A stretch of 64,000 nt of DNA from Planctomycetaceae bacterium (GTDB lineage Bacteria > Planctomycetota > Planctomycetia > Planctomycetales > Planctomycetaceae). The translations under genes and the position numbers were made by a program. The stretch is from assembly GCA_015485495.1 (NCBI GenBank), contig WFTL01000058.1, positions 8,379-72,378 of the forward strand. Reading direction: 5' to 3'. Positions 1 to 64,000 of the stretch are shown in pieces. Positions within the stretch are counted from its first letter, which is position 1. Each line of letters begins with the position of its first letter. The notes beneath the pieces are model-generated. The model was not told the DNA's origin. It made no database searches and saw only the letters and a list, made by a program, of their open reading frames with translations.

Positions 1-897
1 GGAACGCTCAGAGCGGCCAGCCGCACGGAAGTGTCCGCGAAAGTGCTGGCGACGATTCGGGCGATCCACGTGGCGGCCGGCGATCTGGTGAACGCCGGCG
101 ATCTGCTGATCGAACTGGACAGTGACGAACTGAAAGCGAGGCTGCATCAGGCGGAACAGGCACTGCTGGCTGCGACAGCCAGTCGAAAACAGGCGGAAAC
201 GGATTTCGAACGAATCCGGAAGCTGAAAGAACGCGATGTGATTTCTCAGACGGAATACGACGCCGCTCTGGCACGCCGCGATGTGGCTGTGGCCGAAGAG
301 GCACGGGCGGAACAGGCTGTTCAGGAAGCAACGGTCGTGCTGTCGTGGGCGGAAATCCGGGCTCCCAAGGCCGGACGGGTGGTGGATCGGCTGGCAGAAC
401 CCGGTGACACAGCCCGCCCCGGTCAGCCGTTGCTGGTGATTTACGATGCCGCTTCGCTGCGCCTGGAAGCTCCTGTTCTGGAACATCTGGCTGTGCGTCT
501 GAAACCGGGGGATCACCTGGACGTCTACATCGACGCGGTGGATCGCCGAGTCGATGCCGTGATCGATCAGATCGTGCCGCAGGCGGATGCTCCCAGCCGG
601 TCGTTTCTGGTCAAAGCCACGATTCCCCGGGCCGACGACCTGTATGAAGGCATGTTTGGCCGTCTGCTCATCCCGGCCGGGAAACGGCGGCACCTGTGTC
701 TGGCCACGGATGCCATTCAGAAGATCGGACAGCTCGAATTCGTCGAAGTCGTTTCTGAAGACGGAACCGTGGAACGTCGGATGATCCGCACGGGACGCCT
801 GGGAATGCCGGGCCGCGTCGAGGTGCTCAGCGGTGTTTCCGCGGGAGAACGAGTGGTTCTTCGCAGACAGCCGGCGAGCGAAGGAGACGCTCGATGA
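1..897 (+). CDS. RND efflux transporter periplasmic adaptor subunit (HlyD/MFP family); N-terminus lies outside the window
   Basis: The reading frame is open from nt 1, before the listed GTG at 31. It shows a lipoyl/barrel-sandwich pattern (IRAIHVAAGDLVNAGDLLIELD ... IRAPKAGRVV ... GDTARPGQPL) flanking an A/E/Q-rich coiled-coil hairpin. A 4-nt ATGA overlap joins it to the downstream RND permease. Confidence 0.8.
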   Translation, partial: GTLRAASRTEVSAKVLATIRAIHVAAGDLVNAGDLLIELDSDELKARLHQAEQALLAATASRKQAETDFERIRKLKERDVISQTEYDAALARRDVAVAEEARAEQAVQEATVVLSWAEIRAPKAGRVVDRLAEPGDTARPGQPLLVIYDAASLRLEAPVLEHLAVRLKPGDHLDVYIDAVDRRVDAVIDQIVPQADAPSRSFLVKATIPRADDLYEGMFGRLLIPAGKRRHLCLATDAIQKIGQLEFVEVVSEDGTVERRMIRTGRLGMPGRVEVLSGVSAGERVVLRRQPASEGDAR

Positions 898-3800
898 ACA
901 CCGGAAACACGGAAGAACAGCGGTCGGAAGCAGATCCGGACGCAGCAGACGGCCTGCTCACACGCGTGGTGGCCGTTTTTCTGCGAGGCGACATTGCGAT
1001 TCTGCTGACCATCGTGTCCTTCATTCTGGGAGCGGCCGCTCTGTGGCTGACACCCCGGGAAGAAGAACCGCAGATCGTCGTCCCCATGGCGGATGTCATC
1101 ATTTCCGCACCGGGGCTTTCGGCGGAAGAAATGGAACAGCAGGTCACGTCCCGACTGGAAAAGCTGCTGTATCAGATCGACGGCGTTGAGTACGTCTATT
1201 CCATGTCCCGGCCCGGTCAGGCGGTGGTGACCGTGCGTTTCTACGTGGGCGAGGACCGCGAAGATTCGCTCATTAAGCTGTACAACAAGGTCCATTCCAA
1301 CACCGATCAGATTCCGCCTGATGTGACCGGATGGGTCATCAAGCCGATTGAAGTGGACGATGTCCCGATTGTCATTGCCACACTGTGGTCAGACCGGACG
1401 GATCTGTACGGCGACCACGAACTGCGGCGGCTGGCCGAAGAAGTGCAGTATGAACTGCAGGCGATTCCCAACACCAATCGCGTGTGGATTACCGGCGGAC
1501 GGCCGCGTCGCATTCGTGTGGAGCTGGATCCGGCTGCGATGGCTGCCCGCCAGGTGGCGCCTCTGCAGATCGCCCAGGCGCTGCAGGCCGGCAATGTCAC
1601 CCGCCGATCCCGCGGGTTCGCTCAGCAGGAAACCCATTTCATCGTCGAAGCCGGCACCACGATTCGGGATGCTGAAGAACTGCGGCGGCTTGTGGTGACC
1701 GTTGTCGACAGCCGTCCTGTTTATCTTCAGGACGTGGCCGAAGTCATTGATGGTCCGGCGGAAGCGGAGACGTATACCTGGATGGGATTCGGATCGGCCG
1801 AAGACACCTGGCCGCGGGACGAACTGTATCCGGCCGTCCAGATCGCTGTGGCCAAACGCCGGGGCACGAATGCCGTATGGGTCGCTCAGGGAGTGCATGA
1901 ACGCCTGGCGGAACTGCAGGAGTCTCTGTTTCCGGACGGAATCCACTATCGGATCACACGTGACTACGGCGAAACGGCCGATGACAAGGTCGACGAACTC
2001 GTGGAAGCTCTGGCTGTTGCCGTGCTGACGGTTATCGGTTTCATCGGCGTTGTTCTCGGCTGGAGAGCCGCTCTGGTGATCGCTCTGGCAATTCCTGTCT
2101 GCTACAGCCTGACACTGTTCGTCAATCTTCTGGCCGGCTACACGATCAATCGGGTCACGATGTTCGCTCTGATTCTGGCGCTGGGCCTGCTGGTGGACGA
2201 CCCGATCACCGACGTGGAAAACGTGGCGCGTTACTTCACTTTGCGGCGCTATCCGCCACGGCGGTCGGTGCTGCACGCGATTCAGGAAGTCCGGCCCGCG
2301 CTGATTCTGTCCACGCTGGCCATCATCGCCAGTTTTCTGCCGCTGGCCTTCATCACCGGCATGATGGGACCGTACATGGCCCCGATGGCCCTCAACGTGC
2401 CGCTGACCGTTTCCGTGTCGACTCTGGTGGCCTTTGTGCTGACTCCCTGGCTGTCCATGGTCGCTCTGAAACACATCATCGAACGACCGGATGACGAGGA
2501 ACCGTTCGATGTGACCACGCGGCCGCTGTACCGGTTTTTTCGCCGGATCCTGACGCCTCTGCTGGAACACCGCCGTCTGGGATGGCTGGTTCTGTGGGGA
2601 ACCGGTCTGCTTCTGGCGGGAGCCATGATGCTTCCCGCTTTGCGGCTGGTGCCGCTGAAAATGCTGCCGTACGACAACAAGAATGAATTCCAGATTGTCA
2701 TCGACATGCCCGAAGGCACCACTCTGGAACGCACCGATGCGGTGGCTCGACGCATCGCCCGCCACATTGCCGCAGAAGCGGAAGTGCGGGATTTCCAGGT
2801 CGTCTCCGGCACGGCGTCTCCCATGGACTTCAACGGCATGGTCCGCCACTATTTCCTGCGCCGCGGTCCTCACGTCGCGGACATCCGCGTGAATCTCATC
2901 GCCAAAGAACAGCGCATCCAGCAGTCGCACGAGCTGATTCTGCGCATTCGCCGCAGCGTGGCGGAACTGGCCGACAGGCTGGGAGCCAATGTGAAACTGG
3001 TCGAAGTGCCTCCCGGACCTCCCGTCCTGGCCACCATCACGGCCGAAGTCTACGGGCCGGAAGACGCTCCGTACGACCACCTGATTGCTTCATCCCGTGT
3101 CGTGGCCGAGCGGATGAAACGGGAGCCGGGGGTGGTCGATGTGGACATCAGTGCCGAACACGACCAGACCGTGTGGGTGTTCGAAACGGACAAACCGAAG
3201 GCCGCTCTGTCGGGAATTTCCACGGACAACATCGCCCGCACCGTCCAGCTCGTCCTGGACGGTCTGCAGGCGACCGTTCTGCATCTTCCCAGTGAAGTGG
3301 AACCTCTGGGTGTGGAACTGAGACTTCCTTTGTGGCAGCGTTCCGCGATCGACGACCTGGAAGAGCTGTACATCCGCGGCGATTCCGGCCAGATCGTCCA
3401 GCTCGGCGGACTGGGACGGTTTCGAAAACGGATCGATGACAAAACGATCTATCACAAGAATCTGAAGCGCGTCGTTTTCGTCTATGGAGAAGTGGCCGGA
3501 CGGGCGCCGGCCGACGCCATCGTGGACATGCAGTTTGATCGACGGCGGTCCGGATCGGATGGACCGGCCGCCGATGCCGACGGCTCCCGGGACCAGGCGG
3601 CGCCGCGTCCGGTGTCGTCCCGCACCTGGCTGCGGCCGGGCGGCGGCGATCCGTGGTCCGTGGCCGACGGAATCCGCATTCAGTGGGCCGGAGAAGGGGA
3701 GTGGAAAATCACGCTGGACGTGTTCCGTGACATGGGGCTGGCCTTCATTGCGGCCCTGCTGGCGATTTTCATCATTCTGATGTTTCAGACAGGATCCCGC

Positions 3801-4280
3801 ATTCTGCCTCCGGTCATCATGCTGGCGATTCCTCTGACACTCATCGGCATCATGCCCGGCTTCTGGCTGCTCAACCAGCTCACCAGCCGAACGATCGACG
3901 GGCATCCGAATCCCGTGTTCTTCACGGCAACGGCCATGATCGGCATGATCGCTCTGGCAGGAATCGTCGTCCGCAATTCCGTTGTTCTGATCGACTTCAT
4001 CCACCTGGGACAGGCGGAAGGTCTGTCACTGAAGGAAGCCACCATCCGCAGCGTCGCCGTGCGGACGCGGCCGGTGGTGCTGACGGCCGGAACCACGCTG
4101 CTGGGCAACTGGGTCATCACGCTCGATCCCATCTTTTCCGGTCTGGCCTGGGCCATCATTTTTGGAATCGTGACTTCAACGCTGTTCACGCTGATCGTGA
4201 TTCCGGTGGTGTACTGGCTGATTTACGGACCGTCGGATGATGCACCTGAAGCGGCGGTTCCCGCCCAGGCGGACCGATAA
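894..4280 (+). CDS. RND efflux transporter permease subunit (AcrB/CzcA family)
   Basis: The 1128-aa protein has two large periplasmic loops and clusters of TM helices. Typical RND segments are present (INRVTMFALILALGLLVDDPI; GIVVRNSVVLIDFI). It is start-coupled to the adaptor gene. Confidence 0.9.
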   Translation: MNTGNTEEQRSEADPDAADGLLTRVVAVFLRGDIAILLTIVSFILGAAALWLTPREEEPQIVVPMADVIISAPGLSAEEMEQQVTSRLEKLLYQIDGVEYVYSMSRPGQAVVTVRFYVGEDREDSLIKLYNKVHSNTDQIPPDVTGWVIKPIEVDDVPIVIATLWSDRTDLYGDHELRRLAEEVQYELQAIPNTNRVWITGGRPRRIRVELDPAAMAARQVAPLQIAQALQAGNVTRRSRGFAQQETHFIVEAGTTIRDAEELRRLVVTVVDSRPVYLQDVAEVIDGPAEAETYTWMGFGSAEDTWPRDELYPAVQIAVAKRRGTNAVWVAQGVHERLAELQESLFPDGIHYRITRDYGETADDKVDELVEALAVAVLTVIGFIGVVLGWRAALVIALAIPVCYSLTLFVNLLAGYTINRVTMFALILALGLLVDDPITDVENVARYFTLRRYPPRRSVLHAIQEVRPALILSTLAIIASFLPLAFITGMMGPYMAPMALNVPLTVSVSTLVAFVLTPWLSMVALKHIIERPDDEEPFDVTTRPLYRFFRRILTPLLEHRRLGWLVLWGTGLLLAGAMMLPALRLVPLKMLPYDNKNEFQIVIDMPEGTTLERTDAVARRIARHIAAEAEVRDFQVVSGTASPMDFNGMVRHYFLRRGPHVADIRVNLIAKEQRIQQSHELILRIRRSVAELADRLGANVKLVEVPPGPPVLATITAEVYGPEDAPYDHLIASSRVVAERMKREPGVVDVDISAEHDQTVWVFETDKPKAALSGISTDNIARTVQLVLDGLQATVLHLPSEVEPLGVELRLPLWQRSAIDDLEELYIRGDSGQIVQLGGLGRFRKRIDDKTIYHKNLKRVVFVYGEVAGRAPADAIVDMQFDRRRSGSDGPAADADGSRDQAAPRPVSSRTWLRPGGGDPWSVADGIRIQWAGEGEWKITLDVFRDMGLAFIAALLAIFIILMFQTGSRILPPVIMLAIPLTLIGIMPGFWLLNQLTSRTIDGHPNPVFFTATAMIGMIALAGIVVRNSVVLIDFIHLGQAEGLSLKEATIRSVAVRTRPVVLTAGTTLLGNWVITLDPIFSGLAWAIIFGIVTSTLFTLIVIPVVYWLIYGPSDDAPEAAVPAQADR

Positions 4281-4343
4281 TCGGCGGTGTCGCCCTGTCC
4301 GGGACGGCTGATGCGGTCGCGTGCTGTCAGAAACGCGGCCGGC

Positions 4344-4372
4344 CGTGCCGCCGTCAGGCGTCAGGCGGCACG
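4344..4372. terminator. GC-rich hairpin between convergent genes (possible bidirectional terminator)
   Basis: A perfect 9-bp inverted repeat, cgtgccgcc (4344-4352) / ggcggcacg (4364-4372), has an 11-nt loop. It sits in the 99-nt gap between the RND permease stop and the ABC-F stop. There is no clear U-tract. Confidence 0.35.
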
Positions 4373-4379
4373 TGTCCGA

Positions 4380-6164
4380 TCAGAATTCTCCCAGTTCGAC
4401 CTGCAGCTCGTACCAGGAATTTTCCAGATCCGCCACCTGCTGCTGCAGAGCTTCGATCTGATTGTGCAGTTCCAGAGCGGCATCGGCGTCCGACGTTTCC
4501 AGCAGTTCGGCGCTGAGCCGTTTTTTTTCGTCGTCCAGCCGGGCGATTTTCTTTTCCAGACTGCGTACCTGCCGTCTCAGACTGTGTTCTTCGCGTCCGG
4601 ACAGTTTTGATCGGGATCCGCCGGATTCCGGATCTGTTCTGGACGCAGCGCGGGCCTGTTCGCGCTGCCGTTCGCCGTCATCGATTTCTCTGTTGACAGC
4701 GTACAGATAGGCGTCGTAGTCGCCGCCGTAATGCCGCACCCGGTGATCCCGCACTTCAATCACGCTGGTGGCCACACGGCGAACGAAATGCCGGTCGTGA
4801 CTGGTGAACAGAACGGTCCCCCGGTATGCGGTCAGAGCATCTGCCAGAGCATCCACGGTTTCCACGTCCAGATGGTTTCCCGGTTCATCCAGGATGAGCA
4901 CGTTGAATTCTCCCAGCAGCAGACCGGCCAGACAGACGCGGGCCCGTTCGCCACCGGACAGCACGCGAATCTGTTTTTTCACGTGGGCTCCGCGAAACAG
5001 CAGAGAACCGGCCACATTGAGGCAGTCCTGTGTCGTGATACCGGGTCGAGACCGGTATTCGAGATATTCCAGGATGGTCTGATCTTCCGGAAGCGTCGTG
5101 TAGACATGCTGGGCGTACACTCCGATGGAACATCCGTAGCCCCATTTCACCCGTCCGGCAACTGGTTTCAGAGAATCCACCAGCGTTCTCAGCAGAGTGG
5201 TTTTGCCCTGACCGTTGTCGCCGACAATGGCCGCGCGCTGCTGGTGATCGACTTCCAGATCGATGCCGCTGGCCACGGTGTGGCCCGGATACCCGATCGA
5301 CAGGTCCATGCAGCGCAGCGCAGGTCCCTGGCGAGGTTCCACTTCCGGCGCCCGAATGTGGACAACAGGCAGTTCCGAATCGATCTGCACCGTCTGCAGA
5401 CGATTGAGCTGTTTCTGTTTGGATCGTGCCTGGCTGGCCGTGGTCGCTTTGGCCCGATTGCGTTCGATGAATCGCTGAAGCTGCTTTTGACGGGCGACAA
5501 TGGCGGCGTTGGTTCGTTCGTCCCGCTGCCGCTGTTCTTCCACGTGTGCCAGATAATCGCCGATTTTTCCGGGATACAGCGTGAGCCGACCGCGGGACAG
5601 ATCCAGCGTCTGGCTGCAGGTGGCCGTCAGAAAGGCCCGGTCGTGCGAAACGATCAGGCAGGATGCCGGAAACGTCTTCAGAAAGTGCTCCAGCAGAATC
5701 TGCGTCCGCAGGTCCAGAAAGTTGGTCGGTTCATCCAGCAGCAGCAGGTTCGGATCGTGCAGCAGCAGGGCGGCCAGTTTGACGCGCGTCTGCCAGCCGC
5801 CGGACAGGGAACGGACAGGGCCGTGCAGAAAGTCGCCTTTCAGTTCGAAACGACCGGCCACCTCACCGCATTTCCAGTCGGGCTGACCGCTGTCGCGCAT
5901 GAGGAAATCCAGAGCCGACTCGTCCGGTTCGAACGGATCGTGCTGCCGCAGATAGCCGATCCGCAGGCGTGGTCCGTGCACGACTTCGCCGCTGTCCAGT
6001 TCTTCTTCCTTCAGCAGCACACGCAGCAGCGTCGACTTGCCGGCCCCGTTGCGGCCGATGAGCCCGACTTTCATGCCTTCGTGGATGGTGACGCTGGTGT
6101 TGTCGAGCAGACGCTGATCGCCGTAACTCTTGACACCATCGATGAGCTGCAGAAGAACGGACAT
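4380..6164 (-). CDS. ABC-F family ATPase (Uup/YheS-like translation-associated ABC protein, no TM domain)
   Basis: Two Walker A motifs (GRNGAGKST, GDNGQGKTT) and two ABC signatures (LSGGWQTR, LSGGERAR) are present. There is a basic Q/R-rich inter-domain linker and a C-terminal coiled coil. The start is placed at the internal ATG (MSVLLQLIDGV) rather than the ORF-track start at 6296. Confidence 0.9.
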   Translation of the reverse strand: MSVLLQLIDGVKSYGDQRLLDNTSVTIHEGMKVGLIGRNGAGKSTLLRVLLKEEELDSGEVVHGPRLRIGYLRQHDPFEPDESALDFLMRDSGQPDWKCGEVAGRFELKGDFLHGPVRSLSGGWQTRVKLAALLLHDPNLLLLDEPTNFLDLRTQILLEHFLKTFPASCLIVSHDRAFLTATCSQTLDLSRGRLTLYPGKIGDYLAHVEEQRQRDERTNAAIVARQKQLQRFIERNRAKATTASQARSKQKQLNRLQTVQIDSELPVVHIRAPEVEPRQGPALRCMDLSIGYPGHTVASGIDLEVDHQQRAAIVGDNGQGKTTLLRTLVDSLKPVAGRVKWGYGCSIGVYAQHVYTTLPEDQTILEYLEYRSRPGITTQDCLNVAGSLLFRGAHVKKQIRVLSGGERARVCLAGLLLGEFNVLILDEPGNHLDVETVDALADALTAYRGTVLFTSHDRHFVRRVATSVIEVRDHRVRHYGGDYDAYLYAVNREIDDGERQREQARAASRTDPESGGSRSKLSGREEHSLRRQVRSLEKKIARLDDEKKRLSAELLETSDADAALELHNQIEALQQQVADLENSWYELQVELGEF

Positions 6165-6305
6165 GACTTTCGCTGACAGGCTGAAGAAACGGTCAGCGAA
6201 CCGAATACCCGATCCCACCTGCCCTTTGCAATGATCAGAAGGGTCTGGCAAAGACAATCCGAAAACCGGGGGGCGATCCGCCCGCACGGCTGTCACCGGA
6301 CCGAC

Positions 6306-7904
6306 TCAGTCGCCCAGACGGCGATACATCGGCAGATGCCGATAATAGACTTCCAGCGTCAGCAGACTGAGTGTCGTCTGATAGATCTGGCCGCCAGGTC
6401 GGGAATACGTTCCACGAGGGGACCAGCTTCCGGCTGCCGGACCGCGGGAAATCTGAGTGCGAACAAGCTGGTCCCGCATCACAGAATTCCACCGCTCCCA
6501 CGGTTCGCCGCCCCAGTGGTGAAGAACCTGCGTGGCATAATAGTTGTAATAGATGCTGTGTGGATGCGGGCCCCGGGCGGACAGAGCCGCCACGCCGCGA
6601 TGCAGAGCCGAATGATCCTGACGCCAGCCCAGATAAATGCGGCACAGCAGACCGACCGACGACATGGTGGGCGTCTGTTCATCACCGGGCACGTAACCAT
6701 ACCCGGCTCCTCCATCATCCTGTACGGAATCCAGAAACTGCCCGGCTTTTCGCAGCACACCGTCAGAAACCCGCAGCTCCCCCATCCGCCCGCTCTGCAG
6801 GGCCATGATCTGCCACCCGGTGACGGATGTGTCACCGGGGCTCCGGGGACGGTAACGCCATCCGCCGCCGCGGTGCTGGGCATTTTCGATTGCCGCCAAA
6901 GCCCGCTGAGCCAGCCGCCTCACACGGGAATCGGAAGGTGCCAGAGCATGAGCTTCACACAGGCAGATGGTTGCGATGCCCTGAATGTACATGCCGGCAT
7001 GATCACTGCTGTCGCCATGCAGGTCTGCTCGCCTGCGATCGATCCGGGCATGCACGATCAGATAATCCAGTCCGGCATCGACCGTTTTCCGCCAGGGAAC
7101 GGATTCTTCGTGCGTATGGCCGGCTCCCAGAAAACACAGCAGCGCCATTGCGGTGGCTCCCATCTGTCCGTCGGAAAGCCGACCAGGTTCCGCTCCTTCG
7201 CCAGGATCCTGAAAATCCCACGATCCGTCCTCCTGCTGAATCGATGCCAGCCATTTCAGGCCGGCAGCCACCGCCTGTTCGCTTTCTGCTGTTCCACCGT
7301 AGGCACGCAGTGCTGCCTGGCGACCCGCCGCAGAACGTGCTCCCAGGTCTCCCAGATTGGCCAGCAGACCCATATCTTCTGCCGCAGACACGGGCATCAG
7401 GTCGGCAGAAAGGTCATCGTCCGATGTCGAAGCACTTTGCAGATCTGCGTCCAGTTCCTCCAGTACCGTCATGTCGTCCGTCAGCAGCGGTTCGGAATCC
7501 GCAGGGATGTCGGGAGTGATTTCGACCGCCAGAATCGCTTCGGCCGCGTCTCTGTCGGGGTCCAGAAACAGATTGAGAATCCGGTCCGGCACATGCTGCG
7601 GCAAAATCCAGCAGGCCAGCAGGAACGCCAGACACAGATGCAGCAGCAGGCTGAACAATGACGTCAGCAGTTCCGTGCGGCGCTGTACAATCAGCTCCCG
7701 AAATCGTCTTCCCGACTGCCATACGAATGCGCGGACAGCGTGGACCTGCTCCCGGAAAGCCTTCAACAGTCGGCCGCCGCCCCGCCGCGGTTTTCGACGA
7801 GCACGCCGGCGACCGGCCACCTGCTCAGCCACTGAAAGCGGCGGTTGCGGCACCGCCGGATGCTGTTCTGCAGATCTGGGCGGAACGGTCATCGCGCTCC
7901 CCAT
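6306..7904 (-). CDS. membrane-anchored prenyltransferase/squalene-oxidase-repeat (terpenoid-cyclase fold) protein
   Basis: A basic N-terminus and one TM helix (LLTSLFSLLLHLCLAFLLACWIL) are followed by repeated Gly/aromatic repeat units (DGSWDF, GGGWRY, DDGGAGYGY, AAGSWSP) and a YYRHLPMY tail. This pattern is typical of this family in Planctomycetes. The start is uncertain (ATG at 7904 or 7892; the ORF is open to 7976). Confidence 0.6.
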   Translation of the reverse strand: MGSAMTVPPRSAEQHPAVPQPPLSVAEQVAGRRRARRKPRRGGGRLLKAFREQVHAVRAFVWQSGRRFRELIVQRRTELLTSLFSLLLHLCLAFLLACWILPQHVPDRILNLFLDPDRDAAEAILAVEITPDIPADSEPLLTDDMTVLEELDADLQSASTSDDDLSADLMPVSAAEDMGLLANLGDLGARSAAGRQAALRAYGGTAESEQAVAAGLKWLASIQQEDGSWDFQDPGEGAEPGRLSDGQMGATAMALLCFLGAGHTHEESVPWRKTVDAGLDYLIVHARIDRRRADLHGDSSDHAGMYIQGIATICLCEAHALAPSDSRVRRLAQRALAAIENAQHRGGGWRYRPRSPGDTSVTGWQIMALQSGRMGELRVSDGVLRKAGQFLDSVQDDGGAGYGYVPGDEQTPTMSSVGLLCRIYLGWRQDHSALHRGVAALSARGPHPHSIYYNYYATQVLHHWGGEPWERWNSVMRDQLVRTQISRGPAAGSWSPRGTYSRPGGQIYQTTLSLLTLEVYYRHLPMYRRLGD

Positions 7905-8311
7905 GCTGCCGCCACATGACGGGCGGCGATGATTCGGATTCCGACCGGACCGACCGGGACCAAAGCGGCCTGGCATGTAACGTCAAAGCCGACCGCGTTT
8001 CCGAATCGATTCTTCCTATTCTGGAACGAAATGTTCCTCGGACAACCTCAACGGTCGGAACGCGGGGCAGATTTTCCATCTGAATCCGGAAATCGTGGGC
8101 CGGTGGTTCGAACGAGCCCTGTGAATGGCACAGACAGAAGGCGCGTTTCTGCGGGGAATTCCTGCTGCCGGACGACAGATCCGACCGGGATGTGATAAGG
8201 TCCGTCGACAGAAAAGAACCCGTTTTCGTCCGTTTCAGACACCGGCACCACCCGCCGAAAACGGCCCACACGTTCTGTTCTTCGGCGTCTGTGGAAACGG
8301 TTCCCGACCCG

Positions 8312-9157
8312 ATGCATTCCAGCCACACTCTCCGAACAACCCTGAAGAACCTGCGGTTCTCAGACGACGAACGAACGGCCCGCGACCAGAACATCGTTCA
8401 GCGTCTGCTGGACACATCGATCTGCATTCGCCGTCCCGACTTCGACATTCTTCTGTCGGAAGATCTGCGCAGCCTGTTTCATCTGTATGACGAAACATTT
8501 TTCGGCGGACTGCTGCAGGAAAGTCTTCAGGACACGCCTCTGGACTTTCGCATTTCCCCCCGTATGACCCGCGCCGGTGCCCGGACCAGCGCCTGGAAGG
8601 ACAGCCCGCAGACACCCTTCACACATTTCGAAATCGCCGTGTCGTCCACTCTGCTGTTCAACAGTTTTCAGGACGAACCTCCGCGTCCTGTTCTCGTAAA
8701 CGGTCTCGAATGCCGAAATCGTCTGGATGCGCTGATGCGGATCATGGAACACGAACTGATCCATCTGGCGGAACTGGTCGGCTGGGGAGATTCCAGTTGC
8801 CGCAAAGAGCGGTTTCAGCAGATGGCCGGTCGCATTTTCGGACACACGGACTACCTCCACACGCTCATGACGCCGCGTCAGCAGGCAGCCGAGCGCGGTA
8901 TCCGGCGGGGAAGTTCCGTCACCTTCCAGTGGAACGGCCGGCTTTTTCGGGGAATCGTCAGCCGCATCACGAAGCGGGCCACCGTACTCGTGCCGTCTCC
9001 GGACGGCGTGCTGTACAGCGACGGTGTCTGCTATGAAAAGTACTATGTACCGCTGGATCTGCTGCATCCGGTGAAGGCCGCCGACGGCGGTCCCCCGCCA
9101 GGATCCGAAACGGACGGTTCCGGAATATTAGACAACACCCGGCGGCGGGGTTCCTGA
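8312..9157 (+). CDS. SprT-like zinc metalloprotease domain protein with a small C-terminal beta-rich domain
   Basis: It carries an SprT-type N-terminal pattern (LFHLYDETFFGGLL ... FRISPRMTRAGAR ... FEIAVSSTLL) and an HExxH motif (MEHELIHLAE). The start is uncertain; the ORF is open from 8192. Confidence 0.55.
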   Translation: MHSSHTLRTTLKNLRFSDDERTARDQNIVQRLLDTSICIRRPDFDILLSEDLRSLFHLYDETFFGGLLQESLQDTPLDFRISPRMTRAGARTSAWKDSPQTPFTHFEIAVSSTLLFNSFQDEPPRPVLVNGLECRNRLDALMRIMEHELIHLAELVGWGDSSCRKERFQQMAGRIFGHTDYLHTLMTPRQQAAERGIRRGSSVTFQWNGRLFRGIVSRITKRATVLVPSPDGVLYSDGVCYEKYYVPLDLLHPVKAADGGPPPGSETDGSGILDNTRRRGS

Positions 9158-9289
9158 ACTTGAATCCCCGTTCCGGTTGTTCCAGAATCCGCCCGTCCGG
9201 CGGGGAACCGCGTGTTCGCTTCCCGTTCGTTGACAGCCCCCTGACGTTCCCGAATTCCTGATCCCGCGAGTCTTTCGGACAGCAGAACC

Positions 9290-9952
9290 ATGTCCATTGA
9301 ACGAGCCGAACAGCTCAAAAAGGAACTGACCGACAAATGGGTCGTCGTGAAATCCGGGATCCCGGAACTGCGGCGATTCGAAAAACTCACCGGTCAGGTC
9401 AGGACCGTCAACATGAACTGTCGTGCGCTGGTTCAGTTCGACGGTCCGGAAGATATCGGCTGGTACGACATCGATCCGAGCTGTCTGACGGTCGTGGACG
9501 GCCCGCGTCCGAAGGAAAAACCCGCTGCTCCGGAAAAGAAAAAACCGGCGGCCACGAAGAAAGCGGCCGCTCCGGCCACCGGCGGCGCTTCCCCACTCGA
9601 CCAGATTCGCGCCCAAAGCGCCCCGACAGCGAAACCGGCGGCCGGCGGTTCGCCGCTCGACCAGATCCGCGCTCAGGCGGCCGGTGGAAGCAAATCGGCC
9701 GCTCAGCCGGCCGCTGCATCCGGCGCTTCCCCGCTCGACCAGATCCGCGCCCAGAATCAGGCAGCCGCTCAGGACACTCCGGCAGACAGCGATCCGCCTG
9801 CCGAAACTCCGCCGGAACCGGCTGCAGACGATGCATCCCCGGCCCCTGAGCCGCCTCCGGCCGCGGAATCGAAACCAAAGATCGACACGTCCGGCATGTC
9901 TCCTCTGGACATCATCCGTGCGCAGGGCGCCTTCAAAGGAAACGGCGGCTGA
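9290..9952 (+). CDS. hypothetical protein: small N-terminal globular domain plus a low-complexity tail carrying four SPLDQIRAQ motifs
   Basis: An ATG start lies 130 nt downstream of the SprT-like gene on the same strand. The tail is A/P/K-rich. The motif [GS]-[AM]?-SPLD-[QI]-IRAQ occurs at aa 101, 121, 147 and 204. Confidence 0.6.
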   Translation: MSIERAEQLKKELTDKWVVVKSGIPELRRFEKLTGQVRTVNMNCRALVQFDGPEDIGWYDIDPSCLTVVDGPRPKEKPAAPEKKKPAATKKAAAPATGGASPLDQIRAQSAPTAKPAAGGSPLDQIRAQAAGGSKSAAQPAAASGASPLDQIRAQNQAAAQDTPADSDPPAETPPEPAADDASPAPEPPPAAESKPKIDTSGMSPLDIIRAQGAFKGNGG

Positions 9953-9974
9953 TCGGACGCGAACCGGAGGCCGT

Positions 9975-11327
9975 TCAGTGCGTGTGCGTTTCGAGACGGG
10001 AGTCGGCCACAGGGCGAACGGGCCGACGTCGTTTTGGGAGGGGTGAGGGCATGTTCCGGGCCGCCGATCGCATTGCCCGGGAACTGCGCGGACTGCCGGA
10101 CGCCGCCAGGGCCGTATCCGTGGTGCCCGGTTCGCGATAGGCCGTGTACCGATTGACACAGTGCCGCAGATCGTCCGTGAGCTGCATGATGTCCGTATGC
10201 CGGTTCAGAATCGATCCCTGACGCAGCATGGCGATCAGCATCCTCAGATAGACCGGTTCGCCTGCGTGAAATCCGTCGACCGCTTCGGCATCCGATGCGC
10301 CGCAGTCGGACATGCGATGAAATGCGTACAGTTCGAATCCGTACCTGTCGAAAGCCGGCCGCAGAGCGGATTCGATTTTTTCCATGTATGAAAAGTCGCC
10401 CGTATCCAGCATGGCCTGCCACACGGCGTCGGCATAGGGAGGCAAAAAGGCGACAACCATCACGCCATGATCATGGCAGAACTGCAGAAGGCGTTCGATT
10501 TCTTCGACGGCAGCGGCATCCACGTCCCGGCCGCCTTCGAATCGCCGTCCCCGCCGACGCACACGCCGCAACGTGTCCGCGAAGCCATGGTCACGAGCCT
10601 GCGGGTCCGATTCCAGCAGACGGCGAATCTGGCTGCCGTAAAGAAACGATCCGTCGTTGCGCATCCCCTTGCGGTTGATCAGACTGTTCAGACCGACCGG
10701 ACGGGCGGAGTGCGTGTCGGAAGCGGACATCGCGTGAGTCAGCACGGTCCGCAGGTCGATGCGGCCGCGCAGCAGATCTTTGCAGACATCCGGAATCAGC
10801 CGGACGGACGTGTTCAGGTCATCCCGCGGAGGTCGGGCCCAGACAGTGCGTTCCAGAGGCGGCCGCCGGCGCCTGCTGTCCGGACAGAACATGAACTGAT
10901 CCAGCCCCAGAATGATGGTATCCGGAAGCCGGTCCGCAGGAATCAGACTGAGAAACGTGCGGAAATCCCAGGGAGACACGATGGTGTACCCGGCGTTGTA
11001 GAAACGGTCACGGAACATCTCTTCACGAAATCCGAGCACCCGTGAGGATCCCAGAGCCACGACGGACCGCCGGGGCAGTGATGCCAGCCGACGATACTTC
11101 AGATGCCGATACCACGGTTCGTTGTAGGCGAATCCGATCAGAAGAGGTTCGTCATTCAGCCGCTTCAGAAGATCATCCGCATCGACGAAGGCTGCCCCCG
11201 TCACGAAAAGAATGCTCAGAGCCGGCACCGTGCACACCAGCAGCGGCAGAACAAACAGCAGGCACCTGCGGCGGAACCGCTGCAGGTGGCGGGCCGTGCG
11301 GTTGTCGTTGTTCTGCGTTTGTTCCAT
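9975..11327 (-). CDS. membrane-anchored hypothetical protein, possibly a DltD/AlgJ-like SGNH-fold acyl-transfer/esterase
   Basis: The start is taken at MEQTQNN, which avoids overlap with the upstream GT9 gene. One N-terminal TM helix is present. A GSSR block (ALGSSRVLGF) and a late D-x-x-H (VDGFHAGE) resemble SGNH/DltD catalytic blocks. The functional call is tentative. Confidence 0.45.
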   Translation of the reverse strand: MEQTQNNDNRTARHLQRFRRRCLLFVLPLLVCTVPALSILFVTGAAFVDADDLLKRLNDEPLLIGFAYNEPWYRHLKYRRLASLPRRSVVALGSSRVLGFREEMFRDRFYNAGYTIVSPWDFRTFLSLIPADRLPDTIILGLDQFMFCPDSRRRRPPLERTVWARPPRDDLNTSVRLIPDVCKDLLRGRIDLRTVLTHAMSASDTHSARPVGLNSLINRKGMRNDGSFLYGSQIRRLLESDPQARDHGFADTLRRVRRRGRRFEGGRDVDAAAVEEIERLLQFCHDHGVMVVAFLPPYADAVWQAMLDTGDFSYMEKIESALRPAFDRYGFELYAFHRMSDCGASDAEAVDGFHAGEPVYLRMLIAMLRQGSILNRHTDIMQLTDDLRHCVNRYTAYREPGTTDTALAASGSPRSSRAMRSAARNMPSPLPKRRRPVRPVADSRLETHTH

Positions 11328-11388
11328 TCTGGTCCGGTTGGCATGGAAGTTTTCAGGCAGCCGATGCCGCAGAGGCTGCGGATGGGCT

Positions 11389-12363
11389 TCAGGCGGCCTG
11401 CTGCCGAGGTTCCCCGGACAGCGCAGAAAGCACCTCCGACAGGACAACATCGACCGGCAGGCCGTCCATCGCTCCGGTGGGCGATCGGAGAACGCGGTTG
11501 CGTTCTGCGGACAGTGGATAAGGCCCGAACCGTTCCGGAGGCGTCGGTCCGAACAGCCCCAGAACGGGAATGCCCAAAGCGGCTGCGATATGCAGCGGAC
11601 CGCTGTCGTTGGCGATCACCAGACGGGCCCTCCGAATCAGCTCCACCATCTGCAGCAGGGATGTCTTCGTGGTCACGTTGATGAACCGTTCCGGATCGGA
11701 CACAGGCGGATCCGGCCAGGCCTGATGACTGTCCCAGACAACGGTCACATCATCCCGCTGTTTCAGCAGAGCGGTCGTCAGTTCCGGAAACCAGGGCCAT
11801 TCCTTATGACGCCCCCGGCTGTTGGGCATCATGACCACCGGCCGCGCATCCCGAAGACGCGAATCGGCGGAATCGGGGGAATCGCCGTGGATCACGACGG
11901 GAGATCGCAGCGATGCTTCCAGCCCCAGGGCCGGAAGAAACTGCAGCAGGCGTTCGATGGCGTGTGCATGTTTTCCGGACGCAGGCCGGGGCACGATGTG
12001 GCTGCAGGCCAGAGAACTGCCTTCACGGGCGTCTTCGCTGCCCACCCGCAGCGGGCTCTGCACAGCCCGCATCATGAGGCCGGTTCGCAGCAGGCCCTGA
12101 AAATCGAGCACGGCATCGAACGATCGTGAGCGCAGAGTCCGACACACGGTCCACAGCCCCTGCAGTCCCCGGAGTCCCGGATGATGGTCGAACTCGATGA
12201 TCTCCCCGTTGACGGTCGGACAGCGGCGAACGATCTCGCGAAAACGCGACTTGACGACCCAGGAAATCACGGCCTGAGGACACTGTTCCCGGATGGACTG
12301 CGCGACCGGCAGCGAACAGATGATGTCCCCCAGAGAACTCGGCTTGAGAATCAGGATCTGCAT
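11389..12363 (-). CDS. glycosyltransferase family 9 (ADP-heptose:LPS heptosyltransferase-like)
   Basis: The N-terminus MQILILKPSSLGDIICSLPV and the C-terminal block ANDSGPLHIAAALGIPVLGLFGPT are hallmark GT9 motifs. Confidence 0.85.
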   Translation of the reverse strand: MQILILKPSSLGDIICSLPVAQSIREQCPQAVISWVVKSRFREIVRRCPTVNGEIIEFDHHPGLRGLQGLWTVCRTLRSRSFDAVLDFQGLLRTGLMMRAVQSPLRVGSEDAREGSSLACSHIVPRPASGKHAHAIERLLQFLPALGLEASLRSPVVIHGDSPDSADSRLRDARPVVMMPNSRGRHKEWPWFPELTTALLKQRDDVTVVWDSHQAWPDPPVSDPERFINVTTKTSLLQMVELIRRARLVIANDSGPLHIAAALGIPVLGLFGPTPPERFGPYPLSAERNRVLRSPTGAMDGLPVDVVLSEVLSALSGEPRQQAA

Positions 12364-12407
12364 AAACGCCCGTCCCGGAAAGGAGGAAGCGACGCCGGTC
12401 CGGACGG

Positions 12408-12983
12408 TCAGGCGGCGCGGCGAAGTTCCGGGTTGAGTTCCGTGTCGTTGTACATCTTGAACTGAAAATACACGCGAAAACTGCGCGTGCCGGCACGCAC
12501 TTCGTCGAGAAGTTCTGCCAGCGCGGTGCTCAGATCCTGAATCTGCCGCTGAATGACTTCCAGTTTTCTTCGGCAGGCCGCACGGTGTTCGTCGCTGGCA
12601 TCGGACCGTTCCGTCTCTTCCCGCATGTGATATTCCTTCAGTGCGAGAATGGACAGGCGATCGATCATCATGCCGGGCGTTTCCGAATTGAACGGACAGC
12701 CGGATTCCCGGGGCCGCAGTTCGTCCACCAGCAGACGATCCATCTGTTCAATCAGATCATTGCGCCGCTGATTGTGAAAATCGATGGTCCGCTTGGCCTG
12801 GCGAATCCGTTCGGCTCCCAGATGATCACAGCGGGCGATGTCTTCTTCATGCCACAGGCTGAAGTTTTCCAGGTGATTTCGCCGCACGACATCCGCAAAT
12901 TCCTCGCCGGAAGCAGCAGGAGTCTCACGGTGCCACAGTTCCGTCCATGACCGCTGCAGAGCGGTGATTTCATTCACGTCCAT
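12408..12983 (-). CDS. DUF4254-like protein (commonly found next to heptosyltransferases)
   Basis: The protein is about 190 aa and helical (WHEEDIARCD ... IDFHNQRRNDLIEQMD ... LALKEYHM). Family assignment is recalled from memory. The ATG at 12983 is preceded by a ggaaggaag SD-like sequence. It lies directly upstream of the GT9 gene on the same strand. Confidence 0.55.
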   Translation of the reverse strand: MDVNEITALQRSWTELWHRETPAASGEEFADVVRRNHLENFSLWHEEDIARCDHLGAERIRQAKRTIDFHNQRRNDLIEQMDRLLVDELRPRESGCPFNSETPGMMIDRLSILALKEYHMREETERSDASDEHRAACRRKLEVIQRQIQDLSTALAELLDEVRAGTRSFRVYFQFKMYNDTELNPELRRAA

Positions 12984-13877
12984 CCCTGGACTTCCTTCCT
13001 GAAACAAAGAGACAGCCGGCAGTCGGCATCATCCGGACACCCAGGCAGACTGCAGAAGACCGGCTCACCGTATGCCACAGCCGAACCTGGTGTCAATATC
13101 ACCCGGTTCCACCGATTCTCGGCAGTGCACAGTTCGTGGAGCATCCGGTTTTTCCTGACGCTGCCGTGGGACGGCATCCTGACAGCTCAATACGGCGCAT
13201 CGCAGTCACGTGGGATCCCATCGTTCGGCCAGGCTGGCAGAGTCCCCTCAGACGGAACAAAGTCCAGCCTGACTTCGGCAATGGCTGTGTGACCAGCTGC
13301 CGGCGCTGCAACCGTGCCGGATCCGCATCGCTCGATTCATCGATCCGATCTGCGTCTTTCCAGAACGAAAGCGGCTCATCAGATTCTGTGGTCCTTCTGC
13401 TGCGCATGGGCCTGCTGACTGGTACTGTCCGTATCGCTGACGCACTTCTGTCCATGTCGTATCTCTGTGCCGACTTTCAGGCCGTGGCAGTGTGGATTCA
13501 TGAAACAGGATGCGCGACGTTTCTTCCAGCTCAGCAGAACTCCAGAATTCGGCAGCATCTGGCGAATATTTCCAGGACGGCAACAGCGTCCGAATCGTGA
13601 AAACCTGCTCGGCAGGAATGCTGAATCCAGCGCGGCAATGCGGCCTGTCGGCCGGATGGTCAATGACCCGGCTGACAGGGACGTGAAGCGTAACAGGGAA
13701 ACAGGAGGGAAGAATCCGTGTGAGGTGTTTCTCGTGGGGGAGTCAGACGGAACGACGGCCCCGGGACATTGCGAGGCCGTCGGCATCCGGACCGGGCTGC
13801 CGGCCTGTTCCGGATGAAGGCAGAGACGCTGTGCACGACCGCTCATTCCTGCCGGACGGAGGACGGAGAAACGTCTG

Positions 13878-16145
13878 TCAGTCGATCGGCACCGGACGAG
13901 CAGAAAGATTCAGCCCGGGTTCCGGTGCAGGAGGTTCTGCCGGCGGAACTTCCGCCAGACGGGTGGCCGGACTGTCGGGCACTTCCTGGAGAGAGGGGCC
14001 GACTGCAGATTCCGGCGGCCGCGGCACGTCGGAATCGAATGCCGGAGAAACTTCGGTCGGGGCTGAGGCGGATGCATCGGCCGATTCGGAAACTCCCGAT
14101 GCGGCAGGTTCCTGAGGAGCGTTCAGTCGACTGGCGATGTGTTCGGAATCCGGGCCAAACACCTGATACCCGGCCGATCGGACGGAACCGGTCCGTTCCT
14201 CAGGCCGTTCCGCGGATGCCTGGCGGATGACGGAGACCTGACGGATGGGCCGCCGGTCTTCAGAGGCCGTGGCCGGCATCTGAGATCCTTTTCGTCGGGC
14301 GGTGATGGGCGTGACGGAAGGGGGGGTGGTGTTCAGCAGGTTCCGGGCCACGACGGACCGCAGTTCGTGCCGCAGATGCACCACGTGTTCTTCCGATTCC
14401 GGAATGGTCACATCGCTGATGAGCCAGCGTTCCTGTTCTCGTACCAGATGGACCTGAGCGGTCGTGCTGCCCGGCAGTCCCATTTCCACCGTGGCCCGTT
14501 CATCCGTCACGCGGATCGACCGGACTGTCGTATCGAGACGTTCTGCAAGATGCAAAGGGAGATCGGGGACTGTGCGGAGCTGTTTCAGCGCCAGACGGTT
14601 GAATTCCAGACTGCACACCTGTCGCAGGTGTTCGATGTTCTGCTGACGCCAGGCCGACGCGAACGACAGGACAGGAATCTGCAAAGACAGCTGTGTCTGC
14701 AGAGACACCTGGTCTCCGGCCGCGTCGGCATAACGAATGTCATCCATCAGCAGCCGCCCGTTTTCTTCGTCCAGCCGGCATTCGACGGCTGAACCATCCG
14801 CCGATTCGTACAGAAGTGTCGTTCGTCGGCCCTGAACACGGCTGTCTGTCAGGGACAGATTCTGCAGATGGTTCAGAGGCAGGGTGAAGGATTCGACCAG
14901 TTTCGGAGTCACCTGATTCCACACCGCTTCGTTCAGTCGCCGTGTGGACAGCTGCTTCAGGATGACAGTGTCCCGGCGGTGCAGGGATTCCAGAAACAGG
15001 CTGGCACGCGCGGGAGCCGTGAAGACGGATGCCAGAGTTCGTTCATTCTGCCGCGTCCGGTCGTACAGAATGACGCTGTCGACAACGAACATCTGCCTCG
15101 GATCGCTGCCGGCAGTTTTCCTGCGTTCCTCCAGCTCGGGGTCGACCAGATCGAACCTCACGATGTCCCGGTCGGTCGGCACGAGAATCGTGACGCGTCC
15201 GGCGAACGTCCGGATGCTGAAGTCGTCCGGTGCAACATCGGCGGAAGGCATGGCAACCAGAGACAGGTCGCCGAATCGCAGAGTTCCTTCGAAAAACTGT
15301 TCCGTCGACACATCACGAAGCTGCTCCGTGACGCCCGATTGCCAGGCGGTGAGAAACCGTCCCAGTGCGGCCACCGCATCGGCCTGTCGACGGATGGATC
15401 CGGGGTGAGCCGATTCGCTGCGCTGGTGAATTTCGATATTGTCGATCAGCCAGTGCATCTCGCCCGGAATGGCCTGAACCAGCAGGAAACCGCCACGAAT
15501 CGGGACTCGGACCACGGCCGAGTCGTCTGTGAGCTGAGCTTCCGGTTTTCGCACCAGAGCCGAATCGAAGCGTTCAGCCACCGGCTGCGCAATGACCTTC
15601 AGCCAGGAATCCGGCACCTCTTCCAGCGATCGGGCCAGGGCGGGAGACGCCCGTCGGAGGATTTCGTCGCGGTCTGACGCCGTCCACACGTCGAGAAATT
15701 CACGGACGGAAAACACCAGATCCATCACCCGGCTGGCCGGCCATGCGACGTTCATACGGACCTTCATCCATTTCTTCCGCTGACGAACCAGCACGTCGTC
15801 GACCACCCACCGGCCTTCTTTTTCAGACCGCACCAGTTCGAAACGGTATTTCGTACCCTTGCTGTCGACGACCGTCGCGCTGCGGCGGTTTTCTGAAGGA
15901 GTTTCGACTTCTTCGATGGTGACATCACCCTGGGGCAGCCCGACGATCTCCAGATCCCGAAACACGTCATCGGATCGCAGCGAAGTTTCTTCGAAGCGGC
16001 TGGAAGACACCCGTCGCAGGGCCGCTTCGTTTTCCTCTTCGATCGCTTCCACAAAGTCCGAAATCACTCGATTTTCGAGCATCGAAACGGCGCAGCCGCA
16101 CGTCAGGACGGCCGTTATGGCCGGGAAGAAAAGCAGGAACTTCAT
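13878..16145 (-). CDS. large secreted/lipoprotein-like hypothetical protein
   Basis: The start is chosen at MKFLLFFPAITAVLTCGCAV, a signal peptide with a Cys cluster. The 755-aa protein has ordinary globular composition and a P/A/S/E-rich C-terminal tail. I recognised no family. Confidence 0.55.
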   Translation of the reverse strand: MKFLLFFPAITAVLTCGCAVSMLENRVISDFVEAIEEENEAALRRVSSSRFEETSLRSDDVFRDLEIVGLPQGDVTIEEVETPSENRRSATVVDSKGTKYRFELVRSEKEGRWVVDDVLVRQRKKWMKVRMNVAWPASRVMDLVFSVREFLDVWTASDRDEILRRASPALARSLEEVPDSWLKVIAQPVAERFDSALVRKPEAQLTDDSAVVRVPIRGGFLLVQAIPGEMHWLIDNIEIHQRSESAHPGSIRRQADAVAALGRFLTAWQSGVTEQLRDVSTEQFFEGTLRFGDLSLVAMPSADVAPDDFSIRTFAGRVTILVPTDRDIVRFDLVDPELEERRKTAGSDPRQMFVVDSVILYDRTRQNERTLASVFTAPARASLFLESLHRRDTVILKQLSTRRLNEAVWNQVTPKLVESFTLPLNHLQNLSLTDSRVQGRRTTLLYESADGSAVECRLDEENGRLLMDDIRYADAAGDQVSLQTQLSLQIPVLSFASAWRQQNIEHLRQVCSLEFNRLALKQLRTVPDLPLHLAERLDTTVRSIRVTDERATVEMGLPGSTTAQVHLVREQERWLISDVTIPESEEHVVHLRHELRSVVARNLLNTTPPSVTPITARRKGSQMPATASEDRRPIRQVSVIRQASAERPEERTGSVRSAGYQVFGPDSEHIASRLNAPQEPAASGVSESADASASAPTEVSPAFDSDVPRPPESAVGPSLQEVPDSPATRLAEVPPAEPPAPEPGLNLSARPVPID

Positions 16146-16475
16146 GCCGGTATTCGCATGCAGCACAGGAACGACACCGCCCCGTCTTGTCAGGGGAACG
16201 GCCGAACCTGACAGGGGAACAGCGGAAAACATCAGAGGACAGGACTGTGTTCTGCAGGACGACGGAGCGGTTCTCTCAGATGCCGCCGTCGTGCGTCAAC
16301 GTCTGATGGAACCGGACAGCGTTCTCCATCGAAATGCGGCCGCTGCCGAACCGGTTCATTCGGCAGCATCTGCCGCTCGATATGCCGTCTGGTATTCCGC
16401 TGAATCGCAGCCGTTCGGAAAACCGGCAGGTTGTGCCGATCGGCGGTGCTCCGGAATGTCCGGTCGCCGTGCGGA

Positions 16476-17003
16476 TCAGGGGGACGGCTGTGAGACGTAT
16501 TCCCACAGTTCGTCGGAATCTGTCAGCCGATTCAGAACAGCCAGAGAATGTTTCAGGACCGGCAGATCATCGGCCTCGACGGTGGAATCCAGTGTCTGCA
16601 GGCTGCCATCCGGTTCCTGCCGACAGCAGAAGACGGGCGGGCGAATCATCCACAGACAGAAGTGGCGGGCCACCCCTTCCACGACTCTGCGGTCTCGGGA
16701 CGCGGCATCCGGCGACCGCAAACTGGTCGATGAAACAGATTCCGCGAAGACGACGGCGAAACAGCCCGCCTTTTCTCCCCGCTGAAACAGCCGCGTTGCC
16801 CCCAGCTGGAAGGTTCCGGCAATCCGATGTCTCAGAAAACTGATGCGTTCATCGTCTGTCCCGGTTTGCCAGCGTTCAAGAGTGCCCGGCGCGCACCGAA
16901 GCAGCGGGTGCACAGCGGCATCTGCATCGACCGCGGCAAGGAACCAGCAGTGACGGGTCAGATCGATGCGGGCAGCAAGTGTGACGGGCCGCCGTTCCGT
17001 CAT
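16476..17003 (-). CDS. hypothetical protein, last gene of the two-component operon
   Basis: A 175-aa ORF whose ATG overlaps the stop of the response regulator gene (ATGA, 17000-17003). I recognised no motif. Confidence 0.5.
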   Translation of the reverse strand: MTERRPVTLAARIDLTRHCWFLAAVDADAAVHPLLRCAPGTLERWQTGTDDERISFLRHRIAGTFQLGATRLFQRGEKAGCFAVVFAESVSSTSLRSPDAASRDRRVVEGVARHFCLWMIRPPVFCCRQEPDGSLQTLDSTVEADDLPVLKHSLAVLNRLTDSDELWEYVSQPSP

Positions 17004-17530
17004 GATGCATTCTTTTTCAGAAAAGCGAGCGATTCCGCCCGCTGAAGCAGGGATGCGATTTCTTCGTCGGGGGGCAGATTTCCGAGGAATCCGGTCACGT
17101 CGTGGACGAAGGAAATGATCTCCTGGCGTGCCTGTTCGTCATTCCGCCGGGAGGTCCATGTGGCAGCAGCTTCTGAGAGCACGTCCAGAAGCTCGTCCAG
17201 ATTCCACGGTTTGGTCAGGTAACGAAAAACGCCTCCGGTATTCAGAGCGCGAATGACATCCTGGATGTCGGCGTACCCGGTGAGAAGGATGCGGACTGTG
17301 GATGGTGAAATCCGGGCCACCTGCGCCAGCAGTTCATCGCCTGTCATTCCCGGCATGCGCTGGTCGGAAACAATGACCTGAATCGTCTGCTGCTTCACGA
17401 TGTCCAGCGCTTCGTGTCCGCTGGTTGCAGTGAACAGATGGAAACGCTGTCGGAGCAGGCCTTCCAGAGAAAACAGCAGGTCGGGTTCGTCGTCGACCAG
17501 CAGGAGCGTGGGGAGATCCGAATCACTCAT
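17000..17530 (-). CDS. response regulator: receiver domain plus a short helical C-terminal extension, no recognisable output domain
   Basis: The start is at MSDSDLPTLLLVDDEPD. Receiver hallmarks are present: DD pair, phospho-acceptor context VIVSDQRMPGMTG, and conserved Lys in YLTKPW. Confidence 0.85.
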   Translation of the reverse strand: MSDSDLPTLLLVDDEPDLLFSLEGLLRQRFHLFTATSGHEALDIVKQQTIQVIVSDQRMPGMTGDELLAQVARISPSTVRILLTGYADIQDVIRALNTGGVFRYLTKPWNLDELLDVLSEAAATWTSRRNDEQARQEIISFVHDVTGFLGNLPPDEEIASLLQRAESLAFLKKNAS

Positions 17531-17573
17531 ACGGTCTTTTCCTGCGGCAGCCGAATGCAGCGGAAGAACGGGG

Positions 17574-18815
17574 TCAGGCGGACGTGTCCGCAGCGGGGAT
17601 GAGGATGTCGAATACGGTACCACCGTCGGGTCGTGGCGAACAGTGAATGGATCCGCCGGCTTCGCGGAACACCCGGTGACTGAAGGACAGTCCCAGACCG
17701 GCTCCGGTTCCCGTGTGGCGGGTGGTGAAGAACGGCTGGAAAATCCGCGAACGATCTTTTTCAGGAATGCCCGGGCCGCGATCGGCGACGCGGATGTTGA
17801 TCTGTCCCTCGGCTTCGAACACGGAGACATCCACCACGTCGTCTGCACTGCTGGCCTGAATGGCATTGTGGAGCACGTTGTAGACCGCCTGATTGAACCG
17901 GGCCGGATGACAGACGATGGCCGGTACGGAACGAAAGTCGGATCGCACCGTCACACGGGCCCGGGCCAGTTCACTGGCCAGAACATCGATGCTGGTCTGC
18001 ACCGCCTGAACGGGATCGATGCGGTCGATGCGGGCTTTGTCCTGCCAGGAAAAGTCCTGAAGACGTGTGATGATGTCCTGAACACGGCGGATGTTGGACT
18101 GGGTGGATTCGAGATACCGCGGCAGCGTTTCCCGCACCCATGTCAGATCATGGCGGGCCTGCACGTCTTCGATCTGCTGCAGGACCTGCGGGGCGGCATG
18201 TTTCAGTTCCGGTTTCAGGGATTCGATGGTATCCAGAACATCCAGCAGGGCACGAACTGCCTGAGAAAACACATCGACATTGCCCGACACGACAGCAATG
18301 GGATTGTTGACTTCGTGGGCCATGCCGGCCGCCAGCTGGCCGATTCCTGCCAGTTTTTCTGCTTCCAGAATCTGTGTTCTGGCTTCCAGAAGCTGCTGTC
18401 TGCGCCGTTCCAGTCGTTCTTCCAGACGGACAATGCGTTCTCCTGCCTGAATGCGGGCCTTCAGTTCGGCCGGTGCCACAGGCTTGATGAGATAAGCGTC
18501 GGCTCCTTCTCCCATGGCCGAGACGACATCTTCTGTTGCCGAACGGGCGGTCAGCAGAATCGTGTAGATGAATCCCGTGTTTTCGCGGGCCCGGATGCGT
18601 CGAATGAGATCCAGGCCGTCCATGCAGGGCATTTGCCAGTCCGTCAGAACGATCCGGCAGACCTGCCGATCGAACTGTTCCCATGCCTGGGCACCGTCGG
18701 CCGCTTCGCACACGTCATAGTCCCAGGATGTCAGCATTCCGGCCAGGGCCGTTCGGGTTGCGGCCGAATCTTCAGCGACCAGAATCCTGAGCCGTTCCGG
18801 TTCTGTCGTGGACAT
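17574..18815 (-). CDS. cytoplasmic hybrid sensor histidine kinase (N-terminal receiver, coiled coil, HisKA, HATPase)
   Basis: It has a receiver domain (ILVAEDS ... VLTDWQMPCMDG ... YLIKPV), an H-box (GMAHEVNNPI), an N-box (VLHNAIQA) and G-boxes (DRGPGI, GTGAGLGLS). No TM segments are present. Confidence 0.9.
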   Translation of the reverse strand: MSTTEPERLRILVAEDSAATRTALAGMLTSWDYDVCEAADGAQAWEQFDRQVCRIVLTDWQMPCMDGLDLIRRIRARENTGFIYTILLTARSATEDVVSAMGEGADAYLIKPVAPAELKARIQAGERIVRLEERLERRRQQLLEARTQILEAEKLAGIGQLAAGMAHEVNNPIAVVSGNVDVFSQAVRALLDVLDTIESLKPELKHAAPQVLQQIEDVQARHDLTWVRETLPRYLESTQSNIRRVQDIITRLQDFSWQDKARIDRIDPVQAVQTSIDVLASELARARVTVRSDFRSVPAIVCHPARFNQAVYNVLHNAIQASSADDVVDVSVFEAEGQINIRVADRGPGIPEKDRSRIFQPFFTTRHTGTGAGLGLSFSHRVFREAGGSIHCSPRPDGGTVFDILIPAADTSA

Positions 18816-18826
18816 CGGCAGAGATA

Positions 18827-19933
18827 TCAGTGTGATGAGGCACGCTCGTCTGTGCGGACCGAATGGACGGGTTTGGCGAAGATCATCCGACCGGCACTGC
18901 TCTGCAGCACACGGGTGACAATGGCTGTCACGTTCCGTCCGATCATGGCAGCGGCGTTCTCACAGACGACCATGGTGCCGTCTTCCAGGTATCCGACGCC
19001 CTGTCCGGGAGCTTCCCCTTCTCGCATGATCTGGATGGTGAGGCGATCGCCGGGAAGAAACTGCGGCCGCAGGGCATTGGCCACATCGTTCAGGTTGATG
19101 ACGACAATGTCCTGAACGCTGGCCACCTTGTTCAGATTGAAATCGTTGGTGATCACACCGGCCCGAAGCTGCTTGGCGACTTCCACCAGTTTCTGGTCAA
19201 CGGACATCGAACGAAACTCTCCCTTTTGAGTTTCGTGAATGCGAATGTCCACATGAGGACACTGCTGCAGCCTGGCAAGAACCTCCAGGCCGCGACGTCC
19301 CCGGGTTCTCCGATTCTTATCGCTGCTGTCAGCAATGTCCTGAATTTCAGCCAGAATGAAGTCCGGCACGATGAGCTGCGATTCGATGATCTGCGTTTCC
19401 ACGACGTCCATGATGCGGCCGTCGATGAGGGAACTGCTGTCCACGACCAGGGGGCGGCCTCCCTTGACATCCTTGACGAATTCCACGAACGGAATCACGA
19501 AACGAAAATCGTCTCGTGTCTGCAGCAGCAGCGACACGCACAGGTACGGCAGCACCAGCAGCAGCAGCAGGAAAATGACACCGCGATAGTTGGACGACGG
19601 CGGAATCACCAGAGTGATGGCCTGGCCGGACAGATAGGCCAGAAGCACGCCGATCAGCAGACCGAAGTAGGTGGCGGAAATCAGATCAATGCGTTTTCGA
19701 CGCACGACCACGTCCAGCACGGTCGCCAGCTGCGTGATTCCCAGCAGGAGGAAAAACGACACCGTGGGGTGGTCCAGAATGAAATCCGGGCGGGTTTCTT
19801 CCCGCGGGTCCTGGCTGCTGATCGTTGCCGGATCGATTCCCTGAAGATCGCCGATTTCAGCCGGGAAGATGTATCCGGCAATCGCACCGGCGCACACCAG
19901 GAAATAGGCCGTTCGCAGAATGATGAGAATCAT
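18827..19933 (-). CDS. PIN/TRAM domain membrane protein (YacL-like)
   Basis: Four N-terminal TM helices are followed by a PIN-like nuclease core (LVVDSSSLIDGRI ... VITNDFNL) and a C-terminal TRAM-like beta domain (GDRLTIQIMREGEAPGQGVGYLEDGTMVVC). It ends 11 nt upstream of the kinase gene. Confidence 0.8.
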   Translation of the reverse strand: MILIILRTAYFLVCAGAIAGYIFPAEIGDLQGIDPATISSQDPREETRPDFILDHPTVSFFLLLGITQLATVLDVVVRRKRIDLISATYFGLLIGVLLAYLSGQAITLVIPPSSNYRGVIFLLLLLVLPYLCVSLLLQTRDDFRFVIPFVEFVKDVKGGRPLVVDSSSLIDGRIMDVVETQIIESQLIVPDFILAEIQDIADSSDKNRRTRGRRGLEVLARLQQCPHVDIRIHETQKGEFRSMSVDQKLVEVAKQLRAGVITNDFNLNKVASVQDIVVINLNDVANALRPQFLPGDRLTIQIMREGEAPGQGVGYLEDGTMVVCENAAAMIGRNVTAIVTRVLQSSAGRMIFAKPVHSVRTDERASSH

Positions 19934-20109
19934 GGGTGGCTGCCGAAGGACGCTGAGACGAACTGCCGCGAAGAACCGGGTGAATTCTTACAGAATCCGG
20001 GCAGATGGCAACCACGGAATGTCCTGTTTCGCCGTTTGCGAAGACCAATCCGGCAGGCAGAACATCCGTTCATCGTCCGGCCGGGGAAGCAGTGCCCGAG
20101 AAACAAAAA

Positions 20110-20152
20110 AGAACGGTGACAGGCGGCCAGGAAGGGACCGTGTCACCGTTCT
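20110..20152 (-). terminator. Rho-independent terminator (minus strand)
   Basis: A perfect 12-bp stem, agaacggtgaca (20110-20121) / tgtcaccgttct (20141-20152), has a 19-nt loop. On the minus strand it is followed by TTTTTTGTTTC (20109-20099). This is the best intrinsic terminator in the window. Confidence 0.65.
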
Positions 20153-20443
20153 CATTGTTCTTGACCAACAGTTCCACCCATGCTGATCACCGGTGGAACT
20201 CAGGCAGACATCAGGTCTGCCGGTGTGTTCCCCCGCGAGGATTCCTCACGTTCCTCACCAGCGTCTGGGCGGCAGGTCAGGTCGGACCGGAACCGTCCGT
20301 TCGGTCAGATCGCTTCATCAGTGTGTTTCCTCGCACCTGAAAACATCGACTGACAGCCGGTCAGAGCGGATTCACGACAATCTGCTCTGTCATCTGACCG
20401 ACGGCCGCAATTCGGATCGTTGCCGACCGTTCGCCGCATTCAC
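20153..20443 (-). ncRNA. structured 3' UTR of the Cys-rich gene, or an independent small RNA candidate
   Basis: This 290-nt stretch between the stop codon (20444) and the terminator has no ORF of 60 aa or more on the minus strand. It contains further perfect hairpins at 20170-20200 (9 bp) and 20203-20221 (7 bp). Confidence 0.25.
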
Positions 20444-21019
20444 TTAGTTGCAGGGAGCACAGCAGCTCGGAGCAACAGGAGCACAGCAGGTCGGTTCTTC
20501 GCAGCAGGCATTTGCCGGAGCACAGCAGCTCGGTTCTTCACAGCAGGCATTCGCCGGAGCACAGCAGGTCGGTTCAGAAGAACAGCCGTGTCCGCAGCCA
20601 TGACGCTTGCTGAACAGTTTCGGCAGGCGCAGCTTCGGCATTTTGAAGTGAGAAAACAGTCCGCACTTCTTCTTCGTATGGCAGCAGCCTTCACCGCAGG
20701 CGTTCACCGGTTCGCAACAGGCAGCCGGTGCACTGCAGGCCGGCTCGCAGCAGGCAGCGGCCGGAGCACAGCAGGTCGGTTCGCTGCAGGCTTCGGCCGG
20801 AGCACAGCAGGTCGGCTCTTCGCAGCAGGCATCTGCCGGAGCACAGCAGGTCGGCTCTTCGCAGCAGGCATCCGCCGGAGCACAGCAGGTCGGCTCGCAG
20901 CAGTCGTTGCCGCAGCCATGTCCGCAGCCATCATGTTCGAACAGGCCGAACAGGCCGGCGTTGGCGCTGCCGGAGATGGTCATCACCATCATGGCAGCAG
21001 ACAGAAAGATCCCTTTCAT
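20444..21019 (-). CDS. secreted cysteine-rich tandem-repeat protein (CC-x-x-P-x-CC-A-P repeats; keratin-associated-protein / metallothionein-like composition)
   Basis: The ATG at 21019 is preceded by aggaga (ttaggagaagtgaaacaATG). A signal peptide is present (MKGIFLSAAMMVMTISGSANA). I count 41 Cys in 191 aa. There are two modules, each with GLF..H-GCGHGC followed by 11-13-aa CCEEPTCCAPA-type repeats. A terminator lies downstream on the same strand. Confidence 0.7.
   Translation of the reverse strand: MKGIFLSAAMMVMTISGSANAGLFGLFEHDGCGHGCGNDCCEPTCCAPADACCEEPTCCAPADACCEEPTCCAPAEACSEPTCCAPAAACCEPACSAPAACCEPVNACGEGCCHTKKKCGLFSHFKMPKLRLPKLFSKRHGCGHGCSSEPTCCAPANACCEEPSCCAPANACCEEPTCCAPVAPSCCAPCN
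20450..20578 (-). repeat. in-frame tandem repeat (about 39-bp units) encoding the C-terminal CCEEP[ST]CCAPANA repeats
   Basis: aa 148-190 of the Cys-rich protein; near-identical 13-aa units are visible at both DNA and protein level. Confidence 0.8.
20705..20902 (-). repeat. in-frame tandem repeat (33-39-bp units) encoding the N-terminal CCE(E)PTCCAPA[DEA]A repeats
   Basis: aa 40-105 of the Cys-rich protein; about five consecutive units. Confidence 0.8.
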
Positions 21020-21194
21020 TGTTTCACTTCTCCTAACGAGCTGAAAGGACATGAGGATCAGGGCCGCAGATGTCATTCTGAACTCATCACCTCGAAACTG
21101 GGTAACACCGGTGCTTGTTTTCGGATCCGCCCGATTTCCCGATGCACTCAAAAGGCAGTGTTTGCCGGTGTGCTGCCGGACTGGATGCGACTGT

Positions 21195-21212
21195 ATCGAT
21201 TGCATCGATTGT
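21195..21212. promoter_or_regulatory. direct repeat of a ClaI-type palindrome (atcgattgc atcgattgt) in a divergent promoter region
   Basis: Two 9-bp units sit about 180-190 nt from both divergent start codons (Cys-rich gene at 21019, DHQS-like gene at 21403). Confidence 0.2.
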
Positions 21213-21402
21213 CCGGCCGACAGACCGAACCCCGGAACGAGGCCGGGGCCCCGGGGACGGCAGACGAATTCCTGAACACCGTGTCACCGTCGCGGAGCGC
21301 GGAGACGAACTCCGGGCCCGTCGATATGCTGGCGTCGACCGAATCCAGCCTCTATGCTCAGCGTTTTCCCCGTCCTTTGACGCTTCTTTCCGCAACGCTT
21401 CC

Positions 21403-22578
21403 ATGCCCGCCGATCCATCATCTCTGAACGTCCCATTCTCCGTGACGTTCCTGCATCGACTCCGCATGACAAACGATATATTCGGTCGGGATGCCGCCGT
21501 CCTGTCAGATCTCATCGAACCGTCGGAAGGGCGTCGGCCGCGTGTCCAGTTCTGGCTGGACGAACAGGTGGCAACCATGAACCCGCAGCTGCCACAGCGG
21601 ATTCAGGCATTCTGCCGAAAGTCTGCCGGTTGTATGGACAGCAGCACGAAGGTCCAGCTTGTGCCGGGAGGGGAAAGCGTCAAAAACGATGTGCACATCA
21701 TCGAACGGATTCTCAGGTGTTTTCACCACGCGGACCTGGACCGGCGCAGCTACGTCGTGGTGATTGGAGGAGGAGCCGTGCTGGATGCCGTCGGATTCGC
21801 CGCGGCCATCGCTCACCGCGGCATTCGACTCATCCGCATCCCCACGACGACGCTGGCTCAGGCAGATTCCGGCCTGGGCGTCAAGAACAGCATCAACCTG
21901 TTCGACCGGAAAAACTGGGTGGGAACGTTTGCCGTTCCCTGGGGGGTGATCAACGATCGCACCCTGCTGACCACTTTGTCCGACCGTGATTTTCTGTGCG
22001 GCTTTTCCGAAGCGGTCAAAGTGGCGCTGCTGAAGGATGCTGCGTTCTTCCGGCTGATCGCCCGGTCGACCGGCGAGATCTGTCACCGAGGCGATGTCTG
22101 CACATCCATCATCGCCCGGTCGGCCCGCTGGCATCTGAAACACATCACGGAGGGAGGCGATCCGTTCGAGATGCTTGAATCACGTCCGCTCGATTTCGGA
22201 CACTGGTCCGCTCATCGCCTCGAAGCTCTGTCCGGCTTCGAACTCCGCCATGGCGAAGCGGTGGCCACCGGTGTCGCCATCGACACGGTGTATTCGTCAC
22301 TGGTGCACGGGCTTCCCCGGGCCGATGCGGAAGCCGTGATGCGCTGTCTGAGTGAACTGCGGCTGCTGCGCAGTCATACTGCTCTGCAGCAGACCGATGA
22401 TCTTTTCGACGGCCTGGAAGAATTTCGGCAGCATCTGGGAGGACGGCTGACGGTCACCATGCTGCGTGGAATCGGACATCCGATCGATGTCCACGAAATC
22501 GACCACGACCGGATGCGGCAGGCCATCGACCTGGTGGTCGATCGGACGGCCGCCATCCGACAGTCCGACTGCCTGTGA
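21403..22578 (+). CDS. 3-dehydroquinate synthase family protein (AroB-like sugar-phosphate cyclase fold), divergent
   Basis: It carries GGGAVLDAVGFAAA, IPTTTLAQADSGLGVKNSIN, SEAVKV, FGHWSAH and HGEAVA. These correspond to the nucleotide-, phosphate- and metal-binding blocks of DHQS but differ from the canonical DSSVGGKT / GHTFGHA. The start is chosen at MPADPSS. Confidence 0.7.
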   Translation: MPADPSSLNVPFSVTFLHRLRMTNDIFGRDAAVLSDLIEPSEGRRPRVQFWLDEQVATMNPQLPQRIQAFCRKSAGCMDSSTKVQLVPGGESVKNDVHIIERILRCFHHADLDRRSYVVVIGGGAVLDAVGFAAAIAHRGIRLIRIPTTTLAQADSGLGVKNSINLFDRKNWVGTFAVPWGVINDRTLLTTLSDRDFLCGFSEAVKVALLKDAAFFRLIARSTGEICHRGDVCTSIIARSARWHLKHITEGGDPFEMLESRPLDFGHWSAHRLEALSGFELRHGEAVATGVAIDTVYSSLVHGLPRADAEAVMRCLSELRLLRSHTALQQTDDLFDGLEEFRQHLGGRLTVTMLRGIGHPIDVHEIDHDRMRQAIDLVVDRTAAIRQSDCL

Positions 22579-22777
22579 GCGTCCCGCTGCATCGCCGCTG
22601 CCGGCCGATTCAGGACGCGGCGCTGCTGTTCGAACCTGCATCATGTCGGTACAGTACCGTGACGACGTGTGACGGCAGGTGCCGTCGCATGCGGACTGCG
22701 GCGGGCCGCACTTTCAGAACGACCCGGCCAGGACGCTGTAGACGAGTCTTCATCTTTATTTCGCTCAGAGAACTCCG

Positions 22778-24265
22778 ATGAAGTACGTTCTTGCTCTGGA
22801 TCAGGGAACAACCAGTTCCCGTGCCATCGTTTTCGATCAGCGCGGCTCGGTGATTTCGGTGGCCCAGAAGGAATTTCCACAGCACTTTCCGCAGCCCGGG
22901 CGTGTCGAGCACGATCCGGATGACATCTGGAAAAGCCAGCTTGCCGTGGCGAAGCAGGCTCTGAAGAAAGCCCGCCTGGCTGCTTCTGACATCGTCGCCA
23001 TCGGGATCACGAATCAGCGGGAAACGACGATTGTCTGGGATCGCCGGACCGGACGTCCTGTCAGCCGTGCGATCGTGTGGCAGGATCGCCGCACGGCCGA
23101 CATCTGCGACGGACTCAGGAAGCGGCGGGTCGACCGCACCATTCAGAAGAAAACGGGCCTCATTCCGGATGCCTATTTTTCGGCCACCAAAATCCAGTGG
23201 ATCCTGGATCATGTTCGGGGGGCCCGGAAGCGGGCGGAAGCGGGAGATCTGGCATTCGGGACGGTCGACTCCTGGCTCATCTGGAACCTGACCGAAGGAC
23301 GGGTTCATGCCACGGATGCTTCCAACGCGTCTCGAACGATGCTGTACAACATCCACACGGGCCGCTGGGACCGATCGCTCCTGAAAACCTTCGATGTCCC
23401 GGCCGCCGTGCTGCCGGAAGTGGTTCCTTCCAGCGGCGTCCTGGGAGAAACCCGTCTTCTGGGAGAGACCATCCCCATCGCCGGAATCGCCGGGGATCAG
23501 CAGGCAGCCCTGTTCGGTCAGTGCTGCACCCGTCCTGGCATGGTGAAAAATACGTATGGCACCGGATGCTTTCTGCTCATGAACACCGGCACGAAACCGG
23601 TCGTTTCACGAAACCGGCTGCTGACGACGGTGGCCTGGCAGATCGGAAACCGGACCCATTACGCTCTGGAAGGCAGCATTTTCATTGCCGGAGCGGTCGT
23701 GCAGTGGCTGCGCGACGGTCTGGGACTGATCCGCACCGCCGCCGAAGTCGAAAAACTGGCCGCTTCGGTCGACAGCACCGATGGCGTGTATCTGGTTCCC
23801 GCTTTTGCCGGCCTGGGCGCCCCGCACTGGGATGCGTGGGCACGGGGTACGCTGGTGGGGCTGACCCGTGGAACGACCAAAGCACACATCGCCCGTGCCG
23901 CTCTGGAAGGAATCGCCTACCAGGTGGCGGATGTGGTGCGGGCGATGGAATCGGATTCCGGGCTGAAACTCAGACAACTGCGGGTGGACGGCGGAGCCTC
24001 CCTGAACGCGCTGCTCATGCAGTTCCAGGCCGATCTTCTCAAAGTGCCCGTGATTCGTCCCGTGGTCGAAGAAACGACGGCTCTGGGAGCGGCCTGTCTG
24101 GCCGGCCTGGCCGTCGGCTGCTGGAAGAATCAGTCCGAGATTCAGTCTGCCTGGCAGGAAGCCGTTCGGTTCCGCAGTAAAATGAAGCCGGCCCGACGCC
24201 GGCAGCTTCTGGACGGCTGGTCCCGTGCTCTGGAACGGGCTGCCGGCTGGGAGCAGCCTTCGTGA
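22778..24265 (+). CDS. glpK: glycerol kinase
   Basis: [20 protein letters not shown]..., full-length FGGY-kinase collinearity, 495 aa. Confidence 0.95.
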
Positions 24266-24365
24266 CACATACGGCCGATGAAATCCGTCCCCGGCTGCGT
24301 GGATCAGTCGGTCTGTTCCCGACAGGATGTCTGCATCATCCCCATCTGCCCCAGGGAGATTCCTC

Positions 24366-25250
24366 ATGTCACAGACGATCGATCCGGCACGCATCACCGG
24401 CCGCGCCCAGGCTCCTGACAAAGAAGAAACCCGGCGGGCCGCGGAACTGGCCGATACTCCCGAAGCCCGGGAACTGAAATTCAAACTGGCAGCCGCCTAC
24501 CGCATGCTGGCCGATCGCGGATTCGATGAAGGCGTCGCCGGGCATATCAGCGTTCGCGTTCCCGGAGCGCCGGAATACTTCTGGGTGAATCCGTTCGGCC
24601 TGCTGTTCGAAGAAGTGACGGCGGATCAGCTTCCGCTGGTCAGTGCTCAGGGAGAAATCGTCAACGGCTGGCCGCTGATCAACTACGCGGGCTTCTGCAT
24701 CCACTCGTCCATCCATCAGGCCCGGCCGGACGTCAACTGCATCGTCCATTCCCATCCGCCGGCCGGAACGGCCTTCAGCACTCTGGGCCGCGAACTGCTC
24801 ATGCTGGAACAGGTCACCTGTTCGTTCTACGAAGATCATGTGGTGTACGAAGATTACGAAGGCGTCGTCATCGACCCGTCTCTGGCAACCGGAATCGTCG
24901 AAGCGCTGGGAGATCGCCGGGCGGCAATTCTGGTCAACCATGGACTGCTCACCTGTGCCCCGACCATCGAACAGGCGATGACGGACTTCATCGATCTGGA
25001 ACGGGCCTGCGAAATCAACCTGAAGGCCCTGGCCACCGGTCAGGAACTGCGGGAAGTGCCGCGGGAATCGGCCCTGCAGGCCAAAACTGTGTACACGAAC
25101 CCGATGCGGTGGGGGTTTTCGTGGCAGGCTCTCATCCGTCAGCTCAGCCGCCGCATCGACACGCCTTTCGCTCCGGCCGAATGGGGCGGTGTGGCCGGAA
25201 TCCCGACCGTGGAAATGTTCCGTCAGTCACTCAGCAGCATGCCAGGATAG
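24366..25250 (+). CDS. class II aldolase/adducin family protein
   Basis: GHISVR, CIVHSHPPAGTAFS and NHGLLT blocks are typical of class II aldolase-like proteins. The ATG at 24366 is preceded by gggaga. Confidence 0.8.
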   Translation: MSQTIDPARITGRAQAPDKEETRRAAELADTPEARELKFKLAAAYRMLADRGFDEGVAGHISVRVPGAPEYFWVNPFGLLFEEVTADQLPLVSAQGEIVNGWPLINYAGFCIHSSIHQARPDVNCIVHSHPPAGTAFSTLGRELLMLEQVTCSFYEDHVVYEDYEGVVIDPSLATGIVEALGDRRAAILVNHGLLTCAPTIEQAMTDFIDLERACEINLKALATGQELREVPRESALQAKTVYTNPMRWGFSWQALIRQLSRRIDTPFAPAEWGGVAGIPTVEMFRQSLSSMPG

Positions 25251-25256
25251 TTCGGA

Positions 25257-26135
25257 ATGTCTGATTCTTCTGATCCCAGGACGCCGCACATCGTTTCGGC
25301 CACCACGGAATCGTTCCGCACCGACGTGATGGAAGCGTCGCTGCAGGTTCCCGTTGTGGCCGATTTCTGGGCCGACTGGTGTGCGCCCTGCCGCCAGCTG
25401 ATGCCCATTCTGGAAAAGCTGGCCGAAGAATACGGCGGCCGTTTTCGGCTCGTCAAAATCAACGTCGACGAATGCCCGGAAATTGCCGGCGCGTTCGGAA
25501 TCCAGTCCATTCCGTTCGTCGTGGCATTCGTCGACGGCCAGCCGGTTTCGCAGCTTCCCGGAGCTCATGATGAAGCATCCGTCCGAAGCTGGCTCGACAG
25601 CTTTCTTCCGTCTCCGGCAACGGAAGCCTACAACAGCGGACTGGCCGCCGAAGCAGACGGGCGGCATGAAGAGGCGGAAACGGCCTTTCGTTCGGCTCTG
25701 GAAGCAGAACCGGATCGGCCGGAATTTTCCATCGCCCTGGCCCGGGTCCTTCTGGCTCAGGAACGCGTCCAGGAATGTTCGGAAATCATCCAGACTCTGG
25801 AAGCCCGTGGATTCCTGGAACCGGAAGCTCAGTCCATTCGCGACCAGTTGAACATGCTCACTGAGGTCAGCGAATCGGGGGGAACCCGCCAGGCACGGGA
25901 AGCTCTGGCAGCCGACCCGGATAATGCGGAACTGCAGATCCGGCTTGCCGAAGCTCTCAGCGTGGATCGCAGCTACGAAGAAGCATGTGAACTGCTGCTG
26001 AACGTCATCCGCACTCATCAGGGTGACGTGCGCGACCGGGCCAAGGACGTCATGGTGACCGTGCTGGCCGCGATGGGTCCGAAATCGCGGCTGGGAGCCG
26101 ACTACCGGCGCCGCCTGGCCACGGCGTATTACTGA
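25257..26135 (+). CDS. thioredoxin-domain protein with a C-terminal TPR-like domain (YbbN/CnoX-like)
   Basis: A thioredoxin fold with a WCAPC active site is followed by about 180 aa of helical TPR-like repeats. Confidence 0.8.
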   Translation: MSDSSDPRTPHIVSATTESFRTDVMEASLQVPVVADFWADWCAPCRQLMPILEKLAEEYGGRFRLVKINVDECPEIAGAFGIQSIPFVVAFVDGQPVSQLPGAHDEASVRSWLDSFLPSPATEAYNSGLAAEADGRHEEAETAFRSALEAEPDRPEFSIALARVLLAQERVQECSEIIQTLEARGFLEPEAQSIRDQLNMLTEVSESGGTRQAREALAADPDNAELQIRLAEALSVDRSYEEACELLLNVIRTHQGDVRDRAKDVMVTVLAAMGPKSRLGADYRRRLATAYY

Positions 26136-28270
26136 GTCTCAGAAGCGCTGGCGGCCGCTGATCCGTCGTCGGCCAGCAGCACAATGGCCAGAGACGTTCG
26201 TCCCGGGATGAGATCGACCCGAGTGGCGTAGACCGTGTGCGTCCGGTCGTCGACATATTCCCCGCGTTCCCGCAGAACGGGCAGCACCTGAGGCCACTGG
26301 CTGCACAGACAGCCCATCGCCTGCCCCTGAAGATCGGAACAGCAGGACCCGTCGCGTCCCACCCGAATCAGGACTTCACAGTTGTTGTTCAGAATGAAAG
26401 CCTGCCCGGCGTGCTGCAGACGGTGCCGCAGAAAAGCGTCCACCACATGCGTCAGAGACGCTTCGATCATCACGAAGCCGAAGGGGTCTTCCGATTTTTC
26501 ATCGAACACCGGCACCGCCGACACGACCAGCCCCGTATCGGTCTCCCGGGATTCGGATGCGCACCGGGTCAGCAGTGAGGTGAGCACATCGTCCGGATGT
26601 CCGTCCATGATCTGACGATGGCAGGAAGACAACGGACCGGATTCCAGCCGGCTGGCCGGAACGGCACGCACCGAAGACGCGTCCCGCCGCTGGCGTTCCA
26701 GACGCACCACCTGCCGGTACTGATCCCCGTCCACCTGACAGTACGTGACGGCCGCAAAGTCGGTGTTTGTGCGCAGCAGACCTCTGTAAATGACGGCCAG
26801 TCGGGACCGCCAGGTGGAAAGATCGTCCCGATCGTCCCCGTGCACCAGACAGTCGATGATTCCCTGAATCGGCGGCAGACTGGCCATGAAACGGGTGTTG
26901 CGTTCCAGACTGCGCAGAAAATTCATCAGATTCGTGCGCAGCTCCCGCCCTTCGCTCTGCATGCTGCCATAAAGCTGCCGCCGCTGAGTGCGCCCGGCCA
27001 TCCAGCGTTCCACCGCGTCGGCCAGTTCCGCGGCCGACTGATAACGGGAGTGCTGATGAAACTTCAGCGCCCGCTGACAGATCATCGCCAGACCGACAGG
27101 CAGGTCCGGCCGCGCGGCAAGCGGATCGGGAGACGGCTGCGATGCGATCCGCTGAAGCAGGTCTTCCACGGACACAGACTGTTCCCGGTCATCACGACTG
27201 CGGTCCGCATGAGGGGCCTGGCCGGTCAGCATGGTGAACAGCACCGCTCCCAGACCATACACATCTGTTCGCTCGTCGATTCGATCCTGATCTCCGACGG
27301 CCTGTTCCGGAGCCATGTACAGCGGTGTGCCGATGACCTCCCCGGCGATGGTCTGTTCGAAGCGGCTGTCTGCAGCACTGATGTCGCCGGAAAGCAGATG
27401 TCCGGTTTCGAACTCTTCGGTCAGCCGGGCCAGTCCCCAGTCCAGAACGATGACCTGTCCGAAGCTGTCCAGAGCCACGTTTTCCGGCTTCAGATCCCGA
27501 TGAATCACGCCGCGGGAATGTGCGTAAGCCACTGCCTGACAGACACCCAGAAACGCGGTCAGCAGCTTGTGCAGATCCATCGTCGTGTCTTCACCCGCAT
27601 GCCGGCGCTCGTGGTAGTCCTGAATCGCTTCCGCCAGCGTGCGTTTCCCGACGAACCGCATCGCATAAAACGGCTGCCCGGATTCGGAATCCGTTCCGAA
27701 CTGGTACAGAGGAACAACGTTGGGATGTTCGAGGTATCCGGTGATTTCTGCCTCACGGCAGAAACGCTGCCAGGCCCGAGGAAACTCCGCCGCTTCGGAA
27801 CTCAGTTCCTTCAGGGCCACCGTCCGCTTCAGCTTTTCATCCCGTGCCAGCCACACGACGCCCAGGGGGCCGGCCCCGAGCTGCCTCAGGATCGAAAAAC
27901 GCGACGTCATCTGCCGAAGTTCGGCCGATTCCGGGCTGCCGGGCGGCGGCACATCGGGAACACCCGCATCCAGCCGATCGGCCGCATCCGGGATGCTCTG
28001 TCCGCTCTGCTTCAGAAGCTCCTGGCGCACAGAATCCTTCAGACGCTGCCGCGCATCCTCAGGCAGACCAGGAGCCAGGCCGTCTTCACCGTCGGCGATC
28101 CGCCGCGCCACATCGGACAGGGAATCCTGAATCAGCCGCGACCAGTCCCGATACTGCGCCGAACGGCGGCTGTCGGAGATGCTTTGCTGCAGCGCACGTT
28201 CTTTGTCGGGAGACAGCATCCCCGACAGTGATCTGGAGATCAGTTCTGCGGTTTCCCGGTCATTCGGCAT
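26129..28270 (-). CDS. fusion protein: anti-sigma-like N-terminal domain + Ser/Thr protein kinase + C-terminal soluble sensor-like domain
   Basis: The start is taken at MPNDRETAEL, an 11-nt overlap with the sigma gene stop. The N-terminus LSGMLSPDKERALQQSISDSRRS matches the spacing of zf-HC2 anti-sigma domains, with Ser at the H/C/C positions. The Hanks kinase motifs are intact (LGAGPLG, VALK, RFCREAE, HRDLKPEN, DWG, MAPE). No TM helix is present. Confidence 0.85.
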   Translation of the reverse strand: MPNDRETAELISRSLSGMLSPDKERALQQSISDSRRSAQYRDWSRLIQDSLSDVARRIADGEDGLAPGLPEDARQRLKDSVRQELLKQSGQSIPDAADRLDAGVPDVPPPGSPESAELRQMTSRFSILRQLGAGPLGVVWLARDEKLKRTVALKELSSEAAEFPRAWQRFCREAEITGYLEHPNVVPLYQFGTDSESGQPFYAMRFVGKRTLAEAIQDYHERRHAGEDTTMDLHKLLTAFLGVCQAVAYAHSRGVIHRDLKPENVALDSFGQVIVLDWGLARLTEEFETGHLLSGDISAADSRFEQTIAGEVIGTPLYMAPEQAVGDQDRIDERTDVYGLGAVLFTMLTGQAPHADRSRDDREQSVSVEDLLQRIASQPSPDPLAARPDLPVGLAMICQRALKFHQHSRYQSAAELADAVERWMAGRTQRRQLYGSMQSEGRELRTNLMNFLRSLERNTRFMASLPPIQGIIDCLVHGDDRDDLSTWRSRLAVIYRGLLRTNTDFAAVTYCQVDGDQYRQVVRLERQRRDASSVRAVPASRLESGPLSSCHRQIMDGHPDDVLTSLLTRCASESRETDTGLVVSAVPVFDEKSEDPFGFVMIEASLTHVVDAFLRHRLQHAGQAFILNNNCEVLIRVGRDGSCCSDLQGQAMGCLCSQWPQVLPVLRERGEYVDDRTHTVYATRVDLIPGRTSLAIVLLADDGSAAASASETQ

Positions 28271-28856
28271 GCGAAGCGACCTTTTGATCGTGGAACCAGC
28301 GTGCTCCCACGCACTGAGCCAGAGCCAGCCTGGCACGGTGGAGCCGGACCCAGAGATTCGACGGTGTGATCTGCAGTTCCTGACAGATTTCTTCTGAAGT
28401 CATCTCTTCCATCACGCTCAGCACGAACACGTCGGCCTGTCCCTGCGGCAGACGTTTCAGGCAGTCTTTGACCACCTCCCAGATTTCCCGCGACGCCACC
28501 TGGCCATCCGGCGTGGCGGACATGAACGCCCCGTTCTTCCAGTTGCCCTTCTGATCGAACAGTTTTTCAGACGGATCATGACTGCCGTCGGACACGCCGT
28601 CCCTGTCGTACCGGGCCCGCCTCCGGATGTGGTCGATGAGCTTGCGTTTCAGAATGCCCAGAAGCCACGCCCGTTCGGTCCCGTCGCCCGTGTACCGATG
28701 CTGGAACCGAATCCCTGCCAGAAACGTTTCCTGAACGACTTCTTCCGCCGCATTGTCGTCGCGCAGTCGGGATACGGCGTAACGAAACAGGTAATCCCCG
28801 TATTCGTCGACCCAGTTGTCCGGATTCAGGCCCGGAGCGGGCTGCGGATCGGACAT
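28260..28856 (-). CDS. ECF-type RNA polymerase sigma-70 family factor
   Basis: Region 2 (YGDYLFRYAVSRLRDDNAAEEVVQETFLAG ... WLLGILKRKLIDHIRR) and region 4 (QADVFVLSVMEEMTSEEICQELQITPSNLWVRLHRARLAL) are present. Confidence 0.9.
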   Translation of the reverse strand: MSDPQPAPGLNPDNWVDEYGDYLFRYAVSRLRDDNAAEEVVQETFLAGIRFQHRYTGDGTERAWLLGILKRKLIDHIRRRARYDRDGVSDGSHDPSEKLFDQKGNWKNGAFMSATPDGQVASREIWEVVKDCLKRLPQGQADVFVLSVMEEMTSEEICQELQITPSNLWVRLHRARLALAQCVGARWFHDQKVASHAE

Positions 28857-29220
28857 CGCGCCGGAATTCTCCCTGCGATCACGGAATGCCGGTTCTTCTC
28901 GACGAGAACCCGCGCGGCAGAATCTGCCGCTTCGGCCATTGTAATGAGTCCCCGCGACTGTGACTACAGCACCGATTTCGGCAGCAACTGCCGAACAGCC
29001 CGCTCCTGTTCCTCTGTTCCGCCGACAATGTGACCGGTTCTGCGGATTTCGACTCAGGAATCAGCCGGTCGCTGCCGGTTCCGCATAGACTCCGCCGGCG
29101 TCTCCCTGCTAGGTTTTCGGCGGCGCCGGCCGCGTGCCGATTTCCGCCATCTGTCCGACCGTTCCGACCTTCGCTGATGTCGGTTCGGACTGCCGACCGT
29201 TCTGATCCGGAGGGACACGG

Positions 29221-30285
29221 ATGTCCGCCCTGAGAATCACGACCCTGGCGACTCTGTCTGTTCTGCTGCTGTGCACGTCCGCCGATGCGAAGCCTCGGCG
29301 CAAACGTGTGGAAGCGGTCAAAGGCAAACGGTACCTGCTTCGCCGCGAACATGACCCGTGGATGATCATGGTGACCAGTCTTCGGGACGTCGATCCGCTG
29401 CTGCGAACCGACGGGCTGTCCGCCTGGGAAGCGGCTGACGCCATCATTTATGAACTGCGGCGGCGCGGCATTCCGGCCTGGGCTTATCACCAGAAGGAAC
29501 AGATGGATGAAACCGGACGCTACGTGGCCCGGCAGGAATACATCGCCGTACTGGCCGGAGGCTTCGATTCGCCCGATCACCGTCATGTCCAGCCGGTTCT
29601 GAAATACATCAAGGAAAAGTTTCGGCCCGACTTTCTGGATGACGATTCTACCGGAGTCGTCCGCCGCAAAACGGACATGCCTTTTCGAGGCGCCTTCGTC
29701 TGCCCGAATCCCCTGCGTCCGGAGATCAAAGCATCCGCATACCGTTCCGTCGATCCGCTGATCCGGAGAATCAATTCCGAAAGCGGGCCGCTGTCTCTGC
29801 TGAAAAACCCCGGACGTTTCACCGTCCGGGTGGCCACGTTCAGTGGAGGCACCGTGGTGCAGGTCGCCGGGCGAAAAGATGATGGCCCGCTGAAGTTCTT
29901 CCAGGAACACTTCGGAAAAGGGCTCGACGAAGCCGGCCGGTCGGCCTGGGAACTGGCAACTGCACTCCGGCAGGCCCGCAGTCTGGGATACGACCGCGAT
30001 TTCGAAGCCTGGGTCTTTCACGACCGGTATCGATCCTACGTGACGATCGGATCCTTCGACAGCCCGGACGATCCGCAGATCGCCATTCTGAAACGTGAGT
30101 TCGCCGCCAAATTCCAGCCCGACCCGCGGACCGGCGAGGATCGGCTCACCCCGGTCCTGTTTTCGATTCCCAAAAATCCCGAGGGAAAAATGCTGCCGGA
30201 CAAACTGTGGTTCTTCGATCAGAACCCCAAAGTCGTGGCCGTCCCCGGGCGGGAACCGGTCCGGACAGTTTCCAGCGCCCGCTGA
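29221..30285 (+). CDS. secreted hypothetical protein with two related alpha/beta (SPOR-like?) modules
   Basis: A signal peptide is present (MSALRITTLATLSVLLLCTSADA). Two modules share the same pattern: WMIMVTSL ... YIAVLAGGFDSPD ... LKYIKEKF and FTVRVATFSG ... SYVTIGSFDSPDD ... ILKREFAAKF. It is divergent from the ECF sigma gene. Confidence 0.6.
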   Translation: MSALRITTLATLSVLLLCTSADAKPRRKRVEAVKGKRYLLRREHDPWMIMVTSLRDVDPLLRTDGLSAWEAADAIIYELRRRGIPAWAYHQKEQMDETGRYVARQEYIAVLAGGFDSPDHRHVQPVLKYIKEKFRPDFLDDDSTGVVRRKTDMPFRGAFVCPNPLRPEIKASAYRSVDPLIRRINSESGPLSLLKNPGRFTVRVATFSGGTVVQVAGRKDDGPLKFFQEHFGKGLDEAGRSAWELATALRQARSLGYDRDFEAWVFHDRYRSYVTIGSFDSPDDPQIAILKREFAAKFQPDPRTGEDRLTPVLFSIPKNPEGKMLPDKLWFFDQNPKVVAVPGREPVRTVSSAR

Positions 30286-30612
30286 CGCAGGACGCCGGCC
30301 GGCTGAGCCTCCGCGGGAGCCTCTGAAACTTCCGTCCGAGATCTGCCTGGGGGGACCAGGACGCGTTTTCGGTTTTTGTTGGATTTTCCCGGAGTTTCTG
30401 TGAACCTCCGGGCATTTCCCAGCGTCTGAACAGGTACGTGACGGTGTGTCGGTCCGTTGAGTACCGTCGCCCGGCGGCCGCCAGGCTTTTCCGGCGGCCA
30501 CTTTCGAAGACGGCTGCGAACGGCTGTTCGTGACCGCGAAGTCGTGGACTGACCGCGACATCCTTTCGCCTGGCCCTCCCTGGAAATCCAGGGCCCGACA
30601 GGAGGCAGACTC

Positions 30613-30897
30613 ATGCTGCTCACAAACACCACCCTTGAGAATCCGACTGCTGCAACAGCATGCCGGGAGCTGAATCGGGTGTTTGCAGATGCCGTGTGCT
30701 GTCATTCCGCGGGCGCCGTCCGGGCTGCAGAGCAGACTGTCGTCCCGCCGCGATCGCAGCGCGCCGCTCGCTGTTCGATGTGGCGGCTGCACCGTTTCTG
30801 CAGCAAACCTGCCATGGCTGTGAGCAAACGGTGCTGCCGGGAATCCCTGCTGCAGCGGGGAATGAACCACCCGGCCCGCCGCCCTGCCGGCTGCTGA
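30613..30897 (+). CDS. candidate small basic Cys-rich protein (94 aa); weak call
   Basis: It has the best SD in the window (gacAGGAGGcagactcATG). I estimate third-codon-position GC at about 70%, similar to real genes here. Eight Cys are present, including two CC pairs. I recognised no family, and the composition is also compatible with a chance ORF. Confidence 0.25.
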   Translation: MLLTNTTLENPTAATACRELNRVFADAVCCHSAGAVRAAEQTVVPPRSQRAARCSMWRLHRFCSKPAMAVSKRCCRESLLQRGMNHPARRPAGC

Positions 30898-31137
30898 CAG
30901 CGATTCGCGTCCCCGTCCCTGTGCGGGACGTTGTCTGAATCGCTGAGGAATCGGAAGCCCGTTGCACGCAGCGCCGCTGCCGGGCTTCCGCGTACCACCT
31001 GGGAATCCGGTCTCCGATCCGTCCGGACGCCGGAACATGGTTGTCTGCAGATCTGAATCGTTCGTCCGTCCTGAATCGGCCGCTGAACGGGAGCGGTGCT
31101 GACGGACCGGAACGATGTTCTTCGGGAGTCCGACACG

Positions 31138-31689
31138 ATGTCTGCTGAATTCACGGAACAAAACGTCATCCGGGCCCAGGAAGGCTGCCGCGCCGCCTTC
31201 GATGCTCTCACCAGAGACTTCTATCAGTTCGTGCGCCACATCGTCCAGGAACATGTGCGCCACGACGCCGAAGCCGACGAAGTCACTCAGGAGGTCTTCC
31301 TGAGGGCGTACCGCAAGCTCCATCAGCTGAAGGAACCGGCCGCGTTTCCGGGATGGCTGAAACAGATTGCCGTACGGCTGTCCATCAATCAGATCAACCG
31401 GCGTCCGCCGGAACGGGCTCGCGAACCGGCACTGTTCGAACAGCTTCAGGAAGCTGGGGAACGGCCTGGCAGAGTGCTGCTGGAGCGTGAAGACGCGCAG
31501 CAGCTTCGGCTGGGAATCAGCCGTCTGGGACAGGTGGACCGTCAGACGCTGGTGGCCTTCTATTTCGAAGGCCGATCTCTGCGTGAGATGGCCGAAGATT
31601 TCGGTCGACCGGTCGGCACGATCAAACGGCGGCTGCACACGGCCCGCAACCGACTGAAAGAAACGCTGACGGCCATGCAGCCGGCCTGA
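31138..31689 (+). CDS. ECF-type RNA polymerase sigma-70 family factor (no adjacent anti-sigma gene recognised)
   Basis: Region 2 (DEVTQEVFLRAYRKLHQLKEPAAFPGWLKQIAVRLSINQ) and region 4 (RQTLVAFYFEGRSLREMAEDFGRPVGTIKRRLHTARNRLKE) are present. The start is at MSAEF. Confidence 0.9.
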   Translation: MSAEFTEQNVIRAQEGCRAAFDALTRDFYQFVRHIVQEHVRHDAEADEVTQEVFLRAYRKLHQLKEPAAFPGWLKQIAVRLSINQINRRPPERAREPALFEQLQEAGERPGRVLLEREDAQQLRLGISRLGQVDRQTLVAFYFEGRSLREMAEDFGRPVGTIKRRLHTARNRLKETLTAMQPA

Positions 31690-32040
31690 CGCAACGGCAA
31701 CAGCCGCCAGCGGTGCAGGGACGCACCACGGCGGCATCCCGTTTCTGATCCACGGTGGACTGCCTGATTCACTTCAGTCAGATGCCCGGCTTTCTGGCAG
31801 AAGGGAATGTTCTGACGTATGGGTTTCCTGGTCGCCGGCAGGCTGCGAGATGTCCCGTGGCGGGAAACGGTCGTTGCCGGGGACAAAGACGGTTGCCGTG
31901 CGACGCGGCACAAGGAAACGCTTCCAGTCTGTGTGTGAACCGACCTGGCTGAAAGTCGAGAAGCAGGTGAACCGGACGGCATCCCTGCGCAAACAGGTGA
32001 AGCTGCTGTTTTTCCTTCAATGCGCGTCCTTCAGTGCGCT

Positions 32041-32547
32041 TCATTTCGGATTATCGGGCGATGGGGGCTGATTGTGTTCGTCCGCATGGATGATTGTGAC
32101 GATGGCCGTGTGCAGCCGGGCCGGTTCGTCGGTTCCGATGGTGAGCGTCCGGCCGCTGCGACGTTCCAGTTCCACGGCCTGCAGGCCCGACGCGTTGAAC
32201 AGCCAGCCGGTGCGGGTGCGGCGGATTCCCCAGCCATCCACCCGGCGCGTGCGTGTTTCCCTGGCAGACAGAATGTCGTCGGCGAGTACGGTTGTGCGAA
32301 TCAGACCGGGGCCGAAAAACACGACGACGCGATCCGGAAAGACGACGACCGACAGAGAATGGAACAGCAGCAGACAGGTCCACAGAATCAGGGCAGTGCC
32401 TCCGCAGACTGCGGCAGCCACTGGGCTGCCTCCCCAGAAAAGTCCGATGCCGCCAGCGGTTGCGACGCATGCCAGCAGCCCGACTGTCAGGCGAATGACG
32501 GTGGCCGGCTGGGTATGTCGATAGATTTCCGCCATGATGCTGTCCAT
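32041..32547 (-). CDS. small membrane protein (two TM helices plus a possible bacterial PH-like C-terminal domain)
   Basis: TM segments are VIRLTVGLLACVATAGGIGLFW and AVCGGTALILWTCLLLFHSL. They are followed by a beta-rich segment (VDGWGIRRTRTGWLFNASGLQAVELERRSGRTLTIGT). The start is uncertain (32547, 32535 or 32604). Confidence 0.5.
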   Translation of the reverse strand: MDSIMAEIYRHTQPATVIRLTVGLLACVATAGGIGLFWGGSPVAAAVCGGTALILWTCLLLFHSLSVVVFPDRVVVFFGPGLIRTTVLADDILSARETRTRRVDGWGIRRTRTGWLFNASGLQAVELERRSGRTLTIGTDEPARLHTAIVTIIHADEHNQPPSPDNPK

Positions 32548-32843
32548 GTGGCCAGTTGCTGACGGAGTCAGCCGGTCCGCCGACTTCCGTTGCCTGTATT
32601 CCATCTGTCTGCCGGGAAAGGAACCGCGGTTCGCACCGGAGCAGCCGGCCTGCCGGGGGCAGCCCGGACCAGACCGCTCAGCACCGTTTCTCCACCGCCG
32701 AAATCGGATGCCAGGTTCCTCCCGGCAAAATATGCCGAACGCGGGTTTGCGCAAACGCGGGTTTTTGTTAGGTGTACGGGTTCAGGGATGAATCGCACCG
32801 CAGGTCCGGTGCGCTGTCAGTGCTGATCCGGGAAGGGATTCCC

Positions 32844-35735
32844 ATGCAGAACTCCATTCTAAAGCTGCTGTCCATTGCCGGTGTCATCGGAATCGGCACG
32901 CTTGTTGTGATGGAAGTCCATCAGCAGCTTCCACTTCCGCAGCAGACGGGATCGGTTTCTGAAGGATCTTCGGGGACCGAAACGGAACTCATGGCACCGA
33001 CCACGGTGTCAGAGTTCGAAGCGAGCCTGGAGTCTGCCGGCGACGGTTCACGTTTCACTGCCGGCGCCCGTCGGAGCACGACGGCTGCGGCGATGGATGA
33101 GAACACCGATCCGTTCAGTTTCACAGAACCGGATCTCAGTGAGTCGCCGGACGACACCGGTCATGTGGCCGCCCGGAATCACCGTGCGGACGCCGCCCCC
33201 TACGCTCCGGATACGGCTGATTCTTCAGCCGGTCAGTCCGTTCCCGTTCATCCGGCCGGATTCGGTGAGGATCTTCCGGATTCCAAAACATCTGAAATGC
33301 GGCTGCCGGGCGACGAGGATTCCGAAACGGGATTCTCTGTGGATCTGTTTCCGGACGACGGAGACACGGGCGATTCCTCCACAGCGCCTCTGCCGGATAA
33401 TCTGCCCGATGATTTTCCGGACAACGATGTGCACACGGCGGCTCCGTTTCCTGATGACGACGGCCACGATCACGCGGAAGAACAGGACGATGGTGCAGAC
33501 ACCGTCCCCGTCCGGGAACGGACTGACATCTCAGAGCGGCGGGCGGAGCCGAAGGGGGCTCCGCGCGACTCCAATACGCTCATGTTCATCAGTGGGGGAA
33601 CCGACGCTGCTGACGGGGGACCATCGAAGGCGCCTGCGCCGGACGAATCGGAAGATCCGTTTTTTCTGCCCGATGGTGATCCGGAACCGTTCTCTCCCGC
33701 GGATGCCGATGCGCCGCCTCTGAAACCGGCTCCGGATACCTTCGAAGAACCCGTTCTGCCGCTCGATGACGAAAACGTCATGGATCATCCGGACACGGAC
33801 GACCGTTCGTCGGAGCATTCCATGTTCGAAGCGGATGAACAGGATGAGGAGGATGGTCTGACCATCGGCAGTTCTCCGGATTCGGGTGTCCAGTCCGATG
33901 GTCACTCGGAAACACATCCGAGTGAGTTCCCCCCGGATCTGCCGGCGGACGATTCGGAGATGTTTGACGAGATTCTTCCGGAATCGGACGACGAGCCGCA
34001 TTCGGTTCCGACTGAACAGGACCGTTTGTTTTCCGATCCGGACGATCGTCAGGAACGGTTCGATCGGGAGCCGCCGTCGCGCAGCCTGAACGTCCCTGAC
34101 GACGAACGGCCCGGCCGTTATCACACGCGTCCGTCAGAATCGTCCCGCACGCGTCCGCCCCGCAGTCGTCTCTTTCATGCCGATCCGCTTTCCGACGGGG
34201 GGGCACAGCCGGACTCGTCGCGACTGGCTCGCGATGCACACGGTCCTTCGGTGGAGATCATTCCTCTGGGCGGCGGCGGTATCGCTCAGCGGATTCCATC
34301 GGACGATCTGACGGGAGCCGGCATCGTGCAGACATCAGCATCGTCGGTCGTTTTGCGGCCGCATCTGACGGTGAGCAAACGGATGCCGGAACAGGCGACA
34401 CTCGGGGTGCCGCTGACCTATACCCTTGTGGTCGGCAATGAGGGACAGTCGCTCGCTCATGATGTTGTGGTTGAAGATGTCGTTCCGGCCGCAGCGCGGC
34501 TGGAACGTGTCGATCCGCCGGGCGAGTTCGACAAAGATTCCAGAACGCTTGTCTGGGAATTCGATGAACTCGATGCCGGCGCTCGCCGGGAAATTCAGGT
34601 GGAAATCACGCCGGTGGAACAGGGAGTTCTGGATACCGTTGCCACCGTTCGGTTCAAAGCTCAGGTCCGGACACGCACCGTCGTCCGTTCTCCCCATCTG
34701 GTCCTGGAAACGGCCGTTCCCCGGGAAATCCGTCTGGGAAGCGAAGTGTCGCTGCAGTTCCTGATCCGCAACGACGGCGATGGTCCGGCAGCGGACGTTG
34801 TCCTGCGAAGCAATCTGCCGGCCGGTCTGAGTCACCCGATCGGCAATGATCTGGAATACACCGTCGGCGATCTGGAGCCGGGCGATGAACGGGAAGTCAT
34901 TCTCAACGTGGTTGCGAAGGAACCGGGTCATTTCGTTCACACATCGGAACTCATTGCTTCCGGAGGTGCTGCGGCCACGGCGGAATCGAAAGTCAGCGTG
35001 ATCGGCCAGCAGATCCAGATCATCCGTCGGGGGCCGCCCCGTCGATCAGTGGGTCGCACGGCAGTGTTCGAGAACCGACTGACCAACGAAACGGCGTTTC
35101 CCGCACACGATATTCTCGTTGTCGAATCGGTGCCGGAGGGAATGAAGTTCGTCCGGGCATCGGACAGCGGTGCCTGGAATCCGGAAGACCGGACGGTCAT
35201 CTGGAGAATCGATACGATTCCGGCGGAAGAGACGAAGGTGCTGGAAGTGGAGCTGCTGGCTCGGGCTCCCGGCGATCACGAAAGCGTGGTGACGGTGACA
35301 GAAAATGCCGGCTTCCGTTCCGCAGCCCGCCATGTCACGTCCGTTGAAGAGATCAACCATCTGGGGGCCCGCATCAGCGGGACCGATCATCCGGTGGCCA
35401 TCGGAGAAACATTCGGGTTCGATATCACGGTTCAGAATCGGGGGACGAGTCGAGCGACCGGTGTTCAGCTTGTGATCGAACTGCCTCCCGGGATTCGTGG
35501 GGTGAGTACCGGACGCAACGGCCCGCAGGCGCGGGGTGCCCGCCATGGACAGGAGATCCACTACCGGTTCGACAAAGTCGACATTGCCGCCGGCGATGAG
35601 AAGGTTTTCCGGATCAACCTGAGAGCCCTGCGGAAGATGTCAGATGCTCCGGTGCGGGCCAGGATCCGCTATGATCAGGGACGCAACGACATGGTAACGT
35701 CCGAGTCGGTCACGGTCGTCGAAGACGGCCCGTAG
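32844..35735 (+). CDS. membrane-anchored giant protein: long acidic disordered region followed by DUF11 (conserved repeat domain) repeats
   Basis: The start at MQNSILKLLSIAGVIGIGTLVVM is an N-terminal anchor. About 480 aa of D/E/P/S-rich sequence follow. Then come at least four repeats of the DUF11 pattern (TYTLVVGNEGQSLAHDVVVEDVVP ..., LQFLIRNDGDGPAADVVLRSNLP ..., FENRLTNETAFPAHDILVVESVP ..., FDITVQNRGTSRATGVQLVIELP). Confidence 0.8.
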   Translation: MQNSILKLLSIAGVIGIGTLVVMEVHQQLPLPQQTGSVSEGSSGTETELMAPTTVSEFEASLESAGDGSRFTAGARRSTTAAAMDENTDPFSFTEPDLSESPDDTGHVAARNHRADAAPYAPDTADSSAGQSVPVHPAGFGEDLPDSKTSEMRLPGDEDSETGFSVDLFPDDGDTGDSSTAPLPDNLPDDFPDNDVHTAAPFPDDDGHDHAEEQDDGADTVPVRERTDISERRAEPKGAPRDSNTLMFISGGTDAADGGPSKAPAPDESEDPFFLPDGDPEPFSPADADAPPLKPAPDTFEEPVLPLDDENVMDHPDTDDRSSEHSMFEADEQDEEDGLTIGSSPDSGVQSDGHSETHPSEFPPDLPADDSEMFDEILPESDDEPHSVPTEQDRLFSDPDDRQERFDREPPSRSLNVPDDERPGRYHTRPSESSRTRPPRSRLFHADPLSDGGAQPDSSRLARDAHGPSVEIIPLGGGGIAQRIPSDDLTGAGIVQTSASSVVLRPHLTVSKRMPEQATLGVPLTYTLVVGNEGQSLAHDVVVEDVVPAAARLERVDPPGEFDKDSRTLVWEFDELDAGARREIQVEITPVEQGVLDTVATVRFKAQVRTRTVVRSPHLVLETAVPREIRLGSEVSLQFLIRNDGDGPAADVVLRSNLPAGLSHPIGNDLEYTVGDLEPGDEREVILNVVAKEPGHFVHTSELIASGGAAATAESKVSVIGQQIQIIRRGPPRRSVGRTAVFENRLTNETAFPAHDILVVESVPEGMKFVRASDSGAWNPEDRTVIWRIDTIPAEETKVLEVELLARAPGDHESVVTVTENAGFRSAARHVTSVEEINHLGARISGTDHPVAIGETFGFDITVQNRGTSRATGVQLVIELPPGIRGVSTGRNGPQARGARHGQEIHYRFDKVDIAAGDEKVFRINLRALRKMSDAPVRARIRYDQGRNDMVTSESVTVVEDGP

Positions 35736-35822
35736 GCATTCGGAATCGTTTCTGTCGGACAATGCGGCGCCGGCGGCCACCGGGTCTGTGATGACGCGGC
35801 GGCCGCGAAATGCTCAACCGGC

Positions 35823-35867
35823 CTGCAGTCGGTTTTCCTGCAGTCGGTTTTCCTGACGGTCGGGTTC
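35823..35867. repeat. 15-bp tandem repeat x3 (ctgcagtcggttttc, ctgcagtcggttttc, ctgacggtcgggttc)
   Basis: Read directly from the sequence. It lies in the gap between the DUF11 gene and xseB, about 85-130 nt upstream of the likely xseB start. Confidence 0.7.
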
Positions 35868-35952
35868 TGTACACTGTCGGTGGCCGGTGATTCGCGGACG
35901 CGTTGTCTGTGGGAGCCGTTCTGTTTCGTGCCTGCCTGGGAAATGCCGACCT

Positions 35953-36309
35953 GTGGCGAACCGAAAAAAGTCTGCCGCGTCAGCAAAGTCTGCCGCCTCG
36001 AAGTCGAAGAAGAAGGAACCGCCCGTCGCTCTGGAGGAGGCGATGGAGGAGCTGGCGGCTCTGGTGACGGAGCTGGAGTCCGGCCAGACGACGCTGTCGG
36101 AGGCTCTGGAGAAATTCGAACGCGGCATGCAGCTTGTACGGCTGTGTGACGCCACACTCAGTGAAGCCGCGACGAAGATCGAAATCGTGCGGCGGATGAC
36201 TGAGGAAGGTGTCGAAATTGAAGCCTATGACGGCACGGCGACCATCGATCGCGAGGATGGAACCAATCCGGTGCCGGAAAAGCCGGCTGCGGACGATCGT
36301 CTGTTTTGA
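35953..36309 (+). CDS. xseB: exodeoxyribonuclease VII small subunit, with a Lys/Ser/Ala-rich N-terminal extension
   Basis: The core LEEAMEELAALVTELESGQTTLSEALEKFERGMQLVRLCDATLSEAATKIEIV is typical XseB. The start is uncertain: GTG at 35953 is chosen, but the ORF is open from 35887. Confidence 0.8.
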   Translation: MANRKKSAASAKSAASKSKKKEPPVALEEAMEELAALVTELESGQTTLSEALEKFERGMQLVRLCDATLSEAATKIEIVRRMTEEGVEIEAYDGTATIDREDGTNPVPEKPAADDRLF

Positions 36310-36384
36310 GTGAACAGACGGCTGTCCGTGGGCGGGCAGAGTGGCGGCTGAAGGCGTTTCGACTCAAGCCGGCAGAACGATCAT

Positions 36385-37476
36385 TCAGGAACCGGATTCC
36401 GACCGGCGTTGCTCCGATTTTCGTCGGGTCCGCAGACGACGACTCGCTTTTTTGAGCAGACGCCGTTCGGCCGGATTCAAAGCCGCTTCCCCCTTGCGGT
36501 GGATGATGTCGAGAATGGCATCGAGCTGTTCTTCCTGCTGGCGGCGGAGTTCGGCTTCACGGCGCCGCCGTTCAGATTCGCGCCGGGCCTGATGCCGGGC
36601 CATCATTCCGGAGCGGGCAATGAGTTCATCTGTATCGAAATCGCTGCCATCGCCATACGATTCGTGGAACGCCGAATCGTCATCGAAGGGACCCTGCCAT
36701 GCCGTTTCCGAGTCCGAATCGGAATCGATGGGAGCTTCCGATCGGTGAATGACGCGGATCTGAAGTTCGTTGAGATGCAGGATGAGGATGAAGCCGGAAA
36801 GCGCTGCCAGAGTGCTCTGATCGAAAACGAATCCCGTCATCAGCCCCAGAAATCCGAAGACCAGTCCCAGACGCAGCATGATGTCGCTGACTTCGTAAAC
36901 ATCACGCCGTTCCGCGAGAAAACCGCGCAAAAGGCGTCCTCCATCGAAAGGGATCACCGGAAGCAGGCTGGCGGCGACGATCAAAGACGAAGCGAAACAC
37001 GTCATCCGCAGGATGGTCACACCGAAGGGGGCTTCCGGAAGGAGGCGGAATCCCTGCAGGAGCATCAGAGGATCCAGCGGGCTGCCGAGCTGTCTGAGCT
37101 GAAAGGCACAGACGGCAGCCGTGATGAAACAGACAATCGGACCGGCAAGCTGAATCTGTGCCTGGACGGGGAATTCGGCATTCCGGCCGTGGTTCGTCAG
37201 TCCCCCCAGAGGCCACAGGACGACAGTCGATGGACCATGTCCTGTGGCGCGGGCGACGAACACCTGAGCGATCTGGTGCAAAAGAACGCATCCGGAAAGG
37301 ATGCCCCCGGCCAGAAGTCCATACGGCAGACTGCCCAGCCGCCACATGACGGCCAGAATGGCCGCGGGCAGGAGCACACTGATGCGGATCCGGATTCCGC
37401 GAACGGAACCCAGAGGCAGAGAAAAGCCGGGAATACTGCCGGAAGCGTCCATCACAGCGGAATTGTAGTCCGCCAT
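36385..37476 (-). CDS. site-2 protease (peptidase M50) family homologue lacking the HExxH motif, with a basic coiled C-terminal tail
   Basis: It has a multi-TM M50-like core and a conserved LPVIPFDGGRLLRG (LDG-type) block. The position of HExxH reads HQIAQ (nt 37264-37278). The C-terminal segment LDAILDIIHRKGEAALNPAERRLLKKAS resembles a motif I recall from planctomycete rhomboid/S2P tails. Confidence 0.75.
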   Translation of the reverse strand: MADYNSAVMDASGSIPGFSLPLGSVRGIRIRISVLLPAAILAVMWRLGSLPYGLLAGGILSGCVLLHQIAQVFVARATGHGPSTVVLWPLGGLTNHGRNAEFPVQAQIQLAGPIVCFITAAVCAFQLRQLGSPLDPLMLLQGFRLLPEAPFGVTILRMTCFASSLIVAASLLPVIPFDGGRLLRGFLAERRDVYEVSDIMLRLGLVFGFLGLMTGFVFDQSTLAALSGFILILHLNELQIRVIHRSEAPIDSDSDSETAWQGPFDDDSAFHESYGDGSDFDTDELIARSGMMARHQARRESERRRREAELRRQQEEQLDAILDIIHRKGEAALNPAERRLLKKASRRLRTRRKSEQRRSESGS

Positions 37477-37575
37477 GTTCCGGGAAAAAAAGGGTCGATT
37501 GGTGAAATTTCCCGTCGGCCAGGCGGCGGCGTAACGATTCCGGCCGTAGACCGCTCCGGACCGACAGCAGCCGAG

Positions 37576-39480
37576 TCAGGGAACAGCCGTCACGATGCGG
37601 TCTGCCAGCCGGTTTGAGCGACCCGATTTCCGGTGGCTGCGGGAAACATCCTGTTCACCGGGCATCATATCCTGTTCCGGATCGGCCGCCACGACCACAA
37701 CGGTTTCGATGGTGAATGTCTGACCGGGGGCTGCGGCACCGCTGCCGGAAACTGCGGATGCGCGTTCGACCAGGACATCGCGGGACATGCGGGTTCCGTC
37801 CCGTCCGCGGCGAAATCCGTCGAACCACAGCACGCCTTCGTCCCGCATCTCACGACGCTCGCCGCGTGTCCGCTTTTCGTAGTGACGGGCGATGCGATTC
37901 ATTTCCGCCCGGGTCTGGGGAGTCACCGTACAGCGGCTGTAATAGACTTCCACGGACCCGGTCTGGTCATTGCGGGCCGGCGACCCGTCCGGGATGACGA
38001 TTCGAATGGCTGCTTCCGCTTTCGCTCCTCGATGGAGGCGGACAGGCGGAGTTCCGTCGTAACGGAAGGCCGCTTTCGCCGACGCCTTCCTCAGATGAAG
38101 GCGCAGAGCATTCACCGTCTGCCAGGTGGCACGCTGCCAGGAATCGTCCGGCGATTCGGACTCTTTCTGGTCACGGCGGATGCGCCGGGGCGACGACCTC
38201 GGCAGCGACTTGAGGACAACCAGCATCCCGGGATCGTTCATGAGCGGACCGAACAGGCCTGCGGACAGCAGGCGATCGGCACCGGATTCGCGGCCGGCGC
38301 TGAGCCGCACGAAGACGGCATGCCGCACATCCGCCCGGGGGAGAGTGGCGGCGAATCGCAGGAGCGGCAGTCGGTCATCGGCGATGACGTGTTCGGCAAC
38401 TGTACGACTCAGGTCCATTCCGCGAACGACGGCCGCTGCCTGTTCCGTTCGATCCAGCGGGATCACCACGCGGGGGGCCGTCGGCGGCGGCGTTGTTTTT
38501 TCAGCCGGACGCTTTGCCGGGCCGGATCCGGCATCTTTCCGACCGGTTCTGCTGCGCAGCAACAGGCCCGGCCCGCGTCCCAGAACCAGAGGCTGACCGA
38601 CCGTCTTCTGCTGCGGGGACTGCCGAGTTTCGTCGGGTTCTCCATTGCTGTTCAGCAGACCAAAAGTGGCTCGATTGACGTGTTCACTGAGTGCAGTGAG
38701 AACATTCAGGCTGTCCGCGGCCGGCCTGCCGGCTTCCACGACGGCAATCAGCAGGCTTTCTGCCATGAGGGGATTCAGGGACGGTCGGGAAAACAGTTCT
38801 TCGATGACTGCCCGGGCGTTTTCCGACTGGTTCAGCGGTGTGGTCTGCATGCCCGTGAGGATGGCTTCCAGCGTCTGCCAGGCAGGATCGGAATCGTTGA
38901 TCAGCAGGCTTTGCACGCAGGCACGTACGAGGTCGTCATCGTTCAGGTCTCCATCGCCAGGGCTGTGTTCGCCTGCATCGGCCGGACTTCCCTGCGGATT
39001 CGCCCCGGCGCCTGCCGGCTGCCGGGGCGGAGCGATTTTGGCAGCTGCGATATTCAGCCGCAGTCCTCTGCCTTTCTCTATGTCGCTGCCGGTCGCTCGC
39101 TGTTGCCGGGCTGCGGTGGGACCTGCCTGATGGCCCGTGCCACGACGATTCTGTTTCCGTTCGACGGGAGCCGATCCGGCGGGAACCACGGCTGTTTCCA
39201 GCAGTTCTCGAACCAGGGCCGCAAACTCAGCCGAGTCTTCGGTCCGGGCTCTGGCCGCCAGGGCTTCGGGAAAATGTCCGTGGCGCCGGCGCACGGCTTC
39301 CTTCAGGTGGTCGATCGTCCATTCATCCGGACTGGAAGGAAGCCGGATTCTGTCTGTTTCGCCGCTGGTATCCTTCGGGCGAGGAGTCTTCTGTTGACCG
39401 GTCTCCTGCCCAGGAGCAAACCGATCGGGCAGCAGCAACAGCAGCAGAACACAGGCCCTGATTCCGAAACGTCCGCACAT
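37576..39480 (-). CDS. secreted hypothetical protein
   Basis: The start is chosen at MCGRFGIRACVLLLLLLP, a signal peptide, because the longer ORF would overlap the sod gene. The 634-aa protein is A/R/P-rich and I recognised no family. Confidence 0.5.
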   Translation of the reverse strand: MCGRFGIRACVLLLLLLPDRFAPGQETGQQKTPRPKDTSGETDRIRLPSSPDEWTIDHLKEAVRRRHGHFPEALAARARTEDSAEFAALVRELLETAVVPAGSAPVERKQNRRGTGHQAGPTAARQQRATGSDIEKGRGLRLNIAAAKIAPPRQPAGAGANPQGSPADAGEHSPGDGDLNDDDLVRACVQSLLINDSDPAWQTLEAILTGMQTTPLNQSENARAVIEELFSRPSLNPLMAESLLIAVVEAGRPAADSLNVLTALSEHVNRATFGLLNSNGEPDETRQSPQQKTVGQPLVLGRGPGLLLRSRTGRKDAGSGPAKRPAEKTTPPPTAPRVVIPLDRTEQAAAVVRGMDLSRTVAEHVIADDRLPLLRFAATLPRADVRHAVFVRLSAGRESGADRLLSAGLFGPLMNDPGMLVVLKSLPRSSPRRIRRDQKESESPDDSWQRATWQTVNALRLHLRKASAKAAFRYDGTPPVRLHRGAKAEAAIRIVIPDGSPARNDQTGSVEVYYSRCTVTPQTRAEMNRIARHYEKRTRGERREMRDEGVLWFDGFRRGRDGTRMSRDVLVERASAVSGSGAAAPGQTFTIETVVVVAADPEQDMMPGEQDVSRSHRKSGRSNRLADRIVTAVP

Positions 39481-39596
39481 CGATGACTTCCCGTCGAACA
39501 AAGATCCGAAAAGCCGGTGAACCGTCCGTTTCGCACGCAGCCGGTTCGTTCGCCCGGCTCGCTCCGGAGCCGGACGAAGATCCGCACGCGCGTCCG

Positions 39597-40205
39597 TCAC
39601 GATCGGGCTTCCGCATACCGTCGTGACACTTCTTCCCAGTTCACGATATTCCAGAAGGCCGCAATGTAGTCCGGACGCCGGTTCTGATAGTGCAGGTAGT
39701 AAGCATGTTCCCACACGTCCAGGCCGAGAATCGGAGTGCGTCCGTCGGAAAGCGGCGTGTCCTGATTGGGAGTGCTTTCCACCACCAGACGGTCGCCATC
39801 CACGCTCAGCCAGGCCCAGCCGCTGCCGAATCGGGTGGCGGCGGCATTGCTGAACTGTTCCTTCAGAGAATCGAAACTTCCGAACGCGCTGTTGATGGCA
39901 TCCGCCAGGTCTCCCGTCGGAGTTCCGCCGCCATTGGGGGACAGAATCGTCCAGAACAGAGAGTGATTGGCATGACCGCCCCCGTTGTTCCGTACGGCTG
40001 TCTGGATGTCGGCAGGAACGTCAGCCAGGCTTCTCATGAGTTCCACGATGCATTTGTCGGCCAGGTCGGTGCCTTCCAGGGCCGCATTGACTTTATTGAT
40101 GTAGGCCTGGTGATGCTTTGTGTGATGAATTTCCATGGTCCGGGCATCGATGTGCGGTTCGAGAGCGTCGTAGGCCCAGGGCAGGTCGGGAAGAGAGTAC
40201 GCCAT
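39597..40205 (-). CDS. superoxide dismutase, Fe/Mn family
   Basis: [32 protein letters not shown] ... [10 protein letters not shown] ... [18 protein letters not shown]; all four metal ligands are present. The metal specificity is not called. Confidence 0.95.
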
Positions 40206-40560
40206 CAATCAGCTCCTTCGTGACAAAGTACGGCCGTTCGCAGCGGCCCGTCTCTTGAACTCAGTTTGCAGGATTGCCGGACGAAGCCGGCAGCCGGGCA
40301 CGATTCTAGGCATCCGGCCAGGTCGGTGAAATCAACGGGTTCGAAAAACCCGGTTTCCGGAGGAATCCGGCAGGTGACCGGCTGAAACGGCATGGCTGCA
40401 GGTGGAATCAGAAACCCGGGACGTTCCGCATCCGTTTTTTACTGAGCGACCGGAACCTGTGTCAGGCAGCCCGGATTCCGGGCGTCGGAACGGTCAGCAG
40501 GCGAGTTCGTCGGCCCGTGATCCTGATGGAAATCCGTTTTCCTGCCACTAGAATGTCCGC

Positions 40561-41346
40561 ATGTCTTCGTCCATTCTTGTTGCCATTCCCGTGTACAACG
40601 AGTCCGTTCACGTTGTGCAGGTGCTTGAACACGTCCGACAGCACGCCGAACACATTCTCGTGGTGGATGACGGTTCCACGGACGGGACATCGGAGCTGCT
40701 GGAGTCGATCGAAGGAATCCGGGTGGTTCGCCATCCGGAAAACCGGGGTTACGGAGCGGCCCTGAACACGTCGTTTCAGGAGGCGATCCGGGACGGGTTC
40801 GATGTTCTCGTCACGATGGACTGCGACGGACAGCATCAGCCCCGGCTGCTGCGGGCCATCGCAGAACAGATCGATGCCCCCGCAGCTCAGCGGGATGACA
40901 GGAAATGCGACATGGTGTCCGGGTCGCGCTACCTGCAGTCGTTTCCGGAAAACACGCGCGTGCCCGAAGAACGCCGCCGCATCAACCGGCAGATCACCGC
41001 CTGCCTGAATGAACAGCTCCATCTGGGCATCACGGACGCGTTCTGCGGATTCAAAGCCTACCGCGTGTCTTCCCTGGCCGATCTGGAAATCACAGTGCCC
41101 GGCTATGCGATGCCTCTGCAGTTGTGGGTCCAGGCGGCTGATCTGGGATGGACAATTCACGAATTTCCTGTTCCTCTTGTGTACACGGATGAAAACCGCA
41201 GTTTCGGCGGGGCACTGGACGAAGCGGAAGAGCGGCTGCGCTATTACCGCAGTGTGCTCAACGCCGAACTCATTCGCCGCGGCATGAAACAGCGATTCAC
41301 GTCCGACTGCGGGAAATCGCATCTGGCGACGCGGCCGGCGATCTGA
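40561..41346 (+). CDS. glycosyltransferase family 2 (polyprenyl-phosphate sugar transferase-like)
   Basis: AIPVYNE, VVDDGSTDGT, NRGYGAAL and the TMDCDGQH (DxD) blocks are present. Confidence 0.85.
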   Translation: MSSSILVAIPVYNESVHVVQVLEHVRQHAEHILVVDDGSTDGTSELLESIEGIRVVRHPENRGYGAALNTSFQEAIRDGFDVLVTMDCDGQHQPRLLRAIAEQIDAPAAQRDDRKCDMVSGSRYLQSFPENTRVPEERRRINRQITACLNEQLHLGITDAFCGFKAYRVSSLADLEITVPGYAMPLQLWVQAADLGWTIHEFPVPLVYTDENRSFGGALDEAEERLRYYRSVLNAELIRRGMKQRFTSDCGKSHLATRPAI

Positions 41347-41348
41347 CG

Positions 41349-41369
41349 GCCGGCTGGCGAACAGCCGGC
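41349..41369 (+). terminator. GC hairpin immediately after the GT2 stop codon (weak terminator candidate)
   Basis: An 8-bp perfect stem, gccggctg / cagccggc, has a 5-nt loop and begins 3 nt after the stop. No U-tract follows. Confidence 0.3.
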
Positions 41370-41549
41370 TGCCGACCGGATCGGACTGTCTCCGGGGCCG
41401 GACCGGCAGCAATCCAGGAGGCGTTCGGAATATCGGACGTTCGTGCTGCTGTGAGCGGTCCGCTTCCGGTGATTCCGTATTGGGGGGCGGTTCGGCGTTT
41501 TTTCACATCGCTGCTTTCTGCAGCGGCGGCCGGTTCCGGCTGTGTGACT

Positions 41550-43655
41550 TCAGTGTGGCGACTGCGGTGTGAACATGAGACGCTGGTGTTCCGCCGCATG
41601 TTCGGCGGCCCGGATCGCCTGCTGCTGCAGAACTTCCTGACTGCGAATCGTCTCCTGGTCTCCGGAGGGCACCACAGGGCGAAAACGTCCGTCGGGAAGA
41701 ATCTCTCTTGCCTTGACGTTGTCAGACAGGCAGGTTTCCAGAACGTCGATCGCTCTTTGTCGGCACTGTTCATTCAGCAGCGGAACCAGAAGTTCCACGC
41801 GGCGGTCCAGATTGCGAGGCATCAGGTCGGCGCTGGAAATGAACACCAGACGGTCTCCGCCGTGGAAGAAATAGTAGATGCGGGAATGTTCCAGGCAGCG
41901 GTCGATGATGCTGGTCACACGGATGCGGTCGCTGAGTCCGGGGACGCCGGGACGCAGACAGCAGATGCCGCGCACATTCAGTCGAATGTCCACGCCGGCC
42001 TGCGATGCGGTGTACAGCGCTTCGATCATTTCCGGGTCGGCCAGAGAATTGCACTTGGCCACGATCCTCGCTTCCCCGCCCTGGCGGGCCCGTTCTGTTT
42101 CCAGAGCGATCAGTTCCAGCAGTTTCTCCCGGAGTCCCACGGGAGCCGACACGAGGCTCTGCAGTTCGAGCATCTGGGAATAGCCGGTTACGGAATTGAA
42201 CCAGGCGACGGCGTCGCTGCCGAGCGTTTCATCGCACGTCATGTAACTGATGTCGGTATACAGCCGAGCCGTTTTTTCGTTGTAGTTCCCGGTGCCGAAA
42301 TGCACGTAGCGAACGAACCCCTGCGGTTCACGCCGCAGAACGATGCACGCCTTGGAATGCGTCTTCAGGCCGCGGACGCCGTAAATCACCTGAACTCCCG
42401 CATATTCCATTCGGCGGGCCCACTCGATGTTGCGGGCTTCATCGAAACGCGCCTTCAGTTCCACAATCACGGTGACGTTCTTGCCGTTTTCCGCTGCCCG
42501 CATGAGTGCTTCCACGATGGGACTGTTGCGGCTGACGCGGTACAGCGTCTGTTTGATGGCCAGAACATCCGGATCGTCCGCCGCTTCGCTGACCAGACGA
42601 ATCACGGGGTCGAACGATTCGTAGGGGTGAACGAGCAGAATGTCGCGGTCTGCGATGAGCTGGAAGATGGGAGTCCCCGGTTCGATGCCCGGTGTCGTCT
42701 GAGGCGTCCATTTCGGATACCGGTAGTCTCCAAAACCGCTCAGATCGGCCAGCTTCATGAAATCGGCGAATCCGGCCGGCCCGGGAATCACGAACACGTC
42801 GCGGTCGGAGACATTCAGCAGCTTTCTGAGAAAGGTCTGCAGCGGACGGGTGACCTGATCGGACAGTTCCAGCCGGACGCAGAAGCTGTCTTTGCGTTCG
42901 TCCAGGACGTCTTCCATTTCGGCAAGCAGATCGGCTCCTTCGTCTTCCCGCACACTCAGGTCGGCATTGCGGGTGATGCGGAACGGCACCGTGGCGATGA
43001 TGTCTTCACCGGGAAAGAACCGGTCGATGAACAGTTCCACGAGATCTTCGGCCAGCAGGAATTCGAATCCTTCGTCGGTCGGCAGAGCGATGAATCGTTC
43101 GTCCCACCGACCGAACGGGATCACGGCGTACCGAAACGGTTCGTCCGGGTCGTTCGAACTGAGCTGCACGGCGATGTTCAGGGTCCGTCCCTGCAGCAGC
43201 GGAAAAACGGCCGGATCGTGCACCGCGATCGGTGCCAGCATGGAAAACACCTGTTCGTTGAAGACACGTTCCACGAACGCCGACTGGGATTCTGTCAGTT
43301 CGTTTCCGCAGCGGCGCCGAATGCCGGCCTCTTCCAGTTCCGGAGTCAGCCGATTCAGAAAACATTCGTACAGGTCGTACATCATGGAATCGACCCGGGC
43401 GGCCACCGCGGCAAGCTGTTCTTCGGGCGTCATTCCGGATGGGTCGACGGATTCCGGGTCGGTCTGCCGGGCCGTTTTCAGACTGCCCACACGGACCATG
43501 AAGAATTCATCGAGATTCGATGCGGCAATCGCCAGAAACCGCAGGCGTTCCAGAAGCGGGACCGTCGGGTCCCGCCCTTCATCCAGCACCCGCTGATTGA
43601 ATTCCAGCCAGCTCAGTTCCCGATTGATGAATCGTTCCGACATGAACCTGTCCAT
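41550..43655 (-). CDS. ppk: polyphosphate kinase 1
   Basis: ERFINRELSWLEFNQRVLDEG ... PLLERLRFLAIAASNLDEFFMVRVG ... HFGTGNYN, 701 aa, collinear with PPK1. The start could instead be the MSERF ATG 12 nt downstream. Confidence 0.95.
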   Translation of the reverse strand: MDRFMSERFINRELSWLEFNQRVLDEGRDPTVPLLERLRFLAIAASNLDEFFMVRVGSLKTARQTDPESVDPSGMTPEEQLAAVAARVDSMMYDLYECFLNRLTPELEEAGIRRRCGNELTESQSAFVERVFNEQVFSMLAPIAVHDPAVFPLLQGRTLNIAVQLSSNDPDEPFRYAVIPFGRWDERFIALPTDEGFEFLLAEDLVELFIDRFFPGEDIIATVPFRITRNADLSVREDEGADLLAEMEDVLDERKDSFCVRLELSDQVTRPLQTFLRKLLNVSDRDVFVIPGPAGFADFMKLADLSGFGDYRYPKWTPQTTPGIEPGTPIFQLIADRDILLVHPYESFDPVIRLVSEAADDPDVLAIKQTLYRVSRNSPIVEALMRAAENGKNVTVIVELKARFDEARNIEWARRMEYAGVQVIYGVRGLKTHSKACIVLRREPQGFVRYVHFGTGNYNEKTARLYTDISYMTCDETLGSDAVAWFNSVTGYSQMLELQSLVSAPVGLREKLLELIALETERARQGGEARIVAKCNSLADPEMIEALYTASQAGVDIRLNVRGICCLRPGVPGLSDRIRVTSIIDRCLEHSRIYYFFHGGDRLVFISSADLMPRNLDRRVELLVPLLNEQCRQRAIDVLETCLSDNVKAREILPDGRFRPVVPSGDQETIRSQEVLQQQAIRAAEHAAEHQRLMFTPQSPH

Positions 43656-43741
43656 TGTGATGATCTGTCCCGCGATTCCGGGGCGACTGTCCGGAATCGG
43701 GAACAGGGAATCGATCTCACCCGAATCGTGTCAGCGGCCTG

Positions 43742-45346
43742 TCACGCCGGCTGATCGGCACGTCGCAGCAGAACCGTCATGCCCAGCACATCGCGCAGCA
43801 GTGCCGATTCCTGACGCAGAGCCTGCTGTTCCAGGGAAAGATCACCGGATGACGCCTGAGCCGTGATGATCAGACGCTGTTTTTCCACCTGACAGTCGAT
43901 CTCCTGAATCCGGCGGCTGCGTCCCTGATCCAGACTCACAGCCAGTCTCAGCAGTGCCGCCAGAATCGACACCGCCACACGGGATTCCCGCGGCAGCCGG
44001 GCATACGGTTCATGAGACGGCTTCGGAAACGCACGGCGATGGTACCGGGCCACCAGGGCCACGAGCTGGTGATCGAGTTCCCCCAGACCGAACAGTTCTC
44101 CGTGACTGATCAGATACCAGGAATGTTTGTGGTACGCATTCTGACTCACATACAGACCGATTTCATGCAGCAGAGCGGCCACATACAGAATCGTTTCGCA
44201 TCGCAGATCCATTCCATGAACGTCCTGCAGTCCCCGGAAAAGCTGTCGAGAGAGCTGCGCAACGTGTTCCACGTGAGTCAGATCGGCATGGTAGCGCCGG
44301 GCGAACTCGCGTCCGGCGCGAATCACCTGGTCGCAGAATTCTTCAGTCCATTCCGATGACCTCAGCAGGCTGCTGAGCAGGGCATTGCGCAGGCTGAACG
44401 GCGTGACAAGCACTTCATCCACGTTCAGCATGCGGGCTGCCAGAACATTCGTCATCAGAGCAGGGACAAGTGTTTCTGCCTGAGTCAGTTCCACATGGTA
44501 TCGCAGAGCAATCTGGTCGATGGACAGACTGCGCATGCTGCGGGTCAGGCGGGCCAGCTCTTCCAGAGGCAGACGGACGAAATCCGACTGACCGGGGTCA
44601 CGGTGGAGCTGGCGTGCGGCGAACCGGACATCGCCTCCCAGAGCCATCAGTCGGACATTTTCGTGCGGCGGGATGATTTCATGAATCTGTTCCAGAACCC
44701 GTTCGATCTGACCGGTCATGATGCTGACCGCCCGATCCGGCGCTGCATTCCAGGTTTTCAGCATCTGCTGCAGCCGCAGCGATCCCAGACGCCACGACTG
44801 CGAATGGAGAACATCCCTGCCTTTCAGGATGAGCACATCCGTGTTTCCGCCTCCGACTTCCATCAGCAGAGTCGTGGCGTTTCGGAGTTCTTCATGCGCC
44901 TGCAGCACCGGACGCATGGCCAGATAGGTGACACGGGCGATTTCCGCATCGTCGATGATTTCCACACTGAATCCGGTGGCTGTGTAGATGCGGTCCAGAA
45001 ACTGCAGCCGATTCTGGGCTTCCCGGACCGCACTGGTGGCCACCACCCGAATGTGTCTGCTTTCCGTACACTGATATTCTTCCAGCTTCCGCCGATACAG
45101 CCGCAGAACATCCACGCACTGTTCCTGCGTCTTCCGCTGGATTTCCCCCCGGGTGAACGTGTCCTTTCCCAGGCTGACGCCCTGAATGAGCTGCTCAACG
45201 GTACGCACGCTGCCGGCCCCGTCCGTGATGCCGATCGCCATCCGAATGGCCGACGTTCCCAGTTCGATCACGGCCAGTGGATACGTTCCTCCTCCCCGAG
45301 AATCGGTCACGGCGAATTCCGGAAACAGCGGTGGCTGCTGAGGCAT
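43742..45346 (-). CDS. ppx: exopolyphosphatase / Ppx-GppA family phosphatase with a C-terminal HD domain
   Basis: An ASKHA fold (AVIELGTSAIRMAIG ... MEVGGGNTD) is followed by an HD-type region (AALLHEIGLYVSQNAYHKHS). It lies directly upstream of ppk on the same strand with an 86-nt gap. Confidence 0.85.
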   Translation of the reverse strand: MPQQPPLFPEFAVTDSRGGGTYPLAVIELGTSAIRMAIGITDGAGSVRTVEQLIQGVSLGKDTFTRGEIQRKTQEQCVDVLRLYRRKLEEYQCTESRHIRVVATSAVREAQNRLQFLDRIYTATGFSVEIIDDAEIARVTYLAMRPVLQAHEELRNATTLLMEVGGGNTDVLILKGRDVLHSQSWRLGSLRLQQMLKTWNAAPDRAVSIMTGQIERVLEQIHEIIPPHENVRLMALGGDVRFAARQLHRDPGQSDFVRLPLEELARLTRSMRSLSIDQIALRYHVELTQAETLVPALMTNVLAARMLNVDEVLVTPFSLRNALLSSLLRSSEWTEEFCDQVIRAGREFARRYHADLTHVEHVAQLSRQLFRGLQDVHGMDLRCETILYVAALLHEIGLYVSQNAYHKHSWYLISHGELFGLGELDHQLVALVARYHRRAFPKPSHEPYARLPRESRVAVSILAALLRLAVSLDQGRSRRIQEIDCQVEKQRLIITAQASSGDLSLEQQALRQESALLRDVLGMTVLLRRADQPA

Positions 45347-45552
45347 GGAGATGCCTGTCGAAGAGGTTGGATGTGTTTTTCATGCCGTCCATCAGGACCG
45401 TCCGGGGCGAAAGACGGGCCGTCTTTCGCCCCGGACGTTTTCCGCGGAACTCCCGTCCCGCCCTGAATGGTTCAGTGTAGCCGTCTGCCGACATCGATGG
45501 TAACAGGGCCAATGCCCGATCGGCCGGCATCGGGCATCGGCCGGAGAACGCA

Positions 45553-46599
45553 TCAGATCGAACAGACCTGTCCCGATTCGATGCTGCGGGCCTCCGCATA
45601 GCAGATTTCCAGGGCATCCAGAGCGGTCCGGGCATCCAGAGCACCGGGTGACGCATTGCCTTCCAGACTGGCCGCCACCGTGCGGATTTCTTCTGTGAAG
45701 GCGGCGCACCAGCTGTCCGGGACGTCCAGATCCGGCTGAGAAATCGTGCCGTCGCTGTTCACCAGGGACAGAGGACGGTCCACGGTCCATTCGCCCGCGT
45801 ATGTTCCCGCTTCGAACAGCAGTGTGGCTCGTTCGAAATAGAATTCGAACCCGTGCATGAACTGGAGTCCGGAAGCGGCGATCCCGCCGCTGACAGCCGA
45901 TATGGCCGGACCACCGCCGTCCCAGCGATACACGGTATGAACATGATTCACGAAACCGTCCTGCAGCAGTCCCTGTGAAAACACGGAATCCGGACGTCCG
46001 CAGGCATACCTGATGAAGTGATTGTCATGGATGTGCAGATCAATTCCCCAGCCGCCCAGCCGGCGAAAGTCTGCCATATCGGCCGACCAGTCCGGGGGGC
46101 AGATCACCCGCCGCAGATGACCTCCCAGCAGTTTTCCGTATGTCTCCGAACGAATGGCCCTGGCGGCATATTCGAATTCCGGCATGAACGGCAGAACATG
46201 AGCAACAAACAGAGGCACTCCGGCAGCATCCGCGGCCGACACGATGTCCCGGGCGTCCTTCAGATCCACGCAGATCGGTTTTTCGACCAGCACCGGTTTC
46301 CCGGCAGCGACAGCCGCCAGAGCGACTTCCCGATGCTGATCGGTGGGCAGACAGATGTCCACGAGATCCACGTCAGGGTCCGCAATCAGCTCCCGGTAGT
46401 CCGTGTATCCGTGGACCCCCGACAGGTCGACGTGTCCGCCTGGCGGGCCGAAGTTTCCCTGAATCATGGTCCAGTCGCCGGCCAGCTTCCGGGGATTCCG
46501 CGTGCAGACAGCCGACACCTGCACGTTGCTCAGTGCCCGGATGGCTTCGAAATGGGTGTACCCCATGAATCCGATGCCCACGATTCCCACTCGAACCAT
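45553..46599 (-). CDS. Gfo/Idh/MocA family NAD(P)-dependent oxidoreductase
   Basis: The start is at MVRVGIVGIGFMGYTHFEA (Rossmann GxGxxG). An EKP motif (VLVEKPI) is present. Confidence 0.85.
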   Translation of the reverse strand: MVRVGIVGIGFMGYTHFEAIRALSNVQVSAVCTRNPRKLAGDWTMIQGNFGPPGGHVDLSGVHGYTDYRELIADPDVDLVDICLPTDQHREVALAAVAAGKPVLVEKPICVDLKDARDIVSAADAAGVPLFVAHVLPFMPEFEYAARAIRSETYGKLLGGHLRRVICPPDWSADMADFRRLGGWGIDLHIHDNHFIRYACGRPDSVFSQGLLQDGFVNHVHTVYRWDGGGPAISAVSGGIAASGLQFMHGFEFYFERATLLFEAGTYAGEWTVDRPLSLVNSDGTISQPDLDVPDSWCAAFTEEIRTVAASLEGNASPGALDARTALDALEICYAEARSIESGQVCSI

Positions 46600-46730
46600 C
46601 ACTTTTTCCTTTCCTGACGGACTACCGGTTGCGTGCCGCCCGGCGATGCTTCGGAGCATCCCCGGCCAGCGACCAGAAGTGCCTGTTCTGATTTCTCCCC
46701 GCCTGTCTTCCTAGGACCCCGACGCCCCCG

Positions 46731-46767
46731 GGAAACGGCACCGTTTCCGGAACACCGTTCGGAAACG
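46731..46767. promoter_or_regulatory. three-part element able to form two mutually exclusive hairpins
   Basis: ggaaacgg (46731-38), ca, ccgtttcc (46741-48), ggaacaccgttc, ggaaacg (46761-67). The middle arm can pair perfectly with either flank (8 bp or 7 bp). Confidence 0.3.
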
Positions 46768-47157
46768 TCCCGATGGACTGCAGGTTCCGAACCGATTGCG
46801 CACCGGAACAGCGTGCGGGACGTCCGGCATTTGAGCACCGATCACGGCCGGAGACTACGCGGACAGAAATCCACGCAGAAGTTGTTCGCGGCCCGCGTGC
46901 CTGCTGGTTCGGAGGGCGTCGTCGCCGGCGGAGTCTCCCAGCGTCCGATGCCCCGCTTCTCCTCGTGAAGCCGGACAGTTCCGATGCAGAAGGAGACCAG
47001 TTTTGAAAGAAAAACACAAGCGCCACCGTGCCATTCTGGCAGGCTTGCCACCGGTGCACAGTTTTTAGGCAGAGCGGGCGGCGGACTGGAGTGCCTCATC
47101 TTTAGGCATTTGTTGGGGGAATTGGGGTTGGAGGATTTCTGGCCGGCTGCTATCGTA

Positions 47158-47184
47158 TTGATGTCGCAGTCAGGTTGATGTCGC
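47158..47184. promoter_or_regulatory. 10-bp direct repeat ttgatgtcgc x2 (17-bp period) upstream of csrA
   Basis: Copies at 47158-47167 and 47175-47184, about 125-150 nt upstream of the csrA ATG. Confidence 0.3.
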
Positions 47185-47307
47185 CGAATTGGCCGGGTCT
47201 CTGCGGGGATGGTTGCGGGGCATTGGCTGTGGGCTGGTGGCCTGAATCGGCAAAGGTGACTTCGATCCGCACAGGGATGTCCGAAACGGAAGGAGACGGT
47301 GAACGAA

Positions 47308-47511
47308 ATGCTGGTTTTGTCGAGAAAAACGGGGGAGCGGATTCTGATCGGAGACGACGTTGCCATCACGGTGGTGCGAATCGGTCCGAATTCGGTGCGG
47401 GTCGGAATTGAAGCACCGCGAACTACGAACATCGTGCGTGAGGAACTGTGCGATTTCGGGGCGGCTGCCGAGGAATCGGAATCGGTTCAGGGCCAGACGG
47501 TGCCTTCATAG
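47308..47511 (+). CDS. csrA: carbon storage regulator CsrA
   Basis: MLVLSRKTGERILIGDDVAITVVRIGPNSVRVGIEAPRTTNIVREEL is a near-consensus CsrA. The leader contains cggaaacGGAAGGAGAcggtgaacgaaATG, which has GGA motifs overlapping the SD. Confidence 0.9.
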   Translation: MLVLSRKTGERILIGDDVAITVVRIGPNSVRVGIEAPRTTNIVREELCDFGAAAEESESVQGQTVPS

Positions 47512-47721
47512 GGTTCACCGGAAACCGGTGCGGACAACCGGGAGCCTGCCGATTCGATTTCGGGGGCGCTGCAGAAGAATCCAGAAGCCGGGATGTCTGC
47601 CCGGCTTTTTTCATGCGCCGATACATCGGCGCACAGGATGCCCGGTCGCTTGCTTCTGATTTGCCGCGTCTGCTAAGAACGTCGGCTCGACGTTCACAGC
47701 TTTCGCAGCGGGAATCCGATC

Positions 47722-49185
47722 ATGGCTGATCGTTTCGAACAGGCGCGCCTGGAAAAACTGGAAAAAATCGAATCTCTCGGACACGACCCGTGGGGACAGC
47801 GGTTCGACGGGCATCAGCCGATCGCCGACGTGCGGAATGCCGTCCCTGAAGTGGCGGGCGAACCGGGCACGGAAGTTCGGCTGGCCGGACGCATCATGCT
47901 TCGTCGAAAAGCCGGTCGGCTGCGGTTTTACGACATTCGTGATCAGACAGGACGCATCCAGCTTCTGTTTTCCCGGGGCGATCTGTCGGAAGAACAGTGG
48001 GCTCTGATGAGTGCTCTGGATCTGGGCGACATCATCGGAATCGATGGAATCACCTGGCGGACCGATACCGGAGAACCTTCCGTTCGGGTCACGAAGCTGA
48101 CCATTCTGTGCAAGTCGCTGGCTCAGCCCCCGGAAAAGTTCCATGCGGTTCGCGACGTGGAAACGCTGCTGCGTCGCCGCTACCTGGATCTCATTTACAA
48201 CGATGGGGTTCTGGAACGCATGCTGCGGCGCTCACAGGTCATCAGTTCCATCCGGCAGACTCTTCGGGAACAGCAGTTCCATGAAGTGGAGACGCCGGTA
48301 CTGCATGCGACGGCCGGCGGTGCGGCCGCGCGGCCCTTTGTCACGCACCACAATGCGCTGGACATGGAACTCTACCTGCGGATCGCCCTGGAACTGCATC
48401 TGAAACGTCTGCTCGTGGGCGGCATTGAGCGGGTTTTCGAAATCGGTCGTGTGTTTCGGAATGAAGGAGTCGATGCGACTCACAATCCTGAATTCACCAT
48501 GATCGAAATCTATCAGGCCTACGGCGACTATCGGTCCATGATGGAACTGACCGAACAGATCATTTCCCGTGCCGCTCAGGCCGTCTGCGGCACCACCACC
48601 GTCCCCTGGGGAGATGCCCATGTCGATCTGACGCCGCCGTGGCCGCGACGGTCGTATGAAGATCTGTTTGAGGAGCACGCCGGCTGCAGCATGCGCGATG
48701 CGGCGGCTGTGGCTGAAAAAGCCCGGTCTCTGGGGCTGGAAACCGAAGGACGCCACCCGGATGTGATCATCAACGATGTGTTCGAAGAAACCGTGGAAGA
48801 TCACCTGACAGGGCCCGTGTTCGTTGTGGACTATCCGGCATCGCTCTGTCCGCTCACCAGGCGGCGGAGGGACCGGCCGGACACGGCGGAACGCTTCGAA
48901 CTGTTCGTGCAGGGAATGGAACTGGCGAATGCCTACACGGAACTGAACGATCCGCGCCTGCAGGAACAGCTGTTTCGCACACAGCTGGAAGGCCTGTCAG
49001 AAGAAGAATCCATGGCCCGCATGGATCACGATTTCATCCGCGCTCTGAAAACAGGGATGCCGCCGGCCGGCGGTCTGGGAATCGGCATCGATCGGCTGGT
49101 GATGCTGCTGACCAACAGCCGCAGCATCCGCGATGTCATCTTTTTTCCGCTGCTGCGGCACGAAACCGATTCCAGCCGATCGTGA
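47722..49185 (+). CDS. lysS: lysine--tRNA ligase (class II)
   Basis: An OB anticodon-binding domain is followed by class II motifs ([41 protein letters not shown]). Confidence 0.95.
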
Positions 49186-49495
49186 TCAGCTCTAAAGCCC
49201 GTGCTCTGCACGGGTTCGCCTGCACGGTGCGACGGCACCGGTTCGTGGCACGGCGGTGCCGTCCGGCACGGCGGGGCGATTCCGGTACGTTCGATCGGTT
49301 CAGACACGGGCGTGAGCCACGCACCGGGAGAGCCCATGGAGGAAGAGGCCCCATCGGGAGGGAGCACGCCGGTGGATCCGGCGGCTGACGAACCGGCCGC
49401 ATGGATCGTCGTGCCGGCCTGCCGGAAGCCGCCCAGGTGAACGGATCCGGCAGGCGGATGACCCGTCGGGACTGCCGGTATGTGTCTCGGCCGGA

Positions 49496-50434
49496 TCAGG
49501 AATCTTCCCGGGTGAAATCGAACATCGGTGTTGACAGGTAGCGTTCCCCGGAATCCGGCAGGATGACGACGATTGTTTTTCCCGCGTTTTCCGGTTTTTC
49601 CGCCAGGCGGATGGCCGCCACCATGGCGGCTCCCGAACTGATTCCCGCGATGATGCCTTCCTGCATGGCGATTTTGGGAGCCATCTCCATGGCTTCCTCT
49701 CCGGAAACCTGAGCGACTTCATCGACGAGCGACATGTCGAGGATTTCCGGAATGAATCCGGCACCAATTCCCTGAATCGGATGTTTTCCGGGTTCACCGC
49801 CCGACAGGACGGGACTGGTGGATGGTTCCACGGCGACGGAACGGACATCCAGCCCTTTTTCCTGCTTGAGATATCGGGACACGCCGGTGATGGTGCCTCC
49901 GGTTCCCACGCCGGCGACGAAAAGATCCACGTTTCCTTCGGTGTCTTCGTAGATTTCGGGGCCCGTTGTCTTCATGTGAATGGCCGGGTTGGCCGGGTTT
50001 CGGAACTGCTGAGGCATGAAGAAGTTGTCCTGAGCGGCGAGTTCTTCGGCTTTGGCAATGGCTCCCTTCATCCCTTCCGCTCCGGGCGTCAGAATCAGGC
50101 GGGCTCCGAAAGCCCTCAGCATCTGACGGCGTTCCAGAGACATCGTGTCGGGCATTGTCAGTGTGAGTCTGTATCCGCGGGCTGCGCAGACGAATGCCAG
50201 GGCGATTCCCGTGTTTCCGCTGGTCGGTTCCACCACTTCCATGCCCGGCTTCAGTTTTCCGGTTTCTTCCGCATCCCAGATCATGGCGGCTCCGATCCGG
50301 CATTTGACACTGTAGGCCGGGTTGCGTCCTTCGATCTTGGCCAGCACCGTGGCTCCCGTATGGCTGGCCAGCCGATTGATACGGACAAGCGGTGTACGGC
50401 CAATGGACTGTGTGTTGTCTTCCAGAACGGGCAT
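49496..50434 (-). CDS. cysK: cysteine synthase A (O-acetylserine sulfhydrylase)
   Basis: The start is at [20 protein letters not shown]. The PLP-lysine block [19 protein letters not shown] and GTGGTITG are present. Confidence 0.9.
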
Positions 50435-50593
50435 TCCGCTGATCCTTTCGCTGAAAGAGAGATTTGGCTGAAAACGCGTGATTATCTGCCTTGTGGTGTA
50501 CCAAATCTTTTCGGGTTCGCTAAGTCTGTTGACCATTCCGGACCAGCGTGTTTTCTGAAATCTTTTCTCCCCGGATGGCGTCTTCTGCTGCCC

Positions 50594-51655
50594 ATGCCGA
50601 ACATGATCTTCCTGCGAAGAATTCTGCCGCGGCAGCTCACAACCTGCTGCCTGATGACTGTGATCATCGGCTGTCTGCTGACTGCCGCACATTCCGGCTG
50701 TGTCGTGGCTGCTGCAGAAAGGACGGCGGTATCGGGAATTTCAGCCGGTACGCATCATGATGCCGGACCGGTCAGGGAATCGGGGGAGGTCGGTCGGGCG
50801 GAGCGACCGGACTGGTCGATGGTTGTGCTGAGTGGCTACTGCGTTCTCATTCTGGGAGCGTCCCTGCTGGGCGGCTGGCTGCCGTCTGTGATCCGCGTAA
50901 CGCACACCCGCATGCAGATCGTTGTGAGTTTCGTGGGGGGGCTCATGCTGGGAATCGCCGTGTTTCATCTGATCCCGCATGCGTCTGCTGTGCTGGTGAT
51001 CGATCGGGTCATGCTGTGGATGATGGCGGGCATCCTGTTCATGTTTTTCCTCATTCGGACATTCCATTTCCACAACCACGGCCTGGCAGAAGACGGCCAC
51101 GAACAGCGGTGTGTTCCCTGCGATCAGGATCATGAACACACGCACGCACATGGACACTCCCACCCGCACCGGCTGAATCTGAGCTGGGTCGGAATTCTGG
51201 CGGGGCTGAGCATTCATACGCTGCTGGACGGGATCGCTCTGGCAGGTTCTGTCGCGGCTTCGTCCGGTTCGGACGGACTTCTTCCGGGGATTGCGGTGTT
51301 TGTGGCGATCGTCCTGCACAAGCCTCTGGACGCCGTGTCCATCACATCGCTCATGGCTGCCGGTGGATGGACCTCCCGCGGGATGCAGGCGGTCAATGCG
51401 GGGTTTGCTCTGATGTGCCCTTTGGGTGTCGTGCTGTTCCTGGCAGGACTGCAGCAGTTTCCGGGACTTCACGACGAACTGTCCGGGGCGGCCATGGCAT
51501 TTTCGGCCGGCATTTTTCTGTGCGTGGCTCTCAGTGATCTGCTGCCGGAAATGGAATTCCATTCGCACCACCGCATCTATCTGTCCGTGGCGCTGCTGCT
51601 GGGAATTGCGACCGCCTGGGTGACCGGCTTTCTGGAACCCGGCCACGTGCACTAG
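50594..51655 (+). CDS. ZIP family divalent metal (zinc/iron) transporter
   Basis: Only the C-terminal part of the listed 624-aa ORF is credible, with the start at MPNMIFL. It has multiple TM helices, a His-rich loop ([13 protein letters not shown]) and a [11 protein letters not shown] block. Confidence 0.8.
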
Positions 51656-51751
51656 AACTGCGCTGTCTCCGCATGCTCGCAATGCGGAAAAACGATTCGG
51701 CGATGAGAACGGACGGCAGTCGGCAGGCAGATCTTCTGCAGGCTGCTGACG

Positions 51752-53038
51752 TCAGACGGCCCGCAGGGCCACGGCCGCACTTTGTCCCCGGGCTGTGCGG
51801 TTGACAGAAAGGGCGGTTCGGCAGTCGACTTTCATGGGACCGTCGCGCACCACATTCACCGGGCAGCGCGGATCGGGGACTTCGTAGTTCAGTGTGGCCG
51901 GGACTTCTCCGTAACGCAGGGACAGCAGCGTTCCGGCCAGCTCCACCGCCCCGCTCCCGGCATCGAAATGGCCGATGAAGCTCTTCATGGCCGTCACGGG
52001 AATCTGCGGCAGATGGTCTCCCAGAACACGGCGATAGGCGCGGGATTCGACGATGTCGTCCATCTGAGTGCTTTTTCCCTGAGCATTGATGTGGCCGATT
52101 TCCGAAAGGCCGATTCCGGCACGGCGCAGGCACGATTCCATCGCCCGAACCAGTCCCATCCCGGTCGATTCATTGGCCGGACCGCGGCCGTCACAGCCAC
52201 CGCCGATTCCAATGATCTCCGCATAGATGTCGGCTCCGCGCCGCACCGCGTGTTCCATGCGTTCCACAATGAACGTGGCAGCGCCCTCCCCCACAACGGC
52301 TCCATCACGTTCGAAATCGAAGGGGCGACAGGCCCGGGAAGGATCATCCGATCTCTGCGAGAGCCCTTCAAACCGATGAAACTTGGCGATGTCGACCGGG
52401 TGGATGTTCGAACTGCAGGCGCCGACGATCATCACGTCTGCCCGGTCGGATTCGATCACGCGAATCGCTTCCGACAGAGCCAGCAGGGCCGACGCATCGC
52501 GGGAGGTGATCGTGTTGTTGGGGCCCTGGGCGTTGTGATCGATGGACACGTGGCAGGCCGGCATGTTGGGAAGCTGCCGCAGAAGCCACAGCGGTGCGAT
52601 CTGTCCGAGGCCGTCTTCCCCCCAGCGGGTCATGTTGATCGTTCCCGGTTCGTCCTGGCAGGCACGGACCGCCGCGGCCAGCTCATCCGGGTGCGTCGTC
52701 ATACGGCCGGCACCGAAATCGACACCGAATCGCAGAGGATCGATGTCACCGGGACGGATTCCCGCATCGGACACGGCCAGCCGGGCCGACGCCACGCCGA
52801 GCTGCATGTCCCGGGACATGACTTTCAGAAACTTTCGGTCGCGCAGGTGAACGGCCGGATCGAAATTCCGCACTTCCGCTCCAAATGCCGACGGAAGGCT
52901 TTCATGCGGCAGAGACAGGTAGTCGATCCCGCTCACATTGTGCGTCAGACTGTGCCAGAACTGCTGCTTTCCGATTCCGATGGGAGACACCACTCCCACA
53001 CCGGTGACCACAATGCGTACGCCATCGCTTCCAGCCAT
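51752..53038 (-). CDS. beta-ketoacyl-ACP synthase I/II (thiolase-fold) family protein lacking the canonical Cys-His-His triad
   Basis: It is collinear with FabF (VVTGVGVVSPIG ... RPFDFERDGAVVGEGAA ... AMKSFIGHFDAGSGAVE). At the FabF positions ATAC*TSG and NAH*GTST it reads TSRD*ASA (D181, nt 52496-52498) and NAQ*GKST (Q320, nt 52079-52081). The C-terminal GFGG block is also degenerate. Confidence 0.85.
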   Translation of the reverse strand: MAGSDGVRIVVTGVGVVSPIGIGKQQFWHSLTHNVSGIDYLSLPHESLPSAFGAEVRNFDPAVHLRDRKFLKVMSRDMQLGVASARLAVSDAGIRPGDIDPLRFGVDFGAGRMTTHPDELAAAVRACQDEPGTINMTRWGEDGLGQIAPLWLLRQLPNMPACHVSIDHNAQGPNNTITSRDASALLALSEAIRVIESDRADVMIVGACSSNIHPVDIAKFHRFEGLSQRSDDPSRACRPFDFERDGAVVGEGAATFIVERMEHAVRRGADIYAEIIGIGGGCDGRGPANESTGMGLVRAMESCLRRAGIGLSEIGHINAQGKSTQMDDIVESRAYRRVLGDHLPQIPVTAMKSFIGHFDAGSGAVELAGTLLSLRYGEVPATLNYEVPDPRCPVNVVRDGPMKVDCRTALSVNRTARGQSAAVALRAV

Positions 53039-53469
53039 GGTAAACGCCTCAGTTGAGAATCCGCCGGATACTCACCACCGGCTTTTCTCCCGTTTTCCCA
53101 TTGTGCCGACATCCCTGTCTGGCCTCGGCTGCGTCAGGCACCCCACATGCACCGACAGGGCCGAGAATTCGTCTGAGCGGGGCCAGAACGGCCTGCGATC
53201 CCGAAACGAACGAATTCTGCATCCAACGGGCACATGTCCTTCCTGGAGACATGCCGCCATCAGAATTCGACATCGTTCGGATGATTCCTCCGCTTCAGCA
53301 GAATCACCAGAATCCCGCACCATTACAGAAGGACATGACTGCTGCCGTCAAGAGAGAAGCATCAGATCACTCTTCCTAAACCACCTGATTCTCCAGGATT
53401 CCTCCTGTCCGGAATCGTCCGGCCTCAATCCGGCACAATGAAATGCCCTGTTCAGGTACACGCCCGGCA

Positions 53470-53481
53470 CATGTATACATG
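53470..53481. promoter_or_regulatory. perfect 12-bp palindrome CATGTATACATG in an AT-richer spacer
   Basis: Read directly from the sequence. It is flanked by partially symmetric gca / gcgc. Related cacatg words occur twice more in the 500-bp spacer upstream of the KAS-like gene. Confidence 0.3.
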
Positions 53482-53542
53482 CGCACAGGTATCGTGGCCA
53501 GTGACGTGGGAGGTTTCAGTGAAAATCAGTCGGGAGGCCCAC

Positions 53543-54451
53543 TCATGGCTGCCGGCTGGCCGTGACCGCCTGGCGGGACAGCGGATGACGTTTCAGATGG
53601 TCCAGGATGACATCTGTGAATTCCGAACGCCGAACGGCGGACAGATGATCGGCGCCATCGATGAGCACCAGCTCCAGGTTGTTCATGACGGCTGCCAGTT
53701 CCTCCACACCTTCCCGCAGCGGGTCGCTCGATCCGACCACGGCGAGAACGGGCACCTGATTCTGTTCCAGTTCAGACCGCTGAACCGTCAGTTCCCGCAT
53801 GCCCCGAATTGCGGCGGACAGGGCCAGGGGGTCGTTCACCGCCATGATGAGCTGACTGGTGGCCTGAAGCTGTTCGGTCGGCACTTTTGGCTGGTCGGTC
53901 GGCTGCAGGGCCTGCATCAGAGGAATGAGGCCGTTTCCGGATTCCAGGGAGTCCCCGATGGCATCCAGCAGAGCGAATCGGGGTTCGGGATGTTCATTCC
54001 ACCCGGCCGCGCCGATCACGGCGGACGCCACGCGATCGGGATGACGGGTGATGAGCCGCGTCGTGATGAATCCTCCCATGGAATACCCGACGACGTGGGC
54101 ACGTGGAATGTCCAGATGATCCATCAGCCGGATCACATCATCGACCATGTGCAGACCGTAGGCGCTCCGTTCGTGCGGTTTGTCGCTTTGACCGTGTCCG
54201 CGGTTATCCAGAGCGATCACCCGGTAGTCTTCGGCAAGCCGATCCAGTATGCCGGGAAGAACCCAGTTCATCTGGTGAGACGCCGCGAATCCGTGAATCA
54301 AAACCACCGGATCGCCCTGGCCTTTTTCCACGAAATGGATTTTCACACCGTCGCTGTCGAAGAAACGACTCTGCGCTTCTCCGGCGGACACAGGTCCGAT
54401 CAGCAGCAGGGTTCCGGAAACGGCTATCAGACAGATACGGGTCAGCAACAT
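53543..54451 (-). CDS. secreted alpha/beta hydrolase
   Basis: The start is at MLLTRICLIAVSGTLLLIGPVSA (signal peptide). The HGF oxyanion block (VLIHGFAAS), nucleophile elbow GYSMGG and C-terminal GADHLS His are present. Confidence 0.85.
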   Translation of the reverse strand: MLLTRICLIAVSGTLLLIGPVSAGEAQSRFFDSDGVKIHFVEKGQGDPVVLIHGFAASHQMNWVLPGILDRLAEDYRVIALDNRGHGQSDKPHERSAYGLHMVDDVIRLMDHLDIPRAHVVGYSMGGFITTRLITRHPDRVASAVIGAAGWNEHPEPRFALLDAIGDSLESGNGLIPLMQALQPTDQPKVPTEQLQATSQLIMAVNDPLALSAAIRGMRELTVQRSELEQNQVPVLAVVGSSDPLREGVEELAAVMNNLELVLIDGADHLSAVRRSEFTDVILDHLKRHPLSRQAVTASRQP

Positions 54452-54729
54452 GGGATTCTCCCTGGAAACAGCACGGAATAAACAGCACGGAATAACCGGG
54501 AATGACACAGCTATGCGCATGACAACGTGACCGGACTTCAGTTTATGTGGTTCGTTCCGACAGCACAGCATGCAGACTCGGAAATTCCGCAGCCGTCTGT
54601 TCCCGAAGGGCGGGGCGGCATTTCTTATTCCCGATTCGTTGACACCCTTCAGACAGCCGGGACAATGCGCATCTGGTGACGAGCTTCTGTCACAGCGGGC
54701 CGCTGCCGACCGGTTCGGACCGCGTGACG

Positions 54730-55971
54730 ATGGCGAACGCAACAGACGGCGGGCTGAACATGGGTTTTCGACTGGTGGTGACCAGTGGTCAGGATGCCGA
54801 TCGCAGCATCGTTCTGGATGAAGGTGTGACGACGGTCGGCCGCGGCACCGCGGCCGATGTGCGGCTGCCGGACCTGAGTGTTTCGCGGCAGCACTGCATT
54901 CTGGAAGTGCGGGGGCCCCGCCTGCTGATTGCTGACGCCGGCAGTTCCAGCGGGACGTTCGTGAATTCCAGCCGTATCGACGGCGGAATCGAACTGAAAC
55001 CCGGGGATGAAATTCGGGTTGGAGACACCGTTTTGACGGTGAGTCATTCTGCGGATTCGCAGAAGACGATTCCTCCAGGACCCGGTGGAAGTTCGGCGTC
55101 CGGACGGCTGCCGGATCTGGCGGGACGGACGATTCATGATTATGAACTGGTCCGTCTGCTGGGCGAAGGACGGACGGGCGTGGTCTATCTGGCACGCGAT
55201 GTCCGTAAGGAACGTGATGTGGCGGTCCGGATTCTGAAGCCGGAAGTCACGGGCAGTCCGGAAGGAATGGCGCGGTTTGTTCGCGCCATGAAGACGATGC
55301 ACGGGGTGCGGCATGAAAACCTGGTCCGCATCTGGAATGCCGGCCGGACAGGCGATCTGGTGTGGGTGTCCATGGAATACGTGGACGGCGAGAATATGGC
55401 TCAGGTGATCGACCGCATCGGCACCGCCGGGATGCTGGACTGGGAGTACGCATTTCGCGTCGCTGTGCACACGGCCCGCGGTCTGGAAGCGGCTGCGGAG
55501 CACCGCATCGTGCATCGAAACATTCGTCCGGAAAGCATTCTCATGCGGACATCGGACCAGGTCGTCAAACTCGGCGACACCATGCTGGCTCGGGCCCTGG
55601 AAGGAACCATGGCGGAGCAGATCACTCGTCCTGGAGAACTCATCGGTGACCTCACCTGGCTGGCACCGGAACAGACCACCGGTTCGGCCGACATCGATAT
55701 CCGGTCAGACATCTACGCGCTGGGAGCCACCTGCTATGCTCTGCTGACCGGGCGTCCGCCCTTCACGGCAGGAACATTTCCCGAACTGCTGCAGAAGATC
55801 CGTACAGAGCCACCGGAACCCCCTCGGAACTTTCAGCTTTCGATCAACGACCTGTTTTCGGGCTGTGTGATGAAAATGCTGGAGAAACGTCCCGAGGACC
55901 GTTATGAGACTCCTGCTGCTCTGCTGAAAGATCTGGACCGAGTCGGCACGTTTGCCGGCGTGTCCGTCTGA
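54730..55971 (+). CDS. FHA domain protein fused to a degenerate Ser/Thr kinase domain (predicted pseudokinase)
   Basis: An FHA domain is present (TVGRGTAADVRLPDLSVSRQHC ... SSSGTFVN). The kinase fold has a G-loop (GEGRTG) and APE, but VAIK reads VAVR, the alpha-C Glu position is Ala (RFVRAMK), HRD reads HRN (nt 55519-55521) and DFG reads DTM. The start is at 54730 or 54760. Confidence 0.8.
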   Translation: MANATDGGLNMGFRLVVTSGQDADRSIVLDEGVTTVGRGTAADVRLPDLSVSRQHCILEVRGPRLLIADAGSSSGTFVNSSRIDGGIELKPGDEIRVGDTVLTVSHSADSQKTIPPGPGGSSASGRLPDLAGRTIHDYELVRLLGEGRTGVVYLARDVRKERDVAVRILKPEVTGSPEGMARFVRAMKTMHGVRHENLVRIWNAGRTGDLVWVSMEYVDGENMAQVIDRIGTAGMLDWEYAFRVAVHTARGLEAAAEHRIVHRNIRPESILMRTSDQVVKLGDTMLARALEGTMAEQITRPGELIGDLTWLAPEQTTGSADIDIRSDIYALGATCYALLTGRPPFTAGTFPELLQKIRTEPPEPPRNFQLSINDLFSGCVMKMLEKRPEDRYETPAALLKDLDRVGTFAGVSV

Positions 55972-55975
55972 CCGT

Positions 55976-56446
55976 TCAGGTGGGCAGCCCCTGCTGAATG
56001 CAGTCGGGATCGTGAAGCGAATGAGTCCGGGGATGCGGCCACCGGCGTTCCGCCATATTGGCCCGGTGCACCTGATCGTTCAGAGTGCACAGATCGTAAA
56101 GCCATCCCAGGAGAAACAGTCCGCCGGTGAACAGCCAGAGGATGCCGGTGAACCAGCGGTTCAGGTACATGCGGTGGGCTCCGAACGTCCCCAGGAACGT
56201 CAGCAGCAGCCACGCCACGGTGTAATCGTACGGACCCTCGCAGTAGGTCTGTTCGGCTGACGCGTGCAGAGACGGCATCAGGAACAGGTCCACGATCCAG
56301 CCGATTCCCAGCAGCCCGAACGTGAAGAACCAGATCGTTCCGGTCACCGGTCGTCCGAAGTAGAAACGATGGGCACCGGTGAATCCGAACAGCCAGCAGA
56401 TGTAGCCGACTGCCAGACTGTGAGTGGACGAAGGGGGGACAGTCAT
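55976..56446 (-). CDS. TM2 domain-containing membrane protein (two TM2 repeats)
   Basis: GYICWLFGFTGAHRFYFGRPVTGTIWFFTFGLLGIGWIVDLF and LLLTFLGTFGAHRMYLNRWFTGILWLFTGGLFLLGWLYDL are present. The start is taken at MTVPPSS. The same frame stays open up to 56848 (see findings). Confidence 0.75.
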   Translation of the reverse strand: MTVPPSSTHSLAVGYICWLFGFTGAHRFYFGRPVTGTIWFFTFGLLGIGWIVDLFLMPSLHASAEQTYCEGPYDYTVAWLLLTFLGTFGAHRMYLNRWFTGILWLFTGGLFLLGWLYDLCTLNDQVHRANMAERRWPHPRTHSLHDPDCIQQGLPT

Positions 56447-57072
56447 GAAGTTTCCCTGAGGCTGTTGCGCTGAAGCCGGAATCCCGCTGCAGTCATCAGG
56501 AAGGAATTCGCTGCACCAGATGGAATCCTGGCAGCGGGATCGGAATTTTCCACGTCCCGGTCGCGAAAAATGCCCGGGGCCGCCGGGAACATGCCAGGAC
56601 AGCAGAATCGCGCCGGGAGGCTGTCCGCAGCGAACCAGGGCGCTGTTTCGGCAGTTCTTCGTGGCGGCGGAATCGGCGTCGACGGCTTTCTGCAGGTGCT
56701 GCCGGTCCGGACGGCAGCCGGTCGCCTGCTGTCTGCCGAACAGGCCCGCGAGCAGCATATTTTTGCCGATCGGTGTTTCCGTGTCCGGCAGCGGACCGGG
56801 CGATGGCGGGAGGAACGTTCCGACGCGTGTTGACCGCTGCGGGCGCATCGTCCTACTGTGCCGGTGCTCTCCAGTGGTTTTGTGAACGGAGGATCGTTTT
56901 CTGATCGGGCGGTCGAACAGACTGCAGAAAACGACCTCCGATTCACAATATCACTCAGTCTCTCTCCATCTGTTCATCCCGCGCGTTTTTTCTGTACGTG
57001 CCCACTGTTCGTCAGTGCAGGCTGCCCTGTCGGGCGAAAAGCCCTTCTCCGCTTTTTCAGGAATCGATCGAC

Positions 57073-59136
57073 GTGTCCCGCATCGGCCTGCCTGTGTCCG
57101 GCGTCCTTCTGCTGATCTGCTGCGGATGCACCGCCGGCCTGCTGCAGCTTCCGGAAGGTGGTCTGACAACCAGGCTGGCCGGTCTGACGGGTACATCGGA
57201 CCGCGCGGAAGGTGACGGTGGTCGCACTGAGGAGGATGATTTCGAAACCCGCATGGAGACTCCGCTGCTGGGGGATTACATCAGTGTTCAGGGAAACACC
57301 CTGGTTCCGCTGCGGGGAATCGGTCTGGTCATGGAACTCAACGGGACCGGTGGCACCCCGCCGCCGTCTTCGCTGCGCAGGAAGCTGCTGGAAGAAATGG
57401 CGCGTCTGGATGTTCCCGGGCCGTCGGCTGTTCTGGCGCGCCGGGATACGGCTCTGGTGATCGTCACGGCCTATCTTCCGGCCAACGCCCGCAAAGGGCA
57501 GCGATTCGATGTGCGTGTGGCGCTGCCGCCCAACAGCGAAGCGACCAGTCTGAAGGGCGGTTATCTGCTGCCCACGCGGCTGTTTGAAGAAGCCGAAATT
57601 CGCGGAGCCGGAACGAAACGCGGCCACGAATACGCTGTGGCCGAAGGCCCCATTCTGTGTGCCTTTGGAGCCGATGATCGTGCTGCCGGCAGTCGAGGAC
57701 TGCTGGCACGGGGCAGCATCCCGGGAGGAGCCGTTTCCAAAACCGACCGGGATATGGAAATCGTTCTGAGGAAGCGGTTTCAGAGCATCCGCAAATCCAA
57801 ACAGATCGCCGATGCCATTGGATCGCGGTTTCATTATTTCGATCGCTTCAACCGGCGGATTCCCGTCGCAGAAGCCAAAACGCATGCACTGGTGCGGCTG
57901 AAGTCTCACCCGCTGTACCGCAACAATTTTCCCCGATATCACCAGGTCATCCGCCACATTCCTCTGGCAGACACCCCGGTCGCCCGCCGTCTGCGCATGG
58001 AAACTCTGGCCAGAGAACTGCTGGAACCGGCCACGGCTGAAAAAGCAGCGCTGCAGCTGGAGGCGCTCGGATCCGAAGCGAAGCCGTTTCTGCGGGCCGG
58101 TCTGCGTTCTCCCTGGTCGGATGTCCGTTTCTTTTCGGCCGAAGCACTGGCCTATCTGGGAGACCGCGATGCGGTGGACGTGCTGGCTGCCGCAGCGCGG
58201 GATGAACCGGCCTTTCGGATCTATGCATTCGCGGCGCTGTCCAACATGACGTCTTCCGCCCAGGCTCTGCTGGCGCTGCGTTCCCTGCTTCACGAACAGT
58301 CGCTGGAAACTCGCTACGGTGCATTGAGAGCCATCACGGAAATCGACGACAGCGACCGGTCTCTGAAAACCGTGCGCTACAGAAAGCGGTTCGTTCTCAG
58401 ACAGATCAGTCCTCCGGGACCGCCGGCCGTGCATCTGACGCGCCGGCGGCTGCCGGAAATCACGATCTTCAACGATACACAGGAACTGCTGCTGCCGGCC
58501 GTTCTCAACGGCGGACACCGGATCCGCGTCATCGGCCGGGACGGAGAAGACACCGTGACCGTCACGCGGTACGAAGTCGGCAGGGATCCGGTGCGGCGCA
58601 CGTGCAGTCGCCGCCTGGCGGAAATCATTCGGACGGCCGGCGAACTGGGCGCCTACTATTCGGACATCGTTCAGCTCATTCTGGAAGCAGAAAAACAGCA
58701 CAATCTGGAGGGAGAACTGGGAATCGATCGGCTGCCGCAGGCAGGCCGCAGCTACACCTCCCGACACGATTCCCAGGCGACCGCCGGTCAGGTCCGGCGA
58801 CGAGCCGGCACGGCAGCACGGACTCCTGGAATCTTCGAACGGATCGACAGCGAGGATTCCGCAGAAGATCCGTCCGCGAACGACGCAGCGTCTGCCGGCG
58901 AAACGGAATCCGCTTTGCGGACGCATCCGCCACGGAAGTCCCCGGCGTCCGCAGAAGCCGATGCCGGGGAAACCGCTGCCGAGGGCAACGATGCCGCCCA
59001 GGTGGACAGTGCCCGGACAGATGCCCGTTCGGCGGCCGGCACGCCGGCGGCTGAAGATGTCGCCCGCGATGCCGGATCACAGTCCGGTCCCCTGAAGCGT
59101 CTGCTGACCGGTTCATTCGAGTCGTTTCCATTCTGA
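57073..59136 (+). CDS. FlgI (flagellar P-ring)-like protein with an inserted HEAT-repeat block and a long acidic/Ala-rich C-terminal tail
   Basis: ISVQGNTLVPLRGIGLVMELNGTGG, ALVIVTAYLPANARKGQRFDVRVALPPNSEATSLKGGYLLPTRL, KQIADAIGSRF and the C-terminal RLAEIIRTAGELGAYYSDIVQLILEAEKQHNLEGELGI parallel the E. coli FlgI blocks as I recall them. ORF-track residues 330-450 (numbered from the open-frame start at 56998; 305-425 from the called GTG start) are HEAT-like (EALAYLGDRDAVDVLAAAARDE ...). A GTG start at 57073 gives a hydrophobic signal with a Cys cluster; the ORF is open from 56998. Confidence 0.7.
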   Translation: MSRIGLPVSGVLLLICCGCTAGLLQLPEGGLTTRLAGLTGTSDRAEGDGGRTEEDDFETRMETPLLGDYISVQGNTLVPLRGIGLVMELNGTGGTPPPSSLRRKLLEEMARLDVPGPSAVLARRDTALVIVTAYLPANARKGQRFDVRVALPPNSEATSLKGGYLLPTRLFEEAEIRGAGTKRGHEYAVAEGPILCAFGADDRAAGSRGLLARGSIPGGAVSKTDRDMEIVLRKRFQSIRKSKQIADAIGSRFHYFDRFNRRIPVAEAKTHALVRLKSHPLYRNNFPRYHQVIRHIPLADTPVARRLRMETLARELLEPATAEKAALQLEALGSEAKPFLRAGLRSPWSDVRFFSAEALAYLGDRDAVDVLAAAARDEPAFRIYAFAALSNMTSSAQALLALRSLLHEQSLETRYGALRAITEIDDSDRSLKTVRYRKRFVLRQISPPGPPAVHLTRRRLPEITIFNDTQELLLPAVLNGGHRIRVIGRDGEDTVTVTRYEVGRDPVRRTCSRRLAEIIRTAGELGAYYSDIVQLILEAEKQHNLEGELGIDRLPQAGRSYTSRHDSQATAGQVRRRAGTAARTPGIFERIDSEDSAEDPSANDAASAGETESALRTHPPRKSPASAEADAGETAAEGNDAAQVDSARTDARSAAGTPAAEDVARDAGSQSGPLKRLLTGSFESFPF

Positions 59137-59151
59137 TTTCGGCAGGTCGCA

Positions 59152-62100
59152 ATGCTTCGGTCGCTCGAACTGTTCGGGTTCAAGAGCTTTGCCGACAGGA
59201 CCATTTTCGAGTTCTCGGCCGGCATCACCGGTGTCGTCGGTCCCAACGGCAGCGGCAAGAGCAACGTGGTCGATTCCATCAAATGGGTGCTGGGGGACCA
59301 GAGTCCTCGCAGTCTGCGCGGCCGGGAGATGACCGATGTCATTTTCAACGGGTCTTCCGGACGGGGGCCGGCGCAGTTCGCCGAAGCGACTCTGGTGTTC
59401 GACAACAGAAGCCGCTTTCTGCCGCTGGACCAGGATGAAGTATCCGTCGGCCGGCGACTCTGGCAGTCCGGCGATTCGGAGTATCTCATCAATCGCAGCA
59501 CGGCGCGGCTGAAGGATGTCCGGGAACTGTTTTCCGGAACCGGGGCCGGTGCGGCCGCGTACTGCATCATCGAACAGGGGCGCGTCGATCAGATTCTGCA
59601 GTCCAATGCGGCCAATCGCCGGCTGATCTTCGAAGAAGCTGCCGGAATCGCCCGATTTCGATCGCGGCGAGCCGACGCCGTGCGTCGGCTGGATCGCGTG
59701 GAACAGAATCTTCTGCGGCTGACCGACATTGTCGACGAAGTGGAGTCGCAGGTCAGCAGCGTCCGCAGCCAGGCGCAGCGGGCCGTGCGCTACCGGGAAG
59801 TGTCCGCTGAGCTGGAAACTCTGTGGGTCGGCATGGTCTGCGACGATTTCCGACGACAGATTCTGCAGGAATCGCAGCTGACCGAACAGAAAGACGCGGC
59901 CGCCGCGGCTCTGAAGGAACTGGAAGAACAGCGCCGCGCGGCGGAGATCGCATCGGCGGAAGCGGAAACGGCTTTGAATGCCGCAGACGCCGAAATTCGG
60001 CAGATGGAATCTGAACGAGCTGTCCTGCGCAGCCGCATTTCCAGTCTGGAAACCAGCGGCCGCCACGATGCGGCGCGGCAGACGGAACTGGAAACGGACG
60101 CCGGGCGGCTGCGCCGACAGTTGTCCGTCATGAACCGGCGGGTGGTCGAAGCGGAGCAGGAACGCCGAAATCTGGCACACATGCTGGATGCAGAAGAGAA
60201 CCGGCTGCAGGCGATGCGCCGCACACAGGAACATCAGGCTGCGGAACTGGACGCGCTGCGACAGCAGATGACCGACGCCGAACAGCAGATGGAATCCTGT
60301 CGATCGGAAGTGGCTGAGCTGGTGCAGCAGAAGACGGCCGTTTCCGGGCGGATGGACGTGGTCCGCAGTCAGCGGGAAACTCTGAAACGCCGCGAAAAGG
60401 AAATTCAGGATGCCCACATTCTGCAGCAGCAGGAACGTGAACAGCTCCTGAACCGACTGGCAGAACGGCAGCAGGCCGAAAAGGCAGCTCAGCAGGCTCT
60501 TCAGGAGGCCCAACAGCATGCCGACCGTCTGCTGAGCGATCGCGACATGATCGTCCGGCATCAGAGCGAATCACGCGAATCGCTCACGGAACTGCGGGAA
60601 CAGCGCAGTGCGGCCGAGGCCAGACGGTCTGTTCTGGAGGATCTGGAAGATCGGCAGGAAGGTTTCGGTATCGGAGTCCGAGAGATCCTGCGGCGGGCCG
60701 AAGAATCCCGCCAGTCTCCCTGGAACCTGATTCGCGGCAGCGTGGCGGATCTGCTGGATGTGGACATGGATCACGCGGCGCTTCTGGAAGTGGCTCTTTC
60801 CGGTCGTGCTCAGCTTCTGGTCATCGATCGTCTCGATCCGCTCATCGAGTATCTCAGCAGCGGTCGCTGCCGGATGACGGGCCGCGTCGGTTTCGTGTCT
60901 CTGGAAAACGCTCCCATCATCGATGCCGACAGGCGGCATGCAGAAGCATCCGAGGAATCCGTCGGGGCGGCCGATCTGCCCGCTGACGGACTTTCAGAAA
61001 ATGATCCTCTGCGGCTGCCGGACTTCGATGTGTCCCTGCCGGAATCCTTCGACGGTGACATTCCGGAAGACGTTCTTTCTCCTGAACTGAATGTGACCTG
61101 GGTGGATGCTCAGGCCGACACGCCGATTCGGCAGTCGGTGTTTTCCCATGAGGAAATTCCGTCCCTGACCGGTCAGCCCGGCGTGATCGGCCGGGCCGAC
61201 AGTCTGGCTCGATCACCTCGCAGAATCCCGCATCTGGCCGCCCTGCTGCTGGCCGACACATGGGTGGTGGAAACACTGGCTGATGCCGTGCGCATTGTGA
61301 AACAGTCGCAGGGCCGGGTCCGGGCCGTCACACCTCAGGGCGAACTTGTGGAATGCGACGGAACGCTGCACACGGGAATGGTGCGCAGCGAAACCGCGGT
61401 CGTGTCCCGGAAAAGCGAACTGCGCCGTCTGAAAAATGAACTCCATCGGCTGCAGCACCTTGTTCAGGAACGGGAGCTGCTTCTGGAACGGCTGAGTGCC
61501 GATGTGGATGCTGCCGACACGGAACTGGAATCCGCTCGAAACGCGATCGCGTCGGCCGCCGATCGGCTGCGGGCCGTGGTGGAAGACCGGGCGGAAATCC
61601 AGCAGTCGCTGTCGTTCGCCGAACAGCGTCTGGAGCGGCTGCAGGAACAGATGACCACGGTCCGAAACGACCTGGCCGGTATGGATGCCGAAATCGAAGA
61701 TCTGGAAAAACAGCAAACAGCCGGAGAAGACAGCCTGACAGCCTGCCGAAACCGCCTGCTGGAATGCGAACGGCAGAGGGACGAACTTCGGAGCCGGCTG
61801 GACACTCTGGAACGGAACCGCAACGAAACGGCTCTGCAGGTCACACGGATGGAAGAACGCGTCATTTCCGTCCGCGATGCCGTGGACCGGATCGACGAAG
61901 ACCTGGACCAGCGGCGGCTTCAGCAGCAGGAAGCCAGGCGGCGTCTGGGAGCCGGACAGGATCGTCTGCGCGAAATCCGACTCAGCCGTCTGAACGTGGG
62001 GGCCGAACTGTCGGAACTGTACGTCCAGGAGGATCGGCTGCAGAGCATGATTTCCACCCGGACGGCCGACCGGCAGAGGCTGCAGGTCCGCCGTCAGGAA

Positions 62101-63123
62101 GCCGCTCGTCAGGAAGCCGGCATCCGCGACCAGTGCGCCCGTCAGGAACGCCGGCATCATGAACTGGAACTCCGGATTTCTCAGATCACCCATCAGCGGG
62201 CTGCGGCCGCCGAACGCATCTACGACGAATTTCAGATTCGTGTGGAAGATGCCGTGGCAGAAGGCCGTTCGGCTCTGGCGGCCTGGCTGACGGCCGTTCG
62301 CACGGCAGAAGCGGCTGCGGACCATCCGGAAAACGCTGCCGATGTGTCGGTTCCCCGGATCACGGCCGATTCAGAAGAGGTCGCGTCCGTTCTGCATGAT
62401 GCAGCCCGTTATGAAGAACTGCGGCGTTCCATCGAACAGCGTGTTGACCGGCTGAGACGGCAGATGCGGAAAATCGGTTCCGTGAGCACGGAAAGCCTGG
62501 ACAGTCTGGCGGAACTGGAAACACGATACGAACGGCTGCACAGTCAGCTTCACGACCTGGAAGCCGCCCGGGATGCCCTTCGCAGCATGGTGCGGAAAAT
62601 CGATGTGGAATGCCGCCGCATGTTTCTGGAATCGTTCGAATGCATCCAGACCCACTTCCGCGAACTGTTCCGGCGTCTGTTCGGAGGTGGGGAAGCGGAC
62701 CTGGTACTCGACGACCCCGAGAATGTGCTGGAATGTGCCATCGATGTCGTCGCCCGGCCTCCGGGAAAGGAACTGCGGAGCCTGTCGCTGCTCAGCGGCG
62801 GCGAAAAAACGCTCACCGCTGTCGCACTTCTGCTGGCGATTTTTCGCAGCCGGCCCAGCCCGTTCTGCCTGCTGGACGAAGTGGATGCCGCTCTGGACGA
62901 TGCCAATATCAGCCGGTTTGTCGGCGTTCTGAGAGATTTTCGGGACGACACACAGTTCATCATGATCACGCACCGCAAGCCCACGATGGCCGTCACGGAT
63001 GTGCTGTACGGCGTGACGATGCAGGAATCAGGAGTGTCCCGGCGACTGTCGGTGCGGTTTGAGGAGATTGATGAGCAGGGGAATTTTCTGCCCCGGGACG
63101 CCAACACGTCCCGGGCGGCATGA
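59152..63123 (+). CDS. smc: chromosome segregation protein SMC
   Basis: MLRSLELFGFKSFADRT ... GPNGSGKSN (Walker A), very long coiled coils with a central hinge, LSGGEKT signature and LLDEVDAALD (Walker B), 1323 aa. Confidence 0.95.
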   Translation: MLRSLELFGFKSFADRTIFEFSAGITGVVGPNGSGKSNVVDSIKWVLGDQSPRSLRGREMTDVIFNGSSGRGPAQFAEATLVFDNRSRFLPLDQDEVSVGRRLWQSGDSEYLINRSTARLKDVRELFSGTGAGAAAYCIIEQGRVDQILQSNAANRRLIFEEAAGIARFRSRRADAVRRLDRVEQNLLRLTDIVDEVESQVSSVRSQAQRAVRYREVSAELETLWVGMVCDDFRRQILQESQLTEQKDAAAAALKELEEQRRAAEIASAEAETALNAADAEIRQMESERAVLRSRISSLETSGRHDAARQTELETDAGRLRRQLSVMNRRVVEAEQERRNLAHMLDAEENRLQAMRRTQEHQAAELDALRQQMTDAEQQMESCRSEVAELVQQKTAVSGRMDVVRSQRETLKRREKEIQDAHILQQQEREQLLNRLAERQQAEKAAQQALQEAQQHADRLLSDRDMIVRHQSESRESLTELREQRSAAEARRSVLEDLEDRQEGFGIGVREILRRAEESRQSPWNLIRGSVADLLDVDMDHAALLEVALSGRAQLLVIDRLDPLIEYLSSGRCRMTGRVGFVSLENAPIIDADRRHAEASEESVGAADLPADGLSENDPLRLPDFDVSLPESFDGDIPEDVLSPELNVTWVDAQADTPIRQSVFSHEEIPSLTGQPGVIGRADSLARSPRRIPHLAALLLADTWVVETLADAVRIVKQSQGRVRAVTPQGELVECDGTLHTGMVRSETAVVSRKSELRRLKNELHRLQHLVQERELLLERLSADVDAADTELESARNAIASAADRLRAVVEDRAEIQQSLSFAEQRLERLQEQMTTVRNDLAGMDAEIEDLEKQQTAGEDSLTACRNRLLECERQRDELRSRLDTLERNRNETALQVTRMEERVISVRDAVDRIDEDLDQRRLQQQEARRRLGAGQDRLREIRLSRLNVGAELSELYVQEDRLQSMISTRTADRQRLQVRRQEAARQEAGIRDQCARQERRHHELELRISQITHQRAAAAERIYDEFQIRVEDAVAEGRSALAAWLTAVRTAEAAADHPENAADVSVPRITADSEEVASVLHDAARYEELRRSIEQRVDRLRRQMRKIGSVSTESLDSLAELETRYERLHSQLHDLEAARDALRSMVRKIDVECRRMFLESFECIQTHFRELFRRLFGGGEADLVLDDPENVLECAIDVVARPPGKELRSLSLLSGGEKTLTAVALLLAIFRSRPSPFCLLDEVDAALDDANISRFVGVLRDFRDDTQFIMITHRKPTMAVTDVLYGVTMQESGVSRRLSVRFEEIDEQGNFLPRDANTSRAA

Positions 63124-63262
63124 CACAATCGGCGAACGCCGGATGTCTGCGGTCCGTGGTTCCGGCAGCACGACCGACGGTTTTCTGGCCGATACCGTGA
63201 TTCCTGCTGCTGCCGGTCGATCGCTCTGCGAGGGCGGCCGGCAGAACCCGGTCGAACCGATC

Positions 63263-63305
<43 letters not shown>

Positions 63306-63311
63306 AGCCTG

Positions 63312-64000
63312 TCAGGGCGCGGGTGGTGAAGGATCCGGAGATGTGTCCGCTTCCGGGGCGTCAGCGTTTTCGGGTGATGAGGCCGGCTGTGATGTTTCTT
63401 CGTCGCCGCCCGGCGATTCGCCGCGGCCGGCATTCGGTCCCAGGTGTTCCGGCAGCCCCAGCAGATCCGGATCGGTGGTGTTCTTTCCGGTGATTTCCGG
63501 AATCGGTTCGTGGCTGAACCACTCGCTGAACGGAAGTTTCCCTGGCGGAGGCGGCGGATGGACGGGGTGAGGAAAATAGATCGCGTTCATCCAGATTTCG
63601 CTGTCGGCATCCAGTGTCCCGTTGTTGTCGATCTGCAGGTTGTAGCGGATGGCATAGTGAGGCACCGCCGACATCTTTCCGTCCCGGATGCGCCCCTTGA
63701 AGACGTAAACGTAGCCCCGCTGCGTGCCGTCATCGGAAGGCGGAGTCAGCGGGACACGGCATTCCCAGAGATCGCCTTCCTGAACGACTTTCAGTCGATA
63801 AAGGTTGTGGCTTTCCACAGAGGCACCGGGAGGGATCCAGGAATTCGTAAGAAACACCGCCTGGATGATGCCGGAAGAAAACAGATTTGGAGTGCTCATT
63901 CGGGACCGCTTCAGTTCGAAACGGATGAACAGCGGTCGATCGAGCACAGGATCGCCGTAGTCGACCGGCGTGCCGTCGGCATCGCACAGCTGAATCGTCA
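63312..64000 (-). CDS. hypothetical protein; N-terminus lies outside the window
   Basis: My own translation shows the frame continuing without a stop from the listed start (63947, GTG) to the window edge (... TIQLCDADGTPVDYGDPVLDRPLF ...). A beta-rich body is followed by a Pro-rich acidic C-terminal tail. I recognised no family. Confidence 0.5.
   Translation of the reverse strand, partial: TIQLCDADGTPVDYGDPVLDRPLFIRFELKRSRMSTPNLFSSGIIQAVFLTNSWIPPGASVESHNLYRLKVVQEGDLWECRVPLTPPSDDGTQRGYVYVFKGRIRDGKMSAVPHYAIRYNLQIDNNGTLDADSEIWMNAIYFPHPVHPPPPPGKLPFSEWFSHEPIPEITGKNTTDPDLLGLPEHLGPNAGRGESPGGDEETSQPASSPENADAPEADTSPDPSPPAP

Follow-up and report, generated by a model that had tools for sequence, protein, structure and literature searches.

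The planctomycete wall, known for forty years to be unusually protein-rich and stabilised by disulfides, has reportedly been described as rich in proline and cystine since the work on its composition by Liesack and colleagues in 1986. In chlamydiae, the small cysteine-rich lipoprotein OmcA stiffens the envelope by disulfides together with a larger cysteine-rich partner, and disulfide cross-linking of a protein matrix is also the function of keratin-associated proteins (KAPs; PF01500, Keratin_B2, and PF13885, Keratin_B2_2). Known metal binders of the oxidising compartment, for their part, use methionine and histidine. To our knowledge, the small RNAs that derive from the 3′ ends of transcripts are all far smaller than about 330 nt. 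The cysteine-rich YTV proteins are the only planctomycete wall proteins identified to date, and cysteine content is taken to set the rigidity of the wall (PMC12673574, PMC8567305, PMC10632474, PMC5287468). Passages in two of these sources link YTV proteins to an SDS-resistant wall and to its rigidity (Hieu 2008; Sagulenko 2017; Mahajan 2020, via PMC12673574 and PMC8567305).

The locus described here lies in a 64,000-nt stretch of DNA from a Planctomycetaceae bacterium, referred to below as the window. Its protein product resembles KAPs in having tandem C-C-x-P-x pentapeptides with P-(S/T)-C-C, a cysteine content within 20 to 35%, no autonomous fold and a polymorphic repeat number. With metallothioneins, including bacterial SmtA and BmtA, it shares a high cysteine content, small size and disorder without ligand.

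The cysteine-rich gene, its product and its relatives

The elements of the coding region, in coordinates of the window, are as follows.

20444–21019, (−) strand: coding sequence of the 191-aa cysteine-rich protein; stop codon at 20444–20446
21029–21034, (−) strand: Shine-Dalgarno sequence AGGAGA; AGGAG core kept in 33 of 33 loci inspected, 5–9 nt before the ATG
20957–21019, (−) strand: predicted Sec-type signal peptide, aa 1–21, with cleavage after A-N-A (regular-expression scan); the only helix in the AlphaFold2 model
20675–20956, (−) strand: acidic module 1, aa 22–115, with GLFGLF, a GCGHGC box and five to six CCE(E)PTCCAPxxA repeats; 25 Cys, pI 4.05; hypervariable
20600–20674, (−) strand: basic linker, aa 116–140, KKKCGLFSHFKMPKLRLPKLFSKRH; pI 11.3
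20447–20599, (−) strand: acidic module 2, aa 141–191, with a GCGHGC box, three repeats and the conserved C-terminus ...SCCAPCN
20420–21427, (+) strand: opposite-strand ORF of 335 aa, a shadow ORF; in 26 of 37 homologous loci, stops break the corresponding antisense frame

Retranslation and a residue count reproduced the reading frame of an earlier, sequence-only reading of this DNA, with 41 cysteines in 191 residues (21.5%). No other ORF of the window is comparable: the best 60-residue stretch holds 19 cysteines, compared with at most 10 elsewhere, and the background is 1.6% Cys. In each of the 37 homologous loci the frame stays open, and divergence by codon position (0.20/0.11/0.47) is greatest at third positions. 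The Shine-Dalgarno sequence, which the earlier reading had noted, stands 9 nt from the ATG in the window gene and is kept in all 33 loci, and the indel that separates the gene from that of a sister strain (contig L088) measures 42 nt and is in frame. On these grounds, the comparative evidence identifies the ORF as a genuine, conserved planctomycete gene.

The contrary explanation, in which the ORF is no gene but an artefact of the composition of a GC-rich tandem repeat, and either the opposite strand is what is expressed or neither strand is, is hardly credible. It can draw on the low complexity of the repeat and on the long antisense ORF, but it is already contradicted by the conservation data, namely the kept Shine-Dalgarno sequence, the open sense frame, the codon-position constraint and hundreds of homologs that retain the signal peptide, the linker and the C-terminus. 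The sequence-only reading had named expression of the opposite-strand ORF, or a lack of the ORF in relatives, as what would overturn it; the ORF is present in the relatives, and the opposite-strand frame, which is not conserved, was rejected as a gene. Such a shadow frame arises because the reverse complements of TGC, TGT, GCN and CCN codons contain no stops.

The protein carries a signal peptide, as the earlier reading had noted, that is predicted to be of the Sec type: MKGIFLSAAMMVMTISGSANA, directly followed by GLF, has a lysine-containing n-region, a hydrophobic core and an A-x-A site, and the combination of an A-x-A signal peptide with a following GLF recurs in 29 of 31 homologs (regular-expression scan). 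The mature protein of 170 residues (about 17 kDa) contains 24% Cys, 16% Ala, 12% Pro and 9% Glu, and few aromatic residues beyond the GLF motifs. Its repeat blocks are paired pentapeptides, C-C-E-P-T plus C-C-A-P-A, and we counted 16 vicinal CC pairs, 8 CCAP motifs and 7 C(C/S)E(E)P(T/S)CCAP units. The 40 gaps between cysteines comprise CC (16), C-x5-C (10), C-x3-C (6), C-x4-C (5) and a single C-x-x-C, with no C-x-C among them. Tandem Repeats Finder reports a 39-nt (13-aa) period, with 4.6 copies at 20724–20896 and 2.5 copies at 20478–20575.

The two GLF...GCGHGC modules and the basic linker between them are arranged as the earlier reading described; the isoelectric points are 4.05 for the module and 11.3 for the linker. 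At the linker position, homologs carry three to five copies of (F/L)(K/R/H)(M/L)PK, and a C-terminus of the form C-x or C-G-x is present in about 100 of 164 relatives. AlphaFold2, run with a 23-sequence alignment, returned a pLDDT of 47.6 and a pTM of 0.16, and the mature protein is predicted by this model to be without a fold of its own. A sulfatase-type formylglycine motif, C-x-P-x-R, was considered and rejected, as C-A-P-A-x always lacks the arginine.

Homologs numbering 31 plus 346 were gathered, and a profile search returned 319 clusters at 50% identity. A planctomycete-specific family, for which the sequence-only reading had suggested searching, thus exists; as judged from these searches, it is restricted to Planctomycetota and unclassified. 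Hits of a genome scan with a six-sequence query alignment belong, where an order is given, to Planctomycetales or Pirellulales; many loci have no finer label than Planctomycetota, and several are labelled Kuenenia or Chitinophaga. Carriers in culture include Botrimarina mediterranea and Blastopirellula sp. J2-11. Neither Pfam nor NCBIfam has a model for the family, and a PDB-sequence search gave no meaningful family, in agreement with the earlier statement that no characterised family has this architecture; PDB matches to GPR155 and to Fab chains were rejected as compositional noise. A few members are annotated "keratin-like protein", and our literature search found no paper combining this name with planctomycetes.

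The first repeat block is hypervariable among near-identical strains. Contig L088 is near-identical over 1.3 kb, yet lacks one 14-aa repeat, so that repeat number does differ between strains, as had been suspected; all 15 codon differences and the indel fall within aa 43–115. The window allele has three cysteines fewer than the sister strain, and therefore no single cysteine is essential. In some lineages cysteine amounts to only about 14%, CCAP changes to CAAP between lineages, and the histidine of the GCGHGC box is not conserved, relatives reading GCGCS or GCGSSC. Odd cysteine counts are as frequent across the family as even ones (51 versus 56).

Upstream region and structured 3′ RNA

Three conserved blocks precede the gene.

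21188–21211, (−) strand: upstream block 1, two direct repeats spaced by about 10 nt (CAATCGATGCAATCGATACAGTCG), a candidate transcription-factor site; conserved in more than 27 loci
21149–21169, (−) strand: upstream block 2 (ACCGGCAAAC..TGC..TTTG), from upstream alignments
21100–21124, (−) strand: upstream block 3 (CCGAAAACA..GC.GTGTTACCC), the most invariant of the three and a putative core promoter

Three short metagenome contigs from different species (L094, L101 and L123) begin 5–7 nt after block 3, which, if they stem from transcripts, would place the transcript start at about 21093–21095. The 230 nt upstream have no Rfam match and essentially no consensus structure (−0.68 kcal/mol). A riboswitch or leader was rejected for this reason, and the region is therefore read as a promoter with regulator sites plus a 5′ UTR. 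The leader block GUGUUACCC could pair with the block GGGGAACAC of the 3′ RNA, 8 of their 9 positions being complementary; this pairing was set aside, as the alignments contain no compensating changes.

Downstream of the stop codon, alignment and covariation delineate the following elements.

20104–20435, (−) strand: conserved structured RNA directly after the stop codon, a 3′ UTR domain or 3′-derived RNA
20427–20435 paired with 20268–20276, (−) strand: helix H1
20362–20389, (−) strand: hairpin H3, with loop GUCGUGA
20235–20249, (−) strand: H4
20203–20221, (−) strand: variable hairpin
20171–20199, (−) strand: H5
20104–20150, (−) strand: intrinsic terminator (AACGGUGACA...UGUCACCGUU + U6), with which the RNA ends; in this helix 6, 9 of 13 pairs show compensatory changes

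The sequence-only reading had described the gene as monocistronic, with its own terminator near 20350–20364. That placement was mistaken: the candidate there is a weak 5-bp match (3 found versus 1.6 expected by chance) lying inside the structured RNA, and the strong terminator stands about 300 nt beyond the stop codon. The transcript most likely continues through the conserved RNA, which has a size of about 330 nt and six helices, including a long-range closing helix. RNAalifold gave −62.3 kcal/mol for the alignment, with compensatory changes at 26 of 50 pairs; covariation was 0.336, compared with 0.173 in shuffles (0 of 500) and 0.05–0.08 when the alignment was slid, and the MFE z-score was −4.8. 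The segment CCUUCCGCCC could pair in two alternative ways, with GGCGAAAGG or with GGGUGGAA.

Over 19850–20500, Rfam 15 gave nothing above chance at E ≤ 10; the RNA region contains no tRNA or tmRNA, and the Weinberg 2010 motif list holds no matching entry. A covariance model built from the alignment matched once per locus (58 matches in 884 kb). Genuine copies number about 100, and each of those with readable upstream sequence follows the cysteine-rich gene. By covariation, this is a previously undescribed structured RNA motif with no Rfam family. It occurs in the aroB-linked clade of Planctomycetaceae and is absent from Pirellulales relatives, in which a plain terminator follows the gene.

This distribution bears on the idea that the main product of the locus in the aroB-linked clade is the RNA, acting for instance as a regulator after release from the transcript's 3′ end, with the ORF as a secondary passenger or dual-function partner. 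The RNA is indeed more strongly conserved than the protein repeats, covaries strongly and always accompanies the gene. However, the protein family extends far beyond the RNA, the gene of Pirellulales relatives ends in a plain terminator and lacks the RNA, and coding constraint on the ORF is clear, which makes this account quite unlikely. The RNA is a new motif independently of the protein, and for a bacterial RNA so large a place within an mRNA 3′ end is unusual.

Gene neighbourhood, and metal binding or a secreted precursor as unlikely alternatives

The neighbours in the window are aroB, a PIN/TRAM membrane protein, glpK and a histidine kinase/response-regulator pair, none of them serving metal or redox chemistry, as the earlier reading had remarked. 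Across the homologous loci, one clade keeps aroB and PIN/TRAM beside the gene and the other keeps Hpt and DUF1598, and in neither synteny class is a metal or redox enzyme conserved beside the gene. A functional link to the neighbours was rejected: the upstream gene is the housekeeping aroB, and the synteny depends on the order and hence reflects vertical inheritance rather than a pathway.

Such a neighbourhood offers little to a function in metal handling, in which the protein, exported and metallothionein-like, would buffer soft metals (Cu, Zn, Cd, Hg, As) in the periplasm by its thiolates, with CC pairs, Glu and occasional His as ligands. Its composition is suggestive, being 24% cysteine, acidic, poor in aromatics outside GLF and disordered without ligand; the window allele has histidines in its GCGHGC boxes, and a metal-responsive regulator could bind at the conserved repeats upstream. 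Against this, no metallothionein family model in Pfam or NCBIfam matched the window protein or the relatives scanned, and the carriers come from ordinary lakes, rivers and open ocean. The absence of C-x-C and the single C-x-x-C, Sec export into an oxidising compartment, the non-conserved box histidine and the lack, in either synteny class, of a conserved metal pump, chaperone or regulator nearby together make the sequence lean away from a classical metallothionein. We consider a metal buffer unlikely; should the protein be one, it would stand out, as few proteins of the metallothionein type are exported.

A secreted precursor or effector was also weighed, whether a ribosomal peptide precursor cut into cysteine-rich peptides, an adhesive or holdfast component, or a sacrificial redox sink. 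The repetitive core-like units behind a signal peptide, the hypervariable block, which is typical of surface or secreted molecules, and the conserved C-terminal Cys-x end would suit such a role, but no radical-SAM, MNIO/DUF692, protease or transporter gene is conserved in an adjoining position across the homologous loci, no cleavage motif is evident flanking the repeats, and the acidic pI argues against an antimicrobial peptide. Membership in the bufferin/MNIO or ranthipeptide/SCIFF groups likewise finds no adjacent DUF692/MNIO or radical-SAM gene in the window or the homologous loci. We regard this explanation as very unlikely.

A possible envelope cross-linker and its relation to known systems

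The reading that we tentatively favour, while still holding it to be less than probable, is that of a disulfide cross-linker in the periplasm or envelope, which would make the protein a small, cysteine-rich contributor to the disulfide-stabilised protein wall of planctomycetes. Exported by Sec, a small acidic protein with no fold of its own would meet an oxidising periplasm, where its roughly 40 thiols would most likely form disulfides, many of them intermolecular. It may then act as a cross-linker or filler in a protein-rich envelope, jointly with the YTV wall proteins, which are larger and likewise rich in cysteine, in the way that small OmcA acts with large OmcB. The basic GLF/K-x-P-K linker might tether the acidic blocks to an anionic surface (membrane, lipopolysaccharide or peptidoglycan). 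The conserved promoter region and perfect Shine-Dalgarno sequence would fit a strongly expressed gene, and in aroB-linked Planctomycetaceae the 3′ RNA that ends in the terminator could add to expression, for example by stabilising the mRNA. The disulfide state, envelope location, cross-linking and roles of linker and RNA are what we infer here.

Several observations were counted in favour of the cross-linker, namely the export signal, the matrix-like cysteine spacing, the lack of a defined fold and of an enzyme partner, the tolerance of variation in repeat and cysteine number and the distribution (Planctomycetales and Pirellulales labels, the reported class of YTV being Planctomycetia); the odd cysteine counts, as frequent as even ones, fit open-ended cross-linking rather than a closed knot. 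Counted against it were that the family has never been reported in wall preparations, that the hint of transcripts comes from three contig ends, and that some lineages have low cysteine with no single residue essential. An acidic, cysteine-rich, disordered chain equally resembles apo-metallothionein, the tie of the linker to a surface is conjecture, and a structural protein need not bear a large conserved 3′ RNA, which Pirellulales relatives do without.

As to the wall preparations, the protein when cut with trypsin in silico gives only one peptide of a size that can be used, besides two others of 95 aa (25 Cys) and 52 aa (15 Cys). Identification in the published wall proteomics called for two or more tryptic peptides of seven residues or longer, and trypsin-based work could for this reason overlook the protein. 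The cross-linker reading thus also accounts for the oversight by standard proteomics, and makes this widespread family a concrete candidate for a second wall component beside the YTV proteins. In a bolder form, which we consider doubtful, the protein would be a keratin-matrix-like cross-linker of the cystine- and proline-rich, SDS-insoluble wall that YTV explains in part, hidden from trypsin proteomics and, in Planctomycetaceae, governed by a new class of large structured 3′ RNA.

Set beside the KAPs, the protein has the tandem C-C-x-P-x / C-C-x-(S/T)-x pattern with more than 15% Cys (CCEPT plus CCAPA, 16 CC pairs, 24% Cys when mature). The window protein has no match to the Keratin_B2 or Keratin_B2_2 HMMs even at E ≤ 10, and the 23-member alignment has three weak Keratin_B2_2 matches (best E 0.007) and one to Keratin_B2, all below the cut-off. 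The likeness to KAPs that the first reading saw is therefore real at the level of motifs, as the weak matches and the "keratin-like protein" labels also indicate. In contrast to KAPs, the protein is bacterial, Sec-exported and acidic rather than basic or neutral, with GLF motifs and a KxPK linker, and the resemblance is convergent, not homologous. From metallothioneins it differs in being exported rather than cytosolic, in its richness in proline and in its C-x-C and C-x-x-C counts.

With the YTV proteins it shares restriction to Planctomycetia, cysteine richness and export, whereas it is much smaller, repeat-only, unstructured and never detected in wall proteomes; neither the window protein nor any of the 23 + 9 relatives scanned has a YTV domain (Pfam). 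The 3′ RNA is placed like CpxQ from enterobacterial cpxP, a conserved RNA that follows the stop codon of a gene for an envelope protein and precedes the terminator, but differs from RNAs of the CpxQ type in its size, its six helices with long-range closure and its lack of an Rfam family. Relative to chlamydial OmcA/OmcB, the repeat grammar is different, the window protein has no Pfam match to either family, and an OmcA-type lipobox is absent (cleavage after A-N-A and before G, with no Cys at +1). The parallel with OmcA/OmcB lies in the common PVC superphylum and in the pairing of a small, very cysteine-rich envelope protein with a larger cysteine-rich partner.

Gene and protein layout

The ORF at 20444-21019 on the minus strand carries 41 Cys per 191 residues, and on re-reading, its translation agreed exactly with that of the sequence-only reading. 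Following a 21-residue signal peptide, the mature chain of 170 aa consists of 24% Cys, 16% Ala, 12% Pro, and 9% Glu; vicinal Cys residues form 16 CC pairs in the protein, the unit C(C/S)E(E)P(T/S)CCAP occurs seven times, and both repeat blocks have a 39-nt period (Tandem Repeats Finder). Its richest 60-aa stretch has 19 Cys, compared with at most 10 anywhere else in the 64-kb window, where background Cys in long open frames is 1.6%. The only structure predicted by AlphaFold2 is the signal-peptide helix (pLDDT 47.6, pTM 0.16). The mature chain is laid out as follows:

aa 22-115: acidic block 1, 25 Cys, pI 4.05
aa 116-140: basic linker, 9 Lys/Arg, pI 11.3
aa 141-191: acidic block 2, 15 Cys

Judged from sequence conservation, this ORF is a real gene on the minus strand. 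A Shine-Dalgarno AGGAG core lies 5-9 nt 5' of the ATG in 33 loci (AGGAGA in the window), the sense frame is open in 37 of the 37 loci examined, and pairwise divergence at codon positions 1, 2, and 3 is 0.20, 0.11, and 0.47 (first 27 codons, 28 loci). The 335-aa ORF on the opposite strand (20420-21427) was rejected as a gene: its antisense frame is broken in most of the 37 loci, and it is thus a shadow of Cys/Ala/Pro codons. Gene-calling programs commonly start the true ORF too far upstream (253 aa in the window, 20444-21205 on the minus strand; 239 aa in the relative P0001); the promoter/leader DNA there is conserved and stop-free in frame. Public calls for relatives P0001, P0005, P0007, P0008, and P0010, and the window's 20444-21205 frame, begin 60-120 codons ahead of the true start.

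Family, synteny, and strain-level variation

A single-sequence search returned 31 relatives and a profile of more distant Pirellulales-type members returned 346; when a profile was run exhaustively against 1.8 billion cluster representatives, 319 matched at E<=1e-3, 84 at E<=1e-10, and 9 at E<=1e-30, and every match is a small protein. Relatives share a Sec-type signal peptide ending in A-x-A, followed immediately by GLF, Cys-rich EP(T/S)CCAP repeats, a basic stretch in which (F/L)K(M/L)PK often recurs 3-5 times, and a second repeat block. The C-terminus is Cys-x or Cys-Gly-x in about 100 of 164 relatives (...CCAPCN, ...CGGCN, ...CGCGH; window 20447-20452, minus strand). The family is outside every known family: neither Pfam nor NCBIfam has one that covers the protein, and no relative was found among solved structures. 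Scanning 23 members gave three sub-threshold matches to Keratin_B2_2 and one to Keratin_B2, with none to YTV proteins (the Cys-rich wall proteins of planctomycetes), metallothioneins, or chlamydial Omc proteins. Two relatives from cultured strains, Botrimarina mediterranea and Pseudobythopirellula maris, are annotated as "keratin-like protein."

With one genome scanned for each GTDB species, 89 species proved to have a relative, the best species-representative match being a Fuerstiella sp. MAG at 63% identity. The 80 loci listed belong to Planctomycetaceae, Fuerstiella, Planctomyces, Pirellulales, and unclassified Planctomycetota, plus a few MAGs labeled Kuenenia or Chitinophaga. MAG loci so labeled with a Planctomycetaceae-type gene are L039, L040, L042, L045, L047, L056, L060, L072, L074, L076, and L077. 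Most of the loci under these two labels also have an aroB or PIN/TRAM neighbor and the linked RNA described below; because they share the same synteny, the labels are probably wrong.

In the window clade, the gene is flanked on one side by divergent aroB, a housekeeping gene (NF004852, 483 bits), and often on the other by a PIN/TRAM membrane protein gene (aroB upstream in 58 loci, PIN/TRAM downstream in 27). In Pirellulales, its neighbors are instead an Hpt gene and, on the other side, a DUF1598 gene, which could be a partner or reflect synteny only. At the Pirellulales loci L005, L006, L066, L067, and L075, the divergent Hpt gene is 5' and the gene for a DUF1598 protein of ~570 aa is always 3', past the gene's own terminator. 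Neither synteny class has a conserved neighboring oxidoreductase, metal transporter, metallochaperone, radical-SAM enzyme, or MNIO enzyme.

The window was also compared with L088, a 1290-nt contig of assembly GCA_026998815.1, which is identical over 285 nt upstream, the signal peptide, the linker, and module 2, and nearly identical downstream of the gene. The differences are concentrated in the first repeat block, aa 43-115 (20675-20893, minus strand): a 42-nt in-frame deletion, which removes a single 14-aa repeat, and changes at 15 codons (8 synonymous, 7 non-synonymous). At three of these codons, L088 has Cys and the window Ser or Ala. The expectation that repeat number would vary between strains is thus borne out. 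As the synonymous changes are clustered, the pattern points to the swap of a divergent repeat segment, with the appearance of a recombination hotspot, rather than to point mutation alone; possibly, it is an artefact of MAG assembly.

Conserved upstream DNA and a linked 3' RNA

Sequence blocks are conserved across about 230 nt 5' of the ATG, a region in which no consensus RNA structure was found:

21188-21211, minus strand: upstream conserved block
21149-21169, minus strand: upstream conserved block
21100-21124, minus strand: upstream conserved block

The DNA at 21100-21211 (minus strand) contains direct repeats spaced by 10 nt and an invariant CCGAAAACA..GTGTTACCC block. These blocks are probably regulator sites together with a promoter unlike that of sigma-70. 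Three short metagenome contigs from different species (L094, L101, and L123) have 5' ends 5-7 nt past the GTGTTACCC block, and these ends may be transcript 5' ends. If so, they would mark the start site, equivalent to ~21093-21095 in the window (near 21094), and the gene would be expressed in nature. A further metagenome "contig," L155, carries an Illumina adapter at both ends and is therefore an untrimmed library fragment, not an assembly.

Directly after the stop codon, the DNA of the aroB-linked clade is conserved over ~330 nt (20104-20435 in the window, minus strand). RNAalifold folds this region at -62.3 kcal/mol, and 26 of the 50 pairs show compensatory changes. The structure has the following elements:

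long-range helix, GGCGnAAGG with CCUUCCGCC, enclosing the 5' domain
hairpin inside the 5' domain, fully covarying, with a conserved GUCGUGA loop
GUGAG/CUCAC hairpin
conserved single strand, GGGGAACACGC
variable hairpin, covarying
invariant hairpin, GUUCCACC/GGGUGGAAC, with loop GAUCAGCA
20104-20150, minus strand: terminator with a U-run, covarying

In this structure, 95% of cells pair (86% in shuffles) and double-sided changes occur in 133 cells (42 in shuffles); the covariation score is 0.336 versus 0.173 in shuffles, none of 500 reaching 0.336, and falls to 0.05-0.08 with slid partners. For the window copy, the folding z-score is -4.8. Neither Rfam 15 nor ARAGORN gave a match to this RNA, and its standing as a separate new motif, independent of how the protein is read, is well supported. 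A terminator previously placed near 20350-20364 proves to be a weak match within the conserved RNA, the true terminator being at 20104-20150. Transcription of the unit most likely starts in the conserved promoter region and ends at 20104.

Searched with a covariance model of the 3' domain, 884 kb of sequence contained 58 copies, one per locus and always on the gene strand (20171-20276 in the window). A pattern scan of metagenomes added 42 genuine copies. Each of the 41 with enough upstream sequence is preceded by a Cys-rich ORF, the stop codon of which falls 172-191 nt upstream of the CCGCCC block; the remaining 38 pattern matches were chance hits without any other feature of the RNA. Altogether, there are ~100 genuine copies, and all with readable upstream sequence follow this gene. 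In Pirellulales relatives, this RNA is absent, and the stop codon is followed 60-110 nt later by a plain terminator.

Two partners are available to the invariant strand CCUUCCGCCC: GGCGAAAGG, giving the long-range helix, and GGGUGGAA, whose other partner is GUUCCACC (sites at 20171-20276 and 20427-20435, minus strand). Two mutually exclusive folds, and hence a switch, are possible from these complementarities; all four strands are invariant.

A possible role in the cell envelope

Export through Sec is shown at the level of sequence. In a Gram-negative periplasm, the thiols would be expected to oxidize, and intermolecular disulfides could then knit the protein into the envelope. Among mature family members, odd Cys counts (51) are as common as even ones (56), a pattern that speaks against a closed knot of intramolecular disulfides and is consistent with open-ended cross-linking; it would also be expected of a metal binder. 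The Cys spacings are CC, C-x3-C, C-x4-C, and C-x5-C, with a single C-x-x-C and no C-x-C, unlike those of metallothioneins. We regard a periplasmic or envelope disulfide cross-linker as a tentative reading, somewhat short of an even chance, and a metallothionein-like metal binder as unlikely, with remaining readings less probable still. The interpretation first proposed is partly supported: of its two candidate roles, a disulfide protein of the cell envelope is favored over metal sequestration.

Original chemical analyses reportedly found planctomycete sacculi to be rich in proline and cystine, which would match the composition of this protein. The wall proteins found so far in planctomycetes are the Cys-rich YTV proteins, whose cysteine content is thought to set wall rigidity (PMC12673574, PMC8567305, PMC10632474, PMC5287468). 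Published wall proteomics required two tryptic peptides, each of at least 7 residues; a computed digest of our protein gives Cys-laden peptides of 95 and 52 aa and a single peptide of measurable size, so it would have escaped detection.

Hair matrix proteins are built from C-C-x-P-x pentapeptides, and the Cys spacing described here resembles theirs. By analogy, the family's mode of working would be most like that of keratin-associated proteins (KAPs) and chlamydial OmcA: a small KAP-like cross-linker beside large YTV proteins, if such it is, would parallel the pairing of OmcA with OmcB in the chlamydial envelope.

Follow-up and report, generated by a model that had tools for sequence, protein, structure and literature searches.

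The window, that is the whole 64,000-nucleotide stretch of Planctomycetaceae bacterium DNA that was analysed, carries on its minus strand two adjoining genes: a gene for an ECF sigma factor of 198 aa (28260-28856), TIGR02943-like and matched by both Sigma70_r2 and Sigma70_r4_2, and a gene for a soluble 713-aa protein (26129-28270, stop codon at 26129-26131) in which an anti-sigma-like module, a Ser/Thr kinase and a dCache domain are joined in one polypeptide.

Gene order and the sigma factor

The 713-aa protein begins at an ATG (28270) internal to a large minus-strand ORF (26129-28336), and the ORF coordinates bear out the overlap of 11 nt (28260-28270, minus strand) between this ATG and the sigma gene which had been reported in an earlier note on this DNA; such a stop/start overlap implies that translation of the two genes is probably coupled. 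In all 10 distinct loci compared, the sigma gene lies directly upstream of the kinase fusion gene, its stop codon overlapping the kinase-gene ATG in nine cases and abutting it in the remaining one, and no other conserved neighbour was found beside the pair. The overlap measures 8-22 nt in the kinase-fusion loci (L001-L005 and L088-L091) and likewise in pairs of a sigma gene and a gene for a free ZAS protein (L085-L087). Because Met1 is present in 111/112 full-length homologues of the 713-aa protein, because homologous free ZAS proteins align Met1-to-Met1 with its N-terminus, and because the sigma stop overlaps or abuts the ATG in the 10 loci, ATG 28270 is judged to be the real start.

The sigma factor scores 157.9 bits against the TIGR02943 model, for which the NCBIfam trusted cutoff is 162.2, and several of its orthologues (60-79% identical) bear the JGI label "TIGR02943 family". 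Its sigma2-sigma4 linker contains a conserved LFDxxGxW motif (in its longer form, DP[ST]xxLFDxxGxW), and a Cys pair, C132/C182, is found in sigma4. The sigma2.2 patch, A36-A37-E38-E39 (AAEE), corresponds in the alignment to DAED in SigE and is acidic at both positions in 122/122 orthologues. Assignment to the phosphorylation-activated ECF43 type was considered and rejected, the DAED patch not being lost to S/T, in agreement with the earlier note, which had looked to anti-sigma release instead. As the acidic RNA-polymerase-binding patch is kept, the sigma factor should be intrinsically active and should require an inhibitor; no other anti-sigma candidate was found conserved near the sigma loci. 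A conserved ECF promoter or regulon for this sigma factor was looked for and not found.

The kinase and the dCache domain

The description of the 713-aa protein as lacking a TM helix agrees with its hydropathy profile, which peaks at 1.31 (Kyte-Doolittle, 19 residues), and no TM segment occurs among 120 homologues of the fusion protein either. Between the N-terminal module and the kinase runs a variable linker rich in Ser and Thr (13.8% and 11.6%, respectively; residues 93-123, 27902-27994, minus strand), which in some homologues contains an insert of about 90 aa. The Hanks-type Ser/Thr kinase domain that follows (residues 124-425; 26996-27901, minus strand) matches Pfam Pkinase with an E-value of 5.9e-36 and carries GxGxxG, K154, E173, HRDLKPEN (257-264), DWG (277-279) and APE; K154, E173, HRDLKPxN (H257-N264), D277-W-G279 and P321-E322 do not vary among 32 homologues, nor does T307 of the activation loop in the family. 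The kinase had been called intact in the earlier note, and on these motifs it is predicted to be an active Hanks Ser/Thr kinase.

The C-terminal domain of about 280 aa (residues 426-705; 26156-26995, minus strand), previously described as resembling a soluble ligand-binding module, has indeed the fold of a dCache (double-PDC) ligand-binding domain and is modelled by AF2 with a pLDDT of 89.2 and a pTM of 0.85. Its comparison with the PDB gives 114 matches at E<=1e-3, nearly all of them dCache ligand-binding domains, including TlpA, TlpQ, vpHK1S-Z8 and 2p7j, with a probability of 1.00 for all those listed; the TM-score to 3LID/3LIE and 2P7J is 0.63-0.71, and the domain profile reaches histidine-kinase sensors annotated as PF21623 with E-values of about 1e-22 to 1e-32. 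Three arginines, R523, R526 and R535, form an invariant cluster, and R541 is nearly invariant. Because TM helices do not flank the domain, it is predicted to be cytoplasmic in the fusion protein.

The N-terminal anti-sigma module

Residues 1-92 (27995-28270, minus strand) form a Zn-less, ZAS-derived class I anti-sigma domain, for which AF2 (pLDDT 76.6) predicts helices H1 (2-15), H2 (21-33) and H3 (35-59), a loop and H4 (71-90), i.e., the three-helix bundle, linker and fourth helix of class I anti-sigma domains, with the former Zn site at the break between H2 and H3. In Foldseek, RsiW from its complex with SigW ranks first, and anti-sigma domains (RsiW, MucA, RslA) account for 8/14 matches, every one of which has E > 2 and none of which is significant. 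L10, S14, I47 and S50 do not vary among 112 homologues, every face of helix 1 is conserved, and the linker after the module is free to vary.

The alignment of residues 10-40 to the ZAS consensus, given in the earlier note, proved to exceed chance: hhalign places the module against an 86-member zf-HC2 family with a probability of 91%, an E-value of 1.1e-6 and a score of 38.3 over 68 columns, as compared with a maximum of 17.0 over 196 column-shuffled profiles, and the HMM of the kinase N-termini scores three free zf-HC2 proteins at 19.5, 13.4 and 5.5 bits, aligned in exact register over 1-42 (maximum of 11.2 bits in about 3,000 shuffles). The profile search proposed at the time gives a divided answer, since PF13490 matches 21/46 N-termini of the family (best E-value 6.5e-6), whereas the N-terminus of the window protein itself matches none of the Pfam or NCBIfam anti-sigma models, PF13490 failing even at E<=1. 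Homology of the module to zf-HC2/ZAS, as judged from these profiles, is thus established at the level of the family. The closest annotated relatives of the sigma factor (34-36% identity) are each followed by a zf-HC2 protein of 64-69 aa whose start overlaps the sigma stop; lengths in the free zf-HC2 group as a whole run from 57 to 87 aa. The 713-aa protein begins with a class I anti-sigma domain whose ancestor is a small, soluble ZAS anti-sigma factor, the ancestral partner of the TIGR02943-like ECF sigma factor of the window, and to this module a Hanks kinase and a dCache ligand-binding domain are joined; the fusion recognised in the earlier note is upheld by profile homology at one end and by the dCache fold at the other. 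This suggests that the kinase fusion is the missing anti-sigma factor of the kinase-linked sigma family.

The ancestral Zn site has four ligands, C4, H30, C34 and C37, at which the window protein has D4, S30, S34 and S37. The first of these positions (28259-28261, minus strand; Cys4 in free ZAS) is Asp in 102/112 homologues; the other three, in the columns of H-x3-C-x2-C at the H2/H3 junction (28160-28183, minus strand), are not conserved. Position 30 holds Q, H, A, R or E and hardly ever Ser, position 34 is S/N/D (Ser in 48/112, N or D in 53/112), and position 37 is S/A/T/L (Ser in 57/112, A or L in 30/112); the full H-x3-C-x2-C occurs in none of the 112 homologues and the S-S-S triad in four. 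The replacement of Zn ligands by Ser, as noted earlier, is thus real in this protein, but it is not a property of the family, and the fourth ligand, C4, had been overlooked. All four ligands have been lost, and the module is best regarded as a ZAS descendant and not as a functional ZAS member.

Across the family, Ser makes up 16.1% of the fused module, as compared with 6.8% of its free ZAS relatives (a 2.4-fold enrichment) and 5.7% of the kinase domain, an enrichment that would fit a kinase acting on the module. Conserved Ser that are new with respect to free ZAS occupy positions 14, 44, 50 and 52, those at 14 and 50 being invariant and lineage-specific and that at 44 near-invariant; S12 and T/S8 are ancestral, being found also in the free ZAS family. 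The conserved Ser are placed within predicted helices, and helical segments make poor kinase substrates; a structural or interface role is equally possible for these residues.

Control of the sigma factor and known systems

On balance, the two genes probably constitute a self-contained cytoplasmic signalling module, in which the ZAS-derived domain inhibits the sigma factor and ligand and kinase drive its release; binding of the sigma factor by the N-terminal module and its release by phosphorylation are what we infer. The N-terminal module would still bind and hold the sigma factor translated together with it; its first helix, with the invariant L10, would lie on sigma4 and its fourth on sigma2. 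In ECF17, ECF18 and ECF19, helix 1 meets sigma4 through a Leu-Leu contact (PMC7406223), and the invariance of both L10 and sigma L177 was counted in favour of a similar Leu contact here. The dCache domain would bind a cytoplasmic small molecule, possibly an anionic one, as suggested by the invariant Arg cluster, and ligand binding would switch the kinase by way of a long stalk helix extending from the C-lobe. Kinase activity would then lead to sigma release, most likely through phosphorylation at several sites in the Ser-rich module or in the linker, in cis or within a dimer; ligand and kinase would in this way have taken over from the ancestral redox input.

A different role for the module, which we consider unlikely, is that of a degenerate, non-inhibiting tether presenting the sigma factor to the fused kinase, so that phosphorylation of the sigma factor itself, for example in the sigma2-sigma4 linker, sets its activity. 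Direct sigma phosphorylation is indeed what occurs in the only characterised pairs of neighbouring ECF sigma and Hanks kinase, EcfP/PknT and EcfK/PknS of ECF43 (PMC8999054, PMC13147305), and in PknS, too, 3-4 antiparallel helices in a bundle, followed by a flexible linker, are predicted ahead of the kinase domain, no function being assigned to them (PMC13147305); in the PDB, PknS was matched neither by the kinase N-terminal profile nor by the free-ZAS profile. EcfK is phosphorylated in the sigma2-sigma4 linker, which in the window sigma family is unusually conserved, but the linker motif is common to ZAS-partnered, kinase-less relatives and therefore is not a kinase-specific adaptation. Moreover, the window sigma factor retains the acidic sigma2.2 patch whose absence makes ECF43 sigmas dependent on phosphorylation, and an intrinsically active sigma factor paired with an anti-sigma-domain homologue most simply means inhibition.

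It is quite improbable that release is allosteric, with no phosphotransfer to sigma factor or module and with other substrates for the kinase, or that the module is a vestige without sigma binding, kept solely to autoinhibit or dimerise the kinase. Conformational inputs drive many anti-sigma domains (PMC8999054), the window module is too degenerate to match any anti-sigma model, and an FHA-kinase protein encoded at 54676-55971 of the window points to wider Ser/Thr phospho-signalling in the organism; in addition, the mirror-tree comparison gives no sign of sigma-specific co-evolution of the N-terminal module, the correlation of the sigma factor with the kinase (r 0.77) being higher than that with the N-terminus (r 0.66). 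Against these readings, the two-gene synteny is strict in 10/10 loci whose other neighbours are unrelated, which speaks for sigma factor and fusion protein being direct partners; residues common to free ZAS (L10, S12, L19, R38, F40) are retained in a module whose helix 1 is conserved all round, and four invariant residues would not have survived in a remnant domain over an overall divergence of 43-67%. The proposal of the earlier note that S30, S34 and S37 replace the redox switch as phospho-acceptors whose (auto)phosphorylation frees the sigma factor is highly improbable, since, for all that the three Ser stand exactly in the H-x3-C-x2-C columns of the window protein and that Ser is the majority residue at 34 and 37, conservation argues strongly against it, the triad being kept in 4/112 homologues with position 30 almost never Ser, and a mechanism essential to the family cannot depend on residues that the family does not retain.

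The reading of an inhibiting module released through ligand and kinase may be set beside several known systems. The free ZAS proteins (zf-HC2, PF13490) that accompany TIGR02943-type sigmas, such as WP_045598951.1 downstream of WP_045599025.1 in Burkholderia thailandensis, share with the fused module the register from Met1, the gene position, the stop/start overlap and residues L10, S12, L19, E/Q23, R38 and F/Y40; their sigmas share with that of the window the AE[ED]xVQ[ED] patch, the LFDxxGxW linker motif and the Cys pair. Unlike these standalone proteins, the window module is devoid of Zn ligands, Ser-rich and fused to kinase and dCache, and it carries, besides, a conserved loop and helix 4 (APGLSxDAKxRL); free sigma/ZAS pairs adjoin genes for thioredoxin/CcdA or disulfide oxidoreductases, whereas the fused pairs are without conserved neighbours. 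With the class I anti-sigmas at large (RsiW, RslA, RskA, ChrR, RseA, MucA), the module has in common the four-helix topology and a gene at +1 to the sigma gene, and the Zn motif is absent from about 44% of class I domains as well (PMC7406223); C-terminally, these anti-sigmas carry a TM helix with an extracytoplasmic domain, a cupin or nothing, no fusion with a Hanks kinase having been described for them, and their release occurs by regulated proteolysis, redox or conformational change.

As to the claim that this wiring had not been described, it holds for the cis fusion of anti-sigma domain and Hanks kinase, which is new, no description of it having been found in the searchable literature; the control concept is not wholly new, because control of RshA and RseA by PknB is already known in trans (PMC8999054). 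In M. tuberculosis, PknB acts in trans on the ZAS anti-sigmas RshA (SigH) and RseA (SigE), freeing the ECF sigma factor (PMC8999054, PMC13147305), and thereby provides, with a Hanks kinase and a ZAS-type anti-sigma, a mechanistic precedent for the proposed release step. PknB is a separate PASTA membrane receptor with Zn-containing targets, whereas here a single soluble, Zn-less polypeptide would combine both functions, the phosphorylation being a deduction. Adjacency of sigma gene and Hanks kinase is shared with ECF43 (EcfP/PknT of V. parahaemolyticus, EcfK/PknS of X. citri), but ECF43 sigmas have no DAED patch and are activated by direct phosphorylation, unlike the AAEE-bearing window sigma, and PknT and PknS are transmembrane receptors, unlike the soluble window kinase with its dCache domain, predicted to be cytoplasmic. 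Finally, this domain is related in fold and sequence to the dCache sensors of histidine kinases and chemoreceptors (PF21623, PF02743; 3LID/3LIE, TlpA 6DTM, TlpQ 6FU4); those lie in the periplasm, at the N-terminus and between two TM helices, whereas the window dCache is C-terminal, apparently cytoplasmic and placed directly after the kinase.

The sigma/kinase gene pair and its surroundings

The ECF sigma gene (28260-28856, minus strand; 198 aa) and the kinase-protein ORF (26129-28336, minus strand), which from the ATG at 28270 encodes 713 aa, overlap by 11 nt. Re-derivation of the ORFs on the minus strand confirmed the coordinates and features that the earlier note had given for the pair, including the absence of a TM segment from the 713-aa protein (top 19-residue hydropathy 1.31) and the position of S30, S34 and S37 at nt 28160-28183. 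The ATG at 28270 is taken as the start codon because 111 of the 112 full-length homologues have Met1, because sigma stop and kinase start also overlap in nine distinct loci besides the window, and because homologous free-standing small proteins (see below) align to the kinase protein Met1 on Met1.

The full-length architecture is shared by over 100 proteins of planctomycetes (Fuerstiella, Planctomycetaceae, Pirellulaceae, Mariniblastus), with identity down to 43%, and public annotation calls these proteins only 'serine/threonine protein kinase'. The synteny is strict and translationally coupled: at every distinct locus inspected (the window and, in other genomes, L001, L002, L003/4, L005, L006 and L088-L091) the sigma gene lies directly upstream of the kinase gene on the same strand, usually with an overlap of 8-22 nt, and the genes flanking the pair are different each time. 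A further 33 pairs were assigned by a heuristic, in which sigma and kinase are matched by the same length of their longest contig, confirmed for L003 and L004; a profile search of genome contigs returned two true family loci, the remaining matches reflecting the generic HRDLKPEN pattern. The 35 sigma/kinase pairs submitted to mirror-tree and partial Mantel tests show no clear signal of co-evolution, their N-terminal distances being close to saturation. Natural sigma/anti-sigma read-through fusions were sought among the long sigma matches, all of which are upstream start-codon overcalls, and a search upstream of six sigma genes found no shared ECF-type promoter.

Other regulatory genes are found in the window. 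About 2 kb away, on the opposite strand, lies a second ECF sigma gene (31096-31689, plus strand; Sigma70_r2, r4_2, Sigma70_ECF), behind which come a 180-aa ORF that Pfam does not match (32020-32562, plus strand), and that might encode an as yet unrecognised anti-sigma factor for this sigma, and the gene for a 987-aa DUF11-repeat surface protein (32772-35735, plus strand). A 431-aa protein (54676-55971, plus strand), in which a phospho-Thr-binding FHA domain is fused to a Hanks kinase, indicates that the same 64 kb encodes further Ser/Thr phospho-signalling components. Convergent with the kinase gene is a thioredoxin-TPR gene (YbbN/CnoX-like; 25257-26135, plus strand), the 3' ends overlapping by 7 nt (26129-26135). 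The free sigma/anti-sigma pair of Burkholderia (L086) immediately follows thioredoxin and CcdA genes, and in L001 a thioredoxin-like gene is close by; the other family loci do not share the thioredoxin-TPR neighbour, so this connection could be a coincidence.

Anti-sigma descent of the N-terminal module

The nearest annotated relatives of the sigma factor, found by tblastn on annotated plasmids of Burkholderia, Sphingopyxis and Ciceribacter, share 34-36% identity with it; in all three, a soluble protein of 64-69 aa, annotated in Burkholderia as 'zf-HC2 domain-containing protein', starts on the sigma stop codon. These small proteins were picked by genomic position alone, and an HMM of the kinase N-terminus scored them at 19.5, 13.4 and 5.5 bits, in exact register (1-42 to 1-42); the maximum among about 3,000 composition-matched shuffles was 11.2 bits. 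The small-protein family assembled comprises 86 homologues of 57-87 aa, mostly PF13490, in which M1, C4, T8, L10, S12, L19, E23, H30, C34 and C37 are near-invariant. Aligned by hhalign to 46 kinase N-termini, this family of free ZAS (zinc-binding anti-sigma) proteins gives a probability of 91% and an E-value of 1.1e-6 over 68 columns, Met1 on Met1. The score is 38.3, whereas 196 controls with shuffled columns score 8.9 +/- 1.9 (at most 17.0) and the reversed alignment scores 9.1. When the 46 N-termini are scanned singly, Pfam zf-HC2 is the family matched most often, by 21 of them (best E 6.5e-6), ahead of one with four matches. On this homology, the N-terminus of the kinase protein is an anti-sigma domain by descent, and the likeness to an anti-sigma consensus, pointed out in the earlier note, is borne out by both the profile alignment and the zf-HC2 matches. 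Residues 1-120 of the window protein itself match nothing in Pfam or NCBIfam, and its N-terminal copy, among the most degenerate of the 46, has no match in the family-level Pfam scan either.

The AlphaFold2 model of the module (pLDDT 76.6) consists of four helices (2-15, 21-33, 35-59 and 71-90), the break between the second and the third coinciding exactly with the former metal site. Foldseek places RsiW bound to SigW at rank 1, and 8 of the 14 listed matches are RsiW, MucA or RslA; every E-value is above 2, none is significant, and the search is used as supporting evidence only. A profile of the N-terminus finds no anti-sigma factor among PDB chains, a negative result without weight because a genuine zf-HC2 profile likewise misses the solved ones.

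The ancestral zinc site has four ligands, C4, H30, C34 and C37, the first of which had escaped the earlier note, while the other three positions were correctly named. This site is lost in the kinase family: among 112 homologues, position 4 is Asp in 102, the ancestral His30 is replaced by a mixture (Q18, H18, A18, R14, E13), and the ancestral Cys at positions 34 and 37 have given way to S48, N31, D22, C5 and to S57, A16, T14, L14, C9, respectively. The H-x3-C-x2-C motif is kept by none of the 112; the leftover His (16%) and the occasional Cys at ligand positions support a ZAS ancestry. The same variation rules out a conserved functional triad at positions 30, 34 and 37; indeed, Ser occupies all three in only 4 of the 112 homologues, and the phospho-switch at S30/S34/S37 proposed in the earlier note is effectively excluded by conservation, although the fusion of anti-sigma domain, kinase and sensor on which it was built is real and conserved.

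Conservation lies elsewhere in the module. L10, S14, I47 and S50 are invariant in the family, and S12, L19, S44, G61 and R76 are kept in at least 90% of it; L10, S12 and L19, together with R38 and F40, are common to the free ZAS family, while S14, S44, S50 and S52 are new in the fused lineage. Ser makes up on average 16.1% of the fused module (15.2% in the window protein) versus 6.8% of its free relatives, compared with 5.7% of the kinase and 8.5% of the dCache domains of the same proteins; being a family-level property, the enrichment does not stem from genome composition. Most of these Ser residues fall in predicted helices, and their abundance fits multi-site phosphorylation, without proving it.

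Kinase, dCache domain and sigma factor

The Hanks kinase (residues 126-410; Pfam/NCBIfam, E 5.9e-36) is intact, as the earlier note had read it: K154, E173, HRDLKPxN, DWG, PE and the activation-loop T307 do not vary among 32 homologues of 43-67% identity, so the enzyme should be active. In the homologues P0081, P0084, P0085, P0100 and P0103 (L091 2501-4888), an insert of about 90 aa, with the repeated pattern LL/ML-x-G-x-[VI]-[TD]-x-[ED]-Q...LG-x-[FY]L-x-x-x-G-[IL]-[IL], separates the anti-sigma module from the kinase; it may resemble T2SSE_N/MshEN-type domains.

The C-terminal 300-320 aa or so have no Pfam or NCBIfam match, and a profile of residues 418-702 gives only weak matches, to chemoreceptor ligand-binding domains, among PDB sequences. 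Searched exhaustively, 1.84 billion representatives yielded 1,915 proteins matching the C-terminal profile at E<=1e-3; outside the kinase family, the domain sits at residues ~40-280 of large proteins. The nine of these that were inspected are all either hybrid histidine kinases or GGDEF-EAL proteins; in each, the region matched corresponds to PF21623 (HK_sensor_dom_bact), in eight dCache_1 also matches below threshold, in six a HAMP domain comes next, and in the seven checked for hydropathy two TM helices flank the region. The AlphaFold2 model (pLDDT 89.2, pTM 0.85) and its 114 Foldseek matches in the PDB at E<=1e-3, nearly all dCache domains (TlpA, TlpQ, PctD, Tlp3, Mlp24/37, vpHK1S-Z8 and 2P7J; TM-scores up to 0.71), identify the supposed soluble ligand-binding module as a dCache domain (residues 426-705; 26156-26995, minus strand). 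Unlike its histidine-kinase and GGDEF-EAL homologues, it has no TM helix and, as a signal peptide is also lacking, it is cytoplasmic; Cache domains being overwhelmingly extracytoplasmic, this location is unusual and adds a rare case. About 77 cluster representatives (50% identity), a count that includes fragments and some non-kinase proteins, match the domain at E<=1e-30, and most of the full-length ones carry a TM-less dCache behind a kinase. A cluster of Arg in the first PDC module (R523, R526 and R535 invariant, R541 nearly so) hints at an anionic ligand.

The sigma factor, whose orthologues share 60-79% identity, consists of Sigma70_r2 and r4_2, with TIGR02943 as best NCBIfam match (157.9 bits, just below the cutoff of 162.2); membership of the SigK clade is unsupported, 4NQW matching sigma2 alone at E about 1e-3. 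Its sigma2.2 segment, A36-A37-E38-E39-V-V-Q-E, lines up with the M. tuberculosis SigE DAED, and an acidic residue stands at both acidic positions in every one of the 122 sequences. The core-binding patch is thus kept, whereas exactly this patch is absent from the ECF43 sigmas, in which binding to core RNA polymerase needs phosphorylation (PMC8999054, PMC13147305). Judged by this patch, the window sigma should be intrinsically active and therefore in need of an inhibitor; no other candidate was found conserved near it in the family loci inspected.

The linker between sigma2 and sigma4 is normally variable in ECF sigmas; here residues 95-106 hold the conserved motif DP[ST]xxLFDxxGxW, with F100, G104 and W106 unchanged across 122 orthologues, and sigma4 contains three invariant Cys (C132, C158 and C182). 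The acidic patch, the LFDxxGxW portion of the linker and the pair C132/C182 are common to kinase-partnered sigmas and ZAS-partnered relatives (L085-L087). In M. tuberculosis SigK, according to work cited in PMC7826278, a sigma4 Cys pair forms a redox-sensing disulfide; by analogy, the sigma itself might retain a redox input despite the loss of the zinc site in its anti-sigma. In ECF17, ECF18 and ECF19, the contact between helix 1 and sigma4 is Leu-Leu (PMC7406223); L10, in helix 1 of the module, and L177, in sigma4, are both invariant.

Proposed mechanism and comparison with known systems

Taken together, the N-terminal module would still sequester the sigma factor, ligand binding to the dCache domain would control the kinase, and kinase activity would free the sigma, most plausibly by phosphorylation of the Ser-rich module or of the linker behind it, by analogy with PknB, which acts on RshA and RseA and is a model for kinase-driven release (PMC8999054). 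In its fullest form, which we put forward tentatively and hold to be possible rather than probable, this would be the founding single-polypeptide 'sensor, kinase, anti-sigma' regulator: the dCache domain would sense a metabolite, the kinase would multiply phosphorylate its own Ser-rich, zinc-less domain, and the negative charge would expel the sigma. Three rivals are to be weighed against this scheme. The module could be a docking site serving direct phosphorylation of the sigma, to be set beside an acidic patch of the non-ECF43 type; release could be purely allosteric; or the module could be vestigial, to be set beside its invariant residues. As to its origin, the free sigma/ZAS pairs adjoin thioredoxin/CcdA or pyridine-nucleotide-disulfide-oxidoreductase-like genes, which suggests that the ancestor was a thiol/redox switch later given another input. 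The family would then record an exchange of inputs in evolution, a ligand and a kinase taking the place of a zinc/redox switch while the sigma/anti-sigma core was conserved.

Among the signalling systems of bacteria, ECF sigma factors are a major one. In a large family of planctomycete proteins, of real interest to ECF specialists, the kinase protein itself bears a cryptic anti-sigma domain missed by current domain models and annotations. A concrete, testable mechanism for a kinase-linked ECF sigma can thus be proposed, and the compact, soluble two-gene module may find use in orthogonal synthetic circuits.

The components are each known, namely class I anti-sigma domains, Hanks kinases beside planctomycete ECF sigmas and dCache sensors; kinase control of ZAS anti-sigmas is also known, in trans, and about 44% of class I anti-sigma domains are without zinc (PMC7406223). 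Their union in one soluble polypeptide was not found in the accessible literature; an earlier mention elsewhere is possible. The unexplained bundle of 3-4 helices ahead of the ECF43 kinase PknS, described in 2026 (PMC13147305), may be a related phenomenon; PknS is matched by neither the kinase N-terminal nor the free-ZAS profile in searches of PDB chains. Extension to other ECF-kinase pairs failed, PknS being undetected and the one unrelated pair, L031 (1232-5254, Verrucomicrobiaceae), having no N-terminal module. There, the gene for a 1,079-aa kinase has 48 nt upstream of it the gene for an ECF sigma of another kind (Sigma70_ECF-like, 'TTHWTLV' type); the catalytic domain of the kinase starts at about residue 16, and behind it come a hydrophobic stretch, probably a TM helix, and a long C-terminal part. 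Several ECF groups, in many cases planctomycetal, have a link to Ser/Thr kinases and are listed without an anti-sigma factor; ECF43 alone has a worked-out mechanism, and the other kinase-linked groups, which keep the acidic patch, must work differently (PMC8999054). If true, the proposed scheme would explain the inactive state of kinase-linked groups that have a DAED-type patch and seemingly no anti-sigma factor, and ECF regulation would have a distinct mode in which an anti-sigma domain is phosphorylated in cis.
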